Origin: a virus
Length of the DNA stretch: 64,000 nt
Reading direction: 5' to 3' (one strand)
Virus record (IMG/VR): IMGVR_UViG_3300044614_001780
Below, one piece after another: positions 1-64,000 of this stretch. Under the pieces are notes generated by a model. The model was not told the origin of the DNA and ran no database searches. It saw only the letters and a program-made list of their open reading frames with translations. Numbering within the stretch: the stretch's first letter is position 1; each line of letters opens with the position of its first letter. Both the position numbers and the translations under genes were made by a program.

Positions 1-6
1 ATTAAA

Positions 7-219
7 TTATTTTTTTTCATTTTTAAGTTCTTTGTTGTGTTTTTTTGCACAGGCACTTCTTGCCCAAGCACGACTTAAACTATTTACATAAGAACATGAT
101 TTTTTTGCTTCTCCGCAATAAGGACAAATTGCATCTGGGGGGTCACTAATATATCCTTCAGGAGTATACATCCTTTTCTTTTTTTGATTTTCTGCTTGTT
201 TGTATTTGCGATAATTCAT
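7..219 (-). CDS. Hypothetical protein with CxxC (possible Zn binding)
   Basis: ORF with CPYC...C...C, coupled to the upstream gene (ATGA overlap). Confidence 0.7.
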   Translation of the reverse strand: MNYRKYKQAENQKKKRMYTPEGYISDPPDAICPYCGEAKKSCSYVNSLSRAWARSACAKKHNKELKNEKK

Positions 220-500
220 ACTTCAACTACTTGAAGATTACTTTCTTCAAGAGTATAAATTTTACTATCTACAATTTTATATTGACCTGGAGGCAGTCCA
301 ATCTGTCCAGGAAGTTGTTTATCAGTTGTGGAACTAATATCAATTACTTGGTCCATAATAAATCTTTCTTTTTTATATGTCCGTTCATTGGGTTTTAAAT
401 TACACAACATTTGAGCATCAAATTCATTACCACAATGTGCAATGACTCTGCCCGTCTTTTTATCTAGTACTGAAAAATATTCATCGAAATATTTGTTCAT
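216..500 (-). CDS. Hypothetical protein
   Basis: 94-aa ORF, coupled overlaps at both ends. Confidence 0.7.
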   Translation of the reverse strand: MNKYFDEYFSVLDKKTGRVIAHCGNEFDAQMLCNLKPNERTYKKERFIMDQVIDISSTTDKQLPGQIGLPPGQYKIVDSKIYTLEESNLQVVEV

Positions 501-610
501 TTTTTTAAATCTTTGTTATTTTTAATATTTTTTTTAGGTGGACTATAAAGTTGAGGCCATGTGTCTCTAATGATTTCCGCAAGTTTTTGTGGTGTCTCTG
601 AACTAATCAT
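497..610 (-). CDS. Small hypothetical protein (37 aa, MISSETPQKLAEIIRDTWPQLY...)
   Basis: Manual translation; its stop overlaps the next start (ATGA); not in the ORF track. Confidence 0.6.
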   Translation of the reverse strand: MISSETPQKLAEIIRDTWPQLYSPPKKNIKNNKDLKK

Positions 611-635
611 TAAAAAAGGAGGGTGTTTCCCTCCT
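611..635 (-). terminator. Intrinsic terminator downstream of psbD
   Basis: AGGAGGG-AAACA-CCCTCCT followed by a T-run on the minus strand. Confidence 0.7.
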
Positions 636-669
636 AGTATATCACAAAACATTATACCTAGGCAAGACT

Positions 670-1728
670 TTATAGTGCATTACCTCTCGGAAGTACCTCC
701 TCAGGGAATACAAACTGTTCATGAGGTTGGTCAACTGGTGCCATCCAAGCACGAAGACCTTCATTGAGTAGAATGTTCTTTGTGTAGAAGGTTTCAAACT
801 CAGGGTCCTCTGCTGCACGAATCTCCTGACTTACAAAGTCATAAGCTCGAAGATTAAGGGCAAGACCAATAATCCCAATAGAACTAGTCCAGAGACCCAT
901 GACAGGGACGAAAAGCATAAAGAAATGCAACCAACGCTTATTAGAAAAAGCAATACCAAAAATCTGCGACCAGAATCGGTTCGCAGTAACCATCGAATAG
1001 GTCTCTTCTTCCTGTGTTGGTTCAAATGCTTTGAATGTATTTGCTTGTTCACTGTCTTCAAATAGAGTGTTTTCTACTGTTGCTCCATGAATCGCACAGA
1101 GCAGTGCTCCCCCCAGAATACCAGCAACTCCCATCATGTGAAAAGGGTTGAGGGTCCAGTTGTGGAAACCCTGAAGAAACAGAAGGAACCTGAAGATAGC
1201 GGCAACACCAAATGAAGGTGCAAAGAACCAACTGGATTGTCCCAGTGGATACATCAGGAATACAGAAACGAATACTGCAATAGGACCAGAAAACGCAATA
1301 GCATTATAAGGACGAATGCCAACGAGACGGGCAATCTCGAACTGACGCAGCATGAATCCAATCAGACTAAAGGCCCCGTGGAGTGCCACAAAAGGCCAGA
1401 GTCCCCCAAGTTGGAACCACCTGACGATATCCCCTTGAGCCTCAGGACCCCAGAGCAGAAGAAGAGAATGACCCATAGCATCTGCTGGAGTACTAACTGC
1501 CGCAGTAAGAAAGTTTGCACCCTCAAGATAGGAACTTGCCAACCCGTGAGTATACCAACTCGTAACGAAAGTTGTCCCAGTAAGCCAACCACCAAGAGCA
1601 AGGTAAGCAGTGGGAAAAAGAAGAAGTCCAGACCATCCAACAAAAACGAAACGGTCTCTCTTAAGCCAGTCATCGAGTACATCGAACCATCCTCTTTGTG
1701 TTTGTTGAGTGAGTGTAGATGAAACCAT
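670..1728 (-). CDS. psbD: Photosystem II D2 protein
   Basis: [16 protein letters not shown] ... [10 protein letters not shown]; full-length D2. Confidence 0.99.
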
Positions 1729-1980
1729 TTAATTAAATCCTTTTTTATTTTTGTCTTTTTTTACTTTTTTGTCCAAAACTTCAACATGTGAAAGATTATC
1801 TTTAGATGAAGTATACCATTCATGGAAAAGGTCTTGATAATTATCAAAAACTTTTTTCATGCCATTTTCATAAACAAGTCGATAGTCATGTTTTTCATAA
1901 AGTTCATCTGAAGTTTGAGTAAAAGTTTTTGGAAGAACATTTTCTTCTGGTTCTAAATTACCAATCATGAGAATTCTCAT
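1729..1980 (-). CDS. Hypothetical protein immediately upstream of psbD
   Basis: 83-aa ORF abutting psbD; late promoter upstream. Confidence 0.7.
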   Translation of the reverse strand: MRILMIGNLEPEENVLPKTFTQTSDELYEKHDYRLVYENGMKKVFDNYQDLFHEWYTSSKDNLSHVEVLDKKVKKDKNKKGFN

Positions 1981-1990
1981 AATATTGACT

Positions 1991-2015
1991 TATTTAGTTT
2001 ACACTTCTTTACAAT
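1991..2015 (-). promoter_or_regulatory. Late promoter (TAAATA) plus HLR1/RpaB-like direct repeat
   Basis: tattta at 1991-1996; TTTACACT-TC-TTTACAAT at 1998-2015 on the plus strand. Confidence 0.55.
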
Positions 2016-2020
2016 TTAAA

Positions 2021-2581
2021 TCAATGAGCATTTTCACTCATCAATCCAATCAAAAGGTGAGTTGCTTCTGAAAATCTATCAACATAATGAATCAACTTCA
2101 TCTCTTCATTATTGAGGAATCCATTATCAAGCATTTCTTCTTCAACCCAATGCTTGAGTGTTCTCCACATTCTACCTACACAAATGATTGGTTTTTTATC
2201 AATGTGATTAACTTGAACCAATTGATAAATCATTGCCATCTCAAGAAGAGTACCAATACCTCCAGGAGTTACAATAAAGGCATCACAATCAGCAAAAGTT
2301 TTTAATCGAGAATAAAAAGTTTGATGCTTTTCGTATTCTTGTACATAAGGATTTACACCCTCCTCAAATGGAAGATGTATTGCCTCTGCTACAGAACAAA
2401 GAGAGTTTCCAACACAAACACTCATTGCCCCTTTATTTGCCGCTTCCATAGTTCCTGGGCCACCTCCAGTAACTACTATCCATCCTTGAGATGCAATGTT
2501 TCTTCCAAGTTTTTCCACTGCTTGATAAAGTCCAGAAGTGGGACTTGTTCTTGCAGATCCAAATACTGCTATTTTTTTCAT
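2021..2581 (-). CDS. LOG (SLOG superfamily) nucleotide phosphoribohydrolase-like protein
   Basis: IAVFGSAR, VTGGGPGTMEAANKGA and PGGIGTLLE motifs; start placed at MKKIAVF. Confidence 0.9.
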   Translation of the reverse strand: MKKIAVFGSARTSPTSGLYQAVEKLGRNIASQGWIVVTGGGPGTMEAANKGAMSVCVGNSLCSVAEAIHLPFEEGVNPYVQEYEKHQTFYSRLKTFADCDAFIVTPGGIGTLLEMAMIYQLVQVNHIDKKPIICVGRMWRTLKHWVEEEMLDNGFLNNEEMKLIHYVDRFSEATHLLIGLMSENAH

Positions 2582-2613
2582 ATTTTTTTTATATGAACCA
2601 TTAATAGTTATAC

Positions 2614-2736
2614 TTACCCCCAATAAATTACCCCGAGAGTGAATAAAACAAACACAAGAACTGTGAATATCATCATACCTACACCTGCCCAAATGATCCA
2701 GGGTTCCATAGGATGATGTTGATTATTATGAGACAT
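2614..2736 (-). CDS. Small single-TM membrane protein (40 aa)
   Basis: Manual translation MSHNNQHHPMEPWIIWAGVGMMIFTVLVFVLFTLGVIYWG. Confidence 0.6.
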   Translation of the reverse strand: MSHNNQHHPMEPWIIWAGVGMMIFTVLVFVLFTLGVIYWG

Positions 2737-2941
2737 TTGTACCGATTACCTCAAGAGAATCAAATGAACAGTCATACGTTCCTTTACGATTGGTGTCTAA
2801 GTATCTAACTTTCATTGCAATTGGAGGAAAATATTCATCATCTTTATCATACATAAAACCTAGAATTTCAAATTCTCTTCCGTGCCGTCTTTGAATTGGA
2901 TTATTAATCCTACAAATATCACCTACTTTAAAAATAAACAT
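2726..2941 (-). CDS. Hypothetical protein (SH3/KOW-like FKVGD start)
   Basis: 71-aa ORF. Confidence 0.6.
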   Translation of the reverse strand: MFIFKVGDICRINNPIQRRHGREFEILGFMYDKDDEYFPPIAMKVRYLDTNRKGTYDCSFDSLEVIGTNVS

Positions 2942-2976
2942 AGTTCATCTAATGTGACTGTACTATATTATAACAG

Positions 2977-3003
2977 AAAAAAAGAGACCCTTTCGGGTCT
3001 CTT
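2977..3003 (-). terminator. Intrinsic terminator after psbA
   Basis: AAGAGACCC-GAAA-GGGTCTCTT plus T-run. Confidence 0.85.
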
Positions 3004-3024
3004 AAAAAACTGTTAGTTTTTATA

Positions 3025-4107
3025 TCAACCGATGGAAGGTGCGGTCAGAGCAACAGGAGTTGCTTCGGCAGCAGCCAAGTCCAGAGGAAAGTTGTGTGCG
3101 TTTCTCTCGTGCATCACTTCCATCCCGAGACCAGCACGGTTCAGAACATCTGCCCAAGTATTGAGCACACGACCTTGACTATCAACGATGGACTGGTTGA
3201 AGTTGAAACCATTGAGGTTGAATGCCATGGTGCTAACACCAAGAGCAGTGAACCAGATGCCAACTACAGGCCATGCAGCAAGGAAGAAGTGCAGTGAACG
3301 TGAGTTATTGAACGATGCGTATTGGAAAATCAGACGACCGAAATAACCATGAGCAGCTACGATGTTGTATGTTTCTTCTTCTTGTCCGAACTTATAACCG
3401 TAGTTCTGTGACTCATTCTCTGTCGTCTCACGGACGAGAGAAGAGGTGACAAGAGATCCGTGCATAGCAGAGAAAAGAGAACCACCGAAGACACCAGCAA
3501 CTCCCAACATGTGGAAAGGATGCATAAGAATGTTGTGTTCTGCCTGGAAAACAAGCATGTAGTTGAAAGTTCCCGAAATCCCAAGAGGCATTGCGTCAGA
3601 GAAGGATCCTTGACCAAAGGGATAGACCAGGAACACTGCAGAAGCAGCAGCAACGGGTGCAGAGTAGGCAACACAAATCCAAGGACGCATACCCAGTCGG
3701 TAAGACAGTTCCCATTCACGACCCATGTAGGCATAGATACCGATTAGAAAATGGAAGACGACCAATTGGAATGGTCCACCATTATATAGCCACTCATCTA
3801 GGGAAGCAGCTTCCCAAATTGGATAAAAGTGCAGTCCAATTGCGTTGGACGAAGGAATCACAGCACCAGAGATGATGTTGTTTCCGTACATGAGTGAACC
3901 AGCAACGGGTTCACGGATACCATCAATGTCCACAGGAGGAGCACCAATGAATGCAATAATGAAACAGGTTGTAGCAGCAAGTAGGCAAGGAATCATCAGG
4001 ACCCCAAACCAACCGACATAAAGACGATTATCGGTTGAAGTAACCCAGTTGCAGAACTGTTCCCAAATATTTGATTGTGATTGTTGACGTGAAATTGTAG
4101 CAGTCAT
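3025..4107 (-). CDS. psbA: Photosystem II D1 protein (E130 high-light type, no intron)
   Basis: Full-length D1 with YZ, D170, E189, H190, H332, E333, D342 and A344; phage-type RETTENESQ loop. Confidence 0.99.
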
Positions 4108-4118
4108 TTTTTCTTAAA

Positions 4119-4230
4119 AGAGTAGTAAGACCATCAGGGAAATGGTGGTGATACTATTCCCCAGTCACCCTCAGACTGGGTATGAGAGACGTAATTTATA
4201 CACCCTAGAGGTCTCGGTTTAAGGGGTGTT
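4119..4230 (-). ncRNA. PhotoRC-II-like structured psbA 5'-leader
   Basis: Stems ACACCC/GGGTGT, GAGAC/GTCTC, CCCAGTC/GACTGGG and ACCAT/ATGGT directly upstream of phage psbA, as recalled for the PhotoRC-II motif. Confidence 0.75.
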
Positions 4231-4273
4231 GACAATGTTAAGATTTATGAGAAATCCGTAACATTTGTTTACC

Positions 4274-4307
4274 TATTTATAGTAGCACGGTCAGAAATCC
4301 CTGTCAA
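4274..4307 (-). promoter_or_regulatory. Overlapping sigma70-type and T4 late promoters for psbA
   Basis: TTGACA-N17-TACTAT whose -10 overlaps a perfect TATAAATA. Confidence 0.8.
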
Positions 4308-4325
4308 GCCATCCTTAGATGACAA

Positions 4326-4502
4326 CTAACCGAACAACTCCGATCTCCAATTACTTTCTTTATCCTTTAATGCAGAAAGGATATGTTCATTCTCTTGCAT
4401 TTGCCTTTCTTCTTTTATTTGTTTTTCAATAATTTTTTCTTGATGTTTTTGTTTAACATCTTTCATATCGATATGTCTCATCGCTCTAGAATAAGTATTC
4501 AT
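4326..4502 (-). CDS. Small late protein (58 aa) ending in SNWRSELFG
   Basis: Manual translation; ATAAATA promoter at 4533-4539. Confidence 0.6.
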   Translation of the reverse strand: MNTYSRAMRHIDMKDVKQKHQEKIIEKQIKEERQMQENEHILSALKDKESNWRSELFG

Positions 4503-4532
4503 TGAAAGTATTAAACTAACTACATTTTTAAG

Positions 4533-4552
4533 TATTTATTTTCACCTAAATA
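4533..4552. promoter_or_regulatory. Back-to-back divergent late promoters
   Basis: TAAATA on minus (4533-4538) and on plus (4547-4552). Confidence 0.65.
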
Positions 4553-4580
4553 TTTTTAGTGTATACCACAAAATAAGAAA

Positions 4581-5042
4581 ATGAAAAGACTATTATTTGT
4601 TTTTTCGTTATTCTTCACCATTCCCGTCAGTGCTGCTGAAATCACCTCAAGAATCACCGATTCCGTACAATTAAAAGTTGACGGTGCTGCTATTCAATCA
4701 ACCAGAATAGGAGCATCCTACTCCGCATCAGGAACCAATATCCAATCATCCTCATTCGGTGGAGTTGGTGGTGCAGGAACTTATGACATCAATACTCCAG
4801 GTCAAGCATTTAGTTTCTCAGAATCTATTAATGCTGCTGATACTCCTGTAACAACTCAAACAGTTACTAATGGTGTTATTGGAACTCCAAATCTTTATGG
4901 AGATAGTGTAACTCAAGTTGGTGGTGAGAAAGGAACTCTCGCAGGAACCTTATCCCCAACTGGTGTTCCTACTGTAACTGCTGGTGGTGCTGGAACTACT
5001 GCAACTGCACAACGTAGTATTGAACTGAGCGTATTCAAATGA
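4581..5042 (+). CDS. Secreted beta-rich hypothetical protein
   Basis: Sec signal MKRLLFVFSLFFTIPVSA; Thr/Gly-rich. Confidence 0.85.
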   Translation: MKRLLFVFSLFFTIPVSAAEITSRITDSVQLKVDGAAIQSTRIGASYSASGTNIQSSSFGGVGGAGTYDINTPGQAFSFSESINAADTPVTTQTVTNGVIGTPNLYGDSVTQVGGEKGTLAGTLSPTGVPTVTAGGAGTTATAQRSIELSVFK

Positions 5043-5398
5043 GACATATCCTAGCAGGTTTATTCCTGCTAGGGTTTTGTTCTCCTGCCCTAGCAGAAAG
5101 TGTTGTACCTAATTTCACTAGGGGTACAATCAATGCGACTACAGAATCTACTACAAAAGTTATAGAAACAATCCGCCAAGTTGAATATACAACTGGCACA
5201 TCATATACTGTGACTGGAACTAATATTAACATTCCTGGCACTCCTCAACAGGGAGCAAATTATAGTATCATGAATCAAGGTGCTCCATTCCAGTTCAGTG
5301 AAACCTATCTCGGCCCTGGAGTGGCAAAAGAAACATGGATAGATCGCACCACAGAAACACAATCCACCACTACATCAATTTCTGTCTTTACGCAATAA
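5039..5398 (+). CDS. Secreted beta-rich hypothetical protein (paralog of 4581..5042)
   Basis: Signal peptide ...SPALA; shared SYxxxGTNI and GxxFxFSE motifs. Confidence 0.85.
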   Translation: MRHILAGLFLLGFCSPALAESVVPNFTRGTINATTESTTKVIETIRQVEYTTGTSYTVTGTNINIPGTPQQGANYSIMNQGAPFQFSETYLGPGVAKETWIDRTTETQSTTTSISVFTQ

Positions 5399-5919
5399 TT
5401 TCAACTGGAACTGCATTTGCACAAAGCACTCCAGCACCAAGTAATACTAATATTGCAGGACCTTCAGCATCTGCTACGGGTAACGTAACAAACCAGGCAG
5501 TTCAGGTGTTACAAGGTCCATATGCATTGAACACTTATGGTGGTGGGGTAAGTTGCCAAGGAGCAACGTTTTCACTTTCTCCATTTGGAATGAGTAGTAA
5601 TAACAATAGTGATGACCCAGAATCATTCGCATCACGAAATGGTAACTGGGGAATTTCTGCTGGACTTAATATTCCATTGGATGGAACTCTAATGAACTTG
5701 TGCAAGAAAAGAGCAGAAACTGAAATTGCTAGACAACAGGCAGAAACTGATAAAGCAAGATTAGATTTTGAACTTGTAAGATTATTAAAATGCGGTGAAG
5801 CACATAAGAATGGAATAATGTTCCACCCAGAAAGTCCTTACTACAAAGTTTGTGCAGATGTAGTTGTGAAGTATCCACGAGTTGAGGATGTGGTTAATGG
5901 AACCAATAGAATTAATTAA
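5335..5919 (+). CDS. Secreted hypothetical protein with Cys residues and a coiled-coil
   Basis: Signal-like ...GTAFA; 4 Cys in the mature part; start uncertain. Confidence 0.8.
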   Translation: MDRSHHRNTIHHYINFCLYAIISTGTAFAQSTPAPSNTNIAGPSASATGNVTNQAVQVLQGPYALNTYGGGVSCQGATFSLSPFGMSSNNNSDDPESFASRNGNWGISAGLNIPLDGTLMNLCKKRAETEIARQQAETDKARLDFELVRLLKCGEAHKNGIMFHPESPYYKVCADVVVKYPRVEDVVNGTNRIN

Positions 5920-6775
5920 TAATCCAAATCTAAGACCAATCATCGGAAATAATCCGATTAACATTCCAAATCCAAACACCAATAGAATTGCTGGTCCTTC
6001 TGTAATTTCTACTATAGAAAGACCAGCACTTCGTAGTGTTGAAGCACCAGTAGTGCGTGGGTTAGAAGTACCCGTTGTTGATGTACCAAATACTACGATT
6101 AAATATCCAGTTATTAATGTTCCAACTCAAGCAGAATTTGATGCTGCAGTAAAAGCAGAAAGGGAAAAACAACAGCAGGAAGAAAAACCAAAAGAGAGGG
6201 GATTACCTGATACTACTCCCCCACCTCAACTGCCTCAGGTTGCTCAAACCCCCCCTGCTCAAACTCCCATTGCTGAAATACCTGCAAATAAACCAACAAC
6301 TACACCAACATTTAGTGTCTATGGAGTCAATATTAATTTACCTGACCCTTCTCTTGTTGCTACGGCTGGTGCTGTCGCAGTAGTTACCACTGCTGCTACG
6401 ATAGCATCAACAACTGTTCTGAATGCATTAAAAAATGCAGCAGAACCAATGATTAAAGAAGCAACAAAGAACAAGTTTAAAATTAAAATCAAACAAGTTA
6501 AACCAGTTCTACATTATGTTTTAGCAGAAGGTGGTCACGTAGATGTTTTTGAATACTCTGCTGAAGGAACTCGTTTAGTCGAACAAGTAACTAATGTAGA
6601 ACAATACATTCGTGACCAAGTTGAAATCAATGCCCTCTATGAGATTGATAACAAAATCATTATTGATGATGTAATCAAAGATAAGTTCACAAAAGAAGGC
6701 AAAGAAAGATTTAAACCTCTCTTTGCCCCTGCTAAAAAAATTGCTAAAAAATTATCTGCTAAGTTCTCAATCTGA
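5897..6775 (+). CDS. Pro-rich single-TM membrane protein
   Basis: Pro/Gln-rich N-half, hydrophobic LVATAGAVAVVTTAATIA segment; GAGG before ATG 5897. Confidence 0.8.
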   Translation: MEPIELINNPNLRPIIGNNPINIPNPNTNRIAGPSVISTIERPALRSVEAPVVRGLEVPVVDVPNTTIKYPVINVPTQAEFDAAVKAEREKQQQEEKPKERGLPDTTPPPQLPQVAQTPPAQTPIAEIPANKPTTTPTFSVYGVNINLPDPSLVATAGAVAVVTTAATIASTTVLNALKNAAEPMIKEATKNKFKIKIKQVKPVLHYVLAEGGHVDVFEYSAEGTRLVEQVTNVEQYIRDQVEINALYEIDNKIIIDDVIKDKFTKEGKERFKPLFAPAKKIAKKLSAKFSI

Positions 6776-6901
6776 AGTAAATTTGGAAATAATCCACACA
6801 ACAATTATTGCTGGCAATTGAACTAAAACGTTATAAAGAATTTCTAGAAAGATATTATCTTTCTCTTCTTTACGTTTATCCTTTGCTGGTGCCGTGGTCA
6901 T
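6767..6901 (-). CDS. Small single-TM protein (44 aa)
   Basis: Manual translation MTTAPAKDKRKEEKDNIFLEILYNVLVQLPAIIVVWIISKFTSD. Confidence 0.5.
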   Translation of the reverse strand: MTTAPAKDKRKEEKDNIFLEILYNVLVQLPAIIVVWIISKFTSD

Positions 6902-6994
6902 TTTGTAACACCTTAAACAAATCTTTACTATTTAATAGTTAATATAAAAATGTAACGATTTTTTAAGTGTTTTTCGTGTTGGTCTCATAACAAA

Positions 6995-7195
6995 TTATTT
7001 TTTCCCCTTTAACTTAAAGGCAGCATCACCAAGAAAAGAACCAACTGCAAGTAAAAGTACTTTAGCATAAGCATCACGACTTGTACTTTCCAGTTCCACT
7101 TGACCTTCTGTACGAATCGCAACTGATTCCACAGCAGAAATCATTAATGCTGCCCAGATAATTAAAAATAATCTAACAATATTGAAATATATCAC
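6995..7195 (-). CDS. Small membrane protein (2 hydrophobic segments)
   Basis: Coupled to the nuclease gene. Confidence 0.6.
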   Translation of the reverse strand: MIYFNIVRLFLIIWAALMISAVESVAIRTEGQVELESTSRDAYAKVLLLAVGSFLGDAAFKLKGKK

Positions 7196-7605
7196 TTTTT
7201 CCTTTTTGCCAGAAGTTCATCAAAGTTCTTTTTCTTTGTTCCACCATCATATTCCCAAGCATAACCTTCATTAACCATTTGATTGTTGATGGATATTTCT
7301 TCTCCATTAATAAACAGATGACCGATAATGCGACCATACTTCTCGGTGCTATCGGGTAGTTCTGTTTTAATGAGAATATCTTTAGCAAATTCTAATCTGT
7401 GCTTGAGCCAGTCTTTAACTTCGAGACCAAGTTTCTTTTCATACGCATCAGTTGTCCTGCTCTCTGGGGTATCGATACCAGCAAGACGAATTCGCTTAGT
7501 AAGGGAGATATCAAAACCCAAATCAATATCAGCGTCAATAGTGTCACCATCTACAACCTTGTGTACTGAACGTATTCTATAGACGTAAGGATCTTTGTCA
7601 GCCAT
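7192..7605 (-). CDS. Staphylococcal nuclease (thermonuclease)-like protein
   Basis: VVDGDT, IRLAGIDTPE and KYGR motifs. Confidence 0.9.
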   Translation of the reverse strand: MADKDPYVYRIRSVHKVVDGDTIDADIDLGFDISLTKRIRLAGIDTPESRTTDAYEKKLGLEVKDWLKHRLEFAKDILIKTELPDSTEKYGRIIGHLFINGEEISINNQMVNEGYAWEYDGGTKKKNFDELLAKRKK

Positions 7606-7817
7606 TAGAATGGTAATTTGAACTTCTCAGTATTTAGTTTAGGAATGGGTAGTTTTTCAAATGCTTTTGATACTTGCTTCTCCACAACAGCACCAACAAA
7701 TGCTTCTGGATTGTCTAAGATTTTCTGTGCTTTTTGATAAGTAATGTATGCTCCTACACCAATTGCAGCACTAATGCCCAGACTTGTGATTGATAGAATT
7801 AGACTCAGATGTTTCAT
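7605..7817 (-). CDS. N-terminally anchored small membrane protein
   Basis: Hydrophobic N-terminus; TAATG coupling. Confidence 0.7.
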   Translation of the reverse strand: MKHLSLILSITSLGISAAIGVGAYITYQKAQKILDNPEAFVGAVVEKQVSKAFEKLPIPKLNTEKFKLPF

Positions 7818-7923
7818 CTTTCATCTCCTCGTTTGCTAACTTTAATATGTAGTAAATGATATATGCAGTAAAGGCAAGTCCGCAGGATAATAATATTACA
7901 ACACCCCAAGGAAATTCATTCAT
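7771..7923 (-). CDS. Small single-TM protein (50 aa)
   Basis: Manual translation MNEFPWGVVILLSCGLAFTAYIIYYILKLA... Confidence 0.6.
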   Translation of the reverse strand: MNEFPWGVVILLSCGLAFTAYIIYYILKLANEEMKDETSESNSINHKSGH

Positions 7924-8114
7924 TATCTTCCCTCTTCTTTATGAATAAAATCTTTCAAATCTCTTAGATATTGTCTTAATATATTTGCCTGTTCTTCGTG
8001 CCAAAAATCACCCGTCTCCATAAAAAGACGGGTGTGATTATCTATGGCTTTGAGTATTTGATGGATGGGAGCATTCCAACACTCCCTCTTTGGAGTGTTC
8101 CATTCTCTTGGCAT
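7923..8114 (-). CDS. Hypothetical protein
   Basis: 63-aa ORF, TAATG coupling. Confidence 0.65.
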   Translation of the reverse strand: MPREWNTPKRECWNAPIHQILKAIDNHTRLFMETGDFWHEEQANILRQYLRDLKDFIHKEEGR

Positions 8115-8218
8115 GGGATAGTTAGTGCGTGTATTTCATTATAACGGAAATATTCAAGTTGGCATTGACCTGGACTAAGTTCAAAATAACCAACTACCAT
8201 AAAAGCAATAAACTCCAT
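8042..8218 (-). CDS. Small hypothetical protein (58 aa)
   Basis: Manual translation MEFIAFMVVGYFELSPGQCQLEY...; overlaps the next ORF by 73 nt. Confidence 0.4.
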   Translation of the reverse strand: MEFIAFMVVGYFELSPGQCQLEYFRYNEIHALTIPCQENGTLQRGSVGMLPSIKYSKP

Positions 8219-8331
8219 CAATTTTTCTTACCACCGTTTTTTGCTTTCTTTGCAGAGGCATTGCCCTGGTTCTGCTTGGATTGTTTTCCACCAGCAGAAC
8301 CTTTCTTGCCTTTATTTGATGATTTGGACAT
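8218..8331 (-). CDS. Very basic Lys/Gly-rich peptide (37 aa)
   Basis: MSKSSNKGKKGSAGGKQSKQNQGNASAKKAKNGGKKN; coupled at both ends. Confidence 0.6.
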   Translation of the reverse strand: MSKSSNKGKKGSAGGKQSKQNQGNASAKKAKNGGKKN

Positions 8332-8672
8332 TATGCCCCTGTACGAGGTTGAACGTATCCTTCACCATCTTCTACTTTGGTTTCAAGTGCTTCAACTCTT
8401 GCTTCAAGAGTTTCTGGTGCTTCTGGTTCTGGTGGAGCAGAAACTACCTCTTCTCTTTTAGGTTCCTCTTTTTTTTCATCTTCATCATCACCACCCTTCT
8501 TCATTGTATTGATACCAAAAGTGGCAGCAGATGCAGTAAAGACTGTCGCAATAAATGTGGGGTCCATTTTGGATAGAGCCCCAGCATAACTTGCGGTAAG
8601 AAGAGCAGCAGACCATCCAAGGATGGCAATACGAATTACTTGCCCCAAAGCATTCTCCTTTTTCTTATCCAT
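8331..8672 (-). CDS. Two-TM membrane protein (holin candidate)
   Basis: Two hydrophobic helices plus a charged tail; late promoter at 8700-8705; near lysins. Confidence 0.7.
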   Translation of the reverse strand: MDKKKENALGQVIRIAILGWSAALLTASYAGALSKMDPTFIATVFTASAATFGINTMKKGGDDEDEKKEEPKREEVVSAPPEPEAPETLEARVEALETKVEDGEGYVQPRTGA

Positions 8673-8711
8673 CAGTCCATGTGATGATGTTCTACCTCAT
8701 ATTTAGGTAAA

Positions 8712-10877
8712 TCAAAACTTAAATTTAAGTTTCGCAGACACCACTGTATTAGAAACACCATCATTGATTTGATGTATTCCTTCAACGATTACCATTTCCT
8801 TATAATCAACAGAAGCATTTGCCTCAATCATTCCGCTGGTTTCATAAGAACCACCGACAGTTATGCCGAATAAATCCTTTTTCTTACCACCAAAACGATG
8901 TGAAATATTTAGACCAACCTCACCAGAATGTGAAGTTTTGTTTATAACATCAACGGTTCTTCTGGATTGAACTGAACCAGTTTCAGTAAAACCATCTCTC
9001 TGATAATTACCAACAGTGTATCCAACAAATGGAGTTATGTTCTTATTGAGATGCCAGAATAATCTGTTATTAACAAACCACTCTTTTCCTTGTGTTGAAC
9101 TTTCATTATTAAAGATACCCTGAACATTTCTTGATACATTATATTTGTTCTGGGAGAAACCAGCATTAGTTAAGAGTGATAATGTATTTCCACGGAACAT
9201 ATTAAAGAAACCATAATGACTCTTAACAAGATTAGAAGTGCTATCAACACCACCTAAATCAATATTCACATTATTATACTGACCACCAATAGTCCAGGTT
9301 GGTTTGATATCAATTTCTAATCCACCACCAATAATCAGAGACTTACCAGTGTATCCATAATCACCAGAAGACCATGAATAATAGTTATTGCTGAATACTC
9401 TTACTCTGTCTGAATCTGGTTTAGATGGTTCATGAATAAGAAGGTTTTGTAATCCACCACCAATCTTATCTAAAACATCGTATTGGTCTGTGCGTCCAGA
9501 AAGAACATCATGAGTATTCTTTGTATCAACAGAAAGAAGTAAAGAACTTATAACAGTTCCATCACTATAAGTATCTTGCTGTAATAGAGGAGTTTGACTT
9601 GTAGTTGCAAAATCTCTTCTAATCTTTTGAACTCCATCCTTCTCAGATGCCTTATGAGTTACTTTGGTAGTAACAACAACTGGAAGTCCTGGTGCAGGAA
9701 CAGTTACAGAGTTTAATAATGTTGGTGGTTCTGGTTCTGGTGTGGGTTCAGGAGTTGGCTCTGGTTCTGGTGTTGGCTCAGGTGTAGGTTCTGGAGTTGG
9801 ATCTGGTTCTGGAGTGGGTTCTGGTTCTGGTGTTGGCTCAGGTGTAGGTTCTGGTTCTGGAGTAGGTTCTGGTTCTGGAGTAGGTTCTGGTGTTGGCTCA
9901 GGTGTAGGTTCTGGTTCTGGAGTAGGTTCTGGTTCTGGAGTGGGTTCTGGTTCTGGAGTTGGAGTTGGTGCTACTTCATCAACAGATGGTGCATCTGGAT
10001 TGTTTGGAGCAACAGGTGTAAATGATTGACCGTTCTGTGTTGTAGTTCCAGGCTGACTATCAACTAAAAGAACAGGAGAAAGTGCAGTATCTCCAAGATT
10101 GAATACTGCAAATCCTAAGAGATAATCACCATCAGCACCTACTTGATATGTTGAATACTGCCATCCAGTAGAACCATAAGTTCCAGTTGAATAATCACCA
10201 GTTCCTGGATTGGTAAATCCAAGCAGTGCATAGTTTTGAAGTTGATTATTAACTGTTACTGTTGGAGATGAACCTGTTCCCTGATAGACAAGTGATGTAA
10301 TAGAACCATCATTGAAAGGAACATAATCAGTTCCAATATAGTTCCAAGACATTGTATAAACTGTTCCAGTTTGCAAAGTCACTGACTTTGTAATCCAAGC
10401 AGCATCAGTTGGATTTGGATTTCCTAAACCAGATTGTTGCTGTTGTTGAGTGAGAAGGTCTTTAATTGCTTGGTTTTCTGCTGCAGTTAATCCAAGTGCT
10501 TCTGTTGCTTGGTTAAATGTTGCTTGACCATTTGGTTGTAGTGCAGCACCAGCATCCCCATAAGGAGCAAACTCCCAAGTTGTTGGTGTTACTGCGGGTG
10601 CGTGGTATGGGTTAGGAGAACCATCTTGGAGAGTTGGACTTCCTACTGCTCCGTGAGAAGGTGCATTGAAGATTACTGGATTATCGACAACACTAACACC
10701 CGTTCCCTGTCCTGTGATTGTGCTGTCTAATGTTCCTGTTTGAGTTCCAGTATTCCATCCTGAGGTATTTCCAGACTCAAAATCTGTACCAGAAATAGTA
10801 TCTGCAAATGCAATTGTAGGCACTCCAATAAGAAGCGCAGACGCTGCAGACAGCGCCCTTTGCGTGTAGTTAGACAT
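8712..10877 (-). CDS. Autotransporter-like outer-membrane protein with PT/PE linker
   Basis: Signal peptide, beta-rich passenger, (PEPT)n linker, amphipathic beta-strand C-terminal domain ending KLKFKF. Confidence 0.75.
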   Translation of the reverse strand: MSNYTQRALSAASALLIGVPTIAFADTISGTDFESGNTSGWNTGTQTGTLDSTITGQGTGVSVVDNPVIFNAPSHGAVGSPTLQDGSPNPYHAPAVTPTTWEFAPYGDAGAALQPNGQATFNQATEALGLTAAENQAIKDLLTQQQQQSGLGNPNPTDAAWITKSVTLQTGTVYTMSWNYIGTDYVPFNDGSITSLVYQGTGSSPTVTVNNQLQNYALLGFTNPGTGDYSTGTYGSTGWQYSTYQVGADGDYLLGFAVFNLGDTALSPVLLVDSQPGTTTQNGQSFTPVAPNNPDAPSVDEVAPTPTPEPEPTPEPEPTPEPEPTPEPTPEPTPEPEPTPEPEPTPEPTPEPEPTPEPDPTPEPTPEPTPEPEPTPEPTPEPEPPTLLNSVTVPAPGLPVVVTTKVTHKASEKDGVQKIRRDFATTSQTPLLQQDTYSDGTVISSLLLSVDTKNTHDVLSGRTDQYDVLDKIGGGLQNLLIHEPSKPDSDRVRVFSNNYYSWSSGDYGYTGKSLIIGGGLEIDIKPTWTIGGQYNNVNIDLGGVDSTSNLVKSHYGFFNMFRGNTLSLLTNAGFSQNKYNVSRNVQGIFNNESSTQGKEWFVNNRLFWHLNKNITPFVGYTVGNYQRDGFTETGSVQSRRTVDVINKTSHSGEVGLNISHRFGGKKKDLFGITVGGSYETSGMIEANASVDYKEMVIVEGIHQINDGVSNTVVSAKLKFKF
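9722..9967 (-). repeat. Tandem Pro-Glu/Pro-Thr coding repeat
   Basis: Repeated ggttct/ggagt units encoding about 80 aa of PEPTPEPEPT. Confidence 0.95.
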
Positions 10878-10883
10878 AAAAAT

Positions 10884-10980
10884 ACGGTGGTTGGTTTAGC
10901 AGTTATTTCCAAGAACTACTAAACACAACTCACCGTGGTGTGGGGTTAAGTTGCTTCAACTCACTGGTTGAAACTATTTA
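10884..10980 (-). promoter_or_regulatory. Late promoter and structured 5'-leader
   Basis: TAAATA at 10975-10980; TTCAAC/GTTGAA hairpin; long ACGGTG..GTTG..GTTTAGTAGTT/AACTGCTAAAC..CAAC..CACCGT hairpin. Confidence 0.6.
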
Positions 10981-11649
10981 TCCTTTTTTCCAAGCATCTC
11001 CTTCTGCTTTTCTTCTACGAGCAAGTCCTGCTTCTACATTGGAACCAGGATTTCTGTAGAGATAAAGTGCATCTGGAACTTTGTCCCATTCTTTATTCTT
11101 TAATGTACGAGTAATGGTATTGAAGTTATCACCACCATAAAAACCAGCACCAAGATTATAAGCAAAAGAAAGTAGAGCACCTCTTTTACCATCACTCATC
11201 TCATTCCAATGTGGAATTTTACGAAGTGAAGGAAGAAACTGGTTCTTGCACTGACTAATCAATAGTTCATCAGCTTCCTGTTGAGTGATTTGATCACCAA
11301 GTTGGAATGGTCCACCATCCTTCTTACGAGTAGAACCCCAACCAATGGTGATTGGAAGTCCACCAGATAGAGGATCTGGGTATGCCTTTAGATGACATCC
11401 TTCAAACTCCTTAATTAATTTAATACCAGTCATTGGCATATCGTCACCACCTGCTACAGGAGCGGCAGCAGATGGTGCTGATGCTGGTGCCGCATTACCC
11501 TTTTTTCCTCTATAAATCTCCGCCCAATCTACATTATCTTCTAGATATTTGACTGGCAGATTATCTTCCAGCCACTGCACTGCCTTTACGTGATTTGGAT
11601 TCTTCTCGTCATAAAACTTGAAGAAGTTGTGTAAATCAATTCTTGCCAT
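10978..11649 (-). CDS. GH24 lysozyme (endolysin) with N-terminal extra module
   Basis: IKEFEGC..AYPDP..TIGWG, SFAYNLG and GLARRRKAE motifs. Confidence 0.92.
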   Translation of the reverse strand: MARIDLHNFFKFYDEKNPNHVKAVQWLEDNLPVKYLEDNVDWAEIYRGKKGNAAPASAPSAAAPVAGGDDMPMTGIKLIKEFEGCHLKAYPDPLSGGLPITIGWGSTRKKDGGPFQLGDQITQQEADELLISQCKNQFLPSLRKIPHWNEMSDGKRGALLSFAYNLGAGFYGGDNFNTITRTLKNKEWDKVPDALYLYRNPGSNVEAGLARRRKAEGDAWKKG

Positions 11650-11782
11650 TGTTGCCTCCTATATTTGGAAAGTATATATCAAATAGTTCACTTGCTTCTT
11701 TATGTCGTCCTTGATTTGTGAGTTTCTTCACTTCTTCCAGAATTTTTTTCTTAAACTCAGTCGAAGATCCTTCCCCACCCAT
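11636..11782 (-). CDS. Small hypothetical protein between the lysins (start uncertain)
   Basis: C-terminal part of the 78-aa ORF fills the intergenic gap. Confidence 0.4.
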   Translation of the reverse strand: MGGEGSSTEFKKKILEEVKKLTNQGRHKEASELFDIYFPNIGGNNGKN

Positions 11783-12428
11783 CATTACCTCCTGGGCACC
11801 AACGATGCTTAAGAACTGCTTTAGTGTAAATGGTCTTCTTACCATTTGTGACTGGACCAGTATAGTTATCATTCAGAGAACCATATGGATCATTGACATA
11901 ATATCCTTTACCGTCTGGTGTCTTACCAATTACAACACACATGTGCCCACCAGTAGGTGCAGATAAAGAACCCCTATGCAGGATACCAATAACAACAGGT
12001 TTCCCAGCATCAAGACTCTTATCAATGTCAGCAAAAGAAAGATTGTAACTAAAGTGTGACTTAATTCCATAACCTTGTAGAACCTTCGTCTGAACCGCAT
12101 GGTCAGTCGTGTCACCAATAGCAAATACTTTCTTAACATACTCATCGTCACCTTTAATGCTTCCTGGCTTGAGGAAAGCAAGACACATAGCACACGATGA
12201 AGAGTTGCAAGTTCTATGTGCATCTCTATAGTTATCAACCTGGTTGAAATATGGTACTGCTAGAACTGCTGGAGTTGGTGGTTTAGTTCTAAAAATGCCA
12301 ATCCAGTCAGTCTCGGAATCATCCATAAACTCAGCAGGTAGGTTATCTTCTAACCATTGAACTGCTGCTACATGGTTCGAATTACCATCATCATAATACT
12401 TAAAAAAGTTATGAAGATCTAACGTCAT
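11757..12428 (-). CDS. C39-like cysteine peptidase with N-terminal extra module
   Basis: VPYFNQ...TCNSSS, GGHMCVVIG and VNDPYG (Cys-His-Asp); late promoter at 12453-12458. Confidence 0.88.
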   Translation of the reverse strand: MTLDLHNFFKYYDDGNSNHVAAVQWLEDNLPAEFMDDSETDWIGIFRTKPPTPAVLAVPYFNQVDNYRDAHRTCNSSSCAMCLAFLKPGSIKGDDEYVKKVFAIGDTTDHAVQTKVLQGYGIKSHFSYNLSFADIDKSLDAGKPVVIGILHRGSLSAPTGGHMCVVIGKTPDGKGYYVNDPYGSLNDNYTGPVTNGKKTIYTKAVLKHRWCPGGNDGWGRIFD

Positions 12429-12458
12429 CTTTACTGTGGCATAAGCTTGAAATATTTA

Positions 12459-12620
12459 TCAATATGAATATTCATTAATTTTATCTAATACTTTATTAAG
12501 ATACTTATTTGCAATTGATTTTGGGTCCGATGTCCAATTTATATCTTCTCTATAGAGTTCCGTTTTCAACTTCTCTAAATGAACTCTCATCTCATCTTTA
12601 GTCAAATGATTTCTAGGCAT
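12459..12620 (-). CDS. Small hypothetical protein (53 aa)
   Basis: Manual translation MPRNHLTKDEMRVHLEKLKTELY... Confidence 0.6.
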   Translation of the reverse strand: MPRNHLTKDEMRVHLEKLKTELYREDINWTSDPKSIANKYLNKVLDKINEYSY

Positions 12621-12678
12621 GAAACAAAAAAACTCTGCTGCTTATTTAGCAACAGAGTTAATATTATTTCTTATTATT

Positions 12679-13206
12679 TCAAACTGATACAGTTTTGTTT
12701 ACAGTTGACTTCACATATTCATAAACTGCTTCTGGAGTTGTTGCTTCATAAGGGTCAGAAGCAGCATTATCTTGCTTTCCTTCTTCCTCAAAAAGTTTTT
12801 CGATAATACCATTATTTACCACAGCAGCATATCTCCAAGAACGCTGACCAAAACCAAGATTGGCCTTGGCAACGAGTTGACCCATAGAACGAGTGAAGTA
12901 AGCATTGCCATCTGGAATTAGTTTTACATTCTTGATGTTTTGGTCTTGTGCCCAAGCATTCATCACGAATCCATCATTCACAGAGATACAGTAAATAGCA
13001 TCAATACCAAGTGCTTGAAACTCTTCAAACTTCTCTTCAAATCCAGGAAGTTGATATGCAGAGCAAGTAGGAGTAAATGCACCAGGCAGTGAGAAAATTA
13101 CTACACGCTTACCATCAAAAAGTTCAGAAGCAGTACGATTTACAAACTCTCCAGACTCACGAAATACAAATTCAACTTGTGGAATTTGATAACCTTCTTT
13201 ACGCAT
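12679..13206 (-). CDS. Type II peroxiredoxin (Prx5-like)
   Basis: LPGAFTPTCS, SVNDGFVMNAW and RSWRYA motifs; GGAGG RBS. Confidence 0.95.
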   Translation of the reverse strand: MRKEGYQIPQVEFVFRESGEFVNRTASELFDGKRVVIFSLPGAFTPTCSAYQLPGFEEKFEEFQALGIDAIYCISVNDGFVMNAWAQDQNIKNVKLIPDGNAYFTRSMGQLVAKANLGFGQRSWRYAAVVNNGIIEKLFEEEGKQDNAASDPYEATTPEAVYEYVKSTVNKTVSV

Positions 13207-13217
13207 TGTAACCTCCA

Positions 13218-13337
13218 TCACCAAATACCAGGAATAATTTGACCAGTAGTGAGATAAGTGCCAACAGCAATTACAAATCCAAGCATTGCTAGACGAGCAT
13301 TGAGGATCTCTGCCTCAGGTGTGAATCCAAATTTCAT
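13218..13337 (-). CDS. hli: High-light inducible protein (39 aa)
   Basis: [21 protein letters not shown]...; ExxNxRLAM motif; not in the ORF track. Confidence 0.95.
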   Translation of the reverse strand: MKFGFTPEAEILNARLAMLGFVIAVGTYLTTGQIIPGIW

Positions 13338-13534
13338 TTTGTTTCTCCTTTATAAGAATGTTGTTGTTTAAGTTCTGGGTTTGGGTTACAAACCATTTTT
13401 TCTTTAACAGGTTTAATTACAATAAACTTGTCATTCTTTAGTGTTCCAGCAATTTTGACTTCTAATTCAATATCACTGTCCCATCCAATTTCTTGAAGGG
13501 CAACTCCCAATTGCCCAAGCATTCCAGCACTCAC
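13334..13534 (-). CDS. Hypothetical protein
   Basis: Coupled between petF and hli. Confidence 0.7.
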
Positions 13535-13821
13535 AGGTTTTCTTCCTGTTCAGTAAGGATTACACAGTCGCTAGTGGGATATGCGACACATGTAAGCACC
13601 CAACCTTCTTCAAGTTGGTCATCATCAAGGAACGATTGCTCCTCGTTATCTACTGTTCCACTGATTAATTTTCCAGCACAAGCAGAGCAAGCACCAGCAC
13701 GACAAGATGAAGGCAGGTCTATCCCTGCATCTTCAGCAGCTTCAAGAATGTATTGGTCCTCAGCACACTGAATAGTTTGCTCAGTGCCATCGGGGGTACG
13801 AAGAGTAACGTTATATGCCAT
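13531..13821 (-). CDS. petF: Plant-type [2Fe-2S] ferredoxin
   Basis: [10 protein letters not shown]...LTC. Confidence 0.97.
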
Positions 13822-13907
13822 TAGTAAGTTTCACAAAGTTTTTCTACGGATGCTGCCAACAGTACGAAGAAGGCAACTGAAGTCATTGTAAAGATAATTG
13901 AAGTCAT
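13821..13907 (-). CDS. Hydrophobic micro-protein (28 aa) coupled to petF
   Basis: [28 protein letters not shown]; TAATG overlap with petF. Confidence 0.55.
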
Positions 13908-13920
13908 TGTCAATCAGTTG

Positions 13921-14124
13921 TCAGAAGATACCGAAGAAGAGTTTGCCAGTGAGACTATAAGAAAGAGCCCCAGCAATAATACCGACCATTGCCCAGCGTC
14001 CATTATACATCTCCGTAGTTTGCATGGGGGTCATAAGACCTTTACGATTATATTCTTGGTAAACCATTTCAGGTTCCTTGGCCCACATATTATTTTGACC
14101 AAGTTCATTGGTTGTTACAGTCAT
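13921..14124 (-). CDS. hli: High-light inducible protein
   Basis: EMYNGRWAMVG motif; MTVTTNELGQNNMWAKEP N-terminus. Confidence 0.93.
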   Translation of the reverse strand: MTVTTNELGQNNMWAKEPEMVYQEYNRKGLMTPMQTTEMYNGRWAMVGIIAGALSYSLTGKLFFGIF

Positions 14125-14133
14125 TTTCGTTTT

Positions 14134-14188
14134 ATTACGAATTGTTACACAATTATATAGCAAAAATAAAGGGGAGTCAAGCTCCCCA
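14134..14188 (-). promoter_or_regulatory. Sigma70 promoter of the hli-petF operon with an HLR1-like site; -35 inside the porin terminator
   Basis: TTGACT-N17-TATAAT; ATTACGAA-TT-GTTACACA (plus strand) over the start site; GGGGAG/CTCCCC hairpin. Confidence 0.7.
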
Positions 14189-14212
14189 GTGTATCAGATT
14201 TTACAGATTAGA

Positions 14213-15730
14213 TCAGAACTTAAAGGTTGTCTGAACCAGAGCACCGAAAGTATCAAGACCATCGTTACCAGTAGGATTGCTCAGATAGAACACAGCAGGA
14301 GTTACAGCAATGTTATCGGTAACTTGCATCTTGTAATATGCCTCAAAAGCATAGTTGCCATCTTGAGCATTTACATCATTCTGCTTGGTAACAAAAGTAG
14401 GTTGTCCAACTGCAAAACCAAGAGCATTACCCTTAGCAAGTACATCCTTCCAAACCAGACCAGTATACCAGGACTGAGAAATAGTATCACCACCTTCAGT
14501 ATAACCAGAGTTATTATAACCCCAACCAGCAGAGATTGAAGGAACAATGCCAGAGGTAGAAGGTTGCCAGTAACCAGCAAGAGAGAACGAATTGGTCTGA
14601 CCACCAGTTGCACTATTGGGAAGTGCAGAAGTCAGAGTAGGAGTGCCTTGAATACTTACACCATTGTTGGAATAAGTATAAGCACCAGTTAGGTTCCAGT
14701 TCTTAGTGGTATACGCAAGTTGAGCAGTGGTAGAAGCAGCAGAGTTGCCGTTGAACATACCACCTTCAGCACTATCACCCTTGTCTGCATCACCAGCAAC
14801 ATAGGCACCACCAAGTGTCCAAGCACCTTTCTTAACCGAAGCACCGAAACCACCACCAAGAACTTTGCTGTAAGCACCAGGAGCACCGTTGAACTGGAAG
14901 ATGTTCAGGATTTTATCAGCAGTGTAGACAGAAGGCCACACAGGCAGAATGTCATCCTGACGAACACGAGGACCAGCAGTAATGGTTACATCTTTACCAG
15001 CAGGGAACTTATAGTAAAGACGGTTAATTGCAACTACGTCACCACCGTCAGCATTACCAAGGTTTTCTTGGAAACCAGCATCCAGTTTGGTGAGAGGAGT
15101 AGGAGCAGCACCGAAACCACTGTCATCAAAGTTACCAGCACGAAGTTGAGTACGCAGCAGGTCTTTACCAGTGAAAGAGGTATCCAGGTTCAGTTTCACA
15201 TCATAGTTGAAGGAAACTGCTTCACGAAGATTGTTGTAAGTATCCTTTTGGTTTCCACCATAAGACAGACCACCCAGAACCCACTTGGTTTCACCACGAA
15301 GTTTGGTAGTGGTGGAGAATTGAGTTGCTTCCAGTTGACCAACTTGTGCTTCCAGTTTATCAACACGACCACGAATTACTGCAAGTTCTTCTTGGAATTC
15401 TTTCGTAAGACGACTGAGTTCATCAGTCACTTCAGTTACACGGTCAAGGCAAGCATTGAGAAGTGCTGCTGCCTCATAACGAGTCATTGCCTTACCACCA
15501 CCGTAGGTGCCATTAGGATAACCTGCTACACATCCATAACGTTCTACGAGATTGCTAAGTGCCTGATATGCCCAATCGGTTGGTTGTACATCAGACAATT
15601 GAGAGACACTTGTAACCTGAGCAGAAGAGTATTGATTGACTGCTGCCATATTAAGGTCTGTGGCATTCGCAACAGCAGGAGCAATCATACCAAGAGCAAC
15701 GGGTGCAAGCATCAGTTGTTTGATTTTCAT
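14213..15730 (-). CDS. Cyanobacterial outer-membrane porin (SLH + OprB-type barrel; Som/iron-uptake porin family)
   Basis: Signal peptide, SDVQPTDWAYQAL..YGCVAGYP SLH motif, QFSTTTKLRGE, C-terminal QTTFKF. Confidence 0.95.
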   Translation of the reverse strand: MKIKQLMLAPVALGMIAPAVANATDLNMAAVNQYSSAQVTSVSQLSDVQPTDWAYQALSNLVERYGCVAGYPNGTYGGGKAMTRYEAAALLNACLDRVTEVTDELSRLTKEFQEELAVIRGRVDKLEAQVGQLEATQFSTTTKLRGETKWVLGGLSYGGNQKDTYNNLREAVSFNYDVKLNLDTSFTGKDLLRTQLRAGNFDDSGFGAAPTPLTKLDAGFQENLGNADGGDVVAINRLYYKFPAGKDVTITAGPRVRQDDILPVWPSVYTADKILNIFQFNGAPGAYSKVLGGGFGASVKKGAWTLGGAYVAGDADKGDSAEGGMFNGNSAASTTAQLAYTTKNWNLTGAYTYSNNGVSIQGTPTLTSALPNSATGGQTNSFSLAGYWQPSTSGIVPSISAGWGYNNSGYTEGGDTISQSWYTGLVWKDVLAKGNALGFAVGQPTFVTKQNDVNAQDGNYAFEAYYKMQVTDNIAVTPAVFYLSNPTGNDGLDTFGALVQTTFKF

Positions 15731-15761
15731 AAAAATGTTTTTTGTGTACTAAACGACATAT

Positions 15762-15836
15762 TGAGCACCCATACAAATAGTTGCGGCATGGGTGCTCAGG
15801 TCATTTATCTTAACATTTTTTTTGGGATCGTGTCAA
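15762..15836 (-). promoter_or_regulatory. Porin promoter and 5'-UTR hairpin
   Basis: TTGACA-N18-TAAGAT, then TGAGCACCCATGC/GTATGGGTGCTCA stem. Confidence 0.6.
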
Positions 15837-16627
15837 CCTTGTTCTTGATTTTGATTTTGGGTTATTCTTCCCAAATATGGGTCATAATTCATTAACTCTT
15901 CAATTTTTACATTTGATCCGTTTTGTTGCCAGAAATTTAAAAGTCCATCATGACTAGAACGATGGAAGATATCAATATGTTCTGGATGAATAGAAGACCC
16001 TAGAGATATTCTATACAAGAAAAGTGGAATGGAGAAAGTATTTCCAGAATTATAAACCAAATCATCAGCAACTGCTCTTGGTTTAACACCATTATCAAGT
16101 TTATATTTGTCTCCACGAATATGATGTTTGATAATTTTTTCTGCATGATGTCGAGATATCATGTAGCAAGCAGTAGAAAAATCATTTACAAATCTTTTAT
16201 GCAATTGAACGTGGAGTGGTCCTGTGCAAATAATTGCAAGTTGAATAACATCCCAATCATATGGGACTAAAGAGTAGAATTGACTCCAAGTAAAATCCCA
16301 ATTTTTTACAATTTGCAAATCAACGTCATCTTCCATAATGATTGCATATGGACTATCAGATGTCTCAAACCAATGTTTGATTGCTTTTAGGTGTGATGTA
16401 GTACATCCAATTTCTCCAGAAGTCATCATCTGAGGATATCTCCCAGAAACAATATCACTCAAATCATCTTCCCTGCCATCATAAGCAGAGATTCTTGTAT
16501 AATTTTCAATTTCCCATTCTTCAAATTGTTCTTCCATATATTCTTTTCTTTCTGGTTGCCCATCAAGATTTAAATAATAAATTGGACCTATGTTCTTAAG
16601 TTTATACGCAGATTTATTTTTATCCAT
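15833..16627 (-). CDS. Glycosyltransferase family 25-like
   Basis: YYLNLD..ERK, GEIGC..SH and IMEDD motifs. Confidence 0.85.
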   Translation of the reverse strand: MDKNKSAYKLKNIGPIYYLNLDGQPERKEYMEEQFEEWEIENYTRISAYDGREDDLSDIVSGRYPQMMTSGEIGCTTSHLKAIKHWFETSDSPYAIIMEDDVDLQIVKNWDFTWSQFYSLVPYDWDVIQLAIICTGPLHVQLHKRFVNDFSTACYMISRHHAEKIIKHHIRGDKYKLDNGVKPRAVADDLVYNSGNTFSIPLFLYRISLGSSIHPEHIDIFHRSSHDGLLNFWQQNGSNVKIEELMNYDPYLGRITQNQNQEQG

Positions 16628-17484
16628 TAGATCACTTCCCAAGTATCACAATATAAATCTTTAGTGTCTTTGTCTGCATATGCAGGACCAAACCACATTT
16701 TTGGTGCTACAACTTTTCCTCTTTTATTTTGCAACCAAGCACCCCACCACGATAATGATGAATTTGCGATAATTGCTCCAGAGCACAATGACATTAAACA
16801 CAAATCAACATAAGGTGTGTATGAACCATCTCGATATTTTTCTTGTGGTTCAGAAATGAAGAATCTGTCCGAGGTAAACAATTCTTGTTCTTTAACCCAT
16901 TCTGGTGAATCAGAAAAAACAAGAATAGGTTGGTCTTCATCAAAAAGTTTCAAAGCATTTTCATAGTATTCTATTGGTTGAACTGGGTGAGTATCCGCAA
17001 GGTTTACATATGCCCACTTAAATCCCCTGGAATCTACCAAGTTTGGATCTCCTCTCCTCACATGAAGAAATACTGGTTCTTTTTCAAATTCCGAAATAAA
17101 CTCTTTGCATGGTCCCAAAATTCCATCGTCAAAGGTAAAATCCTCACGAATTTCATCTTCAATATCTTTAAACCATTTTTCAGATTGAAAAAATCCAAAA
17201 AGACTTACATCGTCAGGGCACAAATGGTGAAGAGATTCATCATAATGAAAATACTTTTCAACAACAACTGGTGCATGTCCTTGGTCTAGAAACTTAAGAT
17301 TACCAGTATGAACGTTGGTAAGGTTAAAGCATACATGCAAACTATAGTTATCAACCCTTTTTGAATCAAAAGGGGGAATGCAAAAATCATATCCTCTACG
17401 TCTAGCAATTCCCTTCAAAGCAGCATACTGGAACATTTGATTTCCAAGTCTGCCGTTATTTCCAAGTCCATTAAACGCTAACAT
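16627..17484 (-). CDS. GT11 alpha-1,2-fucosyltransferase-like
   Basis: GRLGNQMFQYA, HVRRGD and ANSSLSWWGAW motifs. Confidence 0.92.
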   Translation of the reverse strand: MLAFNGLGNNGRLGNQMFQYAALKGIARRRGYDFCIPPFDSKRVDNYSLHVCFNLTNVHTGNLKFLDQGHAPVVVEKYFHYDESLHHLCPDDVSLFGFFQSEKWFKDIEDEIREDFTFDDGILGPCKEFISEFEKEPVFLHVRRGDPNLVDSRGFKWAYVNLADTHPVQPIEYYENALKLFDEDQPILVFSDSPEWVKEQELFTSDRFFISEPQEKYRDGSYTPYVDLCLMSLCSGAIIANSSLSWWGAWLQNKRGKVVAPKMWFGPAYADKDTKDLYCDTWEVI

Positions 17485-18289
17485 TTAATTTTTCTCCTCT
17501 GTTAATTAGATACTGTTGTTTCTCATAGTATTTTACTACAGTTTCTCTGTCCTGATTTCTAAACCACTGCCAAAGATTATAGTTATCCATAAATTTTGGA
17601 TTATTATAGTGAGAATTAAAAGTTCTACCATGCTCAAGATGATAGACAACATCATTGACTCTTCCAACTCGATAATTAAGAAGATTCAATCTGTAATAAA
17701 ACTCACAATCTTCTGCTCCCCAAGAAATAAAATTCTCGTTCCACATGCCAATATTGATTTCTGTCTGACGTTTAATCATTTGCCCCCACCCAATTGTGGA
17801 TGAAGCATTTCTAGAATTTGAATTTAAAATTTGATAATTAAACTTTGAATTTAAAAACTCTTCATAAACATTCATTGGGTAGTCAACTGCAAGTTGATAA
17901 ATTCCACAACCAAAGGGATAAATCGCATCACATTGGTCTTCAGCAAGTGCAGCATATGCCAAATGATATGATTGAATAGGAAGAATCATATCAACATCAT
18001 GATTGAAAATAATTTCAGATTTAGATTCAACTAACAAATCATTTAAGATACGAGTTTTATGAAATGCCTTTTCATCACTTTCCTCGTAAATATGAATTAA
18101 ATTAGTTGTATCTGCATATTTTCTAATTTCTGGTATTGCTCTAAATTTAAAATTAGAACGAGTATCAACTTCTTTGATTATAACATTTGAGTCTGGAAAA
18201 TTATGAAGAAGAAAGGAGACTGTTGTAATTATGTTCTTTAATCTATCTTCACTTTCAATCCTACATGGCATCAAAAAATCAAGTTTCAT
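17471..18289 (-). CDS. GT-A glycosyltransferase (GT2/GT7-like)
   Basis: HDVD (DxD) and WGAED motifs. Confidence 0.82.
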   Translation of the reverse strand: MKLDFLMPCRIESEDRLKNIITTVSFLLHNFPDSNVIIKEVDTRSNFKFRAIPEIRKYADTTNLIHIYEESDEKAFHKTRILNDLLVESKSEIIFNHDVDMILPIQSYHLAYAALAEDQCDAIYPFGCGIYQLAVDYPMNVYEEFLNSKFNYQILNSNSRNASSTIGWGQMIKRQTEINIGMWNENFISWGAEDCEFYYRLNLLNYRVGRVNDVVYHLEHGRTFNSHYNNPKFMDNYNLWQWFRNQDRETVVKYYEKQQYLINRGEKLNVSV

Positions 18290-18290
18290 A

Positions 18291-19184
18291 TCAAACCTCT
18301 GCTGGAATTTCCTTTGGATCATTATACTTTTCAATCCATCCCTCTGGGATTAAATCATCCATAATATAATGTTCATACGCAGAACCAAACCAAGGTTTAG
18401 GTGCAATTACTTTTTTATTTTTATTATTAATTAACCAAGCACCCCACCAGGATAAAGAACTATTTGCAATAATTGCATCACTACAGAGAGACATCAAACA
18501 CAAATCAACGTAAGGAACTGATGCTCCATCAGGAAAAAGTTCCAAAGAATTATCTGAAAATAGGAACCTGTCTCCTTTAAAGAATTCTTGATTTTTACAC
18601 CAATCAATAACATCAGAAAAAACAATTACTTGATAAGAATCATCAAATTCTTTAAGTGCTTCTTCATAATATTCAAATTTGCACAAGGGATGGTACTGTT
18701 GAAGCATTTGATATGACCAACGTTCACCTCTTACACCTTGGAGATTTGGATTTCCTCTGCGAACATGCAAAAATACCAACTTATCATTTCCAATGCTTTC
18801 AATATATTCCTTGCATGGTTCTAACCATTCATCTTTAAATTGAAAATCTTCACGAATCTCATCTGCAATATGCTTAAAATATTTTTCTGACTGAAAATAT
18901 CCATCAAGGTCAATATTATCTGGGCATTGCTCAAAAAGATTTTCATTGAAATGAAACTCTCTCCAAGAAATAGTTTGCTTTGGTTGTTCTCCCTGATTAA
19001 CATCTTTACAATTTACCAGTTTAAACGCATCAAAAAGTCCATAGTTATCACATCTATCTGCATCAGCAGGAGGAACCATCCATTGATATCCCTTATGTGC
19101 TGCGATTCCTCTAATTGCAGCATATTGGAACATTTGATTGCCAAGTCTCCCAGCATTGCCGAGACCATTAAATGAAATTGCCAT
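18291..19184 (-). CDS. GT11 alpha-1,2-fucosyltransferase-like (second paralog)
   Basis: GRLGNQMFQYA, HVRRGN and ANSSLSWWGAW motifs. Confidence 0.92.
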   Translation of the reverse strand: MAISFNGLGNAGRLGNQMFQYAAIRGIAAHKGYQWMVPPADADRCDNYGLFDAFKLVNCKDVNQGEQPKQTISWREFHFNENLFEQCPDNIDLDGYFQSEKYFKHIADEIREDFQFKDEWLEPCKEYIESIGNDKLVFLHVRRGNPNLQGVRGERWSYQMLQQYHPLCKFEYYEEALKEFDDSYQVIVFSDVIDWCKNQEFFKGDRFLFSDNSLELFPDGASVPYVDLCLMSLCSDAIIANSSLSWWGAWLINNKNKKVIAPKPWFGSAYEHYIMDDLIPEGWIEKYNDPKEIPAEV

Positions 19185-19193
19185 CTCTTCTCC

Positions 19194-19844
19194 TTAGTTT
19201 TTCTTTACGAATAAAACATCACCCCAATCAGAGGTATGTTCAAATGTTTCTACAGGTTCAAATCCAAATGAATTTAAATATGTTTTAAGTTCATCAAACA
19301 TTACGTTATCAACATAATCTGGATTACTCCAAGTTGCTTCTGTTGTCACGTATGAAACATGCTCTAGGACTTTAGATGCTCCTTTAAGGACCATCAATTC
19401 TGCTCCTTGCGTATCCATATCAAGGAGTTGAAAATCACTAAAGTTAAATTCATTTTCTTCGAGCAAAGTATCGAGTCTAACAGTATCAACTTTAATTGTT
19501 TTTTTATGCCAAGATTCAAATCTTCCTTGAGGTTTTAAAAGAGAAGAGCATCCTTTATTTCCTTTCATGAATGCAGCATCTGGACCATAACAAACATGAA
19601 AATCAATGTCTTTCTGATCCACATCACTAGCAGCAACACAGAATCCATGAGATTCCACAAAACTATCTGCTCTTTCTAAAGCAATCTTCAACTCTTCAAA
19701 TACTTCTGGATTTGGTTCAATCCAAATTATTTGCTTGGCACCAAGTTTTTCATAGTCGAAAATTTCTTCTCCACGATGAGCACCAACGTGAATTACTCCA
19801 TCGACTTTAATATTATTTTCCGAAAAATATTTGTATTGACTCAT
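19194..19844 (-). CDS. FkbM family methyltransferase
   Basis: IHVGAHRGEE, IEPNP and MDTQGAELMVLKG motifs. Confidence 0.9.
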   Translation of the reverse strand: MSQYKYFSENNIKVDGVIHVGAHRGEEIFDYEKLGAKQIIWIEPNPEVFEELKIALERADSFVESHGFCVAASDVDQKDIDFHVCYGPDAAFMKGNKGCSSLLKPQGRFESWHKKTIKVDTVRLDTLLEENEFNFSDFQLLDMDTQGAELMVLKGASKVLEHVSYVTTEATWSNPDYVDNVMFDELKTYLNSFGFEPVETFEHTSDWGDVLFVKKN

Positions 19845-20641
19845 TTAAAATAATTGGTATAGATAAAATCCTCTGCGACAGGAAAGTTTAAAGAACGTTC
19901 AAAATTATCTTTAACTGCATCCATTTTAGAATGATAAAGGTCTTCTGTCAATGAAGAGATATCAAAATCATCATCTAGGAATATAATTCCTTCTTCATTG
20001 AAATACTCAGTAATTCCTCTACATCCATAAAAAATTGGAATAGTTCCAGTAGCAAAACAATCTGTAATCTTCTCAGTGAAATAGGTATCATAAACTGCAT
20101 TTTCTACTGCAATAGAGAACATATAATCCTTTAGTGCTTCTTCTTTACAAGAAATATCTCGGATACCCCTACCAAATAAATCTACTTGGTCTTTGAACTT
20201 ATTCACAAACTCAAGTCTCTTTATATGTCCAGGAACCATAGACTTATTTGATGAGACCATAGAAACTAATTTGGTCTTTTCAAATATCTGTCTATCTACA
20301 ACCCAAGGTGCAGCATTACTAATTGCATATTTAATCTTTGGATATTTTTCACATAATTCCCTATCGCAACTAAAAATACCATCAACTCTAGTAGCAGCAA
20401 ACTCATAATTTTTAATAACCCAATCATAGATTGGTTTGATGATTTGTTTGGATTCCAACAACCAAATATATGTTGGTTTGGTCTGAACTGTAGAAAATGC
20501 TTCTAGAGAACGTTGATTTACATAAAAATTAACGTCTCCAGAACCATCATAAACCCACTCAGTGAACTTAGAAGTATTTTTATCTGAAGTGGATGGAAGA
20601 AGAGAATCGTTACAATAAAGATTAATCTTAAACTTGCTCAT
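19841..20641 (-). CDS. GT10 (fucosyltransferase)-like protein
   Basis: YMFSIAVEN...YFTEKI.DCF..GTIPIFYG. Confidence 0.8.
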   Translation of the reverse strand: MSKFKINLYCNDSLLPSTSDKNTSKFTEWVYDGSGDVNFYVNQRSLEAFSTVQTKPTYIWLLESKQIIKPIYDWVIKNYEFAATRVDGIFSCDRELCEKYPKIKYAISNAAPWVVDRQIFEKTKLVSMVSSNKSMVPGHIKRLEFVNKFKDQVDLFGRGIRDISCKEEALKDYMFSIAVENAVYDTYFTEKITDCFATGTIPIFYGCRGITEYFNEEGIIFLDDDFDISSLTEDLYHSKMDAVKDNFERSLNFPVAEDFIYTNYFK

Positions 20642-21476
20642 TCTTCATTGCCTCAAAGACCTTAGCAATTCCTTGCTCGATAGAAGTTTTTGGCATCCAC
20701 CACTTAGTCAAATATGTGTCTGGTTGATTTCTCTTATCCATTTGAACAGAATCTTTTTGTTCAGAAGGTTGAATTCTAATTTCTTTTCCAATCAGATTAA
20801 ATTGTCCACTAATTATGCCAGCAATATCAATAATTTTTGTCGAACGGAAACTAGTGATGTGGAGGTTATCTTCCGACGTAAAATCATTGAAATCCTCCAT
20901 AATTTTCTCAAGCGCTTCACAGCAATCTTCTGCATACAAAAACTCCCTTTCCTCATGTCCATCAGTAAGCATATCAATTACACCAGTCTCGAATCCCTTA
21001 CGAATAAAGTCTGTGATAACATGTGCTTTATCATGGTCTTTTTCAACACCATAAACATTCCAGAACTTAACAATAAGTCCATTAAGAGACTTGGTATAAA
21101 GTTCACCAACATTTTTAAGAACTCCATATGGAGAATAACTCATATTGCTCATCTGAGATGATGCAAAAACAAACCTTTTATTATACTTCTTAAGAAGTCC
21201 AAAGGCATTTGCCATCAAACGAGCATTGTTATCAATGAACTGGAAAGTATGTTGATATTTTTTAAGGTATCTAGAACCACCAACATCAAATGCAAGGAAG
21301 AATACAAAGTCAGAATCTTTGATATTATCCTCCAAGTTTTGATTTGGGATAACAGTCATATCTTGTTCTGGTCCATTCACAACATCAAATTCATTGACGG
21401 TATGACCTTTTCCACGAAGATATTCGGTCAGGTATGCTCCAACCTGACCACTTGAACCTAATACTGAGATTTTCAT
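20628..21476 (-). CDS. NAD-dependent epimerase/dehydratase (extended SDR)
   Basis: GSSGQVG, YGVLK, NVYG and REFLYAED motifs. Confidence 0.88.
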   Translation of the reverse strand: MKISVLGSSGQVGAYLTEYLRGKGHTVNEFDVVNGPEQDMTVIPNQNLEDNIKDSDFVFFLAFDVGGSRYLKKYQHTFQFIDNNARLMANAFGLLKKYNKRFVFASSQMSNMSYSPYGVLKNVGELYTKSLNGLIVKFWNVYGVEKDHDKAHVITDFIRKGFETGVIDMLTDGHEEREFLYAEDCCEALEKIMEDFNDFTSEDNLHITSFRSTKIIDIAGIISGQFNLIGKEIRIQPSEQKDSVQMDKRNQPDTYLTKWWMPKTSIEQGIAKVFEAMKNEQV

Positions 21477-22165
21477 TCTAAGCTATCTACTATCCAAAGA
21501 GTTTGTACGTGTGGATATGCATATCCATTTTGATATAATTTAGTCATCGAGATTCCCCACTTATCTAGAATCTCTTTATGTGCTCGTGATTCCCCATCCT
21601 TAAATTCTTCAAATCCTGGAGTTCCCCCCCAATCATCGTATCCGATTAAAGTACCAGGAACAATGAGATTATTTTCCATCAAATAATCAAATGCATATTT
21701 TGTTGGAGAATAAATGTCTAAATCAAAATCAACATAAAATGCTGGTTTTAAATCTTTTTGTTGAGGAAGAGTCTCTTCAACAAGTCCAGCAATAACAGAT
21801 ACTTTACTTTGATTATTTCTACCTGTAAAGATATTTTGAACTTCATTTTGAATATGCTTTGCACAATCATCTGAAGTATCCAGACTCATATACTTTAGCA
21901 CATTAAATTCATCTGGAAAAATATCTGGATTCCAGGAATCTTGGAAAATGGGTTCTGCTGTTTCTTTTGGCATTCCAGTAAAAACATCAAACCCATAAAA
22001 ATTATTAACTTCTATTTTATGTCTATTTAAAATAGAAGCAATTTCTTTCATCGACCCACCATTAAAAACACCAAATTGATAAACATCATAATTTACCAAT
22101 TCTTCTTTTTCAAAACTATTATGGTCGTTAACTGCAACATCTAATAAAGAAGTTCTCCAACTCAT
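21473..22165 (-). CDS. TylF/MycF-like O-methyltransferase
   Basis: FGVFNGGS, GFDVFTGMP, DFDLDIY and GYDDW motifs. Confidence 0.75.
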   Translation of the reverse strand: MSWRTSLLDVAVNDHNSFEKEELVNYDVYQFGVFNGGSMKEIASILNRHKIEVNNFYGFDVFTGMPKETAEPIFQDSWNPDIFPDEFNVLKYMSLDTSDDCAKHIQNEVQNIFTGRNNQSKVSVIAGLVEETLPQQKDLKPAFYVDFDLDIYSPTKYAFDYLMENNLIVPGTLIGYDDWGGTPGFEEFKDGESRAHKEILDKWGISMTKLYQNGYAYPHVQTLWIVDSLE

Positions 22166-23217
22166 GATTGTTTTTTAGCAATTTGACCACTAATCCATTC
22201 ATATGTTTTACGAATACCTTCTTCAAGAGTCTGAGAATAATCCCAACCCAGTTTTTCACGAATCAAATCATTATTTGAATTGCGACCACGAACACCAAGA
22301 GGTGCATCGAGTTTATGTTCTTTATCTACATTCTTGCCAGAAACTTTAGCAGCAGTTTCAACCAATTGATTGATGGTAACCATTTCTTCTGACCCAATGT
22401 TAACTGGTCCAATAAAATTGGAATCCATCAATCGTCTTGTTGCTTCGATGCATTCATCAATATAGAGGAAAGATCTAGTTTGTTTTCCATCTCCCCATAC
22501 TTCGATAGAACCTCCCTCAGACGGAAGATATGCCACCTTTCTACAAATCGCAGCAGGAGCTTTTTCTCTTCCTCCTTCCCAGGTCCCCTCTGGTCCAAAG
22601 ATGTTATGATATCTAGCAACACGTACAGGAATGCCGTAATTCCTATTGTAAGCAAAATATAGACGCTCACTAAAAAGTTTTTCCCAACCATATTCAGAGT
22701 CTGGATTGGCAGGATAAGCAGAAGACTCCCTACAATCAGGATTATCGGGATCAAGTTGGTTATGCTCAGGGTACATGCAAGCAGAACCAGAATAGAAAAT
22801 TTTAGTATCGTTTTTACCGAATTTTTCATTTAATTTATGCTGCTCCTCAAGAACATTCAAATTAATAGTTGCTGAGTTGTGCATAATGTCAGCATCATTT
22901 TCACCAGTGAAGACAAATCCTGCACCACCCATATCAGCAGCAAACTGATAAATCTCATCAAATGCTTGGATATAACGGTAAGGAACTGACTGATAGAAAT
23001 TGCCTCTATCTCCCTTATATTCAAGCACACGACGAACAAAATCTACATCACGCAAATCTCCCTGAACAAATTCATTTGCCTCAGTGGGAGAAAATTCTGG
23101 ATATTTAAGGTCTACTCCACGAACCCAATATCCTTCAGAACGAAGTCTTTTAACCATGTGACTTCCAATAAAACCACCAGCACCTAAAACAAGTGCTTTC
23201 TTAATGTATTGACCCAT
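22162..23217 (-). CDS. GDP-mannose 3',5'-epimerase-like SDR
   Basis: GAGGFIG, AADMGGAGF, SACMYPE, YGWEKL, GGREKAPAA and GVRGRNSNN (GME signature motifs). Confidence 0.9.
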   Translation of the reverse strand: MGQYIKKALVLGAGGFIGSHMVKRLRSEGYWVRGVDLKYPEFSPTEANEFVQGDLRDVDFVRRVLEYKGDRGNFYQSVPYRYIQAFDEIYQFAADMGGAGFVFTGENDADIMHNSATINLNVLEEQHKLNEKFGKNDTKIFYSGSACMYPEHNQLDPDNPDCRESSAYPANPDSEYGWEKLFSERLYFAYNRNYGIPVRVARYHNIFGPEGTWEGGREKAPAAICRKVAYLPSEGGSIEVWGDGKQTRSFLYIDECIEATRRLMDSNFIGPVNIGSEEMVTINQLVETAAKVSGKNVDKEHKLDAPLGVRGRNSNNDLIREKLGWDYSQTLEEGIRKTYEWISGQIAKKQS

Positions 23218-23252
23218 ACTTTAATCAAGAAAATAATAATTCTTTAGTATAT

Positions 23253-23292
23253 ATCATACTAAAAAAGAGGGGTATTGTAAACCCCTCTTTTT
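23253..23292 (-). terminator. Intrinsic terminator overlapping a sigma70 promoter for the glycosylation cluster
   Basis: AAAAGAGGGGT/ACCCCTCTTTT hairpin; TTTACA-N17-TATGAT. Confidence 0.7.
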
Positions 23293-23295
23293 ATA

Positions 23296-23690
23296 GTTTA
23301 TTTTTAACTGGAGATAATAACCAGGCGGGAGTTATCCCATCCGCACCACCAATTTTTTAGAGAAATTGGAAACTCAATCAGTTGTTCGATTTCTCGGCTC
23401 CACCACCTAGTTTTACTTAACTAGGAAAAGTTGAGTTAACTTTGCAAATTCTATGACTCCATAAAATACACAAAGGATTAAAACATCCCAAAGCTTAAGT
23501 TTAATTGCAAAAGGTACTGTAAATAAACCACCAATACATTTTATTAATAATCCATATTTAAAATCACCCCAAAGAAGAACAAAATATCCAACTATTAAAA
23601 GAAAATTTCCAATATACCTAAGAAGGTCTGCTTTAATCATGTATTAACCCAAGGCACTCCGACCAGTACTGTTAAAGTCCATCCGTGACT
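23296..23690 (-). ncRNA. manA-like (manA/wcaG group) cyanophage structured RNA, interrupted by an ORF
   Basis: GTCACGGATGGAC 5' block, tandem H-type pseudoknots followed by TGGTG, GCGGATGGGATAACTCCCGC hairpin; upstream of a sugar epimerase; family name from recall. Confidence 0.65.
23413..23640 (-). CDS. Small multi-TM membrane protein embedded in the structured RNA
   Basis: 75 aa, about 3 hydrophobic segments. Confidence 0.75.
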   Translation of the reverse strand: MIKADLLRYIGNFLLIVGYFVLLWGDFKYGLLIKCIGGLFTVPFAIKLKLWDVLILCVFYGVIEFAKLTQLFLVK

Positions 23691-23694
23691 ATTT

Positions 23695-23865
23695 TTAAGA
23701 AGCATCATTATGCTCTGTATGTATTTTAATCACTTCACAGTCAGATGGCACAATTGATACCAAACGACCCGTTTTATCTTGAATTAAAAATGATTCTCCA
23801 TTTTCAACTCTATCAATATAATTATCAAAGTTTTTTTGAAAAGATTCAATGGAGATTTTTTCCAT
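23695..23865 (-). CDS. Phd/YefM-like small protein
   Basis: MEKISIESFQKNFDNYIDRVENGESFLI resembles the Phd N-terminal fold. Confidence 0.6.
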   Translation of the reverse strand: MEKISIESFQKNFDNYIDRVENGESFLIQDKTGRLVSIVPSDCEVIKIHTEHNDAS

Positions 23866-24010
23866 CAGACTTTGGGACTCGATGTATATGCATAATACCT
23901 GCAAAAGGAAGTATTGTCAACCCACATCCGCAAAGAAAAAGAAAAAAGGGACTTTGGGCAAGTACTTCTACAATTTTAAATAAAATATTAGTGTGATGTA
24001 CCATTTCCAT
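23846..24010 (-). CDS. Small membrane protein (start uncertain)
   Basis: Hydrophobic SPFFLFLCGCGLTILPFAGIM. Confidence 0.5.
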   Translation of the reverse strand: MEMVHHTNILFKIVEVLAQSPFFLFLCGCGLTILPFAGIMHIHRVPKSDGKNLH

Positions 24011-24107
24011 TATAATCGTTAGAATCATAATAACCACCCCTTGTCCCAAAATAAAGTGTGGTCAATACAAAGGGAATTGCAACAAATAAGAGTGCTTTAC
24101 CTAACAT
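23988..24107 (-). CDS. ndhP: NDH-1 subunit NdhP-like microprotein (39 aa)
   Basis: MLGKALLFVAIPFVLTTLYFGTRGGYYDSNDYNGNGTSH matches the NdhP pattern TM + FGTRNGFYDTDxYHGNGSAH; not in the ORF track. Confidence 0.85.
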   Translation of the reverse strand: MLGKALLFVAIPFVLTTLYFGTRGGYYDSNDYNGNGTSH

Positions 24108-25131
24108 GATGCCCACCAAACATATATCGCATTCCGTTCAAAACTTTGGCTGCGAAAGTACCCAGATTGCGACTATTAAATCTTTCATAAAGGGCAGTAG
24201 TAATGACAGGAGCGGGTACACCAAGGTCCACAGCGGCAGAAACAGTCCAACGACCCTCACCACTGTCGGAAACTCCTCCAGAGAACTGTTTAAGTTGACC
24301 ATCATTCCGTAGAACATCAGCGGTAAGGTCAAGTAACCAACTACCAACAACACTACCACGACGCCATAACTCAGCAACCTCAGCAACGTCAATATCATAG
24401 CAATAAGATTCTGGGTCTGCCATAGGGGCAACCTCTGCATCTCCTTCTTTGACATACTGAGCACCTGCATTTGCATTCTTGATGATATTAAATCCTTCTG
24501 CATATGCTTGCATAATACCATACTCAATACCATTATGCACCATCTTTACAAAGTGTCCAGCACCTGGACCACCACAATGCAACCAACCGTATTCAGCAGA
24601 AGTTATGTCTGAGTCAAATTGAGTCCTGGGGGCAGCGTCAATTCCTGGGGAGAGGGCATTAAAAATGCTTGAACAAGTGGAGACCGCAGTATCTCCGCCA
24701 CCAACCATAAGACAGTATCCACGATCCAGACCATAAACACCACCGCTAGTGCCACAATCAATATATTGGATACCAAGTTTTGCCAAGCGTTCTGCTCTCT
24801 TCCGACTGTCCTTAAAATTGCTATTGCCATGATCAATAATAATATCTCCTTCACCACAATATCGTAGTAACTCATTAATCGTCTCCTCTACAGTTTCTGC
24901 GGGCACAACCATTTGGAAAATTCCTGGTTGAGTTGCACCATTTTTATTTTGCTTAACTACTTTAACAAGATTTTCAATAGTAGTTGTAACTCCATCCACA
25001 AATCCCTTTTCATAAGCTTCTTGTGCTTTTTCATAATTTCTACGATAACCCCAAACTTCTATTCCTGCCTTCATCATACGACGAGACATTCCTTCACCCA
25101 TTCTACCTAATCCAATTAATCCTACTTTCAT
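24097..25131 (-). CDS. gnd: 6-phosphogluconate dehydrogenase (short, GntZ-type)
   Basis: GLIGLGRMG, DCGTSGG, GHFVKMVHNGIEY and RYMFGGH motifs. Confidence 0.97.
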   Translation of the reverse strand: MKVGLIGLGRMGEGMSRRMMKAGIEVWGYRRNYEKAQEAYEKGFVDGVTTTIENLVKVVKQNKNGATQPGIFQMVVPAETVEETINELLRYCGEGDIIIDHGNSNFKDSRKRAERLAKLGIQYIDCGTSGGVYGLDRGYCLMVGGGDTAVSTCSSIFNALSPGIDAAPRTQFDSDITSAEYGWLHCGGPGAGHFVKMVHNGIEYGIMQAYAEGFNIIKNANAGAQYVKEGDAEVAPMADPESYCYDIDVAEVAELWRRGSVVGSWLLDLTADVLRNDGQLKQFSGGVSDSGEGRWTVSAAVDLGVPAPVITTALYERFNSRNLGTFAAKVLNGMRYMFGGHHVR

Positions 25132-25140
25132 AATTCCCTC

Positions 25141-26469
25141 CTAAACAAGTTTGAGTGGATAATCCCACTTAGTAATCTTTTCTATTTCTTCTTGTGGACC
25201 CCAAGTACCAAAATTATAATTATAAGGTCTTGTATTTACTGGACACTGCTCCCCAACACAAAGAAGATCATCAACAATTCTCCAAGATTCCAACACTTCT
25301 TCCGAATGAACAAAGTGTGATTGATCTCCCATTATTGCATCATATAAAAGTTTCACATACCCATCAATTGCACCCTCTGGGTAGCTATGAGTCAAAATTG
25401 CAGTTTCAATTTTATCATCCAATCCAGGGGATTTAATATCAATCTGAATATCAAAATGTGGGTCTGGTTGGAATCTCATTACGATTCTATCTTTTGGTTC
25501 ATGCTCACCAAACAAATTAAGTGGTGGTGATTTTAATTTAATTACAACTTCCACACAAGAAACAGGAAGTTTCTTGCCAGTCATAAAATAAAAAGGAACA
25601 CCTTTCCATCTCCAATTGTCTATATACATGTCTCCAGCAACAAAAGTTGGTGTTTGCGAATCACCGTTAACTCCAGACTCATTGCGATATCCTGCATATT
25701 GACCACAAACCAATTTTGTTCCCAATCTTGCAGCAGAAAGAACTTTGACCTTCTCTCTACGAATTTCTTTTGCATCATTTTTGCAAGGTGCTTCCATTGC
25801 AATTAGAGCAAGTAATTGCAACATATGATTCTGCAACATATCCCTGACCGCACCAGCAGTCTCATAGTATTGTGCCCTACCCTCACAACCGATAATTTCA
25901 GTTGCAAAAATTTGGACCTCCTCCACATAATCACGATTCCACAAAGGTTCTAGAAGAATGTTACTGAATCTAGTTGCCAGAATATTATTAACAGTATCTT
26001 TTCCAAGATAGTGGTCTATACGATAGACCTGTTTTTCTCGAAGATTTGACGAAACAATTTCTTGAAGTTCTTCTGCAGAGTTAAGGTTATACCCAAAGGG
26101 CTTTTCAATAACAACCTTAGTATTATCCTGGTCATCTACAAGACCAGACATTTTAAGATTAAGAATAGCATCAGAATATCTTTCTGGTGGAACAGAAAGA
26201 AAATAAGTATTCTCATCACCTAAGGGCAAAAGTTTAAGTGATTCTAAATCACTTAAATCACAAGAAACATAATCTAAAATTCTTACAAAATCCTCAGAAT
26301 AGGATCCCAAAGTATGCAACCAACTCTGTTTGCTGTGCTTAGTCCGTGATGCACCAATTATTTTAAAATCTTCTGGTAGAAGTTTTCTTTTATAGAGTTC
26401 ATAAAGTGCTGGTATCAACTTTTTTCTACAAAGATCTCCTGTTGCTCCAAAAATTACTATTGTTTTCAT
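25141..26469 (-). CDS. zwf: Glucose-6-phosphate dehydrogenase
   Basis: IFGATGDL, EKPFG, RIDHYLGKD and RDMLQNH motifs. Confidence 0.97.
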   Translation of the reverse strand: MKTIVIFGATGDLCRKKLIPALYELYKRKLLPEDFKIIGASRTKHSKQSWLHTLGSYSEDFVRILDYVSCDLSDLESLKLLPLGDENTYFLSVPPERYSDAILNLKMSGLVDDQDNTKVVIEKPFGYNLNSAEELQEIVSSNLREKQVYRIDHYLGKDTVNNILATRFSNILLEPLWNRDYVEEVQIFATEIIGCEGRAQYYETAGAVRDMLQNHMLQLLALIAMEAPCKNDAKEIRREKVKVLSAARLGTKLVCGQYAGYRNESGVNGDSQTPTFVAGDMYIDNWRWKGVPFYFMTGKKLPVSCVEVVIKLKSPPLNLFGEHEPKDRIVMRFQPDPHFDIQIDIKSPGLDDKIETAILTHSYPEGAIDGYVKLLYDAIMGDQSHFVHSEEVLESWRIVDDLLCVGEQCPVNTRPYNYNFGTWGPQEEIEKITKWDYPLKLV

Positions 26470-26471
26470 AG

Positions 26472-26645
26472 TTACCAATCGTCGTTGTCTTCGTTATCCC
26501 CGTCAAGTTCCTTTAAATAATCAATCCACCATTGTGGGTCTTTTTGAATCCTCCATTTCGGAACATCCAACCCACGTTCAAAATACCAATCAAAGATTGC
26601 TTTTTCTATAATTTCCTTAGTTTCAATAATTTTCTTCCTTTTCAT
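26472..26645 (-). CDS. Small hypothetical protein
   Basis: GGAG before ATG 26645; PQWWIDYL motif. Confidence 0.55.
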   Translation of the reverse strand: MKRKKIIETKEIIEKAIFDWYFERGLDVPKWRIQKDPQWWIDYLKELDGDNEDNDDW

Positions 26646-26814
26646 CAACATCTCCATATGCATTATCCACATAGGGTCCGTGTGGTCGTTTGGTATCTTC
26701 TCTGACATAATTGACCTCAGAAACACTTGTGGACAACCACAATGATATTTTCATTATTATGTAGATAATTGCCAATGGCAGAAAACATAAAGTTAAGATT
26801 AATGTATGTTTCAT
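26623..26814 (-). CDS. Small single-TM protein
   Basis: Hydrophobic N-terminus; ATGA coupling. Confidence 0.7.
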   Translation of the reverse strand: MKHTLILTLCFLPLAIIYIIMKISLWLSTSVSEVNYVREDTKRPHGPYVDNAYGDVDEKEENY

Positions 26815-26900
26815 TGTGGATATGCGTTATTAAGTCCCCAATTTACAAATACTATTATTGTACCAAAAATTAAAATTGAAGACAGTATTAAATTATTCAT
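26811..26900 (-). CDS. Single-TM microprotein (29 aa)
   Basis: MNNLILSSILIFGTIIVFVNWGLNNAYPQ; coupled at both ends. Confidence 0.6.
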   Translation of the reverse strand: MNNLILSSILIFGTIIVFVNWGLNNAYPQ

Positions 26901-27022
26901 TACATTCCTCCGTTTCTAATTCCTACAATATATCCAATGATAATTCCGCACATAAATGCCACAAACATGTATAACATATGAGAAGTAAATTGAATAACCT
27001 CCAACCATTCACTATTCGTCAT
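26900..27022 (-). CDS. Single-TM microprotein (about 40 aa)
   Basis: MTNSEWLEV...FMCGIIIGYIVG. Confidence 0.6.
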   Translation of the reverse strand: MTNSEWLEVIQFTSHMLYMFVAFMCGIIIGYIVGIRNGGM

Positions 27023-27302
27023 CATCATCCTCATAGGTTGAAGGTTCCTCAAAGAGTTCGTCCATTTTTTGCTGTAGAACTCTTTTTTGTAATTTTTCAA
27101 TATCTTCTTCCGTAAATTTAACCACTAGTAATGGATCTCCTGCTTTAACGTCGTTAAGTTCTGGATGCTTTACTTTTGGACTTTTTGAATACCCATGATA
27201 GGCATTCATAATCATCCATCCCTGTGCAATCATCGTTAAGGATATTCCCATTAGAACAAACCAAGGAACTAAAAAGATTAGTTCAGAGTGATGTTGAGCC
27301 AT
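27012..27302 (-). CDS. DUF2973-like cyanobacterial membrane protein
   Basis: TM helix, then KHPEL..V..GDPLLVVKF. Confidence 0.7.
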   Translation of the reverse strand: MAQHHSELIFLVPWFVLMGISLTMIAQGWMIMNAYHGYSKSPKVKHPELNDVKAGDPLLVVKFTEEDIEKLQKRVLQQKMDELFEEPSTYEDDDDE

Positions 27303-27481
27303 GGAAATACTGGCGGAATTACTCCAATGAGTCGAAGAAGACCCTCAGCAAAAAGTGCAAGAACAACCCAACCAACGCACATTGAAATAATCGAAGCATT
27401 GCGATTGTGTTTTCGTATTGCATCATCAATCATCTCCTGAACTTCAGAACGTGTAATAAACTCTTCTTGTTCATTCATCAT
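27278..27481 (-). CDS. Small membrane protein
   Basis: EVQEMIDDAIRKHNRNASIIS plus TM helix. Confidence 0.75.
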   Translation of the reverse strand: MMNEQEEFITRSEVQEMIDDAIRKHNRNASIISMCVGWVVLALFAEGLLRLIGVIPPVFPWLNITLN

Positions 27482-27627
27482 TTCTCGTCTCCAAGAAACT
27501 TTGCAAGAGGGTCTCTTCTGGTCTTTACAATTTCGACAGCTCTTTTGTAAAACATGTTGTCTGTATTTCCAGACTCTTCAAAAGTTGCCTTGATCTTCAC
27601 CCAGTTATCGTAGGTGTGTTGATCCAT
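27478..27627 (-). CDS. Small hypothetical protein (49 aa)
   Basis: MDQHTYDNWVKIKATFEESGNTDNMFYKRA...; not in the ORF track. Confidence 0.7.
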   Translation of the reverse strand: MDQHTYDNWVKIKATFEESGNTDNMFYKRAVEIVKTRRDPLAKFLGDEK

Positions 27628-27728
27628 AAGGATTAAAATACGTATACTAATATATTATAATTCAGACCAATAAAACGCCTACCTAATGTGTTCAATACGA
27701 CACACTGATTAAGAGATTATTAAATTCT

Positions 27729-27980
27729 TTACCTAATTTCAAAATTTAATTTTTTAACCTTTCTTGTCCTTCTTGCTTCTTGGTACTGCAAATCTTCCCT
27801 GCTCAACACAGATTTTGTATCATCTAATTTATTTAAATTAATCAACTCAACCAAAGAAAGATCGACTGCACTTATCTTATCTCCAGTAATAGAAGTCAAA
27901 TTATCACAACCGCAGCATTTAGTTTGCGTAGAATTTGATTCTAATTCTGTATTACAATTTTTGCATCTTACTTTTAACAT
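27729..27980 (-). CDS. Hypothetical Zn-ribbon protein
   Basis: CKNC...CCGCDN; start placed downstream of the tRNA. Confidence 0.75.
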   Translation of the reverse strand: MLKVRCKNCNTELESNSTQTKCCGCDNLTSITGDKISAVDLSLVELINLNKLDDTKSVLSREDLQYQEARRTRKVKKLNFEIR

Positions 27981-28010
27981 TTTTCTAATGATTTCTACTG
28001 AGTTATAACA

Positions 28011-28081
28011 AGCGGACAACGAGGATCGAACTCGTGATTTCAACTTGGAAGGATGACGTGTTACCGCTACACCATGTCCGC
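28011..28081 (-). tRNA. tRNA-Gly(UCC), CCA not encoded
   Basis: GCGGACA/TGTCCGC acceptor stem, CTTCCAA anticodon loop, GTTCGA T-loop; TTGACA-N18-TATAAT promoter upstream. Confidence 0.95.
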
Positions 28082-28119
28082 ATTATTTGCATTATATCTT
28101 ACATAAAAATTATCTGTCA

Positions 28120-28145
28120 AGGGGAGAGACCTTTGCTTCTCCCCT
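28120..28145 (-). terminator. Hairpin terminator after the lysozyme-like gene
   Basis: AGGGGAGA/TCTCCCCT stem abutting the tRNA -35. Confidence 0.55.
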
Positions 28146-28158
28146 ATTATTCAGTTTG

Positions 28159-28824
28159 TCAAACTTCTACCGTGATCAGTTTGGAAGCATATTCATGAGC
28201 ATATGAAGTGCGGGCACCATGAATGCCCCAACCAATCCAACTATACGCATAGTCCATGTAACGATTTATAGATTTGCCAGGAGTTTTCATCCTGTCTTCA
28301 ATTCGTTTCCATTGAACTTCATTCGTAAGATAACGAAGTTGCGTTGGAAGTGCTGATGGAGAACCACCATACCTCTTAGCAAAATCACCCAATCCATAAT
28401 AACGATCGGCAGATGTCCATTGGATCAGACCATAACCACGACCGCAGTGATGGTACTGAGTCCTACTACCACCTTCACAAATATTAGGCACGAACATAGA
28501 TTCTTGCTTAATATTGCCCAGGATAGTAGCAAGGGCGTTTCTGTCTTTAATTCCTTGCTCTTGGAAATAATCCACAGCAAGTTGTTCATGTTCTGAACAC
28601 CCTTTACAAATTAGCCTTTTCTCTTTTGGTTTTTCGGGAGCAACCTCTCGGATTGCTGTCTTCTTTTCATCCACAAGTTTCAAATCTTTAATCTCGATAA
28701 TAGAGACTTTTTGTTCCACTGGAGGTGGAGGTCCCTGCATCTTGTAGTTGACGAATGGCAGTGATGCCGTACTGGTTGTAACCGATGCCAGAAGGGGCAG
28801 GGCTACAGTAAAGATGTTTTGCAT
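28159..28824 (-). CDS. Secreted phage-tail-lysozyme (Phage_lysozyme2)-like protein
   Basis: ILGNIKQES, GYGLIQWT..R and QLRYL..E motifs; signal-like N-terminus. Confidence 0.75.
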   Translation of the reverse strand: MQNIFTVALPLLASVTTSTASLPFVNYKMQGPPPPVEQKVSIIEIKDLKLVDEKKTAIREVAPEKPKEKRLICKGCSEHEQLAVDYFQEQGIKDRNALATILGNIKQESMFVPNICEGGSRTQYHHCGRGYGLIQWTSADRYYGLGDFAKRYGGSPSALPTQLRYLTNEVQWKRIEDRMKTPGKSINRYMDYAYSWIGWGIHGARTSYAHEYASKLITVEV

Positions 28825-28992
28825 TAAAATTAATTGAACTCTACATCCGTATAGAAGAGGGGTATACCCAACTCTCGAAGGGCATCTTCCACGGCTCTAA
28901 TTTTCACACTCAAAGTCTCATAATATAAAAACCTACTCATAATAGGAATCCAAAATTGGATTTTTTCATAATATCAGATTATTTAGAAGACC

Positions 28993-29190
28993 CTAAAGGT
29001 CCAAGAAATAACCGCTGATATATTCCAAAGATAATACTTCCAGATTCTCTTTCTGAATTACCCAATCTCGAATCTCACTATAGACACTTTCAGCATCTTT
29101 AATTCGACCCTCATCACACAATTCGTGCATACGATTAATATGGTCTTCAATAAGAGTATTGCAGACTTTTTTAACTTTTAGGTCAATCAT
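28993..29190 (-). CDS. Hypothetical protein
   Basis: 65-aa coupled ORF. Confidence 0.65.
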   Translation of the reverse strand: MIDLKVKKVCNTLIEDHINRMHELCDEGRIKDAESVYSEIRDWVIQKENLEVLSLEYISGYFLDL

Positions 29191-29608
29191 TAAAATAATC
29201 CTTCCGATAATATCTTCCTAGGACATTAGAATTATAATACGCAGGAGTCCCGTCGTCAAGAGACTCAATTAAAACGTTATTTACAAAGAGTTGTCTAGTT
29301 TCTTCGTAATTGCATTTTCCTTTTGTTTTGTGGAGGCTAAGTATTGTTCTGTTGCAGGATGTTTTGCCCCAAAGTTTAACATCAGCTTTGAGTTCGGGAC
29401 ATGATCCATAATAATTTTTCCAATCTGACTCTGATTTAACTTTTCTAGATTTTCCCTTTGGTGTGCGGAAACTCCAGAAATATTTTCTGCCAATGTAACT
29501 ACGACCAGTTTTATCACAATGTATAAGATATACAAAACCAAAATTATCTTGAATATTATCAGACTCAAAAATTTCCCCATTGAATCTCCAAGGGTTTTCA
29601 TAACTCAT
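29183..29608 (-). CDS. GIY-YIG (Seg-like) nuclease-domain protein
   Basis: GFVY...YIGRK...YYGS...E...YYN. Confidence 0.8.
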   Translation of the reverse strand: MSYENPWRFNGEIFESDNIQDNFGFVYLIHCDKTGRSYIGRKYFWSFRTPKGKSRKVKSESDWKNYYGSCPELKADVKLWGKTSCNRTILSLHKTKGKCNYEETRQLFVNNVLIESLDDGTPAYYNSNVLGRYYRKDYFND

Positions 29609-29650
29609 ATTGTATTATTGTACTTTGAGCTATTTAGAACCTAGAATTTT

Positions 29651-29699
29651 CTTGAAACTCCACAGAGTCATTTTAGACATAAAAAAACACCCCCGTCAA
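29651..29699 (-). promoter_or_regulatory. Sigma70 promoter with ACTCTGTGGAGTTTCAAG leader
   Basis: TTGACG-N18-TAAAAT; -35 in the loop of the ACACCC/GGGTGT terminator. Confidence 0.65.
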
Positions 29700-29725
29700 G
29701 AGGGTGTAAAATTGTGTGAAATGTA

Positions 29726-31147
29726 TCAGTTTACATTTTTTAGAATCTGACTTAACCACACTTCACTCATATTTTCAATGATTACATTTGCATCATTGAG
29801 AGTTTCAGCAAAGTTGTTCTCAAGGAGGTATGATGCTACAATCTGATAAACTTCTCCCAACTCCTTCTTTTCTCTTGGGGTTAATGTTCCAGCAGACATG
29901 GCAGAACTTCTTGCACTCTGCAAGTCCTTATCACCACCTTCTACCTTAGCAGCATAACCTCTTAATTGTACTCTTGGTTTATCTCTCACAGAACCCCTTC
30001 TAGATGCTGCTAGACCTCTTAGAGTTCTACTTTGTCTTTCTTCTCTCTTCTTTCTGTCTGCGTCAGACTCATCACGCTTGTGCTTGATATAAGGACGGTC
30101 GGCACCTCTTTCTGCTGCTGCAATGGTCTTGTCTACACTACCAGAACGTTGGTATGCCTTGGAACGTGCTGCAAGTTCTTTACGGACTGAAGTTTCACCT
30201 TCCTTGCCGAGTTCCTTACGCATTCTGGTTGCTTCATCAAGTCCAAACTCTTCATTATATTCTTTATTTCTGACCGCTGCAATTGCTTCTGCTTTTGACA
30301 TTCCAGAAGCCATCATTCTTGCAATTCTTACATCTGCGAAGTCATTATCACCATCTTGGTCTTGGTCTTTTTTCTTTGCTTCATAAATTGAAGAATACGC
30401 ATTTGCAACATCTTTAAGAGTTGCTTTTGTTCCCCATTCAAATGATGACATAACTGCTCCTGGTTTTTTAATAGGTGAGGTTGAAGGTGTAGGTTTTGGT
30501 GCTGCAACAACAGGTGCTGCTGGTTTTGGGGCAGGTGCTTCAACTGCAGCAGCAGATCTATTCAAACTTGCCTTTCCAATCTGATTTGCAGTTGCTGATT
30601 TTGCGGTCCCACTTAGAATATTTTTGGCACTTGAAGATTGAGAAATACTATTAACTGCCGCATTTCCTCTAAGTTGATCCAATTCTGCTTTATTTTGACC
30701 TGGCATATCCTTCATTAAAGGATTTGGAGTCTTTGGTTTAGCAAAATTATCACCATATTTAAGTTTATTAACTGACATTCCAGTTTCAGCAGCACCTTTC
30801 ACATCACCTGCTTTTTTCTGTGCAGAATATACTTGCATACCACCCTTAATTTTATCTGCAGTTGATGCAGAAGCAGATGATGAAGTTCCTGGTTTTGCTG
30901 GAGTCACTTTAGTTGGAGTTCCAGTAGTTGGTTTGGTGTATGTTGCCTTTGCGTCTGGATTTACACCACCCAATGAATTAGTTACAGGGAATCTATCACG
31001 AGCACGAACTGGAGTTGATTTTGCTGGTTTCATTGGACCAGAAGGTTTATCATTTGGACCATCCCAAAGAGGTTCATCTCTCAAAGGAGCTTCAGTAATA
31101 ATGCTTTCATATAAATTTTTAACCGCACCAAAATCTTCCTTATTCAT
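29726..31147 (-). CDS. Low-complexity late protein, putative internal head polyprotein
   Basis: Basic modules separated by IITE, SIYE and FGLDE; late promoter at 31184-31189. Confidence 0.7.
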   Translation of the reverse strand: MNKEDFGAVKNLYESIITEAPLRDEPLWDGPNDKPSGPMKPAKSTPVRARDRFPVTNSLGGVNPDAKATYTKPTTGTPTKVTPAKPGTSSSASASTADKIKGGMQVYSAQKKAGDVKGAAETGMSVNKLKYGDNFAKPKTPNPLMKDMPGQNKAELDQLRGNAAVNSISQSSSAKNILSGTAKSATANQIGKASLNRSAAAVEAPAPKPAAPVVAAPKPTPSTSPIKKPGAVMSSFEWGTKATLKDVANAYSSIYEAKKKDQDQDGDNDFADVRIARMMASGMSKAEAIAAVRNKEYNEEFGLDEATRMRKELGKEGETSVRKELAARSKAYQRSGSVDKTIAAAERGADRPYIKHKRDESDADRKKREERQSRTLRGLAASRRGSVRDKPRVQLRGYAAKVEGGDKDLQSARSSAMSAGTLTPREKKELGEVYQIVASYLLENNFAETLNDANVIIENMSEVWLSQILKNVN

Positions 31148-31194
31148 CTTATTGAGAGTAGTAAAAAGTACTTTTCTTAATATTATTTATTCTT

Positions 31195-31593
31195 TTATTT
31201 ATTCTCAGAATCAACCCAATCCCCCTTTATACCCATTGCGCCACCTAAAAGGTCTTGTGCTTTACTTCCATCTTTTTCCTCTTCATAGTAGATAGAAGTT
31301 TTTTCTTCTGGTTGTTCTATTTTTTTATATTCTTCTATTGCTTTATCAACTTCACTCTCAACTCTTTGGTTTAATAATTCTGGTGTATTAATTACATAGT
31401 CATTTATTGTATCATCGATTAAACCACGTTTCAAAAGTTCTTTTTGTATTTCATCAACAAGTTTCCATAATTTATTTTTGTCTATTTTAAATTTAGAAGA
31501 CAAAATCTCGATAATGCCTTCTAGCACTATCGAGATTTTTGCCCATTCTATAATTCCTTTTTTCTTTTTTCCAACTTGGAAATTAAAGTTCAT
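31195..31593 (-). CDS. Hypothetical protein
   Basis: 132-aa coupled ORF. Confidence 0.7.
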   Translation of the reverse strand: MNFNFQVGKKKKGIIEWAKISIVLEGIIEILSSKFKIDKNKLWKLVDEIQKELLKRGLIDDTINDYVINTPELLNQRVESEVDKAIEEYKKIEQPEEKTSIYYEEEKDGSKAQDLLGGAMGIKGDWVDSENK

Positions 31594-32189
31594 TTTTTGG
31601 GGGGTGCAGAAACTTTTGCATACACCATTCTCTTACCCCATTTTTCTGGAGTAGTTCCTTTTCCTGCAATGTCTTTGGTAATTTGGGGAGACACATCAAA
31701 AGAAACATCTTTATTTACATTTCCAGTTCTTCCAAAATCACCAACATCATTAATTTTTGCTGTTGTAGATTTTGTCTTTGTTCCCTGTGGATTTGCAGTT
31801 AACTGCAATTTGGAACCATAAGAAATAGATGGTTTTCCTTCTTGTCCTTTTGGTGCCTGTCCTTCCTTATACTTAAAAGGAACTGCAGCATTTCTAGTTG
31901 TCCAGTTATGGGGGTCACCAGTTGCTGTAGTCTTGTTTGGAGTGAATTTATCTCCAGGAGCATACACTGATGCCTTTACTGGTTTCCAACCATATCTTTG
32001 TTGTTCTGCACCAGTATGTGCTCTTTGAGTGAATTTACCAGTAGATTTATCAAGTTCACCAGACTTATAATTTTTATATGCCAAAACCTTTGTATTTGGT
32101 TTTGGTTTTGCTGTTGGTTTAGATGCAAAAGGACCAAAGAACTCACTCAATGAATATGCTTCCGCACAAAATTCTTTATAAGTTTTCAT
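31590..32189 (-). CDS. Capsid-targeted protein with C-terminal RlpA-like double-psi beta-barrel
   Basis: N-terminus MKTYKEFCAE (cf. T4 IP MKTYQEFIAE); AAVP..YGSKL..KINDVG..FDVS. Confidence 0.65.
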   Translation of the reverse strand: MKTYKEFCAEAYSLSEFFGPFASKPTAKPKPNTKVLAYKNYKSGELDKSTGKFTQRAHTGAEQQRYGWKPVKASVYAPGDKFTPNKTTATGDPHNWTTRNAAVPFKYKEGQAPKGQEGKPSISYGSKLQLTANPQGTKTKSTTAKINDVGDFGRTGNVNKDVSFDVSPQITKDIAGKGTTPEKWGKRMVYAKVSAPPKK

Positions 32190-32192
32190 AAT

Positions 32193-34670
32193 TTATTTTG
32201 CTGGTTTTTGAAGTGATTGGAAACTTCTATTTCCTTTTGCATCATATTTAACTGTGCCTTTGACACCACCCAGAGTTGCACCATAAGACTGTCCAACTTT
32301 TGCCTTTCCTTTTGCTACTTGGTTTACTCCAGAATTTCCAAGATTTGCACGAACCATTCTTTGTCCTTTATCCCCATAAGTAGCAGTTCCCTTAACTCCA
32401 CCAACCTTTACATCATATGCTTTATTAGTAGCAACTTTTTGCTGCTTTCCTGCGATATTTGTTGCAGAAATTACTTTACTTGGTTTTACGTCAGAAGGAC
32501 CTGACTTTCCTGTTCCTTCTTGTGATGGAATGTTTCCTACTTTTGGTTTTGCTCTTGTTGCTGCCATTCCTGCTGCTTGAATCTGTTGTCTGGTCTTTCC
32601 AGATTTTGCAGCGGCATCACCACCTCCAGCACGGAAAGCAGCATCACCACCTCTTGCCGAGTCAGATGACATTCCTGTAGGTTTTGGTTTATTTTGCTTC
32701 CCTAGTAATGCTGCTCTATTTTGTGCCTTTCCAGCATCGGTTTTCCCTCTTTGAACTGCCCTACTAAATTTTCCAGTAAGTCCACCAGTTTTCATAGTAT
32801 TGATTGCTGATTTATTGATATTACTAATTGCACTTCCAACTGCTCCAGCTGCTTTTCCTACTGCTGCTCTATTTTGTGCTTTTCCAGCATCAGTAGAACT
32901 CCTAGAAACTGCTCTATTAAAAGAACCTAATACTCCACCACCATCAGAAAAGGACTTAATATTTTCATCAATTTGTAAATCGTCATTTTCCACAATAAAT
33001 TGTTTCCAGTATTCATAAGCAGTCATCTCTTCGGTCTTGGTTGCTTGATAAGAACGAACTCTAGATTCACCTTTTTTGTCGGGTGCTACCATATGGGTTT
33101 TGATTTTCTTTGATGTTGGTGCTTCCTTCTTTTCTTTCTCAAATGCCTTATGAACTTTGGCAGCATCATCATACATATGGATTTTCTTAGCACCACTTTG
33201 CTTTGCTACTGCATTTGCAACATCAACTTTCTTCTTACCAATATCACCACCTTTCATTCCACCAGTGTAGTGAATGTTCTTCTTATCTACGTCAACACCA
33301 TGCTTCTTGAGGTGTCCTTGGAATTCACTTGGTTTATCAAACTTAGAACGAGCAGTAATGAGATGAACGTTTTGTCCTCTTGCTTGCTTTCTCTTGATAT
33401 CCTTAATTACTTTTTTGTTTGGACTAGCAGTTTGGGAGAACTTTTTAGCACTTTGGAACTCACTAAAGTCATAAGAATGTCCCTTATCTAACTTATGAGT
33501 ATTGAACTCCTGGTTGCTTAAACTCTTGACTCTCTTGCCAGATGCATCCTTAACGTGAACCTGAACGTTTGGTTTACCTTTCTTACCGTGTCCGAAGAGA
33601 GTTTCGTCAACATCATATGCATGAACTGTTGTCTTTTTTCTAGTTCCTCTTGCCTTCTCTTCAATATACTCCTCAAGAATAACTGAGGTAAACTCATCAC
33701 TAATGTGCTCAAACATTACTTCTGCTGCTTCATAACTCTCTGCGTAATCTGCAGCAACTAGCATTTCAATAACATAATCATATGCATCATCATAGTCAAA
33801 AGACTGATTCAATTGCTTCATTTGATTAGCATATCTATTTCCACCAATAGGAGAAGTATTTCTTGCTTTATCAATTGCAGAATCTGCTTTTTTCTTAAGT
33901 GCTTCCATACCTTTACTTGCAGCCATAATGCCACCAGCAGCTAAAGCACCTTTAACTAGAAGTCCAGCAACCTCATCAATTTGCTCACCTTCTGGTTCAA
34001 ATGAATTTGCCATTGCTTGCTTACGGATAGTGGCAAAATAAATCTGAGTTCCTTTCTCTTTACCGTATTGGTCAATCATACTCTTCTTCATTGATGAAGT
34101 GTCATACTTCTTTTTAAGTTTTTTCTCTTTCTTCATCTCTCCAGAAGTCATTTCTCTTTCCAAGATATACTCTTCCTTATAACCTTTTGCTGCAGAACTC
34201 CAATAATCATCCCAAGACTTTTGATTTGCTTCAGCATCTTCTCTAGAAGATGGTTTGAAAGTTCCACTTGTTTTACGAATAGAACCTTGAGGTTTTCTTG
34301 TTTTCTTTTTAGTTCTTGCCTTTGCTGCCAAGGATTCAATTTCTTCTTTTGATGCTGGTTTATCTTGGACTTTTTTTGTCACTGGATTCCAGTGTGCTTC
34401 ATCTACCATATCTCCATCTAGTTCATATCCAGCAACTTGCATTCCTGGTTTTGCTTTTGCGAGAGGAAGTTGAGGTCCAGTTCTCTTCAAAAATTCTTTC
34501 TTTTCGTAAGGATTATCAGTTCCAGTTCCTTTATTGTATAGTTTTTGTGTCTTCTGGGCACCTTTATGTCCAGGACCAATCTCAAAACTTTGCTCAGAAA
34601 GTAAAGTCCCTGCAGTTTCAGAGGTTTTAATTTGAGTGTACAAGTTTTTAATATCGTTAATACTGGACAT
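32193..34670 (-). CDS. Large modular late protein containing a HAD phosphatase domain; putative internal head polyprotein
   Basis: DVDETL, ITARS and YDDA HAD motifs; repeated acidic (I/V/L)xE linkers; TATAAATA at 34693-34700. Confidence 0.75.
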   Translation of the reverse strand: MSSINDIKNLYTQIKTSETAGTLLSEQSFEIGPGHKGAQKTQKLYNKGTGTDNPYEKKEFLKRTGPQLPLAKAKPGMQVAGYELDGDMVDEAHWNPVTKKVQDKPASKEEIESLAAKARTKKKTRKPQGSIRKTSGTFKPSSREDAEANQKSWDDYWSSAAKGYKEEYILEREMTSGEMKKEKKLKKKYDTSSMKKSMIDQYGKEKGTQIYFATIRKQAMANSFEPEGEQIDEVAGLLVKGALAAGGIMAASKGMEALKKKADSAIDKARNTSPIGGNRYANQMKQLNQSFDYDDAYDYVIEMLVAADYAESYEAAEVMFEHISDEFTSVILEEYIEEKARGTRKKTTVHAYDVDETLFGHGKKGKPNVQVHVKDASGKRVKSLSNQEFNTHKLDKGHSYDFSEFQSAKKFSQTASPNKKVIKDIKRKQARGQNVHLITARSKFDKPSEFQGHLKKHGVDVDKKNIHYTGGMKGGDIGKKKVDVANAVAKQSGAKKIHMYDDAAKVHKAFEKEKKEAPTSKKIKTHMVAPDKKGESRVRSYQATKTEEMTAYEYWKQFIVENDDLQIDENIKSFSDGGGVLGSFNRAVSRSSTDAGKAQNRAAVGKAAGAVGSAISNINKSAINTMKTGGLTGKFSRAVQRGKTDAGKAQNRAALLGKQNKPKPTGMSSDSARGGDAAFRAGGGDAAAKSGKTRQQIQAAGMAATRAKPKVGNIPSQEGTGKSGPSDVKPSKVISATNIAGKQQKVATNKAYDVKVGGVKGTATYGDKGQRMVRANLGNSGVNQVAKGKAKVGQSYGATLGGVKGTVKYDAKGNRSFQSLQKPAK

Positions 34671-34699
34671 TTTTATACTCTAGTTTTTTAGTTATTTAT

Positions 34700-34724
34700 A
34701 AAAAAAGGGGAGCAACTGCCCCCC
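34700..34724 (-). terminator. Terminator after nrdB
   Basis: GGGGGGC/GCTCCCC stem plus T-run. Confidence 0.7.
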
Positions 34725-34730
34725 AATAAA

Positions 34731-35915
34731 TCAAAGTTGGAATCCAGCAAATGTATCCTTTTTCAAGTCTTGCTTAATACCACCAACAACATAACTTTCA
34801 ACTTCTGTTTCTTGTGGAGCAACTTGAAGACCTTTAGAAGAAATCCAATGCTCTGTCCAAGGAAGGGGATTATTCTTCGCAGAAATATCATAAAGTGGTT
34901 TAAGTCCAACTGCTTTCATTCTACGATTTGCAATCCACTCTACATACTGATGAAGAAGTTTATCATTAAGACCAATCATAGAACCATCCTTGAATAGGTA
35001 TTGTGCCCATCTCTTTTCTTCATTTACACAATTTTCAAAAGCAGATCTCACCCATTCCTCTTCTTCCTTAGCAATTTGCTGCATTTCTGGATCATCCCCT
35101 TCACGCCACTTATTGAGGATGTTTTGAGTAATGACAAGGTGCTGATTTTCGTCTCTTGCGATGAGAGAGATAATTTTAGCGGATCCTTCCATAAGTTTGA
35201 GTTCACCAAACGCAAATGAGCAAGCGAACGAGACATAAAACCTGATACCTTCGAGAATGTTGACATTGGCAATTGCTCTATAAAGTTTCCTCTTTAATTC
35301 AATTCTTCCTTCTCTTGCATAACCTGCACCCTCTTGTGCAAACAACCAATCATTAGAAGTTCCATATTGTTGGGCAGAATTAATAAAATCATCATAAGCA
35401 CCAGTCACAGAAGATGCCCTTTCTATAATATGTTGATTTGATAGAATAGAATCAAAAACTTCTGATGGGTCAGAATATACATTTTTAATAATGTATGTGT
35501 AAGAACGACTATGAATCATTTCCATAAATTCCCACACAGTCATACATGCTTCCAATTCAGGAAGAGAGCAGTATGGGACAAATGCCATTCCAGGTCCACG
35601 ACCTTGAACAGAGTCTAGAAGAATCTGATACTTCAAATTGGAAGTAAAGATATGCTTCTGTTCAGGACGAAGGGTTTGGTAATCAGCACGGTCTTTTTGG
35701 AGGGAGACCTCTTCAGGTCTCCAAAAGTATCCAAGTTGTTGAGTGGTTAATTTTTCAAAAATTGGATACTTATAGGAATCATATCTCTGAACCCCTAAAG
35801 GTTGACCAAAAAACATAGGTTGCTTTTTGGTCTCTACCTCTTTGGTATTAAAAACAGTCATACCATTTATTTCAGTAGTTTCTTCGGAATTAAGTCTAAA
35901 TTTTACAGGATTCAC
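34731..35915 (-). CDS. nrdB: Ribonucleotide reductase class Ia beta subunit
   Basis: FWRPEEV, EMIHSRSY, LEGIRFY, RDENQH and APQETE motifs. Confidence 0.97.
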   Translation of the reverse strand: MNPVKFRLNSEETTEINGMTVFNTKEVETKKQPMFFGQPLGVQRYDSYKYPIFEKLTTQQLGYFWRPEEVSLQKDRADYQTLRPEQKHIFTSNLKYQILLDSVQGRGPGMAFVPYCSLPELEACMTVWEFMEMIHSRSYTYIIKNVYSDPSEVFDSILSNQHIIERASSVTGAYDDFINSAQQYGTSNDWLFAQEGAGYAREGRIELKRKLYRAIANVNILEGIRFYVSFACSFAFGELKLMEGSAKIISLIARDENQHLVITQNILNKWREGDDPEMQQIAKEEEEWVRSAFENCVNEEKRWAQYLFKDGSMIGLNDKLLHQYVEWIANRRMKAVGLKPLYDISAKNNPLPWTEHWISSKGLQVAPQETEVESYVVGGIKQDLKKDTFAGFQL

Positions 35916-38196
35916 AGTCTTCTTCTCCTTCTGAACTTAAAATTTCTGCAATTAAATCATCAACAGTTTGCTTTTCCTCCTTTACCTCATCTGTCTTAAT
36001 ATCATATGTATTCTGATAGTAAGAGGTCTTCCAACCATACTTGTATGTTTTGAGGAAGTCATTTGCCATTACAGTCACTGGAACTTCATTATCTGGATAG
36101 TTTTCTGGATTATAACTCCAGTTTCCAGAGATTGCTTGGTCAAAAAACTTTTGCATTACCGAAACAATATTGATATAACCAGTATTGTCTTTCATTTCCC
36201 ACAAAAGAGTATAATTATTCTTCAGTGTGTGATATTGGGGAACAATTTGCTTAAGAGGTCCTTTCTTGGATTTCTTAATGGACAAGAATCCACGAGGAGG
36301 TTCAATTCCATTAGTTGCGTTTGACACAACGGAACTGCTCTCCGATGGCATCTGTGCGGACAGTGTTGAGTGCCTGAGACCGTGTTCCAGGATAGATGCT
36401 CTAAGAGTTTCCCAATCATGCTGATAATTAATGGATGAAATTTCGTCTACATCTTTTTTGTAAGTATCAATGGGAAGAATTCCATCGGCATACTTAGTGC
36501 GATTAAAGTACCCACATGCTCCCTTCTCTTTTGCAATTTGGTTGGAAGATTTCAGTAGATAGTATTGGAAACTCTCAGAAAGTCCATGGATTGCATCCCA
36601 TGCCTCTTGAGAATCATAATTAAATCCAAGTTTAGCAAGGTAGTGTGCAAGTCCGATGTAACCAATACCAAGAGACCTACGTGCTTTAGTTGATTTTTCT
36701 GCAGCAACTACTGGATATTCTTGATAGTCAATCAACTCTTCCAGACCACGAACAGAAAGATCGCAAAGTTCTTCAAACTCATCATCAGATTTAACTTTTC
36801 CCACATTTACAGCAGAAAGAATACACAAAGCAATCTCACCATCAGGGTCATCAATGTGTTGTAGTGGTTGAGTTGGAAGTGTAATCTCTTGACAAAGGTT
36901 ACTCATCCATACTTTATCTTTAAAAGAAGAGTGTGAATTGCAATGGTCAATATTCATAATGTAGATACGACCCGTTTCCGCACGTTCCTTAAGGAGGTCA
37001 AGAATAAGTTCCTGTGCTTTAATAGTTTTTTTCTTAATGGACGGATTCTTTTCATACGAAACATAGAGATCGTCAAACTCAGGGAGTCCGAAAGAATCAT
37101 AAAGTCCAGGTACGTCGTGGGGACTGAAGAGAGTAATCTCTTCATCTTTGATGAACCTTTCATAGAACAACTTAGTAATTTGAATAGAGTAGTCAAGTTT
37201 ACGAACTCGATTATCTTCAGTACCCTTATTATTTTTAAGAACTAGAATGTCTTCGATTTCTTGGTGCCAGATTGGGAAGTGGACAGTTGCTGATCCACCT
37301 CGGATGCCATTTTGAGTGCAGCATCGGACAGTGCTTTCAAACTTTTTGAGGAATGGAACAACACCTGTGTGCTGAACTTCTCCGCCTCTGATTTTAGAGT
37401 TGATACCACGGATGCGACCTGCGTTGATGCCGATGCCCGCCCTTTGTGCAACGTATCTGCCGATAGCCATATCAGAACTAAAGATGCTATCGAGGGTGTC
37501 ATCAGAATCAACAAGAACACAGCTAGCAAATTGTCGAAGTGGAGTTCGCACTCCTGCCATGATAGGTGTGGGAATGTTGATTTTGTGCTTTGAGATTGCG
37601 TCATAGTACCTCCTGACATATGACATTCTGGTTTCTTTTGGATATTGCGAGAAAATAGTCGCAGCAATCATCATGTACATAAATTGTGGGGTCTCATAGA
37701 CCTTTCCACTACTTCTATCTTGCACGAGGTACTTATCAACGACTTGACGTAGACCTGCATAAGTGAACAAGTAGTCACGATTATGATGGATATACGAACC
37801 AAGTCTATTAAGTTCTTCCTCAGTGTAGTTGTTGAGAATTTCTGCATCATAAACACCAATGCTTACGCATTTTTTAATATGCTCCAAAAATGTAGGATGC
37901 TCCTGAACTCTACCGTACAGGGACTTTCTAACAGAAAAAAGGAGAAGTCTTGCTGCAACAAATTGATAATTTGGATTTTCCAAATCAATCAAGTCAGAAG
38001 CAGAACGAATTAGAATCTCTTGAATTTCTGCAGTTGTAATTCCATCATAAAATTGAATGCCAGATTGCATCTCAACTTGAGAAGCAGATACTCCTGCCAA
38101 ATCTTTACAAGCTTCATCAACCATCAAGTGAATTTTATTCAAATCCAAAGATTCCACTCGACCGTTTCTTTTAATAACTTTTGTCCCGTTGCTCAT
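35896..38196 (-). CDS. nrdA: Ribonucleotide reductase class Ia alpha subunit (ATP cone, no intein)
   Basis: VIKRNG, FASC, SNLCQEI and C-terminal CESCKI. Confidence 0.98.
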   Translation of the reverse strand: MSNGTKVIKRNGRVESLDLNKIHLMVDEACKDLAGVSASQVEMQSGIQFYDGITTAEIQEILIRSASDLIDLENPNYQFVAARLLLFSVRKSLYGRVQEHPTFLEHIKKCVSIGVYDAEILNNYTEEELNRLGSYIHHNRDYLFTYAGLRQVVDKYLVQDRSSGKVYETPQFMYMMIAATIFSQYPKETRMSYVRRYYDAISKHKINIPTPIMAGVRTPLRQFASCVLVDSDDTLDSIFSSDMAIGRYVAQRAGIGINAGRIRGINSKIRGGEVQHTGVVPFLKKFESTVRCCTQNGIRGGSATVHFPIWHQEIEDILVLKNNKGTEDNRVRKLDYSIQITKLFYERFIKDEEITLFSPHDVPGLYDSFGLPEFDDLYVSYEKNPSIKKKTIKAQELILDLLKERAETGRIYIMNIDHCNSHSSFKDKVWMSNLCQEITLPTQPLQHIDDPDGEIALCILSAVNVGKVKSDDEFEELCDLSVRGLEELIDYQEYPVVAAEKSTKARRSLGIGYIGLAHYLAKLGFNYDSQEAWDAIHGLSESFQYYLLKSSNQIAKEKGACGYFNRTKYADGILPIDTYKKDVDEISSINYQHDWETLRASILEHGLRHSTLSAQMPSESSSVVSNATNGIEPPRGFLSIKKSKKGPLKQIVPQYHTLKNNYTLLWEMKDNTGYINIVSVMQKFFDQAISGNWSYNPENYPDNEVPVTVMANDFLKTYKYGWKTSYYQNTYDIKTDEVKEEKQTVDDLIAEILSSEGEEDCESCKI

Positions 38197-39194
38197 ACTC
38201 GTTTCCAACCAATAAGTTTTGTTTTTGCTTCTAACCCCATAAAGGTATTTTCTTTTACGATTTTGTTGACATCAATGCCTTCAAGTATCATATCATTGAT
38301 ATCCTTTTCTTTCAAGTCATTTGGCCAAATTACAATAGGAAATTTGGAATCAATTGCCTTTTCCATTCTCTGAATGATTTGCTTATTTCGTTTTTCATTA
38401 TCATAAACCATCACAAAGTCTGATTCGAAATTAGTAATAAAAAACATATAGTCTAAATCTGCTCCAACCATAGCAATTGTATTATCTAAAAACATACTAT
38501 CGATTGGTCCTTCAACGACATATACAGTCTTGTTAAAATCTGCTTTATCTAAACCATATATTTTTGGATGGCTGTCGTCTAGGATAATTGTAATGTATTT
38601 GACTTTTGAATTCTTATTCAGACTGCGACCTTGAAACCCGAAGATTTTTCCGTGATTGATAAGAGGAATGATGATTCTTGGTTCGTCGTTGTCCAAATTA
38701 TCGAATGTGTGCTTCTGAGTGTTTGTCCACTCTTTGAAGTTTTGACAAAAATACAATTCACGAAAATATTCTTTTGGAATTTTTCTGTTCTCTAGATATT
38801 GTCTTGCCAAGTGTTCTTTATTTAGTTCTGCTATAGTAGGTAGGTCAAAAGACTTTTTTGAAAAGTTAGGTTTTTCAAACTTAAATTCTGGAGTCTTTGT
38901 TTGACTTCCCTTTCCTGTTAGACCATTCTTATATCTCTCCATCACATACTGGTCATACAGAACAGTATCAATATCCTTCAGGAAGTTTGTAAACGTCCTA
39001 GAAACCCCACAATTATGGCATTTGAAGTTGTGGTCATTCTTCAGTTTATACAAGTATCCCCGTGCCTTATTCTTAGTCCTCTGACTATCTCCACAATAAG
39101 GACAACGAAAATTATACAAACCTTCTTTTTTTCTAGCGAACTTATGCAGTCGGGAAGAAACCAACCCGATATATTTGGAATCAATAAAACTCAT
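38193..39194 (-). CDS. gp61: DNA primase
   Basis: CPYCGDS..CHNC Zn finger, FQGR and VEGPIDS motifs. Confidence 0.96.
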   Translation of the reverse strand: MSFIDSKYIGLVSSRLHKFARKKEGLYNFRCPYCGDSQRTKNKARGYLYKLKNDHNFKCHNCGVSRTFTNFLKDIDTVLYDQYVMERYKNGLTGKGSQTKTPEFKFEKPNFSKKSFDLPTIAELNKEHLARQYLENRKIPKEYFRELYFCQNFKEWTNTQKHTFDNLDNDEPRIIIPLINHGKIFGFQGRSLNKNSKVKYITIILDDSHPKIYGLDKADFNKTVYVVEGPIDSMFLDNTIAMVGADLDYMFFITNFESDFVMVYDNEKRNKQIIQRMEKAIDSKFPIVIWPNDLKEKDINDMILEGIDVNKIVKENTFMGLEAKTKLIGWKRV

Positions 39195-39206
39195 TTCAAA
39201 GGGGGT

Positions 39207-39644
39207 TCACTTTGCTCTCTCTATGCTACTCGAATATGGAGAGGGTGTCAATTGCGAATTCCCTATGAACTTGGGAACAAAGGCATTGAAGACGGTGACT
39301 GCGATAACTGCAACAGCAGCAACACCACCAACTTGCCATCTAAACTTAACTAAATCTTCTATTTTCTGTTCTATCTTTTCAATCTTTCTTGCAATTTCTT
39401 GCTGGTCCTTTTCATTCTCGTCTTTAATCTCATCAATCATCCTGACAAGAAGTTCGTCGGTTTTCATACTTTGTTCAATTCTTTCATCGTGCTTAGCAAG
39501 AATAGTAGCAATTCTATTGTTCCCTTCCGATATCTTTTCTACTGCTGCTTCCAGTTTGCTCAGCATCTCACGAGATAAATCCTCATAAATGCCAAGTTTC
39601 GATTCAAGAACTGCTAATTTTGAATCCTGAGAAAATACTGCCAC
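39207..39644 (-). CDS. Coiled-coil protein with C-terminal TM
   Basis: GTG start overlapping the upstream TAG. Confidence 0.75.
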   Translation of the reverse strand: MAVFSQDSKLAVLESKLGIYEDLSREMLSKLEAAVEKISEGNNRIATILAKHDERIEQSMKTDELLVRMIDEIKDENEKDQQEIARKIEKIEQKIEDLVKFRWQVGGVAAVAVIAVTVFNAFVPKFIGNSQLTPSPYSSSIERAK

Positions 39645-39841
39645 TATCCTTGTCTCCAAAGTTTTCTAGAGTTTTTTTGATAGATATACTTCTTCTTTCT
39701 TCCAGTCAATCTAACTGGAGGATTTCCTGGGTCTGCCTCTGGAGTTCCCGCAATATTTCCACTTCCAACATTATTAGTTGGAAGTGCCCCAAGTTCTTCT
39801 CTTATATAAAAAATGATTTTATCCAGGAGTTCTCTTTTCAT
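39644..39841 (-). CDS. Small hypothetical protein (REE..PTNNVG motif)
   Basis: Coupled ORF. Confidence 0.7.
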   Translation of the reverse strand: MKRELLDKIIFYIREELGALPTNNVGSGNIAGTPEADPGNPPVRLTGRKKKYIYQKNSRKLWRQG

Positions 39842-40213
39842 TTAAATACAATCTAATTGTTGCATACAATTATCATCAATTTTAATATCATGAATAACTG
39901 TGTGTGGATATTCAGGAAGTCTATCCAAATAAACAATAAAAGTTTTCAGAACAGTCCAAAATTCTTCATCAATTTTATAAAATAAAAGTGGAGTTGCTGC
40001 ATCACCAAAAACATTATAAAGTATAATGAAATGATTAATTAAAAGATGAATTTTTAATTCTCCATCTTTTTTATATCTTCTAAGTAATTTTTTTATCCAC
40101 TTAAATCTCTTCAAATCATCATAAAAATCTTCCTTGGTTACTGCCTGAGGATTTTCGTAATGTTTAATTGCAAAAAGAATATAATTATCTTCATTCAATT
40201 CATCAAATCTCAT
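39842..40213 (-). CDS. Conserved T4-like hypothetical protein
   Basis: FAIKHYENP..EDFYDDLKRFK..LLINH.I.LYNVFG. Confidence 0.85.
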   Translation of the reverse strand: MRFDELNEDNYILFAIKHYENPQAVTKEDFYDDLKRFKWIKKLLRRYKKDGELKIHLLINHFIILYNVFGDAATPLLFYKIDEEFWTVLKTFIVYLDRLPEYPHTVIHDIKIDDNCMQQLDCI

Positions 40214-40223
40214 ACTTCATAAA

Positions 40224-40742
40224 TTATGGAAGGAACTTGCTATCGTCTGCTGCATCACCACCAGTACCAGTAGTGCTTGCTACACCAGTTGTAATACCAG
40301 ACATAGCAACAAGAACTTCATGCTTGACTCTAAGGTTGCCGTGAGTGTCTATGTATGTAGTAACTCCAACCCATCCACCATGAGTTACAGAATAAGCAGT
40401 TGTTCTTGCTACACCAACTTCATCTTCAGAAACACCAAAAATCTCTGTTGAAGAATAATTTGGGTCCCAAAGAGTATACTTTGGTCTCTGGGATGCAGTC
40501 CACTGCTGTCCAGAAATTGCTGCACCACTCAAATATTGAGTTGATGCAATCGAAATAACAGTATTTGAGGTAATTCCAGATACAACTGCTTGCCCAAAAG
40601 TATTACCTGTTCCAATTGAAATAATATCACCAACACTCAATGCTGTGAAAGTAGTACCAGTTCCAGTTACAGTTTTATTTGTATAATTTACTGCAATGGT
40701 TCCAGCAGAATAAATGTCGTCTTTTTTACCCCAGAGTGCCAT
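40224..40742 (-). CDS. Putative virion structural protein
   Basis: MALWG start, Thr/Gly-rich, HGGWV...KHEVLVAM; TATAAATA at 40778-40785. Confidence 0.75.
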   Translation of the reverse strand: MALWGKKDDIYSAGTIAVNYTNKTVTGTGTTFTALSVGDIISIGTGNTFGQAVVSGITSNTVISIASTQYLSGAAISGQQWTASQRPKYTLWDPNYSSTEIFGVSEDEVGVARTTAYSVTHGGWVGVTTYIDTHGNLRVKHEVLVAMSGITTGVASTTGTGGDAADDSKFLP

Positions 40743-40798
40743 CTTGTTCTTTTCCGTAAAAAATTTTTTCCTAAAGGTATTTATAAAAAGGGCAAATA

Positions 40799-40960
40799 TT
40801 ATTTTTTGCCCCGCATTAAAACAAATCTTAAAAAGTTTTTAGTTAAATCAAGTAATCCATTCTCCTCAAATCTTTTTGTTTTTGCTAACCATTCGGAAGC
40901 AGTTAACAATAGACCAAGAACAATTGTTACTCCCCAGTTAGTTACAAAGCAGGTAATCAT
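40799..40960 (-). CDS. Small holin-like membrane protein (53 aa)
   Basis: MITCFVTNWGVTIVLGLLLTASEWLAKTKRFEENGLLD...; not in the ORF track. Confidence 0.6.
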   Translation of the reverse strand: MITCFVTNWGVTIVLGLLLTASEWLAKTKRFEENGLLDLTKNFLRFVLMRGKK

Positions 40961-41130
40961 GCTTGTGGTGTAAAGAGTTTATCCTTTACCATTTCATAAA
41001 CTACATTATCAATGCTGTTATCTGTGCTATCAACATACTTCTTGAGCAGGTCAAGAACAAGTTGCTTAACTGCTGGACTTGTAGCAATTTGAAGAAGAAG
41101 TGGTTTTAAGACCGCAACTACTGCACCCAT
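40957..41130 (-). CDS. Small hypothetical protein
   Basis: GGAGGG RBS; late promoter at 41159-41164. Confidence 0.75.
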   Translation of the reverse strand: MGAVVAVLKPLLLQIATSPAVKQLVLDLLKKYVDSTDNSIDNVVYEMVKDKLFTPQA

Positions 41131-41189
41131 GATGCCCTCCATGAGGTAATTCAAATAATATTTATTATAAAAAATTATTTTTTAATGAT

Positions 41190-42779
41190 TTACCATTTAA
41201 CTTTGTTTGCCCAATAAGCAGCAGACATTTTTCCCTTTTTAATATTTTTTGCATGTCTTGTTTGAAATCTATGACGACGACTTGCATATTTCTTAGATTC
41301 TCCCTTTTTCTTGGGAGAACCCTTTACACCAAGTTGACCAAAACGAATTAATCTTTCTTTACCACCTTCACATGCCTTTACGACATGGGATTTTCCAGTT
41401 TCACCAGAACCATGTGCCTCAGCTCTAGGCTTATTGCACTTCATTTCAGACTTTTTTGACTCCTCTATTTCAACCCCCTCTCCAATTATACCATTGATTA
41501 GTTGTGAATTTTTTCTTCTTTTTGCATTTTCAAGTGCCTTTAATACCATTAGCATTAAAATTTTTTTTTTATCTAATTCTTCAGAAAGTTTTTCATCACT
41601 CTGCATATACTCAGAGGCAGTATCAATATAATCTGCAGCTCTGGTAATTTTCGATTGAACCCAGGCAGGCATTTGTGTATCTGCCTTCTTTATTTTTTTA
41701 CGAAGTGCCTTAATTGCTCTCTCCATTTGATCCAATTCAACATTTGCCATATAACCTTCATCATCTTTCTTTTTACCACTAGCAATTTCATTATGGTCTT
41801 CCATAATTCGTGGATTCATCTCAATTTTATTTTTTCCTTTCATCACATCGATAATTTTTTTCTTGGAAATCTTTTCTTTATTTCCACCTTTTTCCTCAAT
41901 TTCAAATAAAAACTCTTCTTTCCAATTTGAATACTCTTCCATTCTTGCTTGAATTAAATTAGTTTTCAACTTTTTATTTTGCCTTGCTTTTTGACCGAGA
42001 GTTGGTTCTGTTCTCGAACCTTCTGCAGGACCAGCAGTTCTTCTTTCTCCCTCAGATGAAGGTTTCAGCATTTTCCTCTTATCCACCCCATAAGGAAGTT
42101 GTGGTCTATCTGGAGATGGTTGTCCAATTCTCTTTGCTGGTTGACCAACTCTAAATCCACCTTCAGAAGAAGCAGGAAGTCTCCTTCTTTTACTTATTAG
42201 TTTTCCTGGGGGAAGAGCCTTTCTTTCCGAAGAATCAACATTTTTTGGACCAGTTTCTCTAGACTCTTCTCTTTTTGGTCTTCCTGGTTTTCCTAAATCT
42301 TTTTTCTCATTTTGTTTTTTCAGGGAGTCTTTTGCTTCTTTTTTCTTTTGGAGTGCCTTTGCCCCATGGTAAGCACCCTTTGCCAATCCAGCAGCAAGAG
42401 ATCCTAGATTTTCAATTGCCTTGGAATGTGCGGTAAGTTCTGGGTCTTTATATCCAATTTTTTGCACCTTTACACTTGCTAAAGCCTTTTTTGCCTTAGC
42501 ACCTTCAGTTTCTGCTGCTTCTTTCCCTTTTTCTAACTGCCTCTTTTTTTGATCTTCGTATTTTTGTTTTTTAAATTCAAGTTGTTGTTGAAGATACTTG
42601 GTATAATTAGATGACTCCTCCTTGCCCTTACCCTTTGCTTTCTTATTTTTCTTTTGCTCAGACTCCAAGGCTTCTCTTCCTTTTTTGTTTATTTCGGAAG
42701 AAGTTAACTTTTTTCCATCCTTTTTGGATGTTCTTTCATATTTTTTATCTTCAAAGATATACTTTTCCCAGTAGGTCAT
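41190..42779 (-). CDS. Basic modular late protein, putative internal head polyprotein
   Basis: MTYWEKYIFE start; EEYSNWKEEF, IMED, LSEE and VEIEE linkers; PAWVQSKI and SAAYWA..KW modules; TATAAATA at 42809-42816. Confidence 0.7.
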   Translation of the reverse strand: MTYWEKYIFEDKKYERTSKKDGKKLTSSEINKKGREALESEQKKNKKAKGKGKEESSNYTKYLQQQLEFKKQKYEDQKKRQLEKGKEAAETEGAKAKKALASVKVQKIGYKDPELTAHSKAIENLGSLAAGLAKGAYHGAKALQKKKEAKDSLKKQNEKKDLGKPGRPKREESRETGPKNVDSSERKALPPGKLISKRRRLPASSEGGFRVGQPAKRIGQPSPDRPQLPYGVDKRKMLKPSSEGERRTAGPAEGSRTEPTLGQKARQNKKLKTNLIQARMEEYSNWKEEFLFEIEEKGGNKEKISKKKIIDVMKGKNKIEMNPRIMEDHNEIASGKKKDDEGYMANVELDQMERAIKALRKKIKKADTQMPAWVQSKITRAADYIDTASEYMQSDEKLSEELDKKKILMLMVLKALENAKRRKNSQLINGIIGEGVEIEESKKSEMKCNKPRAEAHGSGETGKSHVVKACEGGKERLIRFGQLGVKGSPKKKGESKKYASRRHRFQTRHAKNIKKGKMSAAYWANKVKW

Positions 42780-42807
42780 TTTAAGTTAAGAAGTTCCCTT
42801 TATATCT

Positions 42808-43962
42808 TTATTTATAGTTTTTGCGGGAAATATGAGATTTCTTTTTTTTACTTGCAGAGAAATCTCGAACCTTTTCTCCTGGGGTAATCCCCTGAACATA
42901 ATTTAAATACTCAAGAGTACCTATCTCATGAACTTCTCTAACATCTCTTAACCAACTCTTAAACATGAGATTGTCTTCTGTTACACAAATCAAATAATTT
43001 GCACCTCTTCTAATAATTTTACCAATCAATCCACTATTTACATTTTCAACAAAAGTACCAACTTCAAAAAGATTATTGTTTTTATAATTCCATCTCAACC
43101 CATCATAGTCAAACTCTGGTTCTATTCTCCAAGCCTCAGTTGACTCATTAACTTTCATGGATTTTCTAAGAGTATTAAACATCTCTTCTTTTTCTCTCTG
43201 ATCCATATTAATTGGGAGACCTGCCTCAAATTTGTAAAAATCTCCCATAGCAACTGCAGCTTTCATAAGAGCAGAAGAACCAGGGGATTCTACCTCGCTA
43301 TCTGGGTCCTTTACTCCTGCAGTGATTACTTCCAAATTAGAAAATTCATATCCCTGTCCTTCTGCTTTATGAGCCAAACTTTGAAATTCTCCAAGTCTTT
43401 CTTGCCCAACAACTAAAGTAACATCAGTATACCCATCAGAATATACAGATTCAAGAATATCAAATATTGTTCTAGCATCTTCACTATCAACAATGTATTC
43501 CTCGTAATCAGGAAACATTGATTTCATATAAGCAATCTTTAAAGTGGGGTTTAGTGGATTTGAAGAAGAATCTTGTATTCTACTTGGGTATATTCTATAT
43601 TCAAATCCTTTTCGTTTTGCCTGAGAAAATCCTGCTTTTAGCAATTGCTCATGATTTTTTGATGGGGGATTAAATCTTCCAAGAACAACAACAACTCCTT
43701 TTGGTTCTTGTTCCTGTGTTTGTTGCTGTGTTTGATTCTGGTAGTTGGCACTAACTTTTTCTTCTTCACCAGGAATACCATCTACAGATTTCGAATCACC
43801 TTGCCCATAAAACTTTAGTTTACCATTAACAGTTTTTGCAACAAAATTTCCTTGATTGTCATACCAATCTCCATGACCATTACCTACAAGTCCACGGTTC
43901 TTTGCCTCAGTAGATGCTAAGGTCTCTACTGCCTCGTTAAAAAATTTAGCAAAAGTCTTCAT
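42808..43962 (-). CDS. Cytidylyltransferase-like (HIGH-superfamily) protein with capsid-targeting-like N-terminus
   Basis: MKTFAKFFNE; GRFNPPSKNH, VVGQER and SSALMK motifs; late promoter at 43981. Confidence 0.8.
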   Translation of the reverse strand: MKTFAKFFNEAVETLASTEAKNRGLVGNGHGDWYDNQGNFVAKTVNGKLKFYGQGDSKSVDGIPGEEEKVSANYQNQTQQQTQEQEPKGVVVVLGRFNPPSKNHEQLLKAGFSQAKRKGFEYRIYPSRIQDSSSNPLNPTLKIAYMKSMFPDYEEYIVDSEDARTIFDILESVYSDGYTDVTLVVGQERLGEFQSLAHKAEGQGYEFSNLEVITAGVKDPDSEVESPGSSALMKAAVAMGDFYKFEAGLPINMDQREKEEMFNTLRKSMKVNESTEAWRIEPEFDYDGLRWNYKNNNLFEVGTFVENVNSGLIGKIIRRGANYLICVTEDNLMFKSWLRDVREVHEIGTLEYLNYVQGITPGEKVRDFSASKKKKSHISRKNYK

Positions 43963-43999
43963 TATTACTTGGTTTTTAAATATTTATTTGTATAATAAT

Positions 44000-44926
44000 T
44001 TATTCAATATCCAAAACAATAGAAGATGCGGGAGCAATTAATGTTTTAGATTTCGTAGCATCAAGAATTGCTTTCTTTAACATTTCTGGAAGTTGCTGCT
44101 TTTCTCGTATTTGAACCCTAGCACCAATATCACCTTTTGATAAAGATTTAGAGAATATTCTAAGAAATCCGTCTTTTGTCCTAAGAGCATTTCCTCTTGA
44201 ATCCCATAACGAAAAAAATTGATCTGCTCTTCTTTTTCTAATAACCAAATATAAAGTTTCACCAGAATTAACCATATTGGATGTACTTAAAATATCACAA
44301 TCATTTATTGTTATGATTTTAGAAGTTGTATCTTTTGACATAGAATTAGCAGTTCCATTCAAAATATAATAATTTATAGGACCTCCAACATTTGAAGCAG
44401 TAAATATATTAAGTCTCATAGAATCAGGTATTTTAATGTAAATATCTGGAATTATTATAGATTTTAATTTATCATATTCTGCTTTTATATTGTCCTTAGT
44501 TGTATTATCTAAGGGAGAATTAATTGAATTTTTTTGAATATCTTTAATTAAATAGTCTCCAATTTTATCCATAATTTTATTTTTTTGTGGAGTATAATAA
44601 GCATTAAGTTGTTCTGCAACTTTTCTCAATGCTTTATTCATCCACGATTTCATTTCTATATCATCTACAAAACTTTTTAATCCAGCACCAGCAAAGTTAA
44701 TGGGATTATGCTGCTTGCAAGAAATTTTGTAACTACTACCTGAAGAAGTTGAGACTATTAAATCTGCTGCGGATCTGTCTCCCAATGGATCTTCCATAAT
44801 ATCAGAAACATCTTTAATTTGAAATCCATTTTTTCCTTTTATGGAAATTGGACCTCCAGTTGTAGAAATAAACTTTTTAACTTCTCTCAAAATATTAGTT
44901 TCTTGAGCAGACCTATTGCCAGACAT
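44000..44926 (-). CDS. Putative PD-(D/E)XK endonuclease
   Basis: QE...AADLIV...KISCK pattern; very AT-rich. Confidence 0.55.
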   Translation of the reverse strand: MSGNRSAQETNILREVKKFISTTGGPISIKGKNGFQIKDVSDIMEDPLGDRSAADLIVSTSSGSSYKISCKQHNPINFAGAGLKSFVDDIEMKSWMNKALRKVAEQLNAYYTPQKNKIMDKIGDYLIKDIQKNSINSPLDNTTKDNIKAEYDKLKSIIIPDIYIKIPDSMRLNIFTASNVGGPINYYILNGTANSMSKDTTSKIITINDCDILSTSNMVNSGETLYLVIRKRRADQFFSLWDSRGNALRTKDGFLRIFSKSLSKGDIGARVQIREKQQLPEMLKKAILDATKSKTLIAPASSIVLDIE

Positions 44927-44930
44927 GAAA

Positions 44931-44964
44931 AATCCCCATTTTCTTTTATTTAGAAATGGGGATT
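44931..44964 (-). promoter_or_regulatory. RBS-occluding hairpin with a late promoter in its loop
   Basis: AATCCCCATTT/AAATGGGGATT 11-bp stem; TAAATA at 44947-44952; GGGGA SD in the 3' arm. Confidence 0.7.
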
Positions 44965-44968
44965 AATG

Positions 44969-45151
44969 TTATTCTGCCTTATCTACCACCTGACCAATTG
45001 CATCATCCAGGTCAGTAATCACTTCACGAATATTAAAAATACGAGGAGGAACTGTATTAACATCGTTAGTATATCCTTTCTGTGATTCAAATAGTACTTG
45101 TCGAACTGCAGCAGCAGAACGGACATTCATTTCGAGTTTTACTTTACTCAC
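44969..45151 (-). CDS. Small conserved hypothetical protein
   Basis: Coupled to mazG. Confidence 0.7.
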   Translation of the reverse strand: MSKVKLEMNVRSAAAVRQVLFESQKGYTNDVNTVPPRIFNIREVITDLDDAIGQVVDKAE

Positions 45152-45558
45152 AGGTCTCCCTCCTCACGATTTTCAGAATAGTACACATCAAATGCACCAC
45201 CAGGATAACGTTTCTCCAATTTTTTCACATTGCGAGCAATTACTTCATCAAAAGAAACTTCAAGTGCCATACAAGCTTGAGCAACATACCACATCAAATC
45301 ACCCAGTTCAAGCAAAAGATGTTCTTTATTATCTGCATTCCAAGGTTTACCTTGGAAAATCATCTTCTTGATAATTTCAAGGAACTCTCCCCCTTCTGCA
45401 TTAATTCCAACACCAGCAGTTAGAAGACGTTCAATATTAGCACCCTTTTCATCTAACTCAACCATTCGGTCTGCCAAAGAAACAAACTCCCTGGAAGCAT
45501 CAGAGGTTACTGCATCTACAAATTCTTGATACTTAGCAAAATCAACTTGTTTCGTCAT
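45148..45558 (-). CDS. mazG: MazG-like nucleotide pyrophosphohydrolase
   Basis: AEGGEFLEIIKK, ELGDLMWY and KLEKRY motifs. Confidence 0.93.
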   Translation of the reverse strand: MTKQVDFAKYQEFVDAVTSDASREFVSLADRMVELDEKGANIERLLTAGVGINAEGGEFLEIIKKMIFQGKPWNADNKEHLLLELGDLMWYVAQACMALEVSFDEVIARNVKKLEKRYPGGAFDVYYSENREEGDL

Positions 45559-45560
45559 AT

Positions 45561-46934
45561 TTAAAATTTAAATCCAGAAAATTTACTTGTTTTTTCTTCA
45601 TCATTACTATACTCTTCTTCTTGTCCAGAGTCAAGTATATCTTTTTGAGCACTTTGCTCAACGTCGTAAAGACGCATCTTTGCCCTATCAATCCCAACAA
45701 CAAATCTTTTATTCATTGTTGGGTCATTATATCTGTTCTTTAATTGCTTCACCATAATCTGACCAAGTTGCTCTAATTCTTCTGTCGAGATAAGAGCAAA
45801 CATAAGATCAGCAGTAGCAGGCAACCCAAAACTTTCAGAAGTATCAGTAAGCTCAACATCAGAATTTCCGTAACCAGAACGAGTAGTTTGAGTGGCAGAG
45901 ACAATTGGTACGTTAGTTTCAACTGCTAATCCACGAAGTTCTTCAGCAATTGCTTTAATATAAGTATATGAATTGATGGAACTATTTGCCTTATGCCTAG
46001 AAGAAGCACAAATATTCAAATAATCAACAAAGATAATATCAGGTTTAAATGATTTTTTAAGTGACAACTCATTCAAAAGTGCTCGGAAGTGTCCTGCGTG
46101 TGCGGAAGCAGTTGGATACTCTTTAATAATAAGAGTTCCTTGACTTTTTTTACTAATATTATTCACTTTAGATTCAAACATCACTTTAGGAAGTGATTGG
46201 ATATCTTGAATATTCACGTTCAAAAGATTTGAGTCAATACGTTCCGCAATCCTCTCTTCAGCCATCTCCAAAGTAATATACAATACATTCTTACCTTGAA
46301 GCAGAACAGAAGCAGCAACGTGACACATAAAGAGGGACTTACCCACACCAGTGCCTGCAAGAGCAATATTGAGAGTTTTATTAGGAAGTCCACCTTTTGT
46401 AACTTTGTTGAAGAATTCCAAATCGAAAGGAATTTTGTCCTCACGTTGGTGGTAGAACTCATATCGTTTTTCCGAGTCCTTAAAATAATCGTGTCCAATG
46501 TTATTATCGAAAGAGACTGCTAGAGCATCCGATAGAATACTTGGAATTGCATCTCGATTTTTCTTTTCATCTTGACCATCTGCAATCTTAATAGATTCCA
46601 TAAGTGCAAGGTATATAGCACGGTCTCTACACCATTTCTCAGTAGTATCTACCAACCACTTGTAGTCAACATCATTATTATCCAACTTAGACACATACTC
46701 ACAAATAGTTTTGTATGTGTCTTCGGTAATATCAGTACGTTTTTCAGTTTCAATAAGGACAACTTCTTTGGTTGCAAGTTTTTCGTAAGCAACAATAAAC
46801 TTACAAATCTCCTCAAAAACTACTTTCTCATGCAAGTTTTCAAAATATTCATTTTTAATAAAAGGAAGAACTTTTCTACAATAGTCATTGTTGAAAAGAA
46901 GATTCCTAAGAATAGTAGTTTCGACTTTTTCCAT
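45561..46934 (-). CDS. gp41: Replicative DNA helicase
   Basis: AGTGVGKS, ITLEM, VDYLNI and LKNRY motifs. Confidence 0.97.
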   Translation of the reverse strand: MEKVETTILRNLLFNNDYCRKVLPFIKNEYFENLHEKVVFEEICKFIVAYEKLATKEVVLIETEKRTDITEDTYKTICEYVSKLDNNDVDYKWLVDTTEKWCRDRAIYLALMESIKIADGQDEKKNRDAIPSILSDALAVSFDNNIGHDYFKDSEKRYEFYHQREDKIPFDLEFFNKVTKGGLPNKTLNIALAGTGVGKSLFMCHVAASVLLQGKNVLYITLEMAEERIAERIDSNLLNVNIQDIQSLPKVMFESKVNNISKKSQGTLIIKEYPTASAHAGHFRALLNELSLKKSFKPDIIFVDYLNICASSRHKANSSINSYTYIKAIAEELRGLAVETNVPIVSATQTTRSGYGNSDVELTDTSESFGLPATADLMFALISTEELEQLGQIMVKQLKNRYNDPTMNKRFVVGIDRAKMRLYDVEQSAQKDILDSGQEEEYSNDEEKTSKFSGFKF

Positions 46935-47941
46935 TAACCTCCGTATGAAAACTCTTTCTTTGCTGCCTCATCAAGTGCTTGCATTACTTCACCAGTAAAA
47001 TATTTCTCTGGATTCTCCATAATGGTCTTACCATATTGAGAAGTTCCATCAGGAACTTGATACCTAGTACCAGACTTTTCAAATATACCATACTTCTCAG
47101 CAAGGTCAAGAAGACCATAATACTTATCAAGTCCACGTTCATCATAGTAAAGACGAACTTCTACAGTTTTATTCTCTTTACTCAAACGAGACTTGTGGGT
47201 AGTTGCTTTAATGATATTGCCAACTACTTCTGTTCCATCCTTTTCTTTTTTCTTAGAAAGATAGATGATGGTGGATGCTGCGTACTTAAGACCAGAACCC
47301 CCACTCATTTCTTTCATTGGAACATAGGAACCAACAACATCATAAGTATGATTAGTAACAATCATTGGAATCTTTGCCTGCCCCAATTTCAAGGTTAGCA
47401 TCCTAAAGGCACCTTTGACAAGTTGGGATTTAGTCATATCACGAACTTGCTTGTCATCCAAAGCATCTTGAATTTCCTTTTCTGTAGAAAGCATACCAAG
47501 AGAATCAAGAACAAACATACAAGGTTTACGTTCACCCTCTTTCTTTTTGAGATACAAATCTACCGATCGAAGTGCCTTTGAACGGAACTCCTCAATAGTC
47601 ACCACGTTTACAACAACTACTCTACTGGTATCAAGACCCCTACTTGCAAGAAGGGATTTAGTTATAGCAGCCTCAGTATCAAAGTAGAGGCAATAACCAT
47701 CGGGATTATTATCAAGGAAATTCTTAACCACAGCGAGAGAAAAGAAAGTCTTTCCAGTACTAGACTCTCCAGCAATAGCAGTAATCTTATTCCCAGATAC
47801 ACCACCAAGTACACTACCTGAAACCAGTGCATTAAAAATGAATGAACCCGTGTCAACATAAGTCTCTGTTTCATCAATATCAGAGGCAAGTTGAGTGTAT
47901 TCGCCTCCAATTTCTTTTACAATATCTTTAAGAAAATCCAT
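46934..47941 (-). CDS. uvsX: RecA-like recombinase
   Basis: [12 protein letters not shown] and LDSLG motifs. Confidence 0.96.
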
Positions 47942-48105
47942 CAAGCTACCATCCCATATTCTTCACGTAAGATTTTTTTATAAGGAAGTCCCTGTTCTTT
48001 TAGTTCCTTCACAAGTTTAAGTTTTTGATATAGTGCAGTGTCTCCACCAAGAGACATTGCTCTTACAATTGTATTCAGTTCTTCGTCGTTAATAGGCAAA
48101 TCCAT
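47941..48105 (-). CDS. Small hypothetical protein
   Basis: [10 protein letters not shown]...; TGATG coupling at both ends. Confidence 0.7.
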
Positions 48106-50603
48106 CAGGCAAAAAATGATTCTAGAGTAATTGTTTTTTCGACTTTCCAACCAATTGCATCAAGGATAACCCTCATAGGTTCCAAGAATGCTTTGTTGAA
48201 TTGTAGTTCATAGTCGATGTATTTGTCCAATCCCAGTTCTTTGGGGAACTCTTGAATGTAAGAAATTACATTCTCTCGGATTGGATTGGGAAGTTTTAGA
48301 TAACAAAATTTAATTTTTTCACCATTCTGAATTGCTGCATACTTTTTATCAAGTTTCTTTTCCTTAATAAAATGATTATACAGAAGAGCACCACGAACGT
48401 GAATGGGAGTTCCCTTTCCGTAAATTGTTGCGTGTGCTTTATGCTTTACCACATCAGAAACAGTTCTTGGAAATGATATTTCTTCCACAGAACGATTAGT
48501 AAACTCTCTCCGAGACTGTTCAATATAATCAATCATATCATCTTCAGTCTTAGTCATAATAATTTTGAGAGCATCCTTAATCATCTGACGACAAGGAGCA
48601 GGAGTAGAAGACTTAACTGCTTCCAGTCCCATAATCTTTAATTTTGGTTGTTCGTATCGAACACCTTCACTATCCCAAACATTAAGAATGTATCGTTTCT
48701 TAGCAGTCCAGATTCCACGGTCAGCAATGTTCTCCCGTTTCATCTGCATCTTTTGCTCATAAGCATTCACATAGTCCGCCAATTCTTGATAAGCACTTTC
48801 AATATAAGGCTCAAGTTCCATTTTACACAACTTGTCAAGGAACGAGACAACTTTCTCACGAGTCTCCTCTCTTCCCTTGTATACACATTTAACCAAAGGA
48901 CCCATATTAAGATAAATGGAATCAGTATCAGAAGCAATGACATAATCTACGTTTTCAGTTTTCAACACCTTATTTAGATACTTGTTCATCTTACCCTCAA
49001 TCCAACGAATTGAGACTTGCCCAGACAAAGTAATTGCCTCAGCATTTGCTAGTTTATAGTATCTAAAGTATTGGTTTCCGATGGCACCATAAGCAGAGTT
49101 CAGAGAAATCTTCTTTGCCATCTGAATATTATTGCAACGAGCAATCTCTTTTTCCAATTCTTTGGTTGGAGTCTTCTGATATTCTTTCTTTGCCTCAATC
49201 ATCTTCTTTTTGAAGATAACTCGGTCCCCATACATTTTTTCCATTAACTCTGGAAGAAATCCTTTCACATCCTTACGATACATTGCACCGTTAGCACAGA
49301 CTGCATAATCTTTATACAGTTCAAAATTTATTTGTTCTTCAAGGATTCTATCAACAGTTGCTTGTGGATGTTTCTCGTTGAGGAGTGTCTCTGGAGAAAT
49401 ATTGTACTGCATAATAAGATGGGGATACAGAGAATTAAGGTCAAAACTGACCACCCAATCATATATCCCAGGAATCGGTTCCTTAACATATGCCCCCGCA
49501 TATTTTTCATCTTTTGATGATTTATCTTTTGGAGGAATAACAATGTTGCGTTTCTTAAGATAATTATAAATGATGGCATCCCAAGTTCTTACCTGAAAAA
49601 ACACATCATTATAATTAACCTTAGCATCGTATGCCATAGTAAGGCATAACTCAATAAGTTTCATCTTGTCTTCCAATTGGTCAACAAGTTCAACGTCTTT
49701 GATGTTGTAGTCTACAAACTTTTGCCAGTCTTTCGTATAAAAATCCTTAAAGGTTTCAAACTCAGAGTGGTCTAGTTTTTTCTGTCCCAGTTCCACATTT
49801 GCAATATGGTCAAGACGATATGACTCTTGATTTGTATAAGTAAACTTTTTATACAAATCAAGATAGTCAATCACAGAAACCCCCGCAATTTCGTAAGAGA
49901 TTTGTTCTCTTCCCTGAATCACAAGTTCTTTCCTGCGGATATTACCCCAAGGAGAAAGACGACGTGCTTCCTTATCTCCAAGAATCCGTTCAATACGTCC
50001 AGCAATATATGGGATATCATACAACTCACAGTTCCATCCAGTAATAGCATCTGGAGTATTCTGTTGCCAGAATGCAAGGAATCGGTGAATCAAATCAATT
50101 TCATCAGAACACTTTACATATGCAAGGTCTTTGCGAGTATTATTATACTCTCTAGAATTTGCAAAACAGATAATCTGCTTTGTTGCATAGTTCTGAAGGG
50201 TAATTGTAAGAATTTCTTCCGCACAATCAAAGACATTTGGGAATCCACTTTCAGCAGAAACCTCGATGTCAATTGTAAATAATCTGATTTTTGAAATATC
50301 AAATTTTATTTCTTCTTCTGGATATTTGTCAGAAATATACTGTGCTTTATAGTTGTCATTGCCATAGACAACAAATCCCTCAACCTTAGAATATTTTTCT
50401 AGAAATTCTCTACACTCTGAAATTTTTCCAGGTTGAATAGGTTCTACTGGATATCCATCCAACGTTCTATATTTTGTTTTTTTCTTTGAAGGTACAAATA
50501 AAGTAGGTTGATAATCTTCTTCTATTTGAAAGTATTCACCGTTGTCATAACCACGGACCAACATTTTATTAAATTTTTCATAGACGTTGGTGTAAAATCT
50601 CAT
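48105..50603 (-). CDS. gp43: Family B DNA polymerase
   Basis: DIE exonuclease motif, DLNSLYP, KISLNSAYG and DTDS. Confidence 0.98.
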   Translation of the reverse strand: MRFYTNVYEKFNKMLVRGYDNGEYFQIEEDYQPTLFVPSKKKTKYRTLDGYPVEPIQPGKISECREFLEKYSKVEGFVVYGNDNYKAQYISDKYPEEEIKFDISKIRLFTIDIEVSAESGFPNVFDCAEEILTITLQNYATKQIICFANSREYNNTRKDLAYVKCSDEIDLIHRFLAFWQQNTPDAITGWNCELYDIPYIAGRIERILGDKEARRLSPWGNIRRKELVIQGREQISYEIAGVSVIDYLDLYKKFTYTNQESYRLDHIANVELGQKKLDHSEFETFKDFYTKDWQKFVDYNIKDVELVDQLEDKMKLIELCLTMAYDAKVNYNDVFFQVRTWDAIIYNYLKKRNIVIPPKDKSSKDEKYAGAYVKEPIPGIYDWVVSFDLNSLYPHLIMQYNISPETLLNEKHPQATVDRILEEQINFELYKDYAVCANGAMYRKDVKGFLPELMEKMYGDRVIFKKKMIEAKKEYQKTPTKELEKEIARCNNIQMAKKISLNSAYGAIGNQYFRYYKLANAEAITLSGQVSIRWIEGKMNKYLNKVLKTENVDYVIASDTDSIYLNMGPLVKCVYKGREETREKVVSFLDKLCKMELEPYIESAYQELADYVNAYEQKMQMKRENIADRGIWTAKKRYILNVWDSEGVRYEQPKLKIMGLEAVKSSTPAPCRQMIKDALKIIMTKTEDDMIDYIEQSRREFTNRSVEEISFPRTVSDVVKHKAHATIYGKGTPIHVRGALLYNHFIKEKKLDKKYAAIQNGEKIKFCYLKLPNPIRENVISYIQEFPKELGLDKYIDYELQFNKAFLEPMRVILDAIGWKVEKTITLESFFA

Positions 50604-50863
50604 TGTGTAAGTTCTAAATATTCGTCAAGCAAAGTTTGTTTAGGTTCAATTAGTGTCAGAATCTTATCCGAACTAATCATCAATTGGTCGGCATCTGTAT
50701 AGTCTCCTATCCATGGAGATAATTTTTCACCTTCAGACACAACAAAGGGATTTGTAAGTTTACAATCTGGTTGTCCCAAGTCCACAACTAGTTCTTCAAT
50801 TTCAGATATCAGGAATGTATTGTTCATTAAGAGAATTAACATTATTGTTTTGTTCGTTTCCAT
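50600..50863 (-). CDS. Conserved hypothetical protein (Sm-like)
   Basis: PDCKLTNPF..LSPW..DKILT. Confidence 0.75.
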   Translation of the reverse strand: METNKTIMLILLMNNTFLISEIEELVVDLGQPDCKLTNPFVVSEGEKLSPWIGDYTDADQLMISSDKILTLIEPKQTLLDEYLELTQ

Positions 50864-51155
50864 TCATTCGTTCCTCATAAGATTTTTTTACCATTTCTAC
50901 TGGTTCCACTATAGTCACAATCCAGTCCTTTTTTACTGGAATATTTGTATCAAAAGATAAAGGCATCCAAGGATAAAAGGCAATTTTATACTCATGCTCC
51001 TTTTCATTCTCAAGTAGAGTTTGTGGGGAAATCAATTTAACAACAACTGGATTTGAAAAAATTAAAGAAATTAAATTCCCTTCGTCATCAACTAATTCCT
51101 TAATATCTGCTACTACATCTTCACCAGATTTAAGTACAGCAAGTTTAATAGTCAT
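50802..51155 (-). CDS. Conserved hypothetical protein (Sm-like)
   Basis: KLAVLKSGEDVVA..PWMPLS; TTGACT-N17-TATAAT upstream. Confidence 0.8.
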   Translation of the reverse strand: MTIKLAVLKSGEDVVADIKELVDDEGNLISLIFSNPVVVKLISPQTLLENEKEHEYKIAFYPWMPLSFDTNIPVKKDWIVTIVEPVEMVKKSYEERMNGNEQNNNVNSLNEQYIPDI

Positions 51156-51176
51156 ATTTGTCAAGTACCTCAAAAA

Positions 51177-51229
51177 ATTATAGCAAGAAAAAAGGGGGAA
51201 GTCAACTGGATTTTGCCAGTTGTTCCCCT
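51177..51229 (-). terminator. Hairpin terminator after hsp20 containing the -35 of the next promoter
   Basis: GGGGAACAACTGG/CCAGTTGACTTCCCC plus T-run; TTGACT-N17-TATAAT. Confidence 0.7.
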
Positions 51230-51252
51230 GCGCCGACGATATTCAATATTAT

Positions 51253-51693
51253 TTATAAGTAGTCTTTACGTGTATGATGCTCTGGAACTATTTTACCAAG
51301 TTTAATCATTAACAATCCATCTTCGAATGCAACCTCTCGTACTTCCGTGTCGTCTGATAGTGTCCATGCTCTCTTGAAACTTCTTTGAGCCAATCCCTTA
51401 TGGACGTATTGGGTATCAGACTCCCTATCTTCCTTTTGCCCTTCGATAAAAAGTTTTCCATACTCTGTGTATACATGGACTTCCTCCTTTTTAAATCCAG
51501 CAAGTGCAAGTTCAAGTCTTGATTCTACATTGCTTACTTGAACAAGGTTATATGGGGGATAGTTAGAAGTTGTTTCATGAAGATGAAACAGACGATCAAA
51601 ATATTCATCCATTCCAATGCTATTGCGGGTAATTCTTTCCATCAAGGCAGGAAGATCCGCAGCAGTAAACCGTGATGTTGCAAGGTTAGTCAT
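51253..51693 (-). CDS. hsp20: Small heat shock protein
   Basis: NYPPYN, LALAGF, RSFKR and EDGLL motifs; AAGGAG RBS. Confidence 0.95.
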   Translation of the reverse strand: MTNLATSRFTAADLPALMERITRNSIGMDEYFDRLFHLHETTSNYPPYNLVQVSNVESRLELALAGFKKEEVHVYTEYGKLFIEGQKEDRESDTQYVHKGLAQRSFKRAWTLSDDTEVREVAFEDGLLMIKLGKIVPEHHTRKDYL

Positions 51694-51756
51694 TATAGTA
51701 GCTCCTTTAAAAGCGAGTTTGTGTTTTGTGGACCCATTCGGCATCCCACAATTATA
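51694..51756 (-). promoter_or_regulatory. hsp20 -10 and ROSE-like RNA thermometer candidate
   Basis: TATAAT, then CTCGCTTTTAAAGGAG: UCGCU pairs with the SD leaving a bulged G. Confidence 0.5.
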
Positions 51757-51769
51757 TATCGCAAAAGCA

Positions 51770-51795
51770 TAAAAAAGGGAGGTTCGGACCTCCCT
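51770..51795 (-). terminator. Terminator after regA
   Basis: AGGGAGGT/ACCTCCCT plus T-run. Confidence 0.8.
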
Positions 51796-51801
51796 AAAAA
51801 A

Positions 51802-52245
51802 TTATTCGGTTTCTTCTTCCCCTCTCTTTTTCTTTGCACCAATATTATATTTTGTTTCCAAAATCCAATCACCTTTATCTTTAAAAGATAAAACTTTAAT
51901 TTGATTCAATGGTGCAATATCAGAGATTTTACTAACATCAACTACAGTAATCAATCCCCAATCTGCCAATAACTGCGTAATTCTGTTCCTTCTTTGAACA
52001 TCATTCACAGTCAAATTTGCTGGTTTACCATCCAAAGCAAATAGTTCTTTAAAATGAACAAGATAATACTTACCTTGCTTATGAAGAATATGACAAGACT
52101 GATAGATTTTCTTTTCTTTGCGAGATGCTACTCCAATACGGGTCAAAGTCTCACGAACTTTCAAAAAGTCATCAGGTTCATTAAGAATAACTTCCACCAT
52201 TTGGTCCGAAGACCACTTCACTTCGGGCTCCTGCACGACACTCAT
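51802..52245 (-). CDS. regA: Translational repressor RegA
   Basis: DDFLKVRETLTRIGVAS..QSCHILHKQG.Y..VHFKELF. Confidence 0.97.
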   Translation of the reverse strand: MSVVQEPEVKWSSDQMVEVILNEPDDFLKVRETLTRIGVASRKEKKIYQSCHILHKQGKYYLVHFKELFALDGKPANLTVNDVQRRNRITQLLADWGLITVVDVSKISDIAPLNQIKVLSFKDKGDWILETKYNIGAKKKRGEEETE

Positions 52246-52628
52246 TTTTTTCCTCCAACATCAAGTTTTTGTTTAATAAAATTAATTTGTTCTTTACTAA
52301 GAATTTTCAAAGCTTGCTCTGCCTTTTCATTACTATATCCATAGTAAGATTTGACATATTCAATATCTTTGATTTTCTCTTTTTTGACCCAAGGAGAATA
52401 TCTCTTCTTGATTCTGATTATATTTATATAAAAATCATATTGAAGTTTCTTGTTCAGTCTATGATTTATATTCATTTCATTTGCATACATTATGCAATCA
52501 ATATGCCCAGACAAGCATTTGTTAATAATATATGGAGGATATTCCTTCTCCAAAGAAAGATCTTCATCTAAAATATTATCTTTTGTTTGGTTAATACTGC
52601 TCAACCAGTCCTTCAAATCGATACTCAT
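52242..52628 (-). CDS. gp62: Clamp loader small subunit
   Basis: YPPYIIN..YYGYS.EKA; position after gp44. Confidence 0.93.
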   Translation of the reverse strand: MSIDLKDWLSSINQTKDNILDEDLSLEKEYPPYIINKCLSGHIDCIMYANEMNINHRLNKKLQYDFYINIIRIKKRYSPWVKKEKIKDIEYVKSYYGYSNEKAEQALKILSKEQINFIKQKLDVGGKK

Positions 52629-53569
52629 TTAAACTTGCACTCCACCATAATTTCTGTGAGTGCTGCCAGCAGGTTTATTTCTTGGTCTGCCACAAATGCT
52701 GCTTGATACTGATACTTAGCAACAATGAGGACGGCAGCAGCAATAGAAGGACCATCAAGGGTTTCATAACAAGCATCGTAAACACGACGCAAAAGTACCC
52801 CAGAATCATTGTCCAAATTACTAACGACCCACTTACGTACCTCAGAAAAGTTTTTTTCCTTAAGATGTTTAATAAGGTCATCTGTCTTTACCTCCCCAAA
52901 AGACGCAAGAATCCCCGTGTCAATTTCACCACCCACCGAATATCGTTGGCACTCGTTAAGGACCCTTCTCCAGTCTGGGAAGTGTTTATTAATGAGTTCT
53001 GCAAGGACTTTTGGATCGTACTTGATTTGTTCCAGTTCAAGTACTTGCTGTAGTCTTTTAAAGAATTGTCCTGCAATTTGTGGTCGTTGTCTTCCTTGAA
53101 TGGAAAACTCCACAACGGCACAACGGGAATGGAGTGGTTCAATGATTTTGTTTTTGTAGTTGCAGGTAAAGATAAATCTGCAGTTTCCACTAAATTCCTC
53201 AATAGACGCCCGTAAGAGGAGTTGTACATCTGCGGTCGTATTATCTGCCTCATCAATGATGATGACTTTGTGTTTAGCAGTTGACGAAAGTGAGACGGTC
53301 GAAGCGAAGTTCTTCGCATTGTTTCTGACAGTATCGAGGAATCTACCTTCGTCGGATCCATTGATGACATAAAAATCAGCTCCCAATTCATTACAAAGTG
53401 CCTTTGCTACTGTTGTTTTTCCACAACCAGCAGGACCTGTAAGAAGCAAATTTGGCACTTCTCCCTTATTTAGAAAGTCACTAAAGGTTTTCTTAATATT
53501 CTCTGGGAGAATACACTCTTCAATTGTCTTGGGTCGATACTTTTCGACCCACAAAAAATCACCACGCAT
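52625..53569 (-). CDS. gp44: Clamp loader large subunit
   Basis: WVEKYRP, GPAGCGKT, DEAD and SRC motifs. Confidence 0.97.
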   Translation of the reverse strand: MRGDFLWVEKYRPKTIEECILPENIKKTFSDFLNKGEVPNLLLTGPAGCGKTTVAKALCNELGADFYVINGSDEGRFLDTVRNNAKNFASTVSLSSTAKHKVIIIDEADNTTADVQLLLRASIEEFSGNCRFIFTCNYKNKIIEPLHSRCAVVEFSIQGRQRPQIAGQFFKRLQQVLELEQIKYDPKVLAELINKHFPDWRRVLNECQRYSVGGEIDTGILASFGEVKTDDLIKHLKEKNFSEVRKWVVSNLDNDSGVLLRRVYDACYETLDGPSIAAAVLIVAKYQYQAAFVADQEINLLAALTEIMVECKFK

Positions 53570-53571
53570 AA

Positions 53572-53721
53572 TTAAGAAATAGGTTGAGGTCCACCAATAA
53601 TAATAGCAGAAGGAATCTGAGCTTGGGCAATATGTTTTGCCTGTGATTGACTATCTGCATCAACAATTACTTCCAGGTATCGGTTATCACCTGGAAGTTT
53701 ATATTTAACTTTATATCTCAT
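53572..53721 (-). CDS. Small hypothetical protein (49 aa)
   Basis: MRYKVKYKLPGDNRYLEVIVDADSQSQAK...; fills the gp45-gp44 gap. Confidence 0.65.
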   Translation of the reverse strand: MRYKVKYKLPGDNRYLEVIVDADSQSQAKHIAQAQIPSAIIIGGPQPIS

Positions 53722-54383
53722 TCAAAAGAAGAATCTGGTTCTAACGCAATATAGTAATTAAGATTATACCTTTCATTAGTAAACTTAGAGAGTAATTTTT
53801 TAGAAACAACTACATCATATGTTCCTGGAATAATTTTAATATTTTCTACCTTAAAATTAAATACGAAATTATTTTTCGTTTCTCCAACATCAATAGAGAA
53901 TTCATTAGATGTATCATTTTTCTTATCTCGAACTAGCAAACGAATAACTCCATCTTCACCAACAGCAGAAAGGTCAGGAAGTTGGTACACTGCTGCTGCT
54001 TTGATGAGTTTATCCAATTGAGAGTGCTCCAGTTGGAAACAAACATCTTGAGTTGGAAGTTCTAGTTCTTTTTCAGGTGGAGTTACAATAACTTCAGGGT
54101 CTGCAAAGAAATATTTTACTTTTCTTTTTCCCTCACTGATTACAATGTATGAATTATTTTCAAAATTCAAATCTGGGTCTTGGTGAAGACCCAATCCATT
54201 CAGAAATTGATTGAGATCATAAATTGCAAAATCTTTTGGGAAAGTTTCATTGACAGTTGCTTCTGCTAGAATATTTTTCATTACAGAAATAGTTCTAAGT
54301 TTAGAACCAGATTTTACCAAAATCGATTGGTTAATAGAAGCAAAGTTTTTAAGTACGTTAATAGTTTCAGAGGAAAGTTTCAT
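53718..54383 (-). CDS. gp45: Sliding clamp
   Basis: MKLS..T..LKNFASINQS, FAIYDLNQFL and YYIALE motifs. Confidence 0.96.
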   Translation of the reverse strand: MKLSSETINVLKNFASINQSILVKSGSKLRTISVMKNILAEATVNETFPKDFAIYDLNQFLNGLGLHQDPDLNFENNSYIVISEGKRKVKYFFADPEVIVTPPEKELELPTQDVCFQLEHSQLDKLIKAAAVYQLPDLSAVGEDGVIRLLVRDKKNDTSNEFSIDVGETKNNFVFNFKVENIKIIPGTYDVVVSKKLLSKFTNERYNLNYYIALEPDSSFE

Positions 54384-54385
54384 AA

Positions 54386-54949
54386 TCAATAAGGAAAATC
54401 AGAATTAGGTTTTTTGTGGAGACCAGAGAAATGATACAGGAGAATACAATAATGTATTGCCTTCAAAATGTCCATCTTGGATTTACCATTCTTCTTACCA
54501 AAACGAGAAAGGTATTTAATTGCATTTGAACGGGTAAATGCTTCCGCATCACCAATACTCTCAATCAAATCCAAAGTCTGGGTTTTGGACTGCTCAGAAG
54601 TGTAATGGGAATGATAAGTACTTGAAAGATATTGCTCTACTTCTTTAAGGGTTTTATCTTCTTCATATTTCCAGAATCCATTTTTGTTGTTTTGCTCACT
54701 CATGCTATTAACTGTATTAAAACTAATTGTATCAGAAGAATATGGTCCAGGGTTTCCAACAAGACTAAATCCGTCTTCATACCAAAATTGTTGACTAGGA
54801 TGGTCTGCTGGATAGATTGTATCACCTCCCTTTGCCCCCACAACAGTATCACCACTAAAAGTAATTACATCTGGGTTTTGGTTTACTACTTGGGCAGCAG
54901 GAGGATTATTAAGGTTAATGTTGTACGTTGTAAAATTTTTATCGTCCAT
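54386..54949 (-). CDS. DUF3310-like protein with low-complexity N-terminus
   Basis: TYHSHY..NAIKYLSRFGKK..DILKAIHY. Confidence 0.8.
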   Translation of the reverse strand: MDDKNFTTYNINLNNPPAAQVVNQNPDVITFSGDTVVGAKGGDTIYPADHPSQQFWYEDGFSLVGNPGPYSSDTISFNTVNSMSEQNNKNGFWKYEEDKTLKEVEQYLSSTYHSHYTSEQSKTQTLDLIESIGDAEAFTRSNAIKYLSRFGKKNGKSKMDILKAIHYCILLYHFSGLHKKPNSDFPY

Positions 54950-54995
54950 AATAAAAGATTCACTCCAAATCAGTATAACAGATTTCAAGAAGGAG

Positions 54996-56714
54996 TCAAG
55001 ACACAATCTTGCTAAATCCTTTCACCTTCTCGACTTTTAAAACTCGATCAAACAAATCTATCATCTCATCGGTTTTATGTGATATTACTAAAATATTAGA
55101 ATCTGTGATGACATATCTTATAATTTTAGTAAAGTATTCAATTCCCGTACTATCCAAAGAACTATCAAAAACTTCATCAAGTATCAACAAGTTTGTTCTT
55201 ATAGAATTTTTAATTCTAGCAATTTCTCTCCAAGTAAACAGTAGTGCAAGATTAATTCTCATTTTTTCACCCTCACTGAAAGATTCATAACTAAATTCTT
55301 CATGTATTGGAGATTTAATACTTTCAGAAAATTCTTCGTCTAGGGAAAAATTAATATAAAAGTCCATCATCTGGAGATACTTATTAATTTGTTGATTCAT
55401 GATTGGGAGGTATTTTTTAATAATTTTTGCTTTTACCCCACCATCTTTCAATAAACCTTGAACAAATTCATAGTAAGAATTAATTTCTTTATACTTTGCT
55501 CTATCTTCTTCAAGTTTAGAAAAAGAATTCTTCAATTCCTTTAACACATTTCTTTCAGTATTTTTATTTTTGTTTCGTGTGTTAAGTTTTTGAATTTCTT
55601 GCTGAAGTTCTCTTGTTTGCTTATTAAATTGAGAAATTTTAGTGTTGTTGTTAGATACTTCATTGTTTATGTTTAGAATTTTCTTAGAAAGTTCAGAAAA
55701 TCGTTCTTCTCTTTTTTCTTCTTGAGAAATCGATTTTTCCAGTTCTACAAATCCAACTTCTAATTCATCTAATTTTTCTCTAAACTCTTCAATCTTATTT
55801 AATCGAAAGTTATCTTCTATCTTTTGTGTGCAAGTAGGGCATTCCGAACTATTTTCAAAAAACTCTTTTTGCTCAGAGTGTGTGCTAACTTTTTCTTGTA
55901 TTTTTATTTTAAGTGATGTTAGTTGTTTTATTTTTTTAATGCATGAGGAAAGTTCCTCAATCTCTGGTTGAAGATTGGTCTCAATTAAATTTTGTTTTGT
56001 ATTATTTTCTATCTCAATTTCTTTTACCTTTAATTCAAGTTCTTTTATTTTATTTTCCTTCTCTTCTATTTGATTTTCAATATCCCTTTCTATACTCTCT
56101 ATAAACTTTTTTTGCATTTCAATTTTTTCACCAGTATTTTGGTGCTTAAATGCAATTTCTTTTATTTTTTCCGAAGTTGTTTTTATTTTCTCTTTTACAA
56201 TTGAATTCATTGCTGAAAATATTTTTATATCAAGCAAGTCTTCAACAATTTCTCTTCTGTTAGCAGTTGATAATTGCATAAAGGGAACAAAAGATGCACT
56301 TCCCAATATTACAATTTGAGTAAACGATTTATAATTTAATTTTAAAACTTGTTTCTCTAACCAATCTTGCTGGTCATTATTTGATGCCAATTGATCTACA
56401 AGTTTACCATCTTTATAAATTTCAAATAATGCTGGTTTTATTCCTCTGCGAACCATCCAATTTGACTTTTGTGCTTCAAACTCAATCTCAACTAAACAAT
56501 CTTTTTCATTTGTTGAGTTAATCAACTGATTTTTTGTAATTTTTCTAAAAGCTTTATTGAAAAGAACAAAGCATAGTGCATCAAGTAGTGTAGATTTTCC
56601 ACTTCCATTTGTTCCAATTATTAGTGTTGTAGATGTTTCTTTAAAATTTATTTCTGTAAAATTATTTCCTGTCGATAAAAAATTACGGAATCTGATTTTG
56701 TCGAAGATAATCAT
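54996..56714 (-). CDS. gp46: Recombination exonuclease ATPase subunit (Rad50-like)
   Basis: NGSGKST, CPTC hook, FSEGE and LDE motifs. Confidence 0.96.
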   Translation of the reverse strand: MIIFDKIRFRNFLSTGNNFTEINFKETSTTLIIGTNGSGKSTLLDALCFVLFNKAFRKITKNQLINSTNEKDCLVEIEFEAQKSNWMVRRGIKPALFEIYKDGKLVDQLASNNDQQDWLEKQVLKLNYKSFTQIVILGSASFVPFMQLSTANRREIVEDLLDIKIFSAMNSIVKEKIKTTSEKIKEIAFKHQNTGEKIEMQKKFIESIERDIENQIEEKENKIKELELKVKEIEIENNTKQNLIETNLQPEIEELSSCIKKIKQLTSLKIKIQEKVSTHSEQKEFFENSSECPTCTQKIEDNFRLNKIEEFREKLDELEVGFVELEKSISQEEKREERFSELSKKILNINNEVSNNNTKISQFNKQTRELQQEIQKLNTRNKNKNTERNVLKELKNSFSKLEEDRAKYKEINSYYEFVQGLLKDGGVKAKIIKKYLPIMNQQINKYLQMMDFYINFSLDEEFSESIKSPIHEEFSYESFSEGEKMRINLALLFTWREIARIKNSIRTNLLILDEVFDSSLDSTGIEYFTKIIRYVITDSNILVISHKTDEMIDLFDRVLKVEKVKGFSKIVS

Positions 56715-56970
56715 TTGTTCTGGGAGGAATTACAAAGTCATTATTGGTAATTATAACATAATTATAATCATGCAGTTCACAAGTTCTAACTGCTAGATCA
56801 CCATCAACCTCTACTACAGACATTGGTGGATAATCTTCTGCTTCTAAAAGTCCAGCATATCTCTCTGCGTCATCTTCTTCTTCAAAAAAGTATACTACTT
56901 GTTCTCCAGATTCATCAAGGACAGCATATGCTCCTTCATCTTCTTGCCCCTCTATTGTTAATATGTACAT
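56683..56970 (-). CDS. Conserved acidic hypothetical protein
   Basis: Between gp47 and gp46. Confidence 0.8.
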   Translation of the reverse strand: MYILTIEGQEDEGAYAVLDESGEQVVYFFEEEDDAERYAGLLEAEDYPPMSVVEVDGDLAVRTCELHDYNYVIITNNDFVIPPRTNDYLRQNQIP

Positions 56971-57007
56971 CTCATGGCAATGATGGTTTTTATGTATTTA
57001 TTAATTA

Positions 57008-58051
57008 TTATTCCACTTCCAATGCCTCCATATAAACATCTTTAATAATTCTTTTTGCCAAATTTTTATCTAAATTAAACTCCGAATCCTCAATATAACT
57101 TGTCAAAATAGACATAGTATCCTCTACATCCAACTCTGAGCACTGATAATTTGAATCATCAATATCTAAAATTTCAGATACCTTTAATTCAATAAATGAA
57201 ACTTTTGACAATTCATCTAAAAACAAATCGAACTTTTTCTGGTTTGTTTTTTTCCTAACAATTAATTTAATAATTTTATCTTTTAGAAGATTTTTATCAA
57301 TTGAATTAATGTTTGTATCTTCATAGTATATTTTTTCAAAAATAGTATGAGGATTTTCTATAAAGTTTAAATCGAGAGTTTCCGTATCAAAGATATTAAA
57401 TCCCCTTTTATCATTATAGTCATTCCAAAACATCTGATAAGGATTTCCTATATAAAATATTTTTCCATCATCACTTTTAGTGTGATAATGTCCAGAAAAC
57501 ACCTTATCAAATTTGTTAAATATTTTTTTATCCATCCCATGTGGTTGTAGTTGTCCAGGAAAAACAGAGAACCCACACAACTCCAAGTGTCCAAATACAA
57601 CTTTAGATTCTGTTGTTTCTAATAAATTAAAGATACTTTCTTGATTTTCTGGACAAATCCAAGGAAGTAATAACATATCCAACCCATCAATAGTTATTTC
57701 TTTTGGACTGGATATTTTTATAACATTACTATAACTATCCAATAAAATGTCAATAGAGTTTACTTGGTTTGTATTTTTATAGTAAGTATCATGATTTCCC
57801 ACTATACTATAAACACTTATTCCCAATTTTAAAAAATTATCATATACGTTTTCTTTTGCCCATTTAAGTGCCCAATAATCTACCCCTTTACGATTATCAA
57901 AGGCATCACCTAAATGGATTACGGTTTTTATATTATTTTCTTTTAAGTAAGGAAAGAAAATTTCTTTATAAAATTTTGCAAAATAATCATGAAAATTTTT
58001 ATTTGCTTTTTTGAAGTTATAATGAGTATCAGTAATTAAAGCAATCTTCAT
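57008..58051 (-). CDS. gp47: Recombination nuclease subunit (Mre11-like)
   Basis: DTH, GDAFD, GNHD and SGHYH motifs. Confidence 0.96.
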   Translation of the reverse strand: MKIALITDTHYNFKKANKNFHDYFAKFYKEIFFPYLKENNIKTVIHLGDAFDNRKGVDYWALKWAKENVYDNFLKLGISVYSIVGNHDTYYKNTNQVNSIDILLDSYSNVIKISSPKEITIDGLDMLLLPWICPENQESIFNLLETTESKVVFGHLELCGFSVFPGQLQPHGMDKKIFNKFDKVFSGHYHTKSDDGKIFYIGNPYQMFWNDYNDKRGFNIFDTETLDLNFIENPHTIFEKIYYEDTNINSIDKNLLKDKIIKLIVRKKTNQKKFDLFLDELSKVSFIELKVSEILDIDDSNYQCSELDVEDTMSILTSYIEDSEFNLDKNLAKRIIKDVYMEALEVE

Positions 58052-58518
58052 TGATATAGTTTAATTTGAATATTGTCCTTAATGCTATTGTACTCCGAAC
58101 TATTGGTTCTGTCACCATCAACTGAAAAAACTTGGTCATAACCGCTTCTTTCAATGATTTTTTCCTTGATCTCCATTTGCTTCTTTTCTTTATGAATTCT
58201 TCTCAGAAATGCATAGTAAACAATCTGAGTAAAATATGCAAATGGATTTGTTCTCTCAACATCAAAATTGTTTATATAATGAACACAGTTTTCAACTCCA
58301 TCACTTATCATATCTTCTCTAAACATATAGTTTACAAAATTAGGACGATATGATAAGTGATTTGCAATTTTCAAAAAACAATCCCCAAGATAATTTGAAA
58401 TCCTTGGTGGTGGTAAACCTTTTTTCTTTGCAACGTCAACTTTCTTTTTATGCTCAATAAGAGCAAGGTGAAATTCTTTGTTATTGACGTAATGGGGATT
58501 TTTTCTTTCCTTACTCAT
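58048..58518 (-). CDS. gp55: Late transcription sigma factor
   Basis: HYVNNKEF, REDMISDG.ENC and NPFAYFTQI motifs. Confidence 0.97.
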   Translation of the reverse strand: MSKERKNPHYVNNKEFHLALIEHKKKVDVAKKKGLPPPRISNYLGDCFLKIANHLSYRPNFVNYMFREDMISDGVENCVHYINNFDVERTNPFAYFTQIVYYAFLRRIHKEKKQMEIKEKIIERSGYDQVFSVDGDRTNSSEYNSIKDNIQIKLYQ

Positions 58519-58551
58519 TATTGATTAGTTTAATTTTTGTTTATGGTTTAA

Positions 58552-58623
58552 ATTATAACACTAATACTAGAGAGTTGACAAGGGTTATGCTTTCTGTGTA
58601 AAATAACTCTGTGGAGGTTCAAG
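58552..58623. promoter_or_regulatory. Bidirectional sigma70 promoter (gp55 leftward; antisense rightward)
   Basis: Minus strand TTGTCA-N18-TATAAT; plus strand TTGACA-N18-TAAAAT followed by ACTCTGTGGAGGTTCAAG. Confidence 0.6.
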
Positions 58624-58635
58624 ACTATAATAGAA

Positions 58636-59028
58636 CTAATTTTCTAGTTTATATAATTTCTCTAGGTAAATCCTTGCATCTGCAATTGAGGATAGATATC
58701 CCATGTTTGCTGTTGGTTTATTTACTTTAGATTCTTTATTTTTATTTCTAATATACTTACTATACATTTTAAGCATATCCTCATCTGTTACTTCAGACAT
58801 TGTTAATACTTTGTCCATATTAATAATAAACATTGAATCATCAGTAAATTTAATCCATGGATTTACCTTTACTCCAGTTAATCCAAATTGCTTTAAATTA
58901 ATAGTTTCAATTGTAACTGGATTATCCAAAATTAACAGTGTACGTTCATCTTCCTCACAAGGACAAACCTTTGAGAATATTTCTTCTCCAGATATTAATT
59001 TAATTACTGCATAAAATTCTTCTTCCAT
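58636..59028 (-). CDS. Conserved T4-like hypothetical protein (Sm-like)
   Basis: IKLISGEEIF..PW; position between uvsW and gp55. Confidence 0.85.
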   Translation of the reverse strand: MEEEFYAVIKLISGEEIFSKVCPCEEDERTLLILDNPVTIETINLKQFGLTGVKVNPWIKFTDDSMFIINMDKVLTMSEVTDEDMLKMYSKYIRNKNKESKVNKPTANMGYLSSIADARIYLEKLYKLEN

Positions 59029-59036
59029 AGTTAAAA

Positions 59037-60500
59037 TTATTCTTTAAAATTAATTTGTAATACTTCATAATTAAAATTCTCTTCGTTGTAAATTTTAATT
59101 CTCTCAATCAAATGATTTAACGTATAATTTTTTTTAGACCTATACGTAATATCATCTGCAATGTCATAAAGAATTGCTTTTGATTTATTATCTCCTTTCC
59201 TTAATACTCTTCCAATGGATTGGAGATTTCTGATTCTTGATTTTGATGGTGAAGCAAAAATAACATTGTGTAAATTTTTAATATTTACTCCTGTTGAAAA
59301 TGTTCCGTAAGAGGCAACGATAATTGCATTATTTTCTTTTTCTGTAATCTCTCTTACTTTTTCTCGTTCTTCTGCATCAACTCCACCATAAACAAAGAAT
59401 ATTTTTCTATCTTTTGAAGCAGAATTATTTATCAGGTTGTAAATTGGTACTCCATGAGTTTCTACTCGATTAAAAAGCACAAGAGTATTGCCTTTTAAAT
59501 CTAGTGCTAAATTTTTTATAAATTTATTTCTTTTCTCATGTCCAATTATATACTGAATTTCTTCTTCGTATTCATTAAATTGATGCTCACTATGTTTTAA
59601 TAGAAGAACTTTTATTTGTAGTTTAGATAGATGTCCTTTTTCTATTAGTTCTTTAGTTTGAGTTACCTTATATGATGGACCAAAAAGACCTTCCAAAACC
59701 CATTTATGCGTCTGTGAACCATCCAATGTTCCAGTAAATCCAAATCTATATTTTGTATTATCCAACTTACCCATAATACCAATTAATGATTTAGATTTAA
59801 ATTGATGTGCCTCGTCACCAATTACAACATCAAAATGTTCATAGAATGTTCTTGGTAGTTTATAAATTGATTGCCATGTAGTAATCACTACTGGGTGTTC
59901 GTTTGTCTTTTCACGACCACTATAGATACGATGGCAGAAGTCCTCAGCATTCCATCCATAGTCTTGAAAGTCTTTGAACATTTGTTCGACCAAGGAGGTT
60001 GTGGGGACCACTAGAAGAATCTTTTGATCTCTTTCTGCAAAATATCTAACAATCGAGTAAATCATCAAAGACTTTCCCGATGCAGTTGGTGAAATTAAAA
60101 GTTTACGATTGTATCTAAGTGCATCATAAACAGCATCAATTTGATAATCCCTAGGTTTGTGTTTAGAGATTCGAGTCATATAATCTTTAATCCCTTCATG
60201 GGAGACATGTTCATTTTCTTCAAATGGAGTCCCATAAAATTTATTATTTTCAAATTCAATTGAATAATTTGATTTCTTTGCCCAAGAAATTACCTTATCC
60301 AAAAGACCTACATAAATTTCTCCAGTAGCAATTGAAAATAAACGAATTTTTCCATCCCAATATTTACTTCTATATTGAGGCATGAACTTTGCCCCTGGAA
60401 CATCAAAAGTAAAATAATCACTAAGTTCATGCTGAATATGGGGATCAGCAGTAACAGTTAAGTATACTTCATTCTTTTTTCGTATTTTAATATCAGTCAT
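59037..60500 (-). CDS. uvsW: UvsW helicase
   Basis: PTASGKS, DEAH, TGT and QSIGRVLR motifs. Confidence 0.97.
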   Translation of the reverse strand: MTDIKIRKKNEVYLTVTADPHIQHELSDYFTFDVPGAKFMPQYRSKYWDGKIRLFSIATGEIYVGLLDKVISWAKKSNYSIEFENNKFYGTPFEENEHVSHEGIKDYMTRISKHKPRDYQIDAVYDALRYNRKLLISPTASGKSLMIYSIVRYFAERDQKILLVVPTTSLVEQMFKDFQDYGWNAEDFCHRIYSGREKTNEHPVVITTWQSIYKLPRTFYEHFDVVIGDEAHQFKSKSLIGIMGKLDNTKYRFGFTGTLDGSQTHKWVLEGLFGPSYKVTQTKELIEKGHLSKLQIKVLLLKHSEHQFNEYEEEIQYIIGHEKRNKFIKNLALDLKGNTLVLFNRVETHGVPIYNLINNSASKDRKIFFVYGGVDAEEREKVREITEKENNAIIVASYGTFSTGVNIKNLHNVIFASPSKSRIRNLQSIGRVLRKGDNKSKAILYDIADDITYRSKKNYTLNHLIERIKIYNEENFNYEVLQINFKE

Positions 60501-60921
60501 ATCCAGCAGTAAATCTCATGAATTCAATTGCATTTTTTATTTGGTAAGTTCTATTTAAAATTGTCTTTAAAATACTATCCAAATAATTTAACATAGTCTG
60601 AAAATATTCAATTTTTGATGAAGTCTTCATAATTTCTTCATCAGCATCCATATACTTATCTATATCTGGTTTCAATACCTTGTGGTCAAATGGTTTTTCC
60701 TTGTATACTTCTGGGTCTGCTTTTCCAGAGTAATACATCCATTTTTCTTTTCTTAAAATTTTAAATTTATTCTCCTCTATTTTTTTAAGAAGAAGAATAT
60801 TGTTATATATTTTATAATATTTTGCATGTAATGATGGAATTTTTATAGATTCTGAATGTAGATTGTCTGGATCTAATTTTGAATCTTGTTCCCATAACGA
60901 TTGAATTTCATCAATATTCAT
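60493..60921 (-). CDS. uvsY: Recombination mediator UvsY
   Basis: LHAKY..YYSGKA..RTYQIKNAIEF. Confidence 0.93.
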   Translation of the reverse strand: MNIDEIQSLWEQDSKLDPDNLHSESIKIPSLHAKYYKIYNNILLLKKIEENKFKILRKEKWMYYSGKADPEVYKEKPFDHKVLKPDIDKYMDADEEIMKTSSKIEYFQTMLNYLDSILKTILNRTYQIKNAIEFMRFTAGYD

Positions 60922-61481
60922 AGTTCAATTTTTGTAATATTATATATTGTATATTTGAATGTTACTTGTGCTGTAATGTAATTGGAATTTGAATCCTTTG
61001 CGTCAAATCCAATTGTTGAAAGAGATACTGGAAAAAGTCCTTCAAATTTTACCGATGCAACTGGTCTAAAATTGCTATTATATACAACCAATGTTCCATC
61101 GGACTGTCCAGAAAATGCAGTTTGTTTTCCTGGATTTAAGGAATCTTCGTTTAAAAGTCTTTGATACTCCTCAAATGATTCTGGGTATCCAAATCCCCTT
61201 AACCAATTGTGGACAAGTAAATAATTCTCCATGTTCTCATCAACAATGAAATCCAAGGAGAAATCATCGTAGGTTAATTTATCTCCAGGAATTGGAATAT
61301 CCTTTAAATAAGTTGATTGTTGAGCAACACCCAAATTTATTGATGGAATGAGTGCAGTATTTGAGAAGAAATCGACTTTCGGACTTTTTGCTAATGTAAA
61401 TTTAAATCCAGTAGTAGTTAGAAAATTTCTATTACTTAACTGCCTTTGTAATGGTAATAAAGTCTCCACTTTTAATCTCAA
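60918..61481 (-). CDS. gp3: Tail tube terminator / tail completion protein
   Basis: NRNFL..FKF..IPGDKL.Y..F.VDE..NY..LFPVSL; late promoter at 61495-61500. Confidence 0.88.
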   Translation of the reverse strand: MRLKVETLLPLQRQLSNRNFLTTTGFKFTLAKSPKVDFFSNTALIPSINLGVAQQSTYLKDIPIPGDKLTYDDFSLDFIVDENMENYLLVHNWLRGFGYPESFEEYQRLLNEDSLNPGKQTAFSGQSDGTLVVYNSNFRPVASVKFEGLFPVSLSTIGFDAKDSNSNYITAQVTFKYTIYNITKIEL

Positions 61482-61506
61482 AATTATCTTTAATTATTTA
61501 TTTGCA

Positions 61507-61533
61507 TAAAAAAAGAGGGTCCGAAGACCCCCT
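61507..61533 (-). terminator. Terminator after gp23
   Basis: AGGGGGTC-TTCG-GACCCTCT plus T-run. Confidence 0.85.
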
Positions 61534-61552
61534 TAATTTCCTTAGTGATGAA

Positions 61553-62935
61553 TCACATTAGGTTGTCAACACGTACTCTTCTGTAGTAACGGTTGCTGTT
61601 TGCTTCAAGACGGCCAAGACCAGCACTAGTGCCTTCCGCAAATGGGTTAGCAACAATGCCATAACGAGTCTTGAATCCGATTTTTGGCTGGAAGCTGTTC
61701 TCACCAACTGCACGTACCATCTGGAGAGGTACATATGGGCAGTAGAAGAGACCTGCATCATAAGGTGAAGAACCCTTATAACCAACAACGTAGTACTGGT
61801 TAGCACTGTTGTTTGCTGCATATGGGTCGATGTAAACCTTGTAACGACCATTGAGAACACCTGCGAAGGTGTTACCAGTGTCATCAACGTTGAGGTTTGC
61901 ATTGAGTGCAGGGGTGTAGTCAAGAAGTCCTGCGTGGGTGAGTGCTGAAGCAACATCTGCAGAGCAGAGAATCATGTTGCCCTTTCCTCTACGAGTTCTT
62001 TGTGCAATCTGGTTTGCATCACGCTCGATTTGGAAGATAAGACCCTTGAACTTCTCAACTGACCAACGACCGTTGGAGTCAACGTCGAGGTCGAATACAC
62101 CTGAAGTTGCGGTATTGAGGGTTGCACCCTGCTCAGCAATCTTGTAGATGGTTCTGATAACTTCACGGTTGATCTCAGCAAGAATCTCGGTTGAGAGAAT
62201 ATTTGCTAATTCAGCCTCAGCATTTAGACCATGGATTGCCTTGAGGTCTTGTGCAAGCTCTAGTGAGTATTCAGCCTTGAGTGCTCTGGACTTTGCAGTA
62301 ACGGTGACTTTCTCGATTGAGAATGCCATCTCGTTGAATGCAGCAGATCCGCTACCATCAAGTGCTTCTGACTCAGCAGTGCTCATACCCTGACCTACAT
62401 TGTAGGTTCCACCACCTGGGGTGAGAAGACCTGGGTTTGAACCTGACTGTGCGGTAGTACCAAAACCAGCAGCAACACCAGTTGCACCAGCGGTATTTCC
62501 ATAACCAGCATTCTGACCAGAGAATGCGGTATCTGCTTCGTTGAATAGTGCTTCTGTTCCGTTCTGGTTTGTATACTTCGAACGCATTGCGAAGATAAGA
62601 CCAGTTGGAGCATTCATTGGTTGAACGCCTGCGAGGTCATATGCGACCAAGTTAGGCATTGAACGACGAATGAGTGAGATTAGAACTGGGTCAAAACCTG
62701 CAACAGGTGCAGATGCTGAACCACTAAAACCTGCAGCACCAGTTCCTGATGGGTTAGTGTTTACAGTTGGGGTCTCATAGAGAAAGTCACGCTCTTCACG
62801 GAGTGCTCTCTCTTGGTTTTCTAGCAGGATAGCAGTAACTGCTCTACGGTGGGAATCTTTAATTTCACCTAGACCATTATAGTCTAGGAGTGGTGCCCAC
62901 TTCTCCTGCAATTGTTCTGCGTTGAACATTTGCAT
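61553..62935 (-). CDS. gp23: Major capsid protein
   Basis: EKWAPLL, LIRRSMPNL, TAKSRALKAEY and FQPKIGFKTRYG motifs. Confidence 0.98.
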   Translation of the reverse strand: MQMFNAEQLQEKWAPLLDYNGLGEIKDSHRRAVTAILLENQERALREERDFLYETPTVNTNPSGTGAAGFSGSASAPVAGFDPVLISLIRRSMPNLVAYDLAGVQPMNAPTGLIFAMRSKYTNQNGTEALFNEADTAFSGQNAGYGNTAGATGVAAGFGTTAQSGSNPGLLTPGGGTYNVGQGMSTAESEALDGSGSAAFNEMAFSIEKVTVTAKSRALKAEYSLELAQDLKAIHGLNAEAELANILSTEILAEINREVIRTIYKIAEQGATLNTATSGVFDLDVDSNGRWSVEKFKGLIFQIERDANQIAQRTRRGKGNMILCSADVASALTHAGLLDYTPALNANLNVDDTGNTFAGVLNGRYKVYIDPYAANNSANQYYVVGYKGSSPYDAGLFYCPYVPLQMVRAVGENSFQPKIGFKTRYGIVANPFAEGTSAGLGRLEANSNRYYRRVRVDNLM

Positions 62936-62988
62936 TTTAATTTACCTCTTTATGGAAATTGTAAGTTTGATTTCTTATGATATAAAAA

Positions 62989-64000
62989 TCACTTTTTGGA
63001 AACTCTCTCAAGTGCTTGAAGATATACACCCATTGTTCCAGTTATTGGTTGGGTGTAATCAGTCTCTTCAGCCATGTAATCTTGGGTGTCTCTCTGAGTA
63101 ACTACATTCGATGGGAAATATGATTCCCTCAAAGTTACTAGTTTCTCACGATAGTCTTCTTCACTACCAAACTCAACATTTTCTGCAAGAGAAGCAAGCT
63201 TGTCTTTCTGCGAAAGTGCAAGTCCTTCAGAAACTTCCGCAAAAATTACGTCAGTTACTGATTCTGCTAGTCTCTTATTTAGAGCAACATTTCTTTCGAT
63301 CTGCTCGTTGAGTTTTGACTCCATTTCATCAAGTTTTTCTACCATGCTCTCAAGCACATCATATTTATCTTCAGGGATTGATACATAATGTTCTTCAAAA
63401 AGTCCTTTCAGACCCATGAGGAATGACTCAGTTGCCTGAGATTGAATTCCTCTTTCAACTGCGAGTGCATTCTCTTGAATCCACTCATCAGCAACATACT
63501 CTAAATATGCATCGAGTCTTTCGGTCAATGCTTCTTCAATTGCTGCAACTTCTTCTGTTAGTTGCTCTTCATAATGAGTAAGAATTGCCTCTTCAATTTG
63601 CTGTGTTCTAGCATTTAAAGCAGCTTCAAAGATTGTTTTTGCTTTATCTCTAAACTCTTCGGAAAGATCTTCACCAGATAGAAGGGCAGTTACATCTTCT
63701 TCAATTTCATTTTCAATAGCAATAAATGCTTCTTTCATTTTTTTCTTTTTATCATCTTCCTCATCTTCTTCGTCTTCTTCTTCACCCTCTTCGTCTTCGT
63801 CTTCTTCTTCTTCGTCCTCTTTTTCCTCTTTAGCAGCCTCTTCTAGTTCTTCTTCACCCTCTTCGAGTTCATACTCGTCCTCTACGAGTTCTTCATCTTC
63901 ATCTTCAGATGCTTCTTTCATTGCTTTCATAGCATCTGCTGCCTTAGCACCCTTGTTTACAACATCCTTAACTTGAGCAAGGGTTGCTCCAGGAGTTTTT
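62989..64000 (-). CDS. gp22: Prohead core scaffold protein (5' end outside the window)
   Basis: LSEEF..KA.TIFEAA and YLEYVADEW motifs; frame open to the window edge; directly upstream of gp23. Confidence 0.93.
   Translation of the reverse strand, partial: KTPGATLAQVKDVVNKGAKAADAMKAMKEASEDEDEELVEDEYELEEGEEELEEAAKEEKEDEEEEDEDEEGEEEDEEDEEDDKKKKMKEAFIAIENEIEEDVTALLSGEDLSEEFRDKAKTIFEAALNARTQQIEEAILTHYEEQLTEEVAAIEEALTERLDAYLEYVADEWIQENALAVERGIQSQATESFLMGLKGLFEEHYVSIPEDKYDVLESMVEKLDEMESKLNEQIERNVALNKRLAESVTDVIFAEVSEGLALSQKDKLASLAENVEFGSEEDYREKLVTLRESYFPSNVVTQRDTQDYMAEETDYTQPITGTMGVYLQALERVSKK

Follow-up and report, generated by a model that had tools for sequence, protein, structure and literature searches.

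An extended, gene-interleaved variant of a known structured RNA at the head of a cyanophage glycosylation operon

Layout of the locus and assignment to an RNA family

The window, a 64,000-nucleotide stretch of viral DNA (IMG/VR record IMGVR_UViG_3300044614_001780), belongs to a T4-like cyanophage, as judged by its PhotoRC-II RNA and its zwf and gnd genes. The PhotoRC-II RNA (RF01717), a known cyanophage motif, scores 82 bits at 4146-4240 on the minus strand. The DNA runs that contain the window are freshwater metagenomes. The region under study, also on the minus strand, is a chain of RNA modules with a small membrane-protein gene between two of them, and it lies directly ahead of the first gene of a glycosylation operon. 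Its features, in 5' to 3' order, are as follows.

23892-23920, minus strand: putative sigma-70-type promoter, near consensus (TTGACA-17-TATTAT, 11 of 12 consensus matches)
23695-23865, minus strand: Phd/YefM-like small ORF (phrog_375, 5.8e-11; PF02604 below cut-off)
23659-23690, minus strand: module A, called the 5' block in the sequence-only reading (pattern scan, stem covariation)
23643-23652, minus strand: 5' arm of a claimed 10-bp closing stem; window-specific leader sequence, no conserved element
23413-23640, minus strand: 75-aa 3-TM membrane-protein gene in gap 1 (phrog_2318, 4.4e-22; DUF6552-like lead)
23401-23430, minus strand: unit 1, a 7-bp hairpin with an A-rich loop, then UGGUG (alignment, covariation)
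23378-23400, minus strand: linker that contains GGAG and a small hairpin (helix 91% paired in the alignment)
23289-23377, minus strand: Rfam wcaG RNA core (RF01761, 59.0 bits)
23344-23375, 23327-23338 and 23296-23324, minus strand: unit 2 pseudoknot, P2 hairpin and unit 3 pseudoknot, all inside the wcaG core
23253-23292, minus strand: composite intrinsic terminator and putative promoter, PeSL-type (sequence, conservation)
22162-23217, minus strand: NAD-dependent epimerase/dehydratase (wcaG-like), first gene of the glycosylation operon (gene annotation)

The promoter at 23920-23892 is likely the start of a transcript that holds the Phd-like gene, the membrane-protein gene and the RNA chain. The Phd-like ORF probably begins at the ATG at 23865 rather than at the TTG at 23904, and its stop codon (23697-23695) falls 4 nt ahead of module A. 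The chain mostly lies just downstream of a phage tRNA gene array (L013, L027, L017, L002, L003, L222 and others, where L numbers denote individual homologous loci); the nearest tRNA gene in the window is at 28011-28081 on the minus strand.

The sequence-only reading, whose named sequence elements are all present where it had placed them, had described a manA-like RNA and proposed a search with Rfam models. That search (cmscan) returned wcaG instead: RF01761 matches 23289-23377 on the minus strand over the full model (1-98), with 59.0 bits against a gathering score of 42 (E 2e-08). The features of the wcaG core are present, namely two pseudoknotted hairpins around P2 and the sequence UGGUGCGGAUGGG...CCCGCC, and pairing within the core is 81-99%, with covariation, among 41 homologs. 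Sixteen of the 18 related loci scanned with cmscan also match wcaG, 14 of them at about 90-105 bits and 2 at 59-66. For manA (RF01745) there was no match at E<=10 over 23150-23800 and none reaching the gathering score in the 18 related loci, and membership in that family was therefore rejected; what stands of the earlier assignment is an RNA of the wcaG/manA class that reaches beyond the Rfam model.

The window holds the most degenerate wcaG copy among those seen, its 59 bits against 90-104 in relatives being due to an odd linker and a lost GUGGCG tail. The full 3' tail, GUGGCG(A/U)GC, is missing from the window, whose cmscan alignment shows a gap, and from L009, L025, L080, L090 and L115. These five loci and window positions 23256-23435 make up a sub-lineage that has the odd CGA/UCG linker hairpin and no GUGGCG tail. 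Such degeneracy, with the low score and the lost tail, speaks against both an extended wcaG element and the cis role considered below. The assignment to the wcaG family itself is shown; overall, we judge it probable that the region holds this RNA at full length, as an extended chain of modules on an early phage mRNA.

A chain of modules with genes in its gaps

The RNA is an extended, gene-interleaved variant of a known one. At its 5' end, module A comprises a 4-bp hairpin (AGUC/GACU, 23690-23676) with a 7-nt GGA loop of the form NNGGANN, followed by an A-rich stretch and CUGGUCGG, which ends at 23659. An exact pattern scan of IMG/VR found the module in at least 119 viral contigs, which, together with its covarying stem, establishes the 5' block as a conserved module. 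Stem variants include AGUC/GACU, AGAC/GUCU, CGUG/CACG and CGUC/GACG, among others, and all 4 bp are paired in 77% of anchored cases versus 27% after shuffling. A wcaG core comes after module A almost without exception; a strict core lies within 1.6 kb downstream in 87 of 122 module-A loci, with distances that fall into classes of 327-343 nt (62 loci), 110-135 nt (12), 69-79 nt (7) and longer (6).

The membrane-protein gene noticed within the RNA is real: the 3-TM gene (75-88 aa, phrog_2318) lies between module A and unit 1 in 62 of the 122 module-A loci, while the chain is gene-free in 12 + 7 loci. When its ORF body is deleted in silico, the window gives end-to-end alignments with the gene-free loci L065, L002 and L103 at 75-82% identity. 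Synechococcus phage S-B43 runs from module A through the unit 1 hairpin to the wcaG core with only a short hairpin in the gene position, and S-SRM01 has module A, 3-TM ORF, unit 1 and core arranged as in the window. No further copy of the chain was found within the 64 kb.

A second gap, just before unit 2, is filled by other small genes in some loci, and both gaps are filled in L006, L040, L055 and L072. In L006, L040, L072, L141, L151, L177 and L191, gap 2 holds a gene of ~68 aa starting MTPYELRFEIFKQ..., always preceded by a strong AGGAG and a CA-repeat leader of ~20 nt, which may be a translation enhancer. In L127, L131, L146, L166 and L055, the gap-2 gene instead encodes ~70 aa with coiled-coil-like repeats, starting MATKGTAAK..., and its stop codon adjoins the first helix of unit 2.

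The number of modules per chain ranges from 2 to 6. The two module types can substitute for one another, as some phages have a module-A-type hairpin in place of the unit 1 hairpin; after either type come an A-rich stretch, a UGGYG motif and a GG(A)-hairpin-CC element. The UGGUGGAG sequence after unit 1 is invariant, and the core contains CGGAUGG. Gene ends are also tied to the chain: in 94 of 101 homologous loci, module A contains or closely follows the end of a long ORF, whose stop codon is in the A-rich stretch in 38. In L220 (ACG-2014f), where no wcaG core is present, the 3-TM gene ends in a module-A-type hairpin with a terminator directly after it, which shows that a module can stand by itself.

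Structural support for the chain was assessed with an alignment of 41 distinct sequences, 37 pairs and 500 shuffles. Cells are paired in 94.8% of cases versus 85.7% after shuffling, and none of the 500 shuffles reaches the observed value; both-side changes occur at 21 of the 37 pairs, and pairing falls to 34-55% when the partners are slid. The unit 1 hairpin (23425-23419 with 23412-23406) is 96% paired, with compensatory both-side changes at 4 of its 7 pairs, among them C-G to U-A and A-U to G-C. This helix is partly coding, as the last 6 codons and the stop of the 3-TM ORF overlap unit 1, with the stop (23415-23413) in its loop, and each of the 41 aligned homologs likewise has its stop inside unit 1. 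The 5' strand lies in the Leu-Val end of the ORF. The synonymous codons CUA, UUG and UUA occur there, matched by changes after the stop codon, and this speaks strongly for selection on the RNA helix.

The sequence-only reading had drawn three H-type pseudoknots, with the ORF stop inside the first. Units 2 and 3 bear this out, their pseudoknot helices being 81% and 98% paired among the 41 sequences, and the TGGTG described after the first two units is present (UGGUG in the RNA). In contrast, the third helix of unit 1 (CTT/AAG) is paired in just 34% of cells and confined to ~12 of the 41 sequences, so that the pseudoknot was rejected there; unit 1 is a conserved hairpin, and the stop codon lies in a hairpin rather than a pseudoknot. 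The linker hairpin is CGA/UCG in the window and GUCA/UGAC in most homologs. A micro-ORF beginning at the AUG of this hairpin was considered and discarded, since homologs have UUG, CUG, ACG or nothing at that point and the AUG is a by-product of the UGAC stem.

The 3-TM gene family occurs in 196 cyanophage records (tblastn). The model of the protein has three long helices and a short one, with a mean pLDDT of 86.8; its fold matches nothing in the PDB at E<=0.001, weaker hits being generic 3-helix membrane subunits, and Pfam gives no match and the Atlas only a DUF6552 lead. In several phages the gene also lies, without RNA modules, between the sliding-clamp (gp45) and clamp-loader (gp44) genes, and in L223, L224 and L227 (S-SCSM2R, SynMITS9220M01 and S-H34) it does so with overlapping start and stop codons. 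This site is a core-genome location, unlike the variable region of the window. At the clamp site the protein ends in ...QL(S/T)L, whereas the in-chain protein reads through unit 1 to ...QLFLV(S/K), its stop being the UAA of the A-rich loop. Most loci have GGAG ~10 nt before the 3-TM ATG, inside a small GGG/CCC hairpin, and most homologs have a shorter leader, with this hairpin leading straight into the ATG. Small, ordinary and mobile in its own right, the 3-TM gene sits in an inter-module linker.

That conclusion differs from the earlier proposal of a self-contained RNA-protein unit, OLE/OapA-like, or a dual-function RNA, in which a 10-bp stem would enclose the looped-out gene and the stop codon might be a site of readthrough or frameshifting. 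The proposed stem (23652-23643 with 23440-23431) is absent from 43 of 43 other distinct homologs examined, even from the nearest relatives L009, L025, L080, L090 and L115, and 51% of dinucleotide shuffles yield a helix of at least 10 bp between the 26-nt leader and the 228-nt ORF. We therefore rejected the stem as specific to the window and at chance level, and place the gene in a linker between two independent modules rather than in the loop of a stem. Recoding was likewise rejected, as a second in-frame stop follows two codons on, the shifted frames are closed or unconserved, and no extension frame is conserved. The adjacency of gene and RNA in 62 of 122 module-A loci and the stop codon inside a structured module would fit such a unit. 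However, the chain occurs without the gene, or with other genes, and the gene occurs without the chain at gp45/gp44; as each is found alone, a partnership of the OLE/OapA kind is not supported, and with stem and recoding also gone we find an RNA-protein unit scarcely credible.

The composite terminator and promoter and the downstream sugar genes

The terminator hairpin spans 23292-23262, with a T-run at 23266-23261, all on the minus strand. The embedded promoter predicted by the sequence-only reading is present, with its -35 element TTTACA (23281-23276) in the hairpin loop, a 17-nt spacer and the -10 element TATGAT (23258-23253). In 85 of 103 distinct loci, wcaG is followed within 130 nt by a hairpin with T-run, at a distance of 5-25 nt from the RNA. 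A TAnnnT box stands right after the T-run in 71 of these 85, and is exactly TATAAT in 51 of them. The -35 element (TTG-type or TTTACA) is in the hairpin in 69 loci, at a spacing of 17 nt in 68 and of 16 nt in 1, which puts conservation of the composite as a whole at 69 of 103 distinct wcaG loci. Elsewhere in the window, at ~29687 and ~2983 on the minus strand, two more terminators stand immediately before a -10-like box, one with TTGACG in its loop; such composites are therefore general in this genome.

The next gene begins ~105-115 nt after the wcaG core. In 9 of 10 sampled loci this first downstream gene encodes a sugar-nucleotide or glycan enzyme, drawn from 7 Pfam families. The strict link of the RNA to sugar-nucleotide genes, despite the changing first enzyme, favours a role in cis, contrary to the suggestion of the sequence-only reading that the RNA is not a riboswitch for the epimerase. 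At the same time, the promoter separates the RNA from the glycosylation genes, so that transcripts from the nearest promoter would lack the RNA leader. No conserved antiterminator pairing between the terminator 5' arm and the aptamer was found, their complementarity being weakly above shuffles (mean z -0.8).

Metatranscriptome contigs from three studies, which may include DNA, cover 23383-23869 and 22913-23313. None bridges 23314-23382, and these contigs are uninformative on transcript ends or terminator read-through. The ends of three metatranscriptome contigs fall between 23869 and 23894, which hints weakly at a transcript start.

Possible roles of the chain and comparison with known systems

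In the mechanism that we propose, an early transcript would start at the 23920-23892 promoter and pass through the Phd-like gene, module A and gap 1 with the 3-TM gene, and then through unit 1, the linker hairpin, the wcaG core and the composite terminator/promoter into the glycosylation operon. The chain stands at the 3' end of this upstream early unit and would act in cis on the sugar genes, setting read-through of the terminator in response to a putative ligand or factor, and the terminator-embedded promoter would provide early sugar-gene expression independent of the RNA. A ribosome finishing the 3-TM gene would have to unfold unit 1, so that 3-TM translation and unit 1 folding would be mutually exclusive. 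We put forward only tentatively that the chain is a cis element tuning read-through into the sugar genes. No ligand is known, the search for a conserved antiterminator pairing gave just a weak shift, and the promoter inside the terminator makes control by read-through partly redundant; moreover, the variable module number and repeated GGA resemble a protein-binding array more than a single aptamer.

A rival along these lines is a scaffold or sponge, in which the repeated GGA motifs would take up a host or phage RNA-binding protein in several copies, acting in trans or as a protein-recruiting 3' UTR. The chain resembles Csr/Rsm decoy RNAs, and the variation from 2 to 6 modules, the NNGGANN loop on the 4-bp stem of module A, the invariant UGGUGGAG and the CGGAUGG of the core are in line with such binding. 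However, four complete chain-bearing phage genomes contain no CsrA gene (PF02599), which disposes of a phage-encoded CsrA in these genomes, and a decoy in trans leaves the strict position ahead of sugar genes unexplained; we regard a scaffold as rather improbable. A broader proposal is that wcaG is the end of a modular, multi-site RNA class, made of GGA-loop hairpins, H-type pseudoknots and UGGYG ends and running through early phage mRNAs among small genes, and is not a single-aptamer riboswitch, with the binding of a multi-copy factor or of ribosomes gating transcription or translation into the glycosylation island. We think this unlikely, though less so than a scaffold.

The modules might also be punctuation for a cassette of small genes, placed at gene ends with no sensing role, where they would serve the stability or processing of a polycistronic early mRNA or link the translation of adjacent small genes. 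The gene ends at module A and in its A-rich stretch (94 of 101 and 38 loci), the 3-TM stop inside unit 1 in every aligned sequence, the gap-2 genes that stop right at the start of unit 2, and the GGAG and GGG/CCC hairpin ahead of the 3-TM ATG are all consistent with this. Yet units 2 and 3 and P2, which usually lack an ORF end, are the best conserved parts, and each genome region has the chain just once, ahead of sugar genes, and not at small-gene junctions generally, which makes punctuation a doubtful account, a shade more so than a scaffold. As the same two gaps hold different genes in different phages, and as the chain ends in a PeSL-type element, of a kind proposed to shuffle cassettes (PMC2839356), the modules could instead be homologous linkers at the DNA level for recombination that shuffles small genes, the RNA folds being incidental. 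The compensatory base changes that keep the helices argue for selection on RNA structure, and leave recombination linkers a very unlikely explanation.

In the literature searched we met no account of the extended chain, of genes interleaved in it or of the composite terminator/promoter as a constant feature. As a riboswitch candidate, wcaG has been an orphan since 2010, and the curated model captures just the 3' third of the modular chain. This short reach of the model, the genes between the modules and the promoter that separates the RNA from its presumed targets alter the choice of constructs, and of ligands or partners, for testing. The element is common, with at least ~120 viral contigs in each of two scans, and marks the head of phage glycosylation clusters. 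Unit 1 also shows clearly how an RNA helix and the codons that overlap it evolve together.

Among known systems, the manA motif comes from the same paper and the same phages as wcaG and also has pseudoknots, but the window has no RF01745 match. The OLE RNA with OapA is alike in that a structured RNA adjoins a small membrane-protein gene; here, however, co-occurrence is not obligate in either direction (at least 19 gene-free chains; RNA-free gene), and there is no sequence or structural relation. PeSLs, in which a stem-loop terminator is combined with a sigma-70-like early promoter in T4-type phages (PMC2839356, PMC4122927), have been proposed to mediate cassette shuffling (PMC2839356). The composite in the window shares with them this fusion, the intergenic position and the variable region. 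The stem-loop of a PeSL often lies between the -35 and -10 elements, whereas in the window the -35 lies in the hairpin loop, and PeSLs were described in coliphage- and vibriophage-type T4 relatives, while the window is from a cyanophage.

The closest relation is to the wcaG motif itself, known from cyanophage or marine DNA and reported by Weinberg et al. 2010 (PMC2864571) as RNAs found upstream of exopolysaccharide genes, with no known ligand (PMC2864571). The window agrees with that motif in scoring above the gathering cut-off, in its two pseudoknotted hairpins around a GGG/CCC hairpin, and in its setting, a T4-like cyanophage with an epimerase/dehydratase (wcaG-like) gene directly downstream. 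It differs in that a protein gene is interleaved, that its lineage has lost the 3' GUGGCG tail, and that a promoter stands between the RNA and its proposed target gene. Whereas the Rfam model spans just the last 89 nt, the element in the window begins ~310 nt further upstream.

Follow-up and report, generated by a model that had tools for sequence, protein, structure and literature searches.

The closest described counterparts of the locus reported here are the internal proteins of phage T4, IPI, IPII and IPIII, along with Alt. Their N-terminal capsid-targeting sequence (the tag) has the core Met-Lys-Thr-Tyr/Phe-x-Glu/Gln-Phe and ends in a hydrophobic-x-Glu site, and tag positions 4, 7 and 10 matter for targeting and processing (PMC9026906; PMC8442874). 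In different genes the tag is joined to unrelated mature domains; the internal proteins are single, small and cut once by the prohead protease gp21, their mature forms are basic and Lys-rich, and they have late promoters. The T4 proteins gp22, gp67 and gp68 also have short N-terminal leaders ending in L/I-x-E and are cut at multiple gp21 sites, yet they are acidic assembly proteins. In the giant phages SPN3US and phiKZ a gp21-related prohead protease cuts ejection and inner-body proteins, which are bound for the host, at multiple x-x-Glu motifs; the cuts identified in SPN3US, except for self-cleavage of the protease, remove N-terminal propeptides only, which in some cases are themselves broken into several pieces (PMC10052503). 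In cyanophages, T4-GC190 is a core gene, the product of which was detected in purified S-SM1 virions by mass spectrometry (Sullivan et al. 2010, PMC3037559); that report mentions neither a tag nor processing.

The DNA analyzed here is a stretch of 64,000 nucleotides (the window) from a freshwater T4-like cyanophage. Directly behind nrdA and nrdB lies a block of four co-oriented genes on the minus strand, A, B, C and D (Table 1). All four reading frames, as well as the late-promoter motifs TATAAATA at 34693 and TAAATA (part of ATAAATA) at 31184, were found as given in the initial annotation. Three nucleotides separate the stop of A from the start of B, and the stop of B overlaps the start of C, so that A, B and C are probably one transcript driven from TATAAATA. 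All 17 copies of ATAAATA in the window are on the coding strand, most of them 17–50 nt before the start of an open reading frame. The full octamer TATAAATA alone is not enriched there (6 found against 4.5 expected). ORF C is probably an unrelated passenger gene outside the system. Its homologs in S-CREM1 and B23 sit among early and replication genes, and it is missing or divergent in related blocks. A gene of a phage tail-lysozyme family is found 1 kb downstream of the block; a homing-endonuclease gene lies between, and the lysozyme-family gene has its own leader.

Table 1. Features of the block and of one tag-bearing gene outside it (window coordinates; aa, amino acid positions)
Feature	Coordinates	Strand	Remarks
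Terminator-like GC stem and T-run, end of nrdB	34701..34724	-	read from sequence; directly upstream of late-promoter motif
T4-type late-promoter motif TATAAATA	34693..34700	-	23 nt before A ATG, directly after nrdB terminator
ORF A, 825 aa	32193..34670	-	basic modular candidate head-cargo polyprotein
A leader, aa 1-26	34593..34670	-	ends Leu-Ser-Glu; conserved across homologs with differing next module
A module 1, aa 27-91	34398..34592	-	ends Val-Asp-Glu, then Ala
A module 2, aa 92-171	34158..34397	-	ends Ile-Leu-Glu; homologs have or lack whole unit; L015 joins q91 to q167
A module 3, aa 172-233	33972..34157	-	Lys-rich; ends Ile-Asp-Glu
A segment, aa 234-291	33798..33971	-	Gly/Ala-rich hydrophobic stretch and basic stretch
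A helical module, aa 292-338	33657..33797	-	homologous to D C-terminus; ends Ile-Glu-Glu, then Lys; modelled as helices
A HAD-fold phosphatase domain, aa 339-545	33036..33656	-	model pLDDT 82
A tail, aa 546-569	32964..33035	-	contains WKQFIVE (T4 tag core copy), then two hydrophobic-x-Glu sites
A C-terminal extension, aa 570-825	32196..32963	-	Gly/Ala/Lys-rich, internal repeats
ORF B, 199 aa	31590..32189	-	
B capsid-targeting-like propeptide, aa 1-16	32142..32189	-	MKTYKEFCAE and six residues ending Leu-Ser-Glu
B mature part, aa 17-199	31590..32141	-	basic Pro/Lys linker, then double-psi beta-barrel, aa 66-194
ORF C, 132 aa	31195..31593	-	acidic; phrog_3316
Two tandem ATAAATA late-promoter-like motifs	31184-31190, 31196-31202	-	37 and 49 nt before D
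ORF D, 473 aa	29726..31147	-	fusion of two leader-bearing units
Cyanophage 'cytitidyltransferase' T4-GC190	42808..43962	-	tag MKTFAKFFNE, then Ala; ATAAATA 19 nt upstream; outside block

The N-terminus that had been read for ORF B is confirmed, and its first ten residues are identical at 8 of 10 positions to the capsid-targeting sequence of IPII and IPIII (T4 proteins read from NC_000866), tag positions 4, 7 and 10 being among the matches. The first seven residues fit the pattern common to IPI and IPIII, and M1, K2, F7 and E16 do not vary among 13 homologs. In the model the propeptide forms a helix, after which comes a disordered linker. It differs from the T4 tags in its length of 16 residues and in having Phe at P1', not Ala or another small residue. 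A six-frame search of the window and 40 loci with a tag regular expression gave four groups only: the three T4 internal proteins, every B homolog, four small genes of other cyanophages that adjoin gp3 or B, and the GC190 gene of the window. The last carries, like B, a T4-type ten-residue tag and has a late-promoter motif upstream, and the S-SM1 protein begins with the same kind of tag; GC190 is a single enzyme, unlike the modular A and D. Of the 25 loci with a B homolog, 18 place it between the major capsid gene gp23 and gp3 or immediately behind gp3. The machinery of the T4 system is present in this lineage as well. The genes for gp22 (PF25623) and gp23 are in the window, and a close relative that shares the block encodes a gp21-type Peptidase_S77 on its contig. 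The window stops short of gp21, so that for the phage itself the gene is predicted from that relative. The proposal that B is targeted to the capsid is well supported by a tag core identical to that of T4, by the head-gene neighbourhood of the homologs and by a tag-bearing cyanophage enzyme in virions, and from these sequence comparisons we consider B likely to be a packaged internal protein.

The mature part of B is predicted to fold as a double-psi beta-barrel (model pLDDT 80), for which neither Pfam nor the PDB gave a sequence-level match. The best structural agreement is with PA4485 (Z 11.1, rmsd 2.8 over 94 residues; Foldseek agrees on the fold), followed by residues 285-390 of a cyanophage A-1(L) baseplate chain (8kea_A, Z 10.6), kiwellin (Z 10.3), expansins and MltA (Z 6.3). 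D148 and D165 of the barrel, which might correspond to the catalytic Asp of the lytic transglycosylases RlpA or MltA, are invariant in 13 homologs. The likeness of the barrel to cell-wall-active proteins and to a baseplate protein of a cyanophage would fit a tail-associated role too. The block might then encode late proteins directed at the envelope, with an action on the cell wall either from the tail or during lysis, its neighbours being functional partners and the likeness of B to the T4 tag arising by convergence. The RlpA/MltA/expansin-type folds and the baseplate match, the nearby lysozyme-family gene and the Gly/Ala-rich hydrophobic stretch in A would all suit such proteins. However, chance does not explain so specific a tag match, given that the six-frame scans find tag-type genes only; B is without a signal peptide; its homologs adjoin gp23, not baseplate genes; and the lysozyme-family gene is cut off from the block by the homing-endonuclease gene and has its own leader. 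We regard envelope-directed proteins as very improbable.

ORFs A and D are of a different build from the T4 internal proteins, being chains 473–825 aa long that consist of several modules, with a cut motif before each. A, B and D are basic (K+R 17–18%), and A and D are largely disordered (the Atlas model of D has a pLDDT of 0.49). Each is part of a large family with metagenomic members only, none being from the cultured phages of the collection searched. Query coverage among the 338 homologs found for A is quantised, and 77 of the 120 listed end at q559, within the tail; further breakpoints fall near 250 and 288, in the segment of aa 234-291. Module 1 is a free-standing gene of about 75 aa in T7-like cyanopodoviruses, and in other phages D-family proteins have the C-terminal extension immediately after their leader. 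ORF D, with 369 homologs, consists of leader 1 (aa 1-19), a Pro/Ala/Lys-rich unit (aa 20-234), an internal leader (aa 235-256), an Asp-rich DGD stretch, a basic region and a helical module (aa 425-473). The internal leader is the N-terminus of stand-alone proteins of 273–467 aa, and thus the second unit of D also occurs alone.

The helical module that A and D were proposed to share is real by profile-profile comparison (hhalign probability 97%, E 1e-10, 46 columns). It gave reciprocal HMM matches within the window (E 4e-5 and 6e-6) and hit no other open reading frame there; pairwise BLASTP does not detect it. A profile comparison with gp67-like proteins found nothing (probability 0.1%), and with gp68 only a 13-residue, 7.4-bit resemblance was seen. 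The N-terminal motif of the two proteins also holds up, Leu/Ala-Tyr-x-x-Ile/Val-x-x-Glu being conserved in about 240 homologs of both families. A T4-type tag does not extend to the large open reading frames, as the leaders of A and D differ from it, and it is a guess that the leader serves as a targeting element. In A a copy of the tag core is instead internal or C-terminal; a tag-core search over the 55,157 residues of the window's open reading frames matched only B and the A tail.

A domain of A is modelled with a Rossmann-like HAD phosphatase fold. Pfam gave no match, while a comparison with phrog_415 reached E 4e-4 and Foldseek matched AphA, the Lem4 HAD domain, phosphoserine phosphatase and the T4 Pnkp phosphatase (probability 1.0 for AphA, Lem4 and Pnkp). 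The residues of motifs I–IV, D353/D355/T357 (DxDxT), T439, K480/K481 and D501/D502, are invariant in 35 homologs, which indicates an enzyme under selection. An enzyme among the predicted cargo recalls Alt, yet neither a HAD phosphatase nor a double-psi barrel is known as T4 cargo.

The acidic stretches ending in (I/L/V)xE that had been listed for the block are all at their reported positions. Across homologs, six recurrent modules occur in 89 distinct upstream contexts, and in all 89 [LIVMFY]xE ends 0–3 residues ahead of the module, against a background of 9.8%; the Glu is kept in every one of them while P2, P4 and the upstream sequence vary. Of 84 tabulated junctions, 76 have Ile, Leu or Val at P3 and 43 have Ala at P1', as at T4 gp21 sites. 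Retention of individual cut-motif sites ranges from 52 to 96%; sites 254 and 303 of D are kept in 85–90% of homologs. One and the same module comes after Ile-Asp-Glu in A but after Tyr-Leu-x-Glu in D-type proteins, where it stands behind the leader, and the podovirus free-standing copy of module 1 is without the Glu. T7-like phages are not known to have a prohead protease. The A, B and D families exchange modules with one another, and in the natural fusions P0084 and P0247 an A-type chain leads through the tail motif and a hydrophobic-x-Glu site into the mature B domain. These fusions and the internal tag-like motif link A and D to B. Hydrophobic-x-Glu is a minimal motif, and common ancestry of the module N-termini could account for some of its conservation. 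The comparative data support the view that the A and D junctions function as protease sites.

The same sites could be ordinary linkers, flexible or helical, or conserved module N-termini of intact, late multi-domain proteins, virion-associated or cytoplasmic, the HAD domain acting in the infected cell, for instance on nucleotides beside nrdAB. The place of the block directly after nrdA/nrdB suits this, as does the frequency of so minimal a motif. In a crude BLAST permutation test, moreover, module breakpoints were not significantly associated with the listed linkers (P 0.07–0.16 for A; not significant for D). Many indels fall in low-complexity stretches away from these linkers. Yet a terminator and a late promoter stand between nrdB and the block, and the invariance of the Glu amid varying surroundings, its absence from the podovirus stand-alone module, the fusion of A-type chains to the domain of tag-bearing B and the tag-core copy in A all run counter to intact proteins, which we therefore think unlikely. 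Of the mix-and-match scheme of cuttable polyproteins first suggested, module shuffling and the junction Glu stand, while the breakpoint test lends it no significance and ORF C is unrelated. Packaging and cutting of A and D, as judged from sequence, we put at about an even chance.

Cutting as proposed here would resemble that in SPN3US and phiKZ, the cleavage motif and proteins of which are unrelated to A and D. In SPN3US it is propeptides that are removed, whereas in A and D every module looks like a product. If A and D are packaged and cut, they might still be core or charge-balancing parts like gp22, gp67 and gp68, their fragments mostly expelled or merely neutralising DNA, with no effector role in the next host. 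In T4 the core proteins are cleaved at numerous L/I-x-E sites (PMC9026906), gp22 of this phage carries 20 [LIV]xE motifs over its 313 aa, much of A and D is disordered, and Lys residues of the T4 internal proteins contact DNA (PMC3012670). The T4 scaffold peptides from gp22 and gp67, however, are expelled (PMC8442874) and acidic in composition, in contrast to the basic modules. The invariant HAD catalytic residues and the well-conserved B barrel argue for a putative enzymatic or binding activity after release, and a pure core role appears decidedly unlikely.

On balance we lean towards reading the block as head-interior cargo, a cyanophage version of the T4 internal-protein system. Late transcription would begin at the TATAAATA and ATAAATA motifs. 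B would enter the scaffolding core by its T4-type tag, which a gp21-type prohead protease would remove after Leu-Ser-Glu, leaving the basic linker and the barrel in the head. A and D would enter the core as long precursors, for which the short N-terminal leader, the shared helical module and, in A, the internal tag-core copy are candidate addresses. Cleavage by the same type of protease after the hydrophobic-x-Glu preceding each module would free Lys-rich mini-proteins and the HAD phosphatase, which would stay with the DNA and exit with it at infection. That the pieces then act as separate injected effectors is a tentative suggestion, less probable than their packaging.

The window carries, on its minus strand, the T4-like cyanomyovirus genes gp22, gp23, gp3, uvsY, uvsW, gp46, DNA polymerase, nrdA/nrdB, zwf and gnd. 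Its capsid protein has at most 81% identity to any capsid protein in the phage collection, and all related contigs are metagenomic. Four ORFs, A to D, follow nrdB and include the candidate head-cargo genes. At the nrdB end of this block a GC stem with a T-run is directly followed by TATAAATA, with the ATG of A 23 nt further on. Only 3 nt separate the stop of A from the start of B, the stop of B overlaps the start of C, and D is preceded by two copies of ATAAATA, at 37 and 49 nt. Counted over the whole window, ATAAATA has 17 occurrences, all on the coding (minus) strand and most of them 17-50 nt upstream of an ORF start; the plus strand has none. Because of this strand bias and position the heptamer behaves as a late-promoter element, while the full late-promoter octamer taken alone is not enriched in the window.

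Features of the block and of the second tag-bearing region in the window
Feature	Coordinates	Strand	Product	Remarks
SegE-like GIY-YIG homing endonuclease gene	29183-29608	-		
ORF D	29726-31147	-	473 aa	
ORF C	31195-31593	-	132 aa	
ORF B	31590-32189	-	199 aa	
ORF A	32193-34670	-	825 aa	
Lys-rich protein	41190-42779	-	529 aa	directly after the tag-bearing GC190 gene; TATAAATA 30 nt upstream
Cyanophage "cytitidyltransferase" T4-GC190	42808-43962	-	384 aa	matches the tag regex

ORF C was considered as part of the cargo system and rejected. It belongs to phrog_3316, which is widespread in cyanomyoviruses, and its place between B and D is a lineage-specific insertion. Since its homologs sit among early/replication genes in other phages, C is regarded as a passenger. 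A SegE-like GIY-YIG homing endonuclease gene, directly downstream of D, accompanies the block in related contigs as well and may contribute to moving or shuffling the cassette.

Head targeting is suggested by the N-terminus of B, which reads MKTYKEFCAE, as the initial annotation had stated, and runs on to Leu-Ser-Glu at residue 16. For comparison, the internal proteins (IPs) of T4 were read from NC_000866. There IPII and IPIII start with MKTYQEFIAE followed by Ala, and IPI, which starts with MKTFKEF, has its cut behind Ile-Thr-Glu, at residue 19. In an alignment of 13 B homologs M1, K2, F7 and E16 are invariant, and the family consensus has the T4 core and then hydrophobic-x-Glu. Residues 4 and 7 of the T4 tag, the capsid-targeting sequence, matter in targeting and residues 8 and 10 in processing (PMC9026906); B retains positions 4, 7 and 10. 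Of the 25 loci with a B homolog, 18 have it immediately downstream of the major capsid gene or right behind gp3, and in the remaining 7 it is found within an nrdB-A-B-(C)-D block. Annotated examples are DSL-LC03 and the cultured Synechococcus phage S-PRM1; in the latter the homolog follows gp23.

Neither a match over Pfam cut-offs nor a PDB sequence match was obtained for B. The structure model built on the 13-sequence alignment (pLDDT 80) shows residues 4-17 as a helix and 16-26 as disordered, ahead of a beta-rich domain, which is predicted to be a double-psi beta-barrel. On structural comparison the modelled barrel is closest to PA4485 (Z 11.1), ahead of residues 285-390 of the A-1(L) baseplate protein (Z 10.6); kiwellin, expansins and MltA are also among the best matches. 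The second of these, the cyanophage domain 8kea_A, has 27% identity over 101 residues to B residues 66-194, and hints that one barrel is used in tails and, in the window phage, behind a head tag. A less likely rival reading takes the block as a set of envelope-directed proteins. We regard B as probably a packaged internal protein.

When all six reading frames of the window and of each collected locus were scanned with the tag regex, matches were confined to the three IPs of T4, all B homologs, four further small genes and one more gene of the window, that for T4-GC190. The four small genes belong to other cyanophages and adjoin gp3 or B; one encodes 254 aa starting with MKTFREFILE and then Ala. 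They are located at L013:7220-7984 (+), L018:2856, L022:4691 and L024:827, next to gp3 and the B homolog, and their mature parts are basic and unrelated. In this they resemble the variable IP clusters of T-even phages.

The first ten residues of the GC190 protein of the window form a T4-type tag, with Ala next, and ATAAATA is located 19 nt upstream of its gene. The tag is retained in marine homologs, and the homologs in S-SM1, P-RSM1 and Sf-FS3 all carry this pattern on their first ten residues, again with Ala behind it. T4-GC190 has been detected in purified S-SM1 virions by mass spectrometry, as has the product of the gene that follows it, T4-GC1454, and the report makes no mention of a tag on T4-GC190 (Sullivan et al. 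2010, PMC3037559). No earlier mention of the tag seems to exist. The S-SM1 protein is the sole experimental anchor of the present analysis, a tag-bearing enzyme present in cyanophage particles. The Lys-rich gene of the window holds the same position as that for the virion protein T4-GC1454 in S-SM1. Marine T4-GC1454 proteins have a leader and an Asp-rich DGD stretch in common with the second unit of D, at HMM scores of 10-11 bits only. Pairwise, D and this virion family gave nothing significant, and the match in the leader region is kept as a lead.

A and D have hundreds of homologs each, all metagenomic. Within the phage collection D had no match, and A matched over 54 residues only (aa 21-74), to a free-standing gene of about 75 aa in T7-like cyanopodoviruses. 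This stand-alone form of module 1 of A (aa 27-91) is found at L001:5938-6171 and L002:5910-6125, between the scaffold and capsid genes and adjoining hli/psbA. Homologs cover A in steps of about 32, 48, 68 and 89%, which suggests a modular make-up, and the architecture was worked out from the alignments and lists of homolog ends. Proteins of this type begin with a variable leader of 7-26 residues, built on Leu/Ala-Tyr-x-x-Ile/Val-x-x-Glu and ending in hydrophobic-x-Glu, behind which lie exchangeable cassettes. The homolog alignments bear out an N-terminal motif common to A and D, which had been proposed from the window alone. A second leader lies inside D (aa 235-256), and because it forms the N-terminus of many stand-alone proteins of 273-467 aa, D is taken to be a fusion of two leader-bearing units. 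Directly behind leaders or at the extreme C-terminus of many cargo-type proteins the sequence Arg-Asp-Glu-Pro-Leu-Trp was noted (D aa 21-28, the C-termini of many D-family proteins, and locus L038); it may be a binding motif.

The conserved core of the A family consists of a helical module and a HAD domain (aa 339-545). That the helical module is shared between A (aa 292-338) and D (aa 425-473), as first proposed, holds at the profile level (hhalign 97%, E 1e-10, with reciprocal HMM matches), and pairwise BLASTP of A against D found nothing, so that the common module is visible to profile methods only. It recurs, in up to three copies each, in other cyanophage proteins such as B23 gp294 and gp295, which sit between gp46 and gp45. 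A 399-aa protein at locus L035 (G004:C1:77527-80862) has three copies, indicating that this module by itself can serve as a repeat unit. An assignment as a gp67-like prohead-core domain was rejected (hhalign probability 0.1%), and a 13-residue, 7.4-bit match to T4 gp68 was too weak for use. Neither A nor D gave anything over Pfam cut-offs, the HAD part had no PDB sequence match and nothing useful for D came from the ESM Atlas. The model of the HAD domain (pLDDT 82) matches the structures of AphA, the Legionella Lem4 HAD domain, phosphoserine phosphatases and the T4 Pnkp phosphatase. All four HAD catalytic motifs are invariant in 35 homologs, a constancy to be set beside the rival view that A and D are scaffold-like filler, cut yet without later function.

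Several features tie A to the tag system. The family has a tail of Tyr-Trp-Lys-Gln-Phe-Ile, and 77 of 120 listed homologs stop within it, at residue 559 of A; the A protein of the window passes this point, via Ile-Val-Glu and Ile-Asp-Glu, into a 256-residue extension. Its WKQFIVE fits the T4 tag core (YQEFIAE), and among 55,157 residues of window ORFs the tag-core regex found B and the A tail only. Two natural proteins of differing architecture, P0084 and P0247, run from the A tail through hydrophobic-x-Glu into the mature B domain. Additionally, the C-terminal extension of A and part of B recur as modules in D-family proteins.

Cleavage at the junctions would be the work of a gp21-type prohead protease. 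The window encodes gp22 and gp23 and ends before the expected place of gp21; a gp21-type Peptidase_S77 is present on the contig of a close relative with the same block. The gp22 of the window phage has 20 [LIV]xE motifs, and its gp23 aligns with T4 gp23 with gaps around the T4 maturation site. All acidic (I/L/V)xE stretches listed in the initial annotation were found in place. Whether the junctions are cut sites was examined in two ways, with differing outcomes. When BLAST alignment ends and long gaps were clustered and compared with the six linkers of A and three of D, the coincidence was not significant in this crude test; many indels in the homologs fall in low-complexity stretches. It was replaced by an analysis of module starts, which we consider sharper; for six recurrent modules it collects, from about 240 homologs, each distinct stretch of six residues found upstream. 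[LIVMFY]xE ended 0-3 residues before the module in 89/89 contexts, against 9.8% at random positions in the same proteins. In the 84 tabulated junctions P1 is Glu in all by construction of the search, P3 is Ile/Leu/Val in 76, P1' is Ala in 43, and P2 and P4 vary freely. The gp21-type sites of T4 (NC_000866) are L/I-x-Glu, with Ala as the next residue in 6 of 9.

Three further observations fit cleavage. One module follows Ile-Asp-Glu inside A and Tyr-Leu-x-Glu after the leader in D-type proteins; the stand-alone module 1 of cyanopodoviruses has Ser or Gln at the position of the myovirus cut-site Glu; and motif retention per site (52-96%) exceeds flank identity at most junctions. Shared descent of the module starts can explain part of the Glu conservation, but it cannot explain the constancy of Glu beside unrelated upstream sequence. 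These patterns, together with the non-significant breakpoint comparison, bear on the rival reading of A and D as intact late proteins with ordinary linkers, and we give packaging and cutting of A and D an even chance. That the released pieces act as separate injected effectors is a more doubtful proposition.

The block is best explained as the T4 internal-protein system in a cyanophage version, with part of the cargo produced as strings of modules that can be cut apart. The T4 tag, the specificity of gp21 and the diverse tag-bearing cargo of T-even phages are established (PMC9026906, PMC3012670, PMC8442874). Head proteins of SPN3US are processed at multiple sites, yet the cuts identified there all give N-terminal propeptides, except in self-cleavage of the protease (PMC10052503). 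A search of the available literature found no paper that connects cyanophage genes with the capsid-targeting sequence or with internal proteins of the head. In its widest and quite tentative form, the proposal is of a combinatorial head cargo in T4-like cyanophages, drawn from a stock of at least a dozen small modules and enzymes (a HAD phosphatase, a double-psi barrel and a nucleotidyltransferase) in shuffled orders with a candidate prohead-protease site before each. One late gene might then supply the next host with ready-made proteins mixed in a fixed ratio, under an address label kept since the common ancestor with coliphage T4.

Very little is known of what cyanophages carry into the cell along with their DNA, and it is in the first minutes of infection that take-over and evasion of defences are settled, in hosts that are among the most abundant on Earth. 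If the proposal is true, packaged cargo would be predictable from sequence alone via tag and cut motifs, and a reason would be given for the enzymes in purified cyanophage particles. We suggest the tags and linkers as portable parts for loading proteins into phage heads. The head-loading address of T4 would be ancient, and cyanophages would have added to it a polyprotein logic absent from T4.
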